DNA from: a virus
Strand: one strand, 5' to 3'
DNA length: 15,705 nt
Virus record (IMG/VR): IMGVR_UViG_3300045988_120407
Location: 1-15,705 of that record
Below, piece by piece: positions 1-15,705 of this stretch. The notes below the pieces were generated by a model. That model was not told where the DNA came from. It made no database searches and saw only the letters and a list, made by a program, of their open reading frames with translations. The translations under genes and the position numbers were made by a program. Positions within the stretch are counted from its first letter, which is position 1; every line of letters starts with the position of its first letter.

Positions 1-101
1 GCCCTTCTTTCCTTACACAAATAATACTACCACCAAAACCACCACCAAAACCTAACCATCATTTTCTAGCCCTTCTTTCCTTACACAAATAATACTACCA
101 C
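1..101. repeat. Terminal 33-bp direct repeat, two copies (1..33 and 69..101), 'gcccttctttccttacacaaataatactaccac'
   Basis: The string is identical at both positions in the sequence. It is mirrored at the right end (15605..15637 and 15673..15705), giving 4 copies per genome. Confidence 0.9.
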
Positions 102-102
102 A

Positions 103-360
103 ATTCGATCAACAAATCAACCACCAAAACCACCACACCAAAATCAACCACCAAAACCACCACCAAAATCAACCACGAACCACCAAGCCCAAAACAAACC
201 ACCAAAACCAACCACGAACCACCACCACCAAAACCAATCACGAACCACCACAGCCAAAACCACCAACAAACTAACAGCCTGATCTAGCCACAACCAAAAC
301 CACCACACCAAAACACATACCACGCAACCACGCACCAACAAACACAACACAAAACAAATA
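103..360. repeat. Strand-asymmetric CA-only (bottom-strand GT-only) degenerate repeat array with A4 tracts phased at ~13 bp
   Basis: The top strand has almost no G or T between ~103 and ~360. Units such as ccaccaaaacc and aaccacgaaccacc recur. 'ccaaaa' starts at 124, 138, 151, 163, 189, 202, 228, 254, 294 and 308. Intervals are 14, 13, 12, 26, 13, 26, 26, 40 and 14, roughly multiples of 13. Confidence 0.8.
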
Positions 361-419
361 AAGCCCATACCTTCCAATTATTCATAACAAAAATACCCCC
401 ATAAAAACAAGTAATAAAA

Positions 420-465
420 TTAGCCCTATTAATTATAGCCAATATCGTATATAATGAAACTACCG
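420..465 (+). promoter_or_regulatory. Putative sigma-A-type early promoter inside the left ITR (-10 TATAAT at 450..455, weak -35, AT-rich upstream)
   Basis: A perfect TATAAT lies ~30 bp upstream of the RBS 'aaggggc' and the ATG at 486. A mirrored copy sits in the right ITR upstream of the leftward ORF starting at 15220. Confidence 0.35.
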
Positions 466-485
466 AAAAGGGAAAGGGGCAAAAG

Positions 486-710
486 ATGAAGAAATATAGC
501 AAGCAAGATATTAAGAACCATATCGCCAATACGTTTGGTTTTGCTATTAATAAAATTGTTCTTCTTGAGTGGGGAACTGATCCTATCGAAGATTGCATGT
601 TTCGTGTCTGTGATATTGTTTACCAAGCCAACTATGACAACTTACATATTTATTGTTATATTGATAAATATAGTTATATTGATTATGAGGAGGTATTATG
701 TGCCCAATAG
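486..710 (+). CDS. Small early protein of unknown function (74 aa); first 9 codons lie inside the ITR
   Basis: ORF track. An SD-like 'aaggggc' sits 8 nt upstream. It is the first gene downstream of the ITR promoter. I recognise no domain. Confidence 0.55.
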   Translation: MKKYSKQDIKNHIANTFGFAINKIVLLEWGTDPIEDCMFRVCDIVYQANYDNLHIYCYIDKYSYIDYEEVLCAQ

Positions 711-774
711 ATAAAGCCCTCATAACCCTAACACTTCTTTTATTCTTCTCACTACCTCTTGCGAGCTGGTTTAT

Positions 775-1032
775 ATGGTAGATGTAAACGAAGTAAACAA
801 GGCACTTTCACTAACGTTTCCATCATTAGAATTTATCAAGATCATAATAGACGTTGATTATACCTATTATGAAACTCGCTTTATACTAGTAATGAGAAAC
901 GGAGACAAACTAGACCGTAAAGTCGAAAGCAAACAGCGCATTATTGCATACGATACCGACTCAATGTATAACGAGTGTTGTAAAGCTGCTAGACGCTTTA
1001 TGAATAAAGACACAGGGCAAGGGGGTGACTAG
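775..1032 (+). CDS. Hypothetical early protein (85 aa)
   Basis: The ORF fills the gap between flanking genes in the same orientation. The RBS is weak, so the start is uncertain. Confidence 0.45.
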   Translation: MVDVNEVNKALSLTFPSLEFIKIIIDVDYTYYETRFILVMRNGDKLDRKVESKQRIIAYDTDSMYNECCKAARRFMNKDTGQGGD

Positions 1033-1034
1033 AT

Positions 1035-1265
1035 ATGATTCGAAAAAAGTTTGTAGAAGTTAAAGCCACTATCACCGATGGCGAAAAAGATTTAGGCGTA
1101 TATACTTACACGGGAAAACCCGTTTCAGATATGAGACTTTTGAAAATGGTACGCCGTGAAACTGGCAACGACTTCGCAACGCTTAAGGGCATTATTAAGA
1201 TCGAAAAAGTTTTTGAATTGTCCGAAGATGATTTTATTAAACATGCTACCGTAAAGGAGAACTAA
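1035..1265 (+). CDS. Putative dsDNA-binding / histone-like early protein (phi29 p6-like, 76 aa)
   Basis: A strong RBS GGGGGTG precedes the start. It sits immediately upstream of the SSB-like gene, as in the phi29 6-5-3-2 order. It is small and basic, and its C-terminal pattern 'FELSEDDFIKHA' resembles the p6 family from memory. Homology was not computed. Confidence 0.35.
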   Translation: MIRKKFVEVKATITDGEKDLGVYTYTGKPVSDMRLLKMVRRETGNDFATLKGIIKIEKVFELSEDDFIKHATVKEN

Positions 1266-1267
1266 AA

Positions 1268-1714
1268 ATGGCTGAATCTTTAGCACTCATTCGCGAAACC
1301 AATGAATCTCTTTCTTTTGATGAAGCAATCAAAACAGGTGTAAACGCGTATGGCATTGTAACCTCTTTCGATGTAGAAACCGATGAGGATAAACGCCGCC
1401 TATTTAAGGCACAGAATACCGCCGCGCCTTTGTCGGATATGGACGGTACCTATATTGATATTGTTGATATTGCGTTTACCACTTCCTCTTTTATCAGTGG
1501 AGACGAAGAAGGCGAAAAAACGGACAATCCCGCCGTTATCCTTATAGACCAAGATGGAGAGTGCTATTTTTCCGCCTCATTGGGCGTGTATGAATCAGTA
1601 AAGGCGCTTATTAATTCCTACGGAATGCCTAAGACTTGGGCTCATCCAATTAAGGTGGTCACTAAGACACGTGCAACGCGCAATGGTCGCACCTATCGTT
1701 ATTTAGATATGTAA
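1268..1714 (+). CDS. Putative single-stranded DNA-binding protein (phi29 p5-like, 148 aa)
   Basis: RBS AAGGAG. The motifs FDVET..LFKAQNT..DGTYIDI and DGECYFSASLG line up with the remembered phi29 p5 FDTET..IFNAQT..DGTII and DGSLYSAIS. It sits just upstream of TP and DNAP. Confidence 0.5.
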   Translation: MAESLALIRETNESLSFDEAIKTGVNAYGIVTSFDVETDEDKRRLFKAQNTAAPLSDMDGTYIDIVDIAFTTSSFISGDEEGEKTDNPAVILIDQDGECYFSASLGVYESVKALINSYGMPKTWAHPIKVVTKTRATRNGRTYRYLDM

Positions 1715-1741
1715 TAGGTTTTATAAATTTTAGTTATTGGT

Positions 1742-1770
1742 AGCCCCTACCCCTCAACTGGGGAGGGGCT
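1742..1770 (+). other. GC-rich hairpin (agcccctacccc / ggggaggggct, loop tcaact) between SSB and TP genes; weak U-tract
   Basis: The inverted repeat is read directly from the sequence. It is followed by 'tattcat', a poor T-run, so it is more likely an attenuator or RNA-stability hairpin than a full terminator. Confidence 0.4.
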
Positions 1771-1797
1771 TATTCATCAACAGTAAGGCGGGGCGAT

Positions 1798-2652
1798 ATG
1801 GCTATTAGTAAAAAAGAATTATCACGATTGCAGAAAAACGCGCGTAATAAGCTTTACCGCTTGCGAAAAAAGGGCATCACTAACGCTCAAATCAATCAAA
1901 TGGCCGTACCTGTTAAATCGTGGGACGAAGTGCAGACCATGAGCGCTCGTGAGCAGAACGCCTATGCTCGACAATTACGAGAGTTTAATTCTCGTGAAAA
2001 TCGAATCGAGACACAGGGAAAATCTCTAAATTACATATTGCAACGAAATAGTAATATCGCTTTGCCCTATGAAAAAGTTTTTGAATACCGTACTGCAGAA
2101 GCAGAGAGAAACATAATCAGAGCGGAGCGCCGAGCAAGGCTCGAGAGCATCCGTGAAAATGTGGAGCTAAACAAGCCAGACGATGTTATAGCAGCCGTTG
2201 AATCAATCACAAAGAATTTACCAGAAAAAATATCTCGTGAGGATTTCGGACGAGGTGGAACAGAAAATCTAGTAGCACAGGTAGAACCGCGTAATAACCC
2301 GTTCAAATCGTTAGAACAATTAGAAAACGCGATTAAAGCCTATAACCGAGCAGTTAAAAACGCCCCTAAGACCGACGAAGCGTTAACTAGGCAAAACAGG
2401 GGGTATATTGAATCAGTTACTAATCGTTTAAGCGATGAGGGTTATTTAACGGAGGAATTAGCCAACATATTAGATAACTTAACCGACGATCAAATATATT
2501 ACCTTTATCACTATACCGATTTTGATGGTTTGACCGCCGTTTATCGCTATACACGTGATTATGATAAAGGACATTCAGGCGTTGCCGAAGCAACCAAGGG
2601 CGATAATTACGATAACATTTGGTCTATGCTTAACATAGTCAAGAATATATAG
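1798..2652 (+). CDS. Terminal protein (protein primer for DNA replication), 284 aa
   Basis: It lies immediately upstream of the protein-primed DNA polymerase, with a 4-nt gap. Its size is close to phi29 TP (266 aa). The N-terminus is strongly basic (KKELSRLQKNARNKLYRLRKKG) and the C-terminal half is acidic and Ser/Thr/Tyr-rich. The genome has ITRs. Confidence 0.7.
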   Translation: MAISKKELSRLQKNARNKLYRLRKKGITNAQINQMAVPVKSWDEVQTMSAREQNAYARQLREFNSRENRIETQGKSLNYILQRNSNIALPYEKVFEYRTAEAERNIIRAERRARLESIRENVELNKPDDVIAAVESITKNLPEKISREDFGRGGTENLVAQVEPRNNPFKSLEQLENAIKAYNRAVKNAPKTDEALTRQNRGYIESVTNRLSDEGYLTEELANILDNLTDDQIYYLYHYTDFDGLTAVYRYTRDYDKGHSGVAEATKGDNYDNIWSMLNIVKNI

Positions 2653-2656
2653 AGCT

Positions 2657-4363
2657 ATGGACTATGCAGAGTATGCAGCCGATTTTGAAACCAACACAAC
2701 AGAAGAGGGAGTGGCAAAAAATCCTGTTTGGGCGTGGGGCGTGTGCCTGGTCGGTAATAATGACACTTTTACTTATGGTCTATCAATCGAAAGTTTTATG
2801 GACACGATCTTAAATTTTAATAATGCTAGGATTTGGTTTCATAATTTGGCGTTCGATGGAAAATTTATAATTGATTATCTGTTAAGACACGATTTTAAAC
2901 ACGTTGAACAGATAAACGACAATATGCAACTAAGCACGCTTATCGATGATATGGGACGGTTCTATTCAATAAAGTTTCGCGCTATGGATAAAGAAATAGT
3001 GTTCGCTGATAGTCTTAAAAAAGTAACTATGAGTTTGGCCGATGCCGCCAACACCTACCATCTCGAAATGACCAAAGGCGAAATAGATTACAGCATCTAT
3101 AGGCCATCTGGTCATGAGTTGACCGCGCAAGAATTGGACTATTTACGGCGTGATGTTTGCATATTGGCGCAAGTGCTAGAGCAACGTTTAAAAATGGGAA
3201 CGAAGCTCACAACGTCGGCGGATTGTTTAGCAGTTTATAAGGATTTAATCGATAGTAAGAAGTTTAATAAACTTTTTCCAATGTTGCCAAAAAGAGCCGA
3301 TCACGACATAAGAAAATCGTATAAGGGCGGTTACGTATACGTTAACCCAATTCACCAAAACAAGACTTACCGTAAAGATGGTGTTTCGTTGGATGTTAAT
3401 AGTATGTATCCCTATCAAATGCGTTATAAATCTTATCCGTACGGTTTGCCTGAATTTGTCATGAACGAAAAAGAATTAGACGGCCTTTATGTCGCCTGTA
3501 TAGAATATACAGCCAAGTTAAAGCCACGGTGTTTGCCCTGTATACAGATTAAAGACAATTCGAAATTCAATCCTAGGGAGTATCAGCGCAATATTACGGA
3601 GCCTTTGATAGGCTGGTTCACAAGTGTGGATATAGAACTTATGCGGGATATGTATGACTTGGATATAATCGACTTTTTAGGGGCTTATAAGTTTAATAGC
3701 CAATACGGGTTATTTGACGATTATATAGATATTAACAATTACAATAAGACGCACGCGACTAATCCAGGTGAACGTTTTCAGGCGAAATTATGCAATAATT
3801 CGCTTTATGGAAAGTTCGGGCAAAAGATACAGGGAAGCAAGAAAATACCCGTTTTACAAGATGATACGGTTCATTATAAGCTGGTAGACGGTGACGATCG
3901 AGACCCTGTTTATATCCCTATTGCATCGTTTGTTACCGCTTATGCGCGAGACTATCTCATTAGAACGGCGGTAAAGTTTGGTGATAATTATATCTATAGC
4001 GATACCGATAGTATCAAGGCGTTTGGCGGTGTCCCCGAGTGGCTAGAAACCGACCCTAAAAAATTAGGTTATTTCGATTGCGAATACCGATTTAAGAAAT
4101 GCCGTTTTATCAGACCGAAAACCTACGCCGTGCAACTTGATAATGGTGAATACTCATATACTTGTGCAGGTATGCCACAAGGGCTAAAAGATGTAATGAG
4201 TTTTGATGATTTCAAGATAGGTTTTACCAATGACCCTAAACTAATTAAAGATATGAATAGGTTCAATAACAAATACTTATCAAAAGACTGTTATAAATTG
4301 GTGCCTAAGTTGGTAAAAGGCGGCGTTATACTTGAAGAAAGGCCATTTACTATAAGGGGGTAA
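2657..4363 (+). CDS. Protein-primed family B DNA polymerase (phi29 gp2-like), 568 aa
   Basis: Exo I 'DFETNT', Exo II 'HNLAFDGKFIIDYLL' and Exo III 'YLRRDVCILAQVL' are present. So are motif A 'LDVNSMYPYQM', motif B 'KLCNNSLYGKFGQ', motif C 'YSDTDSIKA' and KxY 'RPKTYAVQ'. All closely match the phi29 polymerase motifs. Confidence 0.95.
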   Translation: MDYAEYAADFETNTTEEGVAKNPVWAWGVCLVGNNDTFTYGLSIESFMDTILNFNNARIWFHNLAFDGKFIIDYLLRHDFKHVEQINDNMQLSTLIDDMGRFYSIKFRAMDKEIVFADSLKKVTMSLADAANTYHLEMTKGEIDYSIYRPSGHELTAQELDYLRRDVCILAQVLEQRLKMGTKLTTSADCLAVYKDLIDSKKFNKLFPMLPKRADHDIRKSYKGGYVYVNPIHQNKTYRKDGVSLDVNSMYPYQMRYKSYPYGLPEFVMNEKELDGLYVACIEYTAKLKPRCLPCIQIKDNSKFNPREYQRNITEPLIGWFTSVDIELMRDMYDLDIIDFLGAYKFNSQYGLFDDYIDINNYNKTHATNPGERFQAKLCNNSLYGKFGQKIQGSKKIPVLQDDTVHYKLVDGDDRDPVYIPIASFVTAYARDYLIRTAVKFGDNYIYSDTDSIKAFGGVPEWLETDPKKLGYFDCEYRFKKCRFIRPKTYAVQLDNGEYSYTCAGMPQGLKDVMSFDDFKIGFTNDPKLIKDMNRFNNKYLSKDCYKLVPKLVKGGVILEERPFTIRG

Positions 4364-4366
4364 TAT

Positions 4367-4726
4367 ATGCAAGTTGAATTATATGCGGCCTTAGTTGTGA
4401 TGCTTTTTATAATTCTTGATTTTGTTTCGGGGATTATTAAAGCAGCAATTAAAAGCGAGTTATCAAGTACCAAGATGCGAGAAGGGCTTATGCACAAGTT
4501 GAGTTTCATTCTTGCGCTTTTGCTTGGTTGGCTGTGTGAATGGTCAATGCCTATTTTGGGCTTGCCTGATGTTTTCGGGGCGGTATATATGGGTGTGGCT
4601 GTTTATATTTCGTGCACCGAAATAGTAAGCATTTTGGAAAATTTAGGCGAGATAAATCCTGAATTAAAAACAAGTAAATTTTTGTCACTTTTTGGCGAAA
4701 ATACTACCGATAATAAGGAGGGCTAA
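4367..4726 (+). CDS. Holin (phage_holin_4_1 / TIGR01593-like), 119 aa, predicted TM helices
   Basis: RBS AAGGGGGG. It has hydrophobic segments and the family signature 'ILDFVSGIIKAAIKSELSSTKMREGLMHKL'. It sits directly upstream of the endolysin. Confidence 0.8.
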   Translation: MQVELYAALVVMLFIILDFVSGIIKAAIKSELSSTKMREGLMHKLSFILALLLGWLCEWSMPILGLPDVFGAVYMGVAVYISCTEIVSILENLGEINPELKTSKFLSLFGENTTDNKEG

Positions 4727-4727
4727 A

Positions 4728-5528
4728 ATGAGTGTAAATATTATTGAAACTAATCTTTCTTTTAAGGCGATGACTAATCGTTCACGCACTACACGAATCA
4801 TCTTGCACCATGCAGCCGCAATCGAATGCAGTGCTGAAGATATTCACTCTTGGCACTTGGCCAAAGGTTGGGCGGGCGCGGGCTATCATTTCCTCGTGCG
4901 TAAGGACGGAAAAATTTACCGCTTGCGACCAGAAAACAAAGTAGGAGCTCATGCGTCGGGTTCTAATTCCGATTCATTAGGTGTATGCTTTGAGGGCGAT
5001 TTTATGACGGAAACCATGGGCGAGACACAACGCAAGACGGGCTCTGAATTGGTTTCTTACCTAAAATCTAAGTACGGAATTTCTAAAGTTCAGAGGCATA
5101 AGGATGTTTGTGCTACAGACTGCCCAGGCGTTAATTTTCCATTTAACGAAATTGCAAATACAGGGTCTAGCACCTCCGCAACAACTTCTAACGGCGGCGA
5201 TGTTGCTGTTGATGGTTGGATTGGTGTAAACACTAATAAAAAAGCACAGCGTTATTTCGGAACTCCTGTAGACGGTGTTATGTCAAACCAAGACCCTAGC
5301 CTCAAACGCTATTTTCCGCGCATTGATTCACGAGCTATTAATTATAATGGCGGCAACGGCTCTAATCTCGTAGCAGCGATACAACGATTATTAGGTGTAA
5401 AAGATGACGGCTTTATGGGACCAGAAACTATTAAAGCGATGCAACGTTTTCTCGGGGTTGCGCAAGATGGTATTCTTGGTTATGACACCGCTAGCGCATG
5501 GCAGCGCTGGTTAAACGCGCATTGCTAA
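4728..5528 (+). CDS. Endolysin: N-acetylmuramoyl-L-alanine amidase (Amidase_2/PGRP) with C-terminal PG_binding_1 repeats, 266 aa
   Basis: AGGAGG lies 7 nt upstream of the ATG at 4728. The track ORF start at 4692 overlaps the holin and lacks an RBS. Zn-ligand context 'ILHHAA...HKDVCATDCPG' is present. C-terminal repeats fit 'QRxLGV..DGxxGxxTxxAxQRFLGV'. Confidence 0.85.
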   Translation: MSVNIIETNLSFKAMTNRSRTTRIILHHAAAIECSAEDIHSWHLAKGWAGAGYHFLVRKDGKIYRLRPENKVGAHASGSNSDSLGVCFEGDFMTETMGETQRKTGSELVSYLKSKYGISKVQRHKDVCATDCPGVNFPFNEIANTGSSTSATTSNGGDVAVDGWIGVNTNKKAQRYFGTPVDGVMSNQDPSLKRYFPRIDSRAINYNGGNGSNLVAAIQRLLGVKDDGFMGPETIKAMQRFLGVAQDGILGYDTASAWQRWLNAHC

Positions 5529-5531
5529 CTA

Positions 5532-5560
5532 TTGAACGAAGGATGATTTTAAAGTAAGAT
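5532..5560 (+). promoter_or_regulatory. Putative sigma-A promoter TTGAAC-17-TAAGAT directly after endolysin stop
   Basis: The -35 ttgaac (5532..5537), a 17-bp spacer and the -10 taagat (5555..5560) are read from the sequence. This would initiate at ~5567. Confidence 0.4.
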
Positions 5561-5566
5561 TATCTA

Positions 5567-5738
5567 TACAGATAGTGCCGCCGTTTATAAGTAGTATGTA
5601 AAGTATCACCATAAGACAAAGCCTTGCGGCTATTGGTGATATAGTCCCTTGTCCCTGGCTCGACACTTTCTCGGTACGGTCTATCTGTAAAGATACGGGC
5701 TATTGGTGTATAATTATCACTGATAGCCCTTTTATTTT
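5567..5738 (+). ncRNA. Candidate ~170-nt structured small RNA / structured leader (pRNA-sized) ending in an intrinsic terminator
   Basis: A non-coding gap of ~225 bp. A long-range stem pairs 5560..5574 'tatctatacagatag' with 5682..5696 'ctatctgtaaagata' (14/15). An internal hairpin pairs 'tatcacca' with 'tggtgata'. A 12-bp direct repeat 'ggctattggtg' occurs twice (5628, 5699). A terminator hairpin closes it. Confidence 0.25.
5697..5738 (+). terminator. Rho-independent terminator (stem gggctattggtg / cactgatagccc, loop ~8 nt, then TTTTATTTT)
   Basis: A 7-bp perfect stem is extended by 5 more pairs with 2 G·U wobbles, then a 9-nt T-rich tract. The scaffold gene RBS and GTG follow immediately, so late transcription must read through or start upstream. 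Confidence 0.7.
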
Positions 5739-5752
5739 AGGAGGTAAAACAG

Positions 5753-6046
5753 GTGGATATTTTCGAACTATTGGCGGGTATCACTGATGAAATTGAAGAT
5801 TATCCCGCGTATTTATCCAATATTAATGATGCTTTTACGTCATATAACGACGGCCAGGTAGCATTAATCGAACAGCGCAATCAAGAGATTGAAGAGCTGC
5901 GCCGCGAAAACACTGATTTAAAAGCCAAGAATTATGAACTAATCATGGCGGAGACTGGTAATTCTGAAGATGAGGATGAGCCAGACGAAGCCGAAGAACT
6001 AACTATTGAAGATAAAGTTAAAGAAAACCTAATGAAGGAGGATTAA
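5753..6046 (+). CDS. Head scaffolding protein (phi29 gp7-like), 97 aa, GTG start
   Basis: RBS AGGAGG then GTG. It is a small, highly acidic, coiled-coil protein directly upstream of the major capsid gene. Its C-terminal 'ELTIEDKVKE' resembles the gp7 end 'ETITIEDLEAK'. Confidence 0.75.
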   Translation: MDIFELLAGITDEIEDYPAYLSNINDAFTSYNDGQVALIEQRNQEIEELRRENTDLKAKNYELIMAETGNSEDEDEPDEAEELTIEDKVKENLMKED

Positions 6047-7435
6047 ATGCCAGCAACCCTAACACTAAGTAACGCCGAAGTGCTTAACATGGTTCGAAGT
6101 GAAGCATCGGCGAGTTATCAGGAACGAATCCCCGCAGCAACGCGCGGCAATATCGCGAAAATTTTTGAAACGTTGGACGCGTATAGTCCAATTATGAATG
6201 AGTTCAATGATTTGTTGGTAAATCGTATTGGCTTAACGGTTTTTCAGACTAACTCATTCCGTAATTCACTCGCGCCATTGAAGCGTGGAGAGCAGCAATT
6301 CGGCGGAATGGTGCAGGAAATTCAGGGCGGGCTTATTTCTGCGGAGCGTTATGACCCTAATAACACTAATCCATTTGGAGCACCAAAGCCTGATATTGAA
6401 GTAAATTACTACAGCATGAACCGCCAGGATGTTTACCCTATGCGCTACAATCGCGACCAGTTGCGGCAAGCATTTGTTAATGATGGCGGCTTATCGGGTA
6501 TGATTAATGACATTTTGGCAATACCGTTAAAGTCCGATCAATGGGATGAATACTTGATTATGCGTAATCTCGTAAAGGGCGCGCATGATGCTTGGACAAT
6601 GCCAACTGTTAAAGTACCTGATATTGCAACTGCTAGCGACAAAGAAGCAGCAGGAAAAGAAATTGCAGTAGCAATGCGTGAGCATTACTTAATGATGCGC
6701 GACTTCATTAAGACACAGTACAATCCAAAGCATATGCCCGTATCTAGTGACGAGCTGGTAGTTTTGGGGACACCTGCATTTTTTGCATACTTTGATGTTG
6801 AAGTTTTGGCGGCGGCCTTCCATATGGATAAAGCAAACTTTATTGCTGAGAGAACCATTGTAGTTGATGACTTTGACATTGCAGGAGCACAAGCGGTGCT
6901 CATTGATGCGAGCGCCTATGTTTGCGCTGATAACCTTGTGGCAAATGACACTATTTATAATCCGCGTACCCGCGATTGGATTAGTTACTTGCATCACTGG
7001 GGTACTTACGCGCTGTCTGATATGCGTAATATGCTTTTGTTCTCTTCTACGGAAGAGGATAATTTAGGAAGTGTTACCGCTAAGACCGTGACTAGTGTAA
7101 GTCTTGCATTGACTAATACGGTAGCCGATAATGCTGTACTTGAACCAGGAGCCGAAATCGAACTTACTCCGAAAGTAACCTACAGTGATACCTCAACCGA
7201 CGAAGCGGTATTTTACTTGATTACTGATCTAAGCGCTACCGCTCCGACCGATACCAGTGCACCCGCGCCTAACGTTATCAGCCCTGATACAGGCACGTAT
7301 GTAGACGATCAAAACGTGTTACATGTTTCACGCAATAGCACGTATGAAACTCTTAACATTACGGCTTATGCAGCAGCTAATAATACTAAGCTTGCAAACC
7401 TTGAACTTAACAAGGTAGGCTATTCAGCGGGTTAA
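6047..7435 (+). CDS. Major capsid protein (phi29 gp8-like) with C-terminal Ig-like (BIG2-type) domain, 462 aa
   Basis: RBS AAGGAGG. 'FNDLLVNRIGLTVFQTNSFRNSLAPLKRG' matches gp8 '[29 protein letters not shown]'. 'NPRTRDW' matches 'NPRGLYW'. The C-terminal segment VTSVSLALTNTVADNAV...LTPKVTYSD is Ig-like. Confidence 0.9.
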   Translation: MPATLTLSNAEVLNMVRSEASASYQERIPAATRGNIAKIFETLDAYSPIMNEFNDLLVNRIGLTVFQTNSFRNSLAPLKRGEQQFGGMVQEIQGGLISAERYDPNNTNPFGAPKPDIEVNYYSMNRQDVYPMRYNRDQLRQAFVNDGGLSGMINDILAIPLKSDQWDEYLIMRNLVKGAHDAWTMPTVKVPDIATASDKEAAGKEIAVAMREHYLMMRDFIKTQYNPKHMPVSSDELVVLGTPAFFAYFDVEVLAAAFHMDKANFIAERTIVVDDFDIAGAQAVLIDASAYVCADNLVANDTIYNPRTRDWISYLHHWGTYALSDMRNMLLFSSTEEDNLGSVTAKTVTSVSLALTNTVADNAVLEPGAEIELTPKVTYSDTSTDEAVFYLITDLSATAPTDTSAPAPNVISPDTGTYVDDQNVLHVSRNSTYETLNITAYAAANNTKLANLELNKVGYSAG

Positions 7436-7451
7436 AATTAAAGGGGGAGCA

Positions 7452-9518
7452 ATGAAAACTTCTTTTACTCCCTCCTCATGGCCTGCACAATCCCGTGTCA
7501 CACTTTGCCGTGTGACATGGGATTCTTCATATAAAGACGTGGTTTCTTTTGCAGACCGTGAAACGAGGGATAACTATTTCACATCATTAACTAGTGATTC
7601 ATTAACACTTGGAAATTATTCATACTTAAAACCGAATGAGCCTATTAATTTAGGGCTACCGTATAGCGCGGCTTATACATATAACTATTGTGTAGTAGAA
7701 AACCCAGAGCAACCCGTACCTGGAGAACTTACACCGCCTAAGCTGTATTACTTTATAACGTCTGTTGCTATGGTTAACCCGTCTACTACGGCTATCACGT
7801 TACAATTAGATGTGTTTCAAACGTATCTTTTCAACTTCCGTATTAGCCAAGCGTTTGTAGTGCGAGGGCACGCCGCTATTCAAGCAAGTTGTAATGTAGC
7901 TAATAACAATGCACCTTATACATGGCGGCGGTATTGCTCGGTACCAGAATCATTGGATATTGGCAACGAATACAACATATCAGATGTGCAAGTTCTTAAT
8001 TTATCCGTGAACCGTTCGGAAGGGTCGGAGGACTTAAACGGCCTCTCATTGATTGTCCAATCAACGGGCGACCTTGCGGCAGATTGGGGCACCATTACTA
8101 ATCCTTCTTTTAGAACGTCAGATGGACAGTTTACCGATGGTATTATTTCCTCGTGCAACGTGTATGAACTAAGACCAGACGATTACAAGATATTGTGCGA
8201 ACGGTTGCGCGAGGCTCCATGGGTAGCTCGTACTATTTTATCGGTTACGCTCTTTCCTAAAGCGTTTCTAACCGATGGCCCAGACGTGCAATTAAACGGG
8301 GTAAATGCTCGATTTTTAGGCACAACACCCGATGAAGGTGAGTTTTGGACTGATAGACAATCGCTTGCTAACCGTTTAGGACAATCCATAAGCTACCGTT
8401 ATAGAAACTTAAAAAAGTTGTTATGCTACCCGTATTCGGTAATTGAACTAACCAACTTCACGGGAAGCCCTTTATTGTTAAAGCCAGAACTAACTAACGA
8501 AAACGCGCTAGCCTTGCGACAGGTGGCATGCGCAGCCCCTCCTTATATGCGTCTTGCTTTCTATGTGCCGTATTATGGTAGTGACGTGGGCGTAAACGGT
8601 AGCTTGCCAAATGACGAAGATTATTATTATTTTGTTCTCGATGATAGCGAACCAAGGCGAGAGGGCACCTATCGACCAGAAAACTATATAGACAATGCGC
8701 TATGGTTTAACAACTTGCCGACGTTTAGCATCGTTAACGATAATTACATACTTTATCAGGCTACAACAGTTAACACGCGTAACTGGCAATATAGCGGCGC
8801 GGGTTGGGCGCTTAATAAGTCAAACGCCCAAACACAGTTGACCTATAGCCAGGCTCAACAACAGTTGGGTAATAATCAAGCCAATATGGATGTTCAGAAC
8901 GCAAGCCGAATAGCTAACGCAGCACTGGGAACCGTGGGCAATCTCACGGGAGGCAATGTTGGCGGCGCGGTTATGGGATTAGTCGGCGCGGGTGTTGATT
9001 ATTGGGCAGCGAATGAACAGTTCAATAATAACCAAGCCCTACAATCAGGCTTCGCGACACAAAACGCCGATCTTGCGCAGTGGGCAGCACAAGGAGACTA
9101 CCAGAATACAATTGCGGGAATTAACGCAACCGTGCAAGACATGGCACTATCACAGCCAAGCGTTATCGGGCAGCAAGGCGGTGACGGTTTTAATCTGTGT
9201 AACGGTATTTTTGAAATTGCTATTCGTTTCAAGAATATCAATAGCAACATGCAGCATGTAGTTGGCGAGTACTTCCTTAGATACGGCTACGCGATTCATG
9301 AGTTTATGGCACTCCCTGAAAATCTAAACTGTATGGAAAACTTCACCTATTGGCAATGTAAAGAGGTATACCTTAATTGCTCGCGTGCAGACGAGGGCGC
9401 AAAAGAAACGATACGTGGTATCTTTGAAAAGGGCGTTACGGTGTGGAGAGATGCCACGAAAATTGGTAATATAGATATTGCAGACAATGAACCATTAGGG
9501 GGTGTGTTATATGACTAA
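7452..9518 (+). CDS. Tail knob / distal tube protein (phi29 gp9-like), 688 aa
   Basis: RBS AAGGGGGAG. 'ITLQLDVFQTYLF' matches gp9 'FEIDVLQTWMF'. A Gly/Ala-rich hydrophobic segment 'AALGTVGNLTGGNVGGAVMGLVGAGV' is consistent with the gp9 membrane-active loop. Confidence 0.8.
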   Translation: MKTSFTPSSWPAQSRVTLCRVTWDSSYKDVVSFADRETRDNYFTSLTSDSLTLGNYSYLKPNEPINLGLPYSAAYTYNYCVVENPEQPVPGELTPPKLYYFITSVAMVNPSTTAITLQLDVFQTYLFNFRISQAFVVRGHAAIQASCNVANNNAPYTWRRYCSVPESLDIGNEYNISDVQVLNLSVNRSEGSEDLNGLSLIVQSTGDLAADWGTITNPSFRTSDGQFTDGIISSCNVYELRPDDYKILCERLREAPWVARTILSVTLFPKAFLTDGPDVQLNGVNARFLGTTPDEGEFWTDRQSLANRLGQSISYRYRNLKKLLCYPYSVIELTNFTGSPLLLKPELTNENALALRQVACAAPPYMRLAFYVPYYGSDVGVNGSLPNDEDYYYFVLDDSEPRREGTYRPENYIDNALWFNNLPTFSIVNDNYILYQATTVNTRNWQYSGAGWALNKSNAQTQLTYSQAQQQLGNNQANMDVQNASRIANAALGTVGNLTGGNVGGAVMGLVGAGVDYWAANEQFNNNQALQSGFATQNADLAQWAAQGDYQNTIAGINATVQDMALSQPSVIGQQGGDGFNLCNGIFEIAIRFKNINSNMQHVVGEYFLRYGYAIHEFMALPENLNCMENFTYWQCKEVYLNCSRADEGAKETIRGIFEKGVTVWRDATKIGNIDIADNEPLGGVLYD

Positions 9519-10509
9519 AAAACTCAAACCGGGAGAATATCCGATAGACTACCCTATTGCGTTATCCGATATGGCAATAGGCCGCAATTGGATACGAGAG
9601 AAGTACTCTAATAAATATGAGTATTACGACAATCAAGCCTTCATGTTCTGGGAAGATTATTTGGCGAATATCGCCCTAGCTGCTTTTAAATGGGAAAACC
9701 TACCAGCAGGGATTGACCCACGCGCGTTAGAGTTTATCTTTCTTAATTGGGGCATGGGCGGTCTGTTTCAGGAAAGCGGGGGCTTTCTGTTTGCACAGTG
9801 CACGCCTGTAGATACCTATAACCTTTACTACAATCCTAACGAAGTAACTTTAGTTAGTCCCGTTGGGCGTACCTGGATTAGGCACAATCAGCCGTGGGGA
9901 ATCGCGGGAGAGGGTGAAGAAATAACCTATCGCCCCCGCGATTGTGTAGTTGGTTTCGACAATATGAGACGTACCCCCCTCAACTCACATATTAAATACT
10001 TTGCGCGCCGTTTGGCAACGTATGACTCTATAGCCGATCTCAACACAGGAGCCCAACGCACGCCCTATATAATCCGAACAAGCGAACAGGCGTTAAAGTC
10101 AAACCAAGAGTTGTATTCAAAGCTTGAGCGCAATGACCAGGTTTTATATTTGAACGATGCAGCAGGAACAGGCACCCCCGAAGTTATGCAAACACAAGCG
10201 CCCTATATTGCAGAGGATATTTTCAATAACCAGAAGAAAATTCTTGATCTTGCTATGACTATTTTCGGTGCTGATAACTCAAACACTGAAAAGCGCGAGA
10301 GGGTGCAAACAAAAGAAGCAATGAGCAATAACGAGCAAATTATGCTTTTGCGCCGTTCTCGTTTGATGTGTCGCGAACGTTTTTGCGAAGAAGTTAATCG
10401 TACGTTTGAGTTGGAAAAACCAATTAGCGTTTCATGGGCGGTTCCACATATGGCGGAGCCAGACGATGCACGTTACCCGACCCTAACAGGAAACGAAGGG
10501 TGGATATAA
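9511..10509 (+). CDS. Portal / head-tail connector (phi29 gp10 upper collar-like), ~333 aa
   Basis: 'FKWENLPAGIDPRALEFIF' matches gp10 'FEWENLPPTINPSFLEKSI'. AGGGGGTG is spaced correctly for the ATG at 9511; the track's GTG at 9502 is less likely. The start overlaps the tail knob stop by 8 nt. Confidence 0.85.
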   Translation: MTKKLKPGEYPIDYPIALSDMAIGRNWIREKYSNKYEYYDNQAFMFWEDYLANIALAAFKWENLPAGIDPRALEFIFLNWGMGGLFQESGGFLFAQCTPVDTYNLYYNPNEVTLVSPVGRTWIRHNQPWGIAGEGEEITYRPRDCVVGFDNMRRTPLNSHIKYFARRLATYDSIADLNTGAQRTPYIIRTSEQALKSNQELYSKLERNDQVLYLNDAAGTGTPEVMQTQAPYIAEDIFNNQKKILDLAMTIFGADNSNTEKRERVQTKEAMSNNEQIMLLRRSRLMCRERFCEEVNRTFELEKPISVSWAVPHMAEPDDARYPTLTGNEGWI

Positions 10510-10510
10510 A

Positions 10511-11089
10511 ATGCTGGTAGCTGGTAGTTATGATAATTATTACGATACGCCTGATTTGGATAGCCTTATTCGATTATACGGTTGCGATTTAGGTATGAGG
10601 GATTATCCTATATGGGATGAAAGCAAGCGCGAATGGTTGAATGAAAAGATTATTAATCATTTTCGCTATAGGAAAATCAGCGCTCAAACCTCGACCCAAT
10701 TTATTTTTTACCTGAATAGGGCGTTAGATGAAAATATGGTTTCTATCAATCCTGTTTTTGTTGCACTTGAAAAAGCCGCGCAAGACGAAACCTGGTTGTC
10801 CTATATGACGGGCGATAAATCAACCACGACCAACGATGCAGGAAGTGAAAACGAGCAGATTTTTTCTATCACGCCACAAAATCGCTTATACGAAGAGGGC
10901 GGCGAAAATTACGCGACTAACATTACACAATCGACAGGAACCAATACCAATAATGCAGTTAATGTGTCAACGCATTATGGTATTAATAACATGGTATCAA
11001 CGGCCTTGAGTGAGTGGTTATCGGGCGTGAATAACGCACTTCAAATTGTTTTCGGTGTGTTAGAGCCGTGTTTTATTCAAGTTTACTAG
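10511..11089 (+). CDS. Structural protein, possible lower collar/tail tube component (gp11-like?), 192 aa
   Basis: Good RBS GAAGGGTGG. Its position after the connector matches gp11 in phi29, but it is shorter than gp11 (293 aa). I do not recognise a motif. Confidence 0.35.
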   Translation: MLVAGSYDNYYDTPDLDSLIRLYGCDLGMRDYPIWDESKREWLNEKIINHFRYRKISAQTSTQFIFYLNRALDENMVSINPVFVALEKAAQDETWLSYMTGDKSTTTNDAGSENEQIFSITPQNRLYEEGGENYATNITQSTGTNTNNAVNVSTHYGINNMVSTALSEWLSGVNNALQIVFGVLEPCFIQVY

Positions 11090-11108
11090 TAAAGGAGGTA
11101 TAGCAAAA

Positions 11109-11765
11109 ATGAGCATGTTAAACTATCCCGATGATTTTGATTTTGCCTACCAGGGATACCAGTATCCACTACCACCTAGTTGGAAATATGCGCTACGTCT
11201 AGAAGATCAAATACAATGGCTTCTACAGGCACTTTTAAAGCTAAATGACGAAGCGGTTTCGCAGTCTATTCTCGATGCTGGCCTAGCTGATAATCTAGAG
11301 CAGGCAAAAGAATACTCCGATACGTTATATAACGTTTTGAAGAATCAAATCGCGAAAAACTACGAAGAACTAGACCAGCGTATTACTAATATCTATGCGG
11401 GTATTAGTATGTGGGTGTCCCCCGTGGTAGACGGTAACAAACATTACGCCCCTTACATTAATAAGCAACTGTTCAATGCAGCGAGGCCTTACGCGGCAAC
11501 CTATGCAGAGTTTAAAACGAAATATAGTGAGATGACCTATTCACAAGTTACTACGGCCTTGCACGATTGGACACTATACCAACTTGCCTTTTATGCAGCG
11601 GTGCTGCTTGATTTGGTCGATTTTGGCAACTTTGAGCAAGTATTAGCACGGTGCAAGCCTTATGCTATTGATGATACAATATATACACCGTCTACACCTA
11701 AGACTATTCACACGTGGGATGATCTTAAAAAGTACGGTGCACTTGCCTATATAGAGGAGGATTAA
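11109..11765 (+). CDS. Structural protein of unknown function (218 aa), possible lower collar/adaptor
   Basis: Strong RBS AAAGGAGG. It lies in the tail morphogenesis block between the connector and fibre genes. Confidence 0.4.
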   Translation: MSMLNYPDDFDFAYQGYQYPLPPSWKYALRLEDQIQWLLQALLKLNDEAVSQSILDAGLADNLEQAKEYSDTLYNVLKNQIAKNYEELDQRITNIYAGISMWVSPVVDGNKHYAPYINKQLFNAARPYAATYAEFKTKYSEMTYSQVTTALHDWTLYQLAFYAAVLLDLVDFGNFEQVLARCKPYAIDDTIYTPSTPKTIHTWDDLKKYGALAYIEED

Positions 11766-11770
11766 AAACA

Positions 11771-12523
11771 ATGGCTACTACTAACTATTCATTGCCAACA
11801 CTTGAGAGTACGGCGCTTTTTGACCTGGTAACTGATTACAATGCACTAGCTAACGCTACCGATGCAGCACTTGCAAGCGTGGCAGGGCTAATCCCTAGTG
11901 AAACTATCACCGAAATGGAAGGCCAGATTAGCGCCTTGCAGACTTTGACGGGTTCACAGGGCACGCAGATTACTACTTTGCAATCGCAAATGAGCACGGC
12001 AAACGGTAACATTTCAACATTGCAATCTGGCCTAGTGACTGCTAATAACAATATAGGCAAGTTGCAAACTGGTTTGCAAACGACCAATAAGAATGTTCAA
12101 TCGGCAAATAATGCAATTCAAGCACTACAAGCGATGATGTCACCTATAATTGTGCTATCTGGATTAAATGCGTCTAGTAGTAATTGTACGGTAGCAGGCA
12201 ATGTTTTTTGCCATCCAGCAGCGAAAATACTAATTTTCAGCATGAACGCGGCTATCACATATAATTTTACAAACAGCAGCAGTCCTAAAATCCCATCATT
12301 TTCACAGGTTTTGCCCTCCGATTATCTACCGACGCAAGACAAGCGTATTTTTGTGGGAAGTGCTATGAGCGGTGACGCCGCGTGTAATTTACAATTAGAT
12401 ATTAGCTCCGAAACAGGAGCCATTACGCCGGTCATTAATGGAATTAAGAACGTGCAATCATTCAAAATAAACGGAAACGCTATGCTAATGTATGATATTC
12501 CTGCAGATGCTAATAATTCATAA
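11771..12523 (+). CDS. Fibre / receptor-binding protein with trimeric coiled-coil stalk (14-residue repeats), 250 aa
   Basis: RBS GAGGAGG. Four tandem 14-aa repeats are readable: ITTLQSQMSTANGN / ISTLQSGLVTANNN / IGKLQTGLQTTNKN / VQSANNAIQALQAM. A C-terminal globular region follows. Confidence 0.55.
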   Translation: MATTNYSLPTLESTALFDLVTDYNALANATDAALASVAGLIPSETITEMEGQISALQTLTGSQGTQITTLQSQMSTANGNISTLQSGLVTANNNIGKLQTGLQTTNKNVQSANNAIQALQAMMSPIIVLSGLNASSSNCTVAGNVFCHPAAKILIFSMNAAITYNFTNSSSPKIPSFSQVLPSDYLPTQDKRIFVGSAMSGDAACNLQLDISSETGAITPVINGIKNVQSFKINGNAMLMYDIPADANNS

Positions 12524-12535
12524 GGAATTGTTAAA

Positions 12536-13804
12536 ATGCCTGATACGCGCACCATATGCTATTACGCCATGTATGTAATTGGCGAAGTAGAAAGTAATTG
12601 GAATTGGCAGTCGGTGAATTACAACGACCCAATCACTATTGGTATGATGCAATGGTACGGAACGCGCGCCGCCGCATTGTTAAACCGCATGCAATCGGAG
12701 CGCCCCACCGATTTTGAAATGTTGGCGGATAGCTTGAAAAGTTCGCTTTCGAGCAATGACCAGAACAGTAGATACTGGAATGCACGTTATCTAAACCAGA
12801 GCGAGGGCGAAAGTGTTTCAAATGCTTTCGCCTCTACCGAATCGCATATTGTGCAAGAAAACCAAGCTATAACAGATTTCGAGGGATACATATCGACATT
12901 GGAGGGGTGGGGATTGTCTCAAGGCAATCCCAAACCCTTAATATTCGCTATGAGCATGTATCATCAATCGCCCGCCCGTGCGGGTAATGTTGTTGCAACC
13001 GCAGGCGGTAGTGCCACCCTAGATAGAATCTACCAAGTATGCTTAAACAATGGTGTATTAGGGCAATACCGAAACCGCTACACTACCGTTTATAACCGCC
13101 TTAATGAGTGGGACGGTGAAAGTATGCCGCCCGATTTCGGACAAAATGGCGGTGCAGGAACGGGCGAGGGCGGCGAAAATTCAGGCACTCAAGAATTAGC
13201 GAATGTTATATCTCATATTACGTTATATAATAATACGCTTACAATCTACGGAACCGACGGACTAAAAAACGGGCTTGTATGTGTGCCCGTCTCACCTCAA
13301 ACGTGGAAACCTGCACTTAATAATACTGGTGAAGCTATAACAGGCGGTAACACGGGCGGCGGCTCCGCTACAGGAACGGAAGCACAGCAAAAATTAGTAG
13401 AGTTTGCGCGATCTTGTTTAGGAAAGTTTCAGTACAGCCAAGGCGCGGGGCGGCTATCTCCTGAAACGTCTGGTTATACCGACTGTAGCGGCTTTTGTTG
13501 GTACTGTTATCAGAAAGTTTGTGGCCTTAAGATTGGTACGTGGACAGGTGCACAAGCCGAACAGGGGCAACAGATAGCAACAGGCAGCGGCGGCAATCTA
13601 CCAGAGGACAAAATGCAACCCGCGGACTTGATAATTTTTGGGTATGGGTCAAACACAACACACGTGGAGATGTATATAGGTAATAACCAGTGCATTGGTC
13701 ACGGGTCGGGCCAGGGGCCGAAATTGCGTGAAGATGCTAACGCGTATTGTGCGGGAAATTATAATTGGAATAGTTGGCAAGTAAGACGATATGTTAATAT
13801 ATAG
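12536..13804 (+). CDS. Tail-associated peptidoglycan hydrolase (phi29 gp13-like): N-terminal lysozyme-like domain + Gly-rich linker + C-terminal NlpC/P60 (CHAP-type) endopeptidase, 422 aa
   Basis: N-terminal 'ICYYAMYVIGEVESNW...GMMQWYG' resembles gp13 lysozyme-like 'ICGMLGNMQSES...GLVQWT'. The linker is GGAGTGEGGENSG. C-terminal 'DCSGFCWYCY' (catalytic Cys) and 'THVEMYIGNNQCIGHGS' (His) form the NlpC/P60 signature. Confidence 0.8.
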   Translation: MPDTRTICYYAMYVIGEVESNWNWQSVNYNDPITIGMMQWYGTRAAALLNRMQSERPTDFEMLADSLKSSLSSNDQNSRYWNARYLNQSEGESVSNAFASTESHIVQENQAITDFEGYISTLEGWGLSQGNPKPLIFAMSMYHQSPARAGNVVATAGGSATLDRIYQVCLNNGVLGQYRNRYTTVYNRLNEWDGESMPPDFGQNGGAGTGEGGENSGTQELANVISHITLYNNTLTIYGTDGLKNGLVCVPVSPQTWKPALNNTGEAITGGNTGGGSATGTEAQQKLVEFARSCLGKFQYSQGAGRLSPETSGYTDCSGFCWYCYQKVCGLKIGTWTGAQAEQGQQIATGSGGNLPEDKMQPADLIIFGYGSNTTHVEMYIGNNQCIGHGSGQGPKLREDANAYCAGNYNWNSWQVRRYVNI

Positions 13805-13807
13805 GCT

Positions 13808-14863
13808 ATGGCTAAGTATTGGAACATAAACAAGGCACTTTCGTACAATGCGAACATTGTAATGGTAGCAGGTGCGCGTTCTATTGGTAAAACGTACACC
13901 ACATTGAAGCATTGCGTTAAACGCTTTATTAAACACGGTGAAGAATGTGTATATATCCGCCGTTATGAGCCAGAACTAAGGGCGGTTAAAAAGTATATAT
14001 TTTCAGACGTGGCAACCGATAAAGAGTTTAAGGACTACGTTTTTAGGCTGGTAGGCTCTGAATACCAGATAGCCAAGCGACCAAAAGACAAAGAGAAGCC
14101 CGAATGGCGAACATTCTGTTATCTCTTAATTGCGTCACGTTATCAGGATTATAAGGGTGTCCCGTTTCCTAAAGTCAAATATATCGTTTGGGACGAGTAC
14201 TTGAGAGAAAATAACCGCCCGCCCGGCTATTTAGTTGATGAGGTAGGGGCTATACTATCATTGCTTATTACGATCTCACGTAAAAAGCGCGATGTAACAT
14301 TTTTCTTGCTTACAAACTCATGCAATATAGTAAACCCGTTATTCAGATTTTTACATATCAGCAACGAGCCTAAAAAGGGATATACTCAATACAAATTGGG
14401 CACCACTAAGGATGGTAGTGATATTGTCTTATTGATGGACTATGTAGCTCCCGAGAGTTTTAAAGATGAATCGTTAAATACTATTGGCGGTGCCATTGCT
14501 GATGGTACTAAGTACGGCGATTATATCACGGGTAACAAGTTTACTAATGCCACGGATAAGTTCATAGCTAAAAAGCCCTCGACGGCTAAATATAGATATG
14601 GTTTTAAGTTTAACGACTATGTATTCGCGTGCTGGTATGATGCTAGTAGTTTTATTTATTTTATTAACGATAAAGTGCCAGCCGATAAACAAGTTATTGC
14701 ACTAACCATTGATGATTACGATTTGAACATGATAGCGGTTGAAAACTCCCGTGAGTTTATACGTACCTTGAAAAGATTATACTTAAACGGGGTTGTAAGG
14801 TTTGAAAGCCCTGTTTTGAGGGAAAACTATTTTAAGATGTGTAAGTTATTGAACTTGAGATAA
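13808..14863 (+). CDS. DNA packaging ATPase (phi29 gp16-like), 351 aa
   Basis: N-terminal 'NINKALSYNANIVMVAGARSIGKTYT' matches gp16 'NPQKMLSYDRILNFVIGARGIGKSYA' (Walker A). Walker B is 'KYIVWDEY'. Confidence 0.9.
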   Translation: MAKYWNINKALSYNANIVMVAGARSIGKTYTTLKHCVKRFIKHGEECVYIRRYEPELRAVKKYIFSDVATDKEFKDYVFRLVGSEYQIAKRPKDKEKPEWRTFCYLLIASRYQDYKGVPFPKVKYIVWDEYLRENNRPPGYLVDEVGAILSLLITISRKKRDVTFFLLTNSCNIVNPLFRFLHISNEPKKGYTQYKLGTTKDGSDIVLLMDYVAPESFKDESLNTIGGAIADGTKYGDYITGNKFTNATDKFIAKKPSTAKYRYGFKFNDYVFACWYDASSFIYFINDKVPADKQVIALTIDDYDLNMIAVENSREFIRTLKRLYLNGVVRFESPVLRENYFKMCKLLNLR

Positions 14864-14864
14864 A

Positions 14865-14900
14865 GAAAGCGCCCTATTCGGCGCTTTCTGTTTCTTCTGT
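14865..14900. terminator. Bidirectional intrinsic terminator (gaaagcgcc-ctattc-ggcgctttc then T-rich tract)
   Basis: A perfect 9-bp palindromic stem with a 6-nt loop is followed by tgtttcttctgtttcc on + and tttatctc on -. It sits between the convergent ATPase gene and the leftward small ORFs. Confidence 0.7.
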
Positions 14901-15050
14901 TTCCATGTTTTCTATTAGATAGTTCATTGCGATCATGAGAGATTTATTTACTGCTTCGTCTGATATTTTTACCTTTTCGGATAACACAATTTCTATGGTT
15001 AAATCGCTAAAATATCCATTAATCGAATAGTTAATCGTACGGTGTTTCAT
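14874..15050 (-). CDS. Small acidic protein (58 aa), second gene of right-end leftward operon; not in ORF track
   Basis: Hand translation of the reverse strand gives MKHRTINYSINGYFSDLTIEIVLSEKVKISDEAVNKSLMIAMNYLIENMETEETESAE*. SD 'AGGGG' lies 8 nt upstream. The stop codon lies in the terminator loop. It is below the track length cutoff. Confidence 0.45.
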   Translation of the reverse strand: MKHRTINYSINGYFSDLTIEIVLSEKVKISDEAVNKSLMIAMNYLIENMETEETESAE

Positions 15051-15061
15051 TTAGTTTACCC

Positions 15062-15220
15062 CTAATCTTCCTCTACTAATTCGTATTCTCCATCATTGTT
15101 TACAACCTCATAATAGTGCTCGGGACTGTCAACATAATTCTCGAAAATAACAACTGCATTATAATCTGTACCGTAACGATTCATTTTATATAGAATATCT
15201 TGCTTGCTATATTTCTTCAT
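15062..15220 (-). CDS. Small acidic protein (52 aa), first gene of right-end leftward operon; N-terminal 9 aa encoded by the ITR; not in ORF track
   Basis: Hand translation gives MKKYSKQDILYKMNRYGTDYNAVVIFENYVDSPEHYYEVVNNDGEYELVEED*. It has the same ITR-borne RBS and start as the left gene at 486. It diverges after codon 9, where the ITR ends. Confidence 0.55.
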   Translation of the reverse strand: MKKYSKQDILYKMNRYGTDYNAVVIFENYVDSPEHYYEVVNNDGEYELVEED

Positions 15221-15705
15221 CTTTTGCCCCTTTCCCTTTTCGGTAGTTTCATTATATACGATATTGGCTATAATTAATAGGGCTAATTTTATTACTTGTT
15301 TTTATGGGGGTATTTTTGTTATGAATAATTGGAAGGTATGGGCTTTATTTGTTTTGTGTTGTGTTTGTTGGTGCGTGGTTGCGTGGTATGTGTTTTGGTG
15401 TGGTGGTTTTGGTTGTGGCTAGATCAGGCTGTTAGTTTGTTGGTGGTTTTGGCTGTGGTGGTTCGTGATTGGTTTTGGTGGTGGTGGTTCGTGGTTGGTT
15501 TTGGTGGTTTGTTTTGGGCTTGGTGGTTCGTGGTTGATTTTGGTGGTGGTTTTGGTGGTTGATTTTGGTGTGGTGGTTTTGGTGGTTGATTTGTTGATCG
15601 AATTGTGGTAGTATTATTTGTGTAAGGAAAGAAGGGCTAGAAAATGATGGTTAGGTTTTGGTGGTGGTTTTGGTGGTAGTATTATTTGTGTAAGGAAAGA
15701 AGGGC
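15194..15705. repeat. Right inverted terminal repeat (~512 bp)
   Basis: Reverse complement of 1..512. Confidence 0.9.
15245..15290 (-). promoter_or_regulatory. Mirror copy of ITR promoter driving leftward right-end operon
   Basis: By ITR symmetry with 420..465. The -10 TATAAT on the minus strand is at ~15251..15256. Confidence 0.35.

Follow-up and report, generated by a model that had tools for sequence, protein, structure and literature searches.

Linear mitochondrial plasmids are protein-primed replicons. In these plasmids and in linear mitochondrial DNAs (mtDNAs), subtelomeric genes are homogenised through expansion of the inverted terminal repeats, or ITRs (Smith & Keeling 2013, PMC3673629). 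Because of this expansion, the first 32–72 residues are the same for the DNA-polymerase and RNA-polymerase genes that sit at opposite ends of the Pichia kluyveri, Podospora anserina, and Brassica napus plasmids. Gene fragments are common within the repeats of plasmids and mtDNAs, and the homogenisation has been ascribed to gene conversion between the two ends (PMC3673629). For adenovirus and PRD1, a passage of PMC11886824 that cites Savilahti & Bamford 1993 and Wang et al. 1991 describes the restoration of ITR homology via a ‘panhandle’, and the same source notes that panhandles still await direct proof. In multiple displacement amplification (MDA) with the phi29 DNA polymerase, 85% of products were inverted joins with a deletion (Lasken & Stockwell 2007, PMC1855051), and the joins in these chimeras mostly display 2–21 nt of complementarity; in this reaction, a displaced 3′ end finds a new priming site on a strand running in the opposite direction (PMC1855051).

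The window (the whole 15,705-nt stretch of DNA analysed here) is the complete linear genome of a phi29-like, protein-primed podovirus. Reading rightward, it encodes a phi29-type SSB (1268–1714), a family-B DNA polymerase of the protein-primed type (2657–4363; PF03175, E = 5e-61; phrog_1907, E = 5e-131), a phi29-type major capsid protein (6047–7435), and a gp16-type packaging ATPase (13808–14863), together with a holin, an amidase endolysin, a tail knob, and a connector. The capsid, connector, tail knob, and gp16 ATPase families (PF25622, PF05352, PF20934, and PF05894) all scored over their curated cut-offs. The 284-aa ORF located directly upstream of the polymerase gene (1798–2652), next to which phi29-like phages have the gene of their 5′-bound terminal protein, matched no family in the Pfam and PHROG scans, and no Rfam family, whether pRNA or other RNA, reached its gathering score across the window, although a divergent pRNA is possible. 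The only leftward ORFs are two small ones at the right end (15220..15062 and 15050..14874). The second of these (14874..15050, minus strand) encodes 58 residues, has its own RBS, and gave tblastn matches in 13 relatives. The packaging-ATPase gene and the right-end operon converge on a hairpin terminator at 14864..14889, whose 10-bp stem includes six GC pairs. The whole window had no megablast match among GenBank phages, and the nearest GenBank phage polymerases are at most 39% identical to its own.

Alignment of the two ends of the window against each other revealed a perfect ITR of 512 bp, in which the left arm (1..512) is 100% complementary to the right arm (15194..15705), and the similarity ends abruptly at 513/15193. 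The original prediction held that the repeat passes about 27 bp beyond the ATG at 486, with a mirror ATG at 15220 on the minus strand, and that the left 74-aa and right 52-aa ORFs share their first nine residues and split where the repeat ends. All of this was borne out: both start codons lie within the ITR, the boundary at 512/15194 falls downstream of them and not upstream, and the repeat extends exactly 27 nt (nine codons, MKKYSKQDI) into each ORF, occupying 486..512 on the plus strand and 15194..15220 on the minus strand. The left ITR is joined to the left unique arm in the ENA contigs L035, L036, and L037, and the right ITR is joined to the right unique arm in L038 (which includes 495 nt of the ITR), L040, and L041. 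Since each junction was found in separate contigs from other samples, the repeat and its two junctions are not an artefact of one assembly, although the identity of the two ITR copies within a single short-read assembly may be partly so by construction. The exact 27-mer had no match in IMG/VR and JGI metagenome contigs, and the peptide MKKYSKQDI was absent from 17 IMG/VR relatives.

The left terminal gene (486..710, plus strand; 74 aa) belongs to a small-protein family, here called family A, with 11 cluster representatives at 65–90% identity and 28 invariant columns. The other 10 representatives have the common start M(K)(E)Y[STR]K.DIKKHIA.TFGF, and P0007–P0016 start MKEY[ST]KQDIKKHIA. As the family-A homologues share this start, MKKYSKQDI is native to the left gene family, and the 27 nt at 486..512 are the native start of the gene. 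The structural model of family A comprises a helix at residues 6–17 and four strands (pLDDT 73), in which residues 6–9 of the nonapeptide are part of the first helix; according to this model, the peptide is partly structural in the left protein and not a free tag. None of the small terminal proteins had a significant match in Pfam or PHROG, and Foldseek searches of the PDB with the models of both terminal families returned nothing usable (best E-values 0.12 and 0.8).

The right terminal ORF (15062..15220, minus strand; 52 aa), whose exact product is also encoded by L038, consists of nine family-A codons followed by the C-terminal 43 codons of a 75-aa gene of another family, family B. Its homologues (approximately 80% identity) are 74–87 aa long and read ...(E/D)EILYKMNRYGTDYNAVVIFENY, where the window has MKKYSKQDILYKMNRYG; in another excerpt, the window's protein reads MKKYSKQDILYKMNRYGTDYNAVVIFENY against the (E/D)EILYKMNRYGTDYNAVVIFENY of the homologues. 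Because the homologues are longer and have another N-terminus, the right ORF represents a family-B protein whose first ~32 residues have been lost and replaced. The 27 nt at 15194..15220 thus encode a foreign N-terminus, in place of which the protein of a second allele (contig L042) and P0002–P0005 have a different N-terminus of 32 residues, and MKKYSKQDI is absent from the intact family-B homologues. The two terminal proteins, described as unrelated in the original prediction, do belong to two different small-protein families, the right one being a truncated chimera. The possibility that they are diverged paralogues, raised by a tblastn match of 50% over 28 aa, was rejected, as the identity consists mostly of the nine repeat-encoded residues and the predicted folds differ. 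Full-length family B was modeled as a compact β1-β2-α-β3-β4-β5 domain (pLDDT 84). Judged from this model, the chimera, having lost residues 1–32, would be without β1, β2, and the first third of the helix. The 52-aa product is probably what is left, disabled but tolerated, of an accessory gene that the phage can do without.

The ENA contig L042, which derives from the same phage, preserves the intact form of the right gene. It is identical to the window over 947 of 947 nt from position 15201 inward, while its first 37 nt correspond to ITR positions 453–489, through ATGA. Between these two matched parts, L042 has 84 nt and the window 15 nt, a difference of −69 nt (23 codons net) that leaves the frame intact. 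L042 encodes a full-length 75-aa protein beginning MMYTVEYHKNNKPYCYETFNPWDSIAEVVEDILYKMNRYG..., and this full-length gene is the ancestral form, since it is kept in distant relatives and models as a compact domain. At the join of the two ends lies an 8-nt microhomology, AAGATATT (505..512, plus strand; mirror copy at 15194–15201), which forms part of codons 7–9 of the left gene (cAA GAT ATT, 505–512) and of codons 30–32 of the intact right gene (gAA GAT ATT). The octamer occurs four times in the window, and about one common 8-mer would arise by chance between two AT-rich genes of 225 nt; the microhomology accounts for the position of the join but not for its cause. Among the contigs found, the chimeric junction is the commoner one (the window and three ENA assemblies versus one intact), with the qualification that the ENA samples carrying the alleles have consecutive accession numbers and thus possibly come from one study and are not fully independent. 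The higher count of the chimeric allele is compatible with neutrality and also with an advantage.

The position of the repeat boundary was further compared among 17 IMG/VR relatives (~90% polymerase identity), of which 15 full contigs were rebuilt from overlapping loci. Perfect ITRs of 55–508 bp were present in eight of the rebuilt relatives, and their inner boundary was measured from the ATG of the first inward gene. The boundary lies at the ATG in six of the eight, with offsets of −3/−5 in 108249 and 105019, −6 in 130956, +3 in 124046 and 125853, and +5 in 124703. In 110784 the offset is +56; its right end has an intact 70-aa gene, of which the left end holds a 27-aa fragment. The eighth relative, 128792, has a truncated ITR of 55 nt with its boundary at about +5. 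The part common to the two terminal genes is at most the ATG and 2 nt in six of the eight. Behind the ATG stand at least six unrelated families of small proteins, and one family may be found at the left end here and at the right end elsewhere.

Upstream of the start codon, the inner part of the ITR is conserved and resembles an expression module. This block (366..485, plus strand) is a putative promoter/operator/5′UTR module of the left gene, and its mirror copy (15221..15340, minus strand) is the sole DNA upstream of the right-end minus-strand operon. Across 11 genomes, mean pairwise identity is 81.6% in these 120 nt upstream of the ATG, as compared with 62.8% in the next 150 nt outward (the outer ITR), 39.0% in the first 150 nt of the terminal gene, and 83.1% in the polymerase DNA, which reveals a conservation cliff at the start codon. 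The block includes the motif TTATAGCCAATATCGTATATAAT (433..455, plus strand), which combines a −10-like TATAAT (450–455) with an imperfect palindrome (TTATAGC-N8-GCTATAA in relatives). The two ITRs hold the window's only copies of this motif, against none expected by chance, and the alignment shows that the TATAAT/TATACT box and the palindrome are kept in relatives. A Shine-Dalgarno-like sequence, GGGAAAGGGG (470..479, plus strand; mirror copy at 15227–15236, minus strand), ends 6 nt before the ATG at 486, and the same RBS precedes every terminal gene in all relatives, whichever gene family follows it.

A sigma-70 promoter would have TTGACA-like and TATAAT-like hexamers 16–18 nt apart; consensus scans for a −35/−10 pair of this kind found none above the scan threshold in either ITR, the best −35 candidates matching at 2/6 positions. 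Other −35/−10 pairings further upstream in the conserved block, sought by eye, were rejected because their spacing is too short. Since the ITR is the only upstream DNA in a linear genome and the block is conserved like an essential gene, it is probably the early promoter of both terminal genes, perhaps with an operator, and shared 5′ control of the two genes is the best reading of the sequence. The original prediction had placed a promoter, an RBS, and a start codon within the ITR and had proposed symmetric, co-regulated expression from both ends. The RBS, the ATG, and the upstream region are indeed present at both ends, and the contrast between the conserved shared 5′ region and the divergent genes behind it argues for co-regulation, whereas the promoter itself, having no canonical −35 element, is a candidate.

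Taken together, these findings are very probably explained by an expression module carried in the ITR and a single copying event from one end to the other, of which MKKYSKQDI is the recombination scar. The module, consisting of the TATAAT box overlapped by the palindrome, a short leader, the RBS, and the ATG, would drive one inward gene per end, and the genes under its control would be small, fast-evolving, and interchangeable. The ancestral repeat would have ended at the start codon, a state that the sister strain still displays. In one event in the lineage of the window, the left ITR and the first nine codons of the left gene would have been copied onto the right end until the octamer AAGATATT was reached, after which synthesis or repair would have gone on along the right-end sequence. 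Most likely, either a displaced or nascent 3′ end terminating in ...AAGATATT switched template during strand-displacement replication and re-primed at the other end of the genome, on the strand with the opposite polarity, or the end was repaired inside an ITR ‘panhandle’. As far as the sequence goes, a template switch, panhandle repair, and recombination all fit. By whichever route, the window gained its extra 23–27 nt of repeat through a join at the microhomology that truncated the right gene: the ITR was enlarged from about 489 to 512 bp, and 32 native codons of the right gene were swapped in frame for nine foreign ones, giving rise to the 52-aa chimera.

A broader proposal, which we put forward tentatively, is that the ITR pair acts as ‘terminal expression sites’, in which a promoter/RBS module is kept identical by end-to-end copying and the inner boundary serves as a recombination hotspot that swaps and fuses small early accessory genes, possibly with functions in host takeover or anti-defence. 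If this were true, the window would have caught one such boundary exchange in the act, and ITR homogenisation would generate diversity beyond what replication needs.

Of the alternative explanations, an adaptive origin of the chimera fares best, but it appears unlikely. Here, the 52-aa protein would have gained a new or dominant-negative activity, or the loss of the intact protein would have been favoured, and recombination at the ITR boundary would be under selection to diversify early accessory genes. The greater number of chimeric contigs is consistent with such selection, except that the samples behind this count are perhaps not independent. Terminal genes have been repeatedly swapped or fused in the clade, as in 121386, where residues 1–23 of family A are fused to family E, in 106327, where residues 1–10 of family B are fused to family A, and in 110784 with its gene fragment. 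Moreover, the C-terminal 43 residues of the right protein are still at least 79% identical to its three closest homologues. Against this reading, the event deleted core secondary structure, no Pfam, PHROG, or PDB-fold match gives either family a function, and the neutral loss of a dispensable accessory gene covers the same data.

A second alternative, which we consider quite improbable, places the start of the right gene at the internal ATG at 15184, so that at the right end the nine codons would be leader and the two proteins would have no peptide in common. This start agrees with the annotation of the source, whose database entry for the 15,705-nt contig (P0001) is the 40-aa version of the protein; a search for the 40-aa product on contigs gave no match. 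However, the ATG at 15220 has the conserved GGGAAAGGGG RBS at 6 nt, whereas the purine-rich stretch is absent upstream of 15184; the methionine at 15184 is the internal residue 36 of the intact 75-aa protein, and the gene caller of another assembly took the 52-aa ORF.

The original prediction had further suggested that the shared N-terminus may carry a function of its own. According to this view, the nonapeptide would be a functional N-terminal module (a localisation, degradation, or co-translational signal) set on two early proteins by way of the ITR. In its favour, the same strong RBS precedes two ORFs that have both kept an open, in-frame reading, proteins of either family tend to begin MK.Y....IK, the chimeric allele is present in several samples, and 106327 is a reciprocal chimera with a family-B N-terminus on a family-A body. 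Nonetheless, the N-termini of the terminal pair are unrelated in six of the eight ITR-bearing relatives (e.g. MTKVID versus MKEYTV and MRYVD versus MSKVI), and, with the repeat boundary at the ATG in these six, no shared tag is conserved. In addition, the intact right-gene homologues do without the peptide, its residues 6–9 are modeled within the first helix of the left protein, the event cost the right protein 32 residues of its folded core, and a join would fall in frame by chance in one case out of three. The search for the peptide in homologous phages likewise turned out negative for a tag: the motif is the native start of family A, it stands on no intact family-B protein, and the pairs in six of the eight relatives share only the initial Met. 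A functional tag is therefore very unlikely, and the peptide is better described as native to the left family, having arrived on the right protein by a microhomology join.

Finally, a repeat extension that merely reflects a chimeric contig, formed by strain mixing or by an MDA chimera, is barely credible: related strains do live side by side in metagenomes (a single IMG sample yielded 15 relatives), both alleles were found in the ENA samples with consecutive accession numbers, and amplification with the phi29 polymerase yields inverted chimeras at microhomologies, but the same right junction was assembled independently in L038, L040, and L041, the 52-aa product is recorded from another sample, the k-mers of any assembler are far longer than an overlap of 8 nt, and MDA chimeras, which seldom form at any given site, would not come to dominate four assemblies.

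With copying from the left end to the right as the preferred explanation, the ‘before’ and ‘after’ alleles provide a nucleotide-level view of how terminal repeats expand in a protein-primed phage and alter the genes next to them. In annotation, a small ORF at an ITR boundary can be a chimera or a fragment, and gene callers differ on where it starts. In this uncultured gut-type phage clade, the ITR module is further a candidate for the early promoter, and the variable terminal genes behind it are candidate host-interaction genes.

Compared with known systems, the window is similar to phi29 in its homologous SSB, polymerase, capsid, connector, and packaging ATPase and in its small inward-reading set of right-end genes. 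It differs from phi29 in that its ITR measures 512 bp, whereas the ITR of phi29 measures 6 bp (6–16 bp in the Bacillus relatives) and cannot hold a promoter, and in that its replication and structural genes all read rightward from the left end, with no canonical −35 and no pRNA detected. The main early promoters of phi29, A2b and A2c, are internal. The likeness to the A- and C2-promoter early operons of phi29 that had been proposed is therefore a loose one, which holds for the small inward gene set at the right end but not for the location of the promoters. As in the panhandle models of adenovirus and PRD1, one end appears to have templated the rewriting of the other at the right end of the window. 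In those viruses, damaged or mismatched repeats are restored, whereas here the copying would have overshot the old boundary and stopped at a chance microhomology within a gene. The MDA chimeras and the window have in common the type of polymerase (family B, strand-displacing), the geometry of the join, and an overlap at the join, which in the window is 8 nt; unlike those products, which arise in vitro on random-primed DNA, the product here is a viable, circulating genome.

The closest precedent is provided by the linear mitochondrial plasmids. Like these, the window is a linear replicon with palindromic ends and two different inward-reading genes whose N-termini are identical up to the repeat boundary, and gene fragments are found at one end; here, the overwritten end can be identified, with the left end as the donor and the right end as the recipient. 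The window differs from the plasmids in being a tailed phage, in the length of the shared tract (nine codons), and in the genes concerned, which are small accessory genes instead of polymerases, and in that the alleles from before and after the event, together with the 8-nt microhomology, were recovered from natural samples. The window thus displays every defining feature of terminal-repeat expansion with N-terminal gene homogenisation, a process described in linear mitochondrial plasmids that now extends to the tailed phages.

Among the related IMG/VR contigs, the boundaries of the inverted terminal repeat (ITR) displayed further natural fusions involving the small-protein families (A, B, D and E) to which the terminal genes belong. 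The left end of relative 121386 (446-688) carries family-A residues 1-23 joined to a family-E protein. At the right end of 106327, the body of a family-A protein bears a decapeptide from family B. The third case, at the left end of 110784 (360-443), is a 27-aa fragment of a family-D gene that arose through a 56-nt extension of the ITR. Automated start calls are unreliable at ITR boundaries. The right ORF of the window was annotated in the source as a 40-aa protein (database protein P0001; 15065-15184, minus strand) starting at an internal Met that lacks an RBS, and the gene caller of another assembly gave the same ORF 52 aa. In some relatives (106327 and 096655, right ends), an extra gene for a protein of 171-178 aa separates the small terminal gene from the conserved gene of 58 aa, and the gene number of the right-end operon is therefore also variable.

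At the left end, a 27-aa hydrophobic ORF (MCPIDKALITLTLLLFFSLPLASWFIW; 698-781, plus strand) with a strong RBS (GAGGAGG) overlaps both the stop of the 74-aa terminal gene and the start of the ORF at 775..1032, and is kept in 16 of the 17 relatives. Immediately upstream lies a sigma-70-like site (634-662; ATGACA-17-TATATT with TG, 10/12). The ORF is shorter than the customary ORF length cut-off.

Alignment of the relatives' ends revealed a 7-bp inverted repeat, TTATAGC-N8-GCTATAA, over the -10-like box in most of them; the copy in the window (433-455) is imperfect (TTATAGC...TATATAA). As a candidate operator, this palindrome would serve a dimeric regulator that acts on the terminal genes.

On the strand with the 5' end, A and C make up 91% of the outer ITR (102-360, mirrored at 15346-15604), with counts of 128 A, 106 C, 11 G and 13 T, which makes the 3' template strand rich in G and T and telomere-like. 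This region is made up of repeats of the ACCACCAAAACC type, which are degenerate and show periods of 13, 26-27, 39 and 65 nt, and their copy number is polymorphic, as one additional 27-nt unit is present in L037, an ENA contig joining the ITR to the left unique arm. The repeats might form an array for a DNA-binding protein or serve as a means of avoiding secondary structure. Further outward, the terminal 33 nt of the window (1-33) recur exactly at 69-101, 68 nt inward, and are mirrored at the right end; the first ~270 nt of relative 124046 comprise a 64-nt terminal unit repeated four times in tandem. The extreme ends differ among the relatives, and they begin with GCCC and not with a reiterated base. 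Given these terminal repeats and unconserved, GCCC-starting ends, the true termini may be incomplete, or the ends may bear reiterated origins.

A search of the whole window detected no pRNA or other Rfam family. A divergent packaging RNA or a late promoter might be sought in the 224-nt non-coding gap at 5529-5752, ahead of the capsid gene and of the scaffold-like ORF at 5753-6046. A 284-aa ORF (1798-2652, plus strand) without a family match lies directly upstream of the polymerase gene and is, by position, a candidate terminal protein. Just upstream of the SSB gene, a conserved 76-aa protein (1035-1265, plus strand) weakly matched a dsDNA-binding-protein PHROG (E=0.05), and its position is that of gene 6 in phi29.

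Follow-up and report, generated by a model that had tools for sequence, protein, structure and literature searches.

To our knowledge, no RNA other than the packaging RNA (pRNA) of phi29-type phages is an essential component of a viral DNA-packaging motor. The pRNAs of this type are about 174 nt long in total, with a functional domain I of ~117-120 nt and a dispensable 3' domain; in phi29 the gp10 connector is the docking partner of the RNA, and the gp16 ATPase binds its A helix. The three-way junction (3WJ) of pRNA and its kissing loops have also become a workhorse of RNA nanotechnology. We know of a single pRNA family in Rfam, built on phi29 and related Bacillus phages (RF00044, 'Phage_pRNA', which we take to cover phi29, PZA, M2/Nf, B103, SF5 and GA-1).

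According to a 2024 review, pRNA occurs, as far as is currently known, only in phi29 and its Bacillus phage relatives (PMC11476376). The present analysis concerns a non-coding gap in a phi29-like genome, for which a preliminary description had suggested a relocated or analogous pRNA. That suggestion is supported by a helix order that is the one of phi29 pRNA and by complementary CE and D loops over 17 lineages. We put at roughly 70% the probability that the gap encodes a prohead/packaging RNA and that this RNA represents a highly divergent family not described before.

Genome and locus

The window, i.e. the whole stretch of 15,705 nt that was analysed, is a complete 15.7-kb phi29-like genome with a protein-primed PolB (PHROG profile phrog_1907, 5e-131), an MCP (6047-7435), a gp10-type connector (9511..10509, + strand; Pfam Phage_connector, E = 4e-41; PHROG upper collar connector) and a gp16-type encapsidation ATPase (13808..14863, + strand; Pfam Podovirus_Gp16, E = 4.4e-45; PHROG terminase). 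The gap is 224 nt long (5529-5752) and extends from the endolysin stop codon (5526-5528) to the GTG (5753) of a scaffold-like protein, which is encoded by 5753-6046 and is 97 aa long, acidic and coiled-coil. It had been presented as the only long non-coding gap of the genome; this holds among the internal gaps, but the 485-nt termini, inside inverted terminal repeats of 512 bp each, are likewise non-coding. The genes downstream of it are all on one strand (+).

No tRNA or tmRNA genes were found. A minus-strand ORF of 45 aa (5529-5666) was excluded because relatives differ by 1-nt indels; furthermore, G-U pairs of the + strand are A-C mismatches on the minus strand. We also considered a basic N-terminus of the connector as an indirect sign of RNA binding. 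This trait was dropped as inconsistent between lineages: the N-terminus is basic in the window (MTKKLKP), L020 and L027 and not basic in L024 and L026.

Promoter and terminator

Positions 5529-5752 have the layout of a self-contained + strand transcription unit, with a promoter, a 3WJ domain of ~120 nt and an intrinsic terminator. The sigma-A promoter noticed at the outset is present: a -35 hexamer TTGAAC (5532..5537, + strand), a 17-nt spacer and a -10 hexamer TAAGAT (5555..5560, + strand). In the relatives, the -35 hexamer reads TTGAAC or TTGAAT and the -10 hexamer TAAAAT, TACTAT or TAGTAT; the spacing of 17 nt is identical, as is the distance of 7 nt from the -10 hexamer to the first paired base. 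The relatives keep the promoter in two sequence contexts, either within the last codons of the endolysin gene or after an insertion of ~21 nt. A generic promoter scan missed it because the scan demands a T at position 6 (TATAAT-type) and 9/12 matches. Most of the other lineage representatives have a -10-like box, often of the extended TGn form, 7-10 nt upstream of the A helix (ambiguous in L022, L046 and L065). Going by promoter geometry only, the predicted transcript would start at ~5567-5568.

The intrinsic terminator (5697..5738, + strand) combines a stem, 5697-5708 with 5718-5729, and a U-run at 5730-5738; in the consensus fold, the stem comprises 12 pairs, one of them compensatory. It may be viewed as the counterpart of 'domain II' of pRNA. 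The predicted ends, at ~5567/8 and ~5736-5738, give a transcript of ~170 nt, which agrees with the start-to-terminator distance first proposed; domain I would be 5568-5688 (121 nt). Every lineage has a comparable hairpin before the scaffold RBS, followed in most of them by a U-run (weak or absent in L052, L065 and L066). As had been remarked, the scaffold RBS abuts the terminator: GGAGG (5740-5744), which with the GTG start at 5753 lies outside the RNA (5740..5755, + strand), comes directly after the U-run. This leaves no space for a second promoter, and the late operon is probably fed by read-through.

A three-way-junction fold

The whole gap folds to -66.2 kcal/mol (z = -3.6), and the RNAalifold consensus of 18 close sequences is a 3WJ plus the terminator. 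The nested hairpins of the preliminary description are real, in the fold as well as in the consensus. All parts are on the + strand.

The junction is closed by the A helix, defined by RNAalifold and pair counts. Its 5' strand (5568..5583) reads ACAGAUAG, a bulged U5576, GCCG and CCG. An inner segment, A2, has the 5' strand AAGU (5589..5592), which pairs with 5665-5668 and shows a compensatory U-A to A-U change in 6/18 sequences. The 3' strand (5665..5688) contains ACUU (5665-5668), CGG (5672-5674), CGGU (5677-5680) and CUAUCUGU (5681-5688). A 15-bp long-range stem between 5560-5574 and 5682-5696 had been proposed here: the stem does exist, but 13 and not 15 of its 15 positions are complementary, and its conserved part is limited to the inner 5568-5575 with 5681-5688, downstream of the predicted start. 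The long-range helix also extends inward, where 5577-5583 pairs with 5672-5680.

Inside the A helix stand two arms of unequal size. The first begins with the C helix, whose 5' strand GUAUCACCA (5603..5611) pairs with the 3' strand UGGUGAUAU (5634..5642; consensus fold and pair counts). Three of its pairs show compensatory double changes, 100% of its cells are paired in the 18 close sequences, and it is found in every curated lineage. On its 5' side follows the CE internal loop UAAGACAA (5612..5619), and the arm is capped by the E hairpin AGCC-UUGC-GGCU (5620..5631; consensus fold and covariation), which is 99% paired over clades with 3/4 pairs co-varying. The second arm is the D hairpin AGUC-CCUUGUCCCU-GGCU (5643..5660). 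The sequence of the junction core is conserved only at AGUA and UU.

Substitution patterns were scored within the clade and over clades. Within the clade, 98.2% of the cells are paired, against 29-41% when the pairing is slid, and covariation is above that of 500/500 shuffles. Over clades, 89.8% of the cells are paired, against 32-50% when slid, with 109 double-change cells versus 37.7 ± 4.9 in shuffles and 11/13 pairs co-varying. The MAFFT cross-clade alignment sets the C-helix registers out of phase; for this reason, only 13 pairs entered the column counts over clades, and the loop test described below was run per sequence. The inner C-helix pairs modelled in a core covariance model, R2, co-vary over the clades that R2 aligns. 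Pair 15:117, in the A helix, varies between G-C, G-U and A-U, and invariant or frequent G-U pairs mark the + strand as the RNA strand. Single-sequence fold z-scores are modest (-2.9 to +1.2); in most lineages, MFE folding without constraints yields the 3WJ. It is covariation that shows the 3WJ fold of the first ~120 nt of the predicted transcript.

Complementarity of the CE and D loops

The search for two mutually complementary loops, which had been recommended as a check, was positive: GACAA in the CE loop (5615-5619) is complementary to UUGUC in the D loop (5649-5653). The complementarity involves 3-6 bases and persists over 17 lineages with a sequence that differs by lineage, e.g. AAGGA/UCCUU, UGCA/UGCA or CAGC/GCUG. 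With loop boundaries set by eye in the distant lineages, the mean Watson-Crick run was 3.82 for cognate and 2.51 for non-cognate pairs of loops (permutation p about 1e-6), and runs of at least 4 bp were found in 71% of the cognate versus 11% of the non-cognate pairs. Under other loop definitions, p ranged from 1e-4 to 1e-3; the negative controls were flat (p = 0.79 and 0.55). Three hold-out lineages each gave a pairing of exactly 4 bp.

Within clades, the complementary loop bases are fixed and the flanking loop bases vary. The pairing is short in some cases: it is reduced to 3 bp (GAC/GUC) in 5/18 close relatives, and the contiguous Watson-Crick pairing is of 3 bp or fewer in 5/17 curated lineages. 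Such complementarity could equally reflect a tertiary contact within one molecule.

Distribution among relatives

Seventeen close relatives have the 224-nt gap at the same position, and the element occurs there in about 16 further lineages, with capsid identity down to 37%; its carriers form a clade of uncultured phi29-like phages. All of the 12 more distant contigs examined have a gap of ~180-230 nt with the same layout upstream of the scaffold gene. The gap is kept even though the gene upstream of it varies (amidase, GH25, ELLD/NlpC lysin or a minus-strand ORF). In the lineages the order of parts is A, a 2-nt linker, C, a CE loop of 5-10 nt (typically 7), the E hairpin, C', the D hairpin and A'; the core measures 55-60 nt across 17 lineages.

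Automatic detection had a limited reach. A covariance model of the 18 close sequences (R1) reached only L020, L022 and L045, with mis-aligned A helices, and R2 scores L026, the L066 clade, L077 and L118 at noise level only. A first automatic descriptor mis-assigned L020, L021, L023 and L027; a stricter one gave background matches in coding regions, and its match in L097 was rejected as lying inside the scaffold ORF. R2 had no match in more distant IMG/VR clades (L076, L078-L107; capsid identity at most 39%). The element is absent at the syntenic site, and R2 finds no match, in the cultured or deposited relatives Eggerthella LE1-1, Microbacterium PineapplePizza, OP549880, Cp-1, Av-1 and phi29. 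Searches of the phage collection at the DNA level (megablast with the whole window, blastn with the element) gave no matches.

The Rfam covariance search that had been advised for pRNA was negative: RF00044 has no match in the window, either at the gathering threshold (100 bits) or at E ≤ 10, and none in 13 relatives at E ≤ 1. At permissive thresholds, Rfam as a whole gave chance-level matches only in the window and the relatives. The positive control, phi29, scored 145.4 bits with RF00044. As the model detects phi29 and misses the RNA described here, the latter lies outside the described family by sequence. Homology to known pRNAs is not demonstrable; the similarity is one of architecture.

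Proposed function

If the element is a pRNA gene, the following scheme can be drawn. Signals conserved in the relatives suggest that a sigma-70-type promoter would start the RNA at ~5567-5568 and that the terminator would end it at ~5736-5738. The first ~120 nt fold into the 3WJ, with a long bulged A helix, a C helix bearing the asymmetric CE loop and the small E hairpin, and a short D hairpin. By analogy with phi29, where the contact is intermolecular, the CE loop would pair with the D loop of a neighbouring molecule, and several copies of the RNA would in this way form a closed ring, seated on the connector of the empty prohead. The A helices would point outward and dock the gp16-type ATPase, by which the terminal-protein-capped genome would be translocated. 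The same promoter would probably feed the late operon by read-through, so that the leader of the morphogenesis operon, when terminated, would be the pRNA. Such a position suggests that pRNA supply may be coupled to capsid production, in a way that phi29 does not use.

Since the 3WJ fold and the co-varying loops match the layout of phi29 pRNA, RNA-dependent DNA packaging probably extends beyond the Bacillus phages. A bolder proposal, which we hold tentatively and with less than even odds, is that the RNA ring is ancestral and widespread in the phi29-type motor and that, here, the pRNA as a terminated operon leader is a dual-use element, both motor part and operon gate. The amounts of packaging RNA and structural-protein mRNA relative to each other would then depend on one promoter and one leaky terminator.

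A second pRNA family, unalignable in sequence and identical in layout, would show the RNA-dependent motor to be much more widespread. It would also provide independent data on the features that are essential to pRNA (helix order, junction, loop pairing, A-helix bulges), offer RNA engineering about 17 natural orthogonal kissing-loop pairs together with new 3WJ cores, and allow a test of the long-standing question whether pRNA is a relic or was invented late.

Alternative explanations

The best-surviving alternative, which we nevertheless consider unlikely, is a cis-acting 5' leader of the late operon: the 3WJ, held by an intramolecular CE-D contact of the purine-riboswitch type, would bind a protein or a small ligand and so set read-through of the terminator into the genes for scaffold, capsid, tail and ATPase. 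It keeps some weight because the late genes must be transcribed through the terminator, all of them being on the same strand, and the absence of room for a promoter between U-run and scaffold RBS is common to all lineages. The loop complementarity fits an intramolecular pseudoknot as well. A terminator/antiterminator leader had been offered from the start as the alternative to a pRNA; of that proposal the terminator directly before the scaffold ORF stands, but no conserved alternative pairing was found. One link is a direct repeat, initially given as 12 bp and in fact of 11 nt (GGCTATTGGTG, at 5628-5638 and 5698-5708), which connects the C/E arm to the 5' arm of the terminator in the window clade and exceeds chance (0/200 shuffles). 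The repeat is specific to that clade, however, and its second copy is not kept identical when the first, in the C helix, mutates; it was rejected as an antiterminator, since it does not co-vary. In 13/14 lineages, neither complementarity nor a repeat significantly links domain I to the terminator region; in 28 tests, the best cases outside the window clade were two marginal matches, with p = 0.03 and p = 0.06. The two domains fold independently in MFE and consensus folds, and Rfam has no riboswitch or leader family that matches the element or its surroundings. With a leader, moreover, the exact helix order and sizes of pRNA, next to genes for both of its protein partners, would be a coincidence.

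Still less probable is a stable trans-acting small RNA with a role other than packaging, such as regulating mRNAs of the host or the phage, decoying a host defence or nuclease, or scaffolding another phage protein. An independent promoter-terminator unit with a conserved structure and no detectable sequence homology to pRNA is what such an RNA might look like. However, no conserved single-stranded seed is evident, and lineage-specific constraint is seen only at loop bases that complement one another and not a common target; this reading would also leave unexplained why the architecture is pRNA-like and why synteny with the scaffold and capsid genes is strict.

That there is no dedicated RNA, the gap being an early/lysis terminator plus a late promoter with a structure that merely mirrors sequence relatedness, is hardly credible: a promoter and a terminator are present and the single-sequence z-scores are modest, but the order is wrong for it since the promoter is upstream of the terminator, the core has a constant length, the cognate loops are more complementary than permuted ones, and the reading is already contradicted by the covariation data, helices being held by double substitutions over lineages unalignable in primary sequence.

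Comparison with known systems

We compared the putative pRNA with three systems besides phi29. The 'packaging RNA' annotated in Actinomyces phage Av-1 (misc_RNA 16295-16402, NC_009643) is likewise a predicted pRNA of a phi29-like phage outside Bacillus, and shows that authors have searched for pRNA in such phages. It differs in being at the right end of the genome, where it overlaps minus-strand ORFs; its fold is no better than that of shuffles (z = +0.5), R2 does not match it and, as far as its record shows, it is without comparative support.

Streptococcus phage Cp-1 shares the genome layout and also has a non-coding gap of similar size (222 nt) directly upstream of its scaffold gene, at the early/late boundary, and a 1996 paper on this phage reportedly proposed a pRNA-like region. 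In Cp-1, however, the terminator comes first and is followed by the promoters PL1 and PL2, and the leader fold is without the C-CE-E plus D layout.

Aptamers of the purine-riboswitch type resemble the element in having a 3WJ closed by a terminal helix and two arms with complementary loops, in a 5' leader upstream of a terminator. Here, in contrast, 7-10 bp separate the junction from one of the interacting elements, an internal loop; the other arm has only 3-5 bp, and there is neither a conserved expression-platform switch nor a match to an Rfam riboswitch.

As compared with phi29 pRNA itself, several differences are apparent. The phi29 gene is at the left end (201-318, minus strand), transcribed from the early promoter A1 and opposite to the late genes, whereas the present one is mid-genome, between lysis and scaffold genes, on the late-gene strand, with a terminator that abuts the first late gene. 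A and C are joined by a linker of 2 nt (UA) and C and D directly (0 nt), against 1 nt and UUU in phi29; the D stem has 3-5 bp instead of 6 and the D loop 6-15 nt instead of 5, and the E loop is a tetraloop. The likeness lies in the layout. In both, a small protein-primed podovirus with a gp10 connector and a gp16 ATPase would make, from its own promoter and terminator (predicted here), an RNA of about 170 nt composed of a ~120-nt domain I and a 3' hairpin domain. In both, the two ends pair into a long bulged A helix that closes a three-way junction, and the helices follow in the order A, C, CE loop (on the 5' side), E, C', D, A' of the Rfam consensus structure. The 'right-hand' loop of phi29 corresponds to the CE loop and its 'left-hand' D loop to the D loop described here, the two being joined by a lineage-specific complementarity of 3-6 nt.

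The genome carrying the gap

The window (15,705 bases) is a small podovirus genome of phi29-like type, linear and complete, with all genes from SSB through the gp16-type ATPase on the + strand. The SSB gene is separated by an 83-nt gap, which holds a G+C-rich hairpin (CCCCTC...GGGGAGGGG, 1750-1768), from a 284-aa ORF (1798-2652) without family match, at the place expected for a terminal protein gene. Ahead of the gap under study lie the genes for a family-B DNA polymerase of the protein-primed type (2657-4363), for a holin and, ending with the stop codon at 5526-5528, for an amidase endolysin (4367-5528). Downstream are the genes for a scaffold-like protein, an acidic coiled-coil of 97 aa (5753-6046, GTG start at 5753), a phi29-type major capsid protein (6047-7435), the tail protein, gp10-type connector, lower collar and tail lysin proteins, and the gp16-type encapsidation ATPase (13808-14863). 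A strong terminator hairpin (AGAAAGCGCC...GGCGCTTTCT, 14864-14889) directly follows the ATPase gene, between convergent genes. A DNA search of the phage collection returned no sequence resembling the window, and its capsid protein shares no more than 36% identity with the closest ones from cultured phages.

The genome ends in perfect inverted terminal repeats of 512 bp (1-512 and 15194-15705); those of phi29, at 6 bp, are far shorter. Each repeat contains a promoter, an RBS and the first 9 codons (MKKYSKQDI) of an outermost gene (486-710, + strand; 15062-15220, - strand). Degenerate C/A-rich tandem units (ACCACCAAAACC and similar) occupy about 30-340, with a GC skew of -0.84. The terminal 33 nt (GCCCTTCTTTCCTTACACAAATAATACTACCAC, 1-33) are directly repeated 68 nt inward (69-101), and this is mirrored at the right end; the repetition could bear on protein-primed initiation or be an assembly artefact. 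The host may be a gut Firmicute, as suggested by strong AGGAGG ribosome sites, by extended -10 boxes and by lysins of Gram-positive type. One capsid protein of the window's clade (P0026) is labelled 'uncultured Prevotella sp.' in nr, probably a binning artefact since promoter, RBS and lysin types indicate a Gram-positive host.

Signals in the gap and their conservation

The region 5529-5752, which the preliminary description took for the only long non-coding gap, is so among internal gaps, but the two 485-nt termini are likewise non-coding. Its + strand is highly structured, as had been proposed (-66.2 kcal/mol, z = -3.6). The promoter is as described, with TTGAAC (5532-5537), a 17-nt spacer and TAAGAT (5555-5560), and so is the terminator, a hairpin with 12-bp arms (5697-5729) followed by UUUUAUUUU (5730-5738); directly past it comes the GGAGG of the scaffold RBS (5740). 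Two other elements had to be amended. The supposed 15-bp stem is complementary at 13 of 15 positions, and its outer five pairs are without conservation and lie upstream of the likely start site; conservation is confined to the helix 5568-5583 with 5672-5688. The direct repeat does occur twice (5628-5638 and 5698-5708) but is 11 nt long, not 12 (GGCTATTGGTG).

The element is carried by 17 IMG/VR contigs at 80-90% identity, with capsid proteins 92-95% identical. The -35 TTGAAC falls within the last endolysin codons in 11 of these contigs; in the window and five others, an insertion of about 21 nt displaced the stop codon, and TTGAAC or TTGAAT is again found exactly 17 nt from the -10. Promoter geometry is therefore preserved in two contexts, in both of which the first paired base is at a 7-nt distance. 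Indels of 1 nt among close relatives rule out a conserved ORF. One of them, L004, has a partial tandem duplication (5241-5379 and 5417-5727): a copy with the 3' end of the endolysin gene, the promoter and about 95 nt from the start of the RNA stops in the E hairpin and is followed by the full copy.

Twelve further contigs were reached through capsid homologues of 73% to 41% identity. All 12 have a 180-230-nt gap immediately upstream of the scaffold gene, whatever the upstream gene is (amidase, GH25 lysozyme, ELLD/NlpC-type lysin or a minus-strand ORF). Further loci came from scanning IMG/VR with a profile, and the gaps now represent about 17 lineages with mutually unalignable primary sequences. 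Among contigs L020-L027 and L115-L118, the neighbouring lysis module is freely swapped (Amidase_2, GH25 with or without PG-binding domains, ELLD/RicinB, NlpC/P60), some having an extra minus-strand ORF upstream of the element, while RNA and scaffold gene stay in place. The element was found in none of the cultured phages examined.

A conserved three-way junction

For the close set, RNAalifold predicted a three-way junction plus the terminator. Standard pairs fill 98.2% of the cells of this structure, versus 29-41% with the partners slid, and the covariation score was above all of 500 shuffles. The C helix displays double changes at three pairs, e.g. GUAUCACCA/UGGUGAUAU to GUAUUGCCA/UGGCAAUAC. 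Four G-U pairs (12:120, 40:81, 46:75 and 84:97) are invariant or frequent; they would be A-C mismatches on the opposite strand, which makes the + strand the RNA strand.

Every distant lineage allows the same elements to be drawn. At the 5' end is the A helix, long and bulged, usually followed by the motif NAG|UA; next come a C helix (7-10 bp, often irregular at one point), a 5'-side internal loop (CE) of 5-10 nt, typically 7, an E hairpin (3-5 bp, loop of 4-6 nt, usually a tetraloop), the C return strand and, 0-2 nt further (5 nt in contig L077, where the C helix is doubtful), a D hairpin (3-5 bp, loop of 6-15 nt), after which UU(N) pairs back with NAG. The C-to-D stretch is 55-60 nt long in 17 of 17 lineages. 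Unconstrained MFE folding recovered the junction in most lineages, with modest z-scores. R2, a covariance model of the core derived from ten lineages, matched the syntenic site at 37 loci and nowhere else in 466 kb. In its alignment, pairs form in 89.8% of cells, versus 32-50% when slid; there are 109 double-change cells, compared with 38 ± 5 after shuffling, and covariation is seen at 11 of 13 pairs. Contigs L026, L077 and L118 and the L066 clade rest on manual drawing, because their R2 scores are at noise level. The gap almost certainly holds a conserved structured RNA gene.

In most lineages (e.g. L023 2051-2056, L025 2033-2038), the C helix is directly preceded by the NAG|UA motif, which is conserved. 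The window and L020 clades have instead a looser junction with an insertion of about 10 nt (GUAUGUAAA-like), possibly a local duplication; AAGUA is present twice in the window (5589-5594 and 5601-5605). The A helix of the window (5573-5579 with 5678-5683), L020 and L052 shares a UAG, bulged U, GCC strand that pairs with GGU-CUA, one of the pairs being an invariant G-U; this detail is conserved. Other lineages share GAAGUC...GACUUC with a GU bulge (L025, L046).

Complementarity between the CE and D loops

Mutual loop complementarity, put forward in the preliminary description as the hallmark of a pRNA, is present: the CE loop of the window contains GACAA (5615-5619) and its D loop UUGUC (5649-5653). 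In other lineages, the two positions are taken by AAGGA/UCCUU, GGCA/UGCC, UGCA/UGCA, CAGC/GCUG, GCCC/GGGC, CGCC/GGCG, AUGC/GCAU and UGCCA/UGGCA, or by weaker pairings of 3 bp. Over 14 lineages, the Watson-Crick run averaged 3.79 in cognate loop pairs and 2.52 in non-cognate ones (p about 2e-5 by permutation; p = 5e-5 with within-loop shuffles). As the loops had been drawn by eye, the test was repeated in three versions: taking in the entire D hairpin, extending the CE limits, and omitting two lineages whose register had been knowingly chosen (p = 1e-4 to 1e-3). Two negative controls, in which the D loop was compared with the E loop and with the C strand, were flat. Within clades, the complementary bases are fixed and adjoining loop bases vary (e.g. 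D loops GAGGCUGG, CAAGCUGG, CACUGCUGG and CAGGCUGG). Three lineages fetched later as a hold-out gave 4 bp each (UUGC/GCAA, GCGA/UCGC and GACC/GGUC), bringing p to about 1e-6 over 17 lineages.

Packaging RNA or late-operon leader

Fold, helix order and loop complementarity support the first interpretation of the preliminary description, a pRNA. We consider, with a probability of about 0.7, that the element represents a new divergent pRNA-type family of uncultured phi29-like phages with a role in packaging; the RNA would be transcribed with the ends predicted here, oligomerise and bind the prohead. Among the rival readings, that of a leader acting in cis on the late operon is the strongest: the terminator adjoins the scaffold RBS in all lineages, and late transcription must therefore go through it, and CE-D pairing could be intramolecular. 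However, no antiterminator is conserved, outside the window clade no significant repeat or complement connects domain I (5568-5688) to the terminator region, and within that clade the 11-nt repeat loses its identity when the C helix changes. We therefore view the RNA primarily as a pRNA that, by chance or by placement, is also the terminated late-operon leader; it may have a dual role.

Comparison with known systems

Streptococcus phage Cp-1 (L113) has the one-strand genome layout of the window and a 222-nt gap ahead of its scaffold gene (4654-4876), with a terminator followed by promoters PL1 and PL2. An additional gap of 244 nt (5166-5410) is flanked by its scaffold and capsid genes; the core model matched neither gap. 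In Actinomyces phage Av-1 (L114), the deposited 'packaging RNA' (16295-16402) is no more stable when folded than shuffled sequence (z = +0.5). The Av-1 gap that precedes ORF8 and the capsid gene (4470-4615; z = -3.6) has an annotated promoter, a structured stretch and a very strong terminator adjoining an AGGAGG RBS, paralleling the order of signals in the window.

The model of the Rfam pRNA family, RF00044, scores phi29 pRNA at 145 bits and had zero matches in the window and in 13 relatives. In phi29, the pRNA gene occupies the left genome end and runs opposite to the late genes, whereas the element (5529-5752) is on the late-gene strand. Because model match and genomic location both differ, we set it outside RF00044; it is pRNA-like in every feature readable from sequence. 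The RF00044 consensus of phi29 pRNA consists of the A helix, 1 nt, a C helix (9 bp plus bulge), a 9-nt CE loop, the E hairpin, C', UUU, a D hairpin with loop UGGUU, and A', and the element is alike in helix order and proportions. The A-helix bulge shared by the window, L020 and L052 is reminiscent of functionally important bulges in the phi29 A helix, and the CE and D loops, complementary here, are those known for intermolecular pairing in phi29 pRNA (see also PMC2241910).
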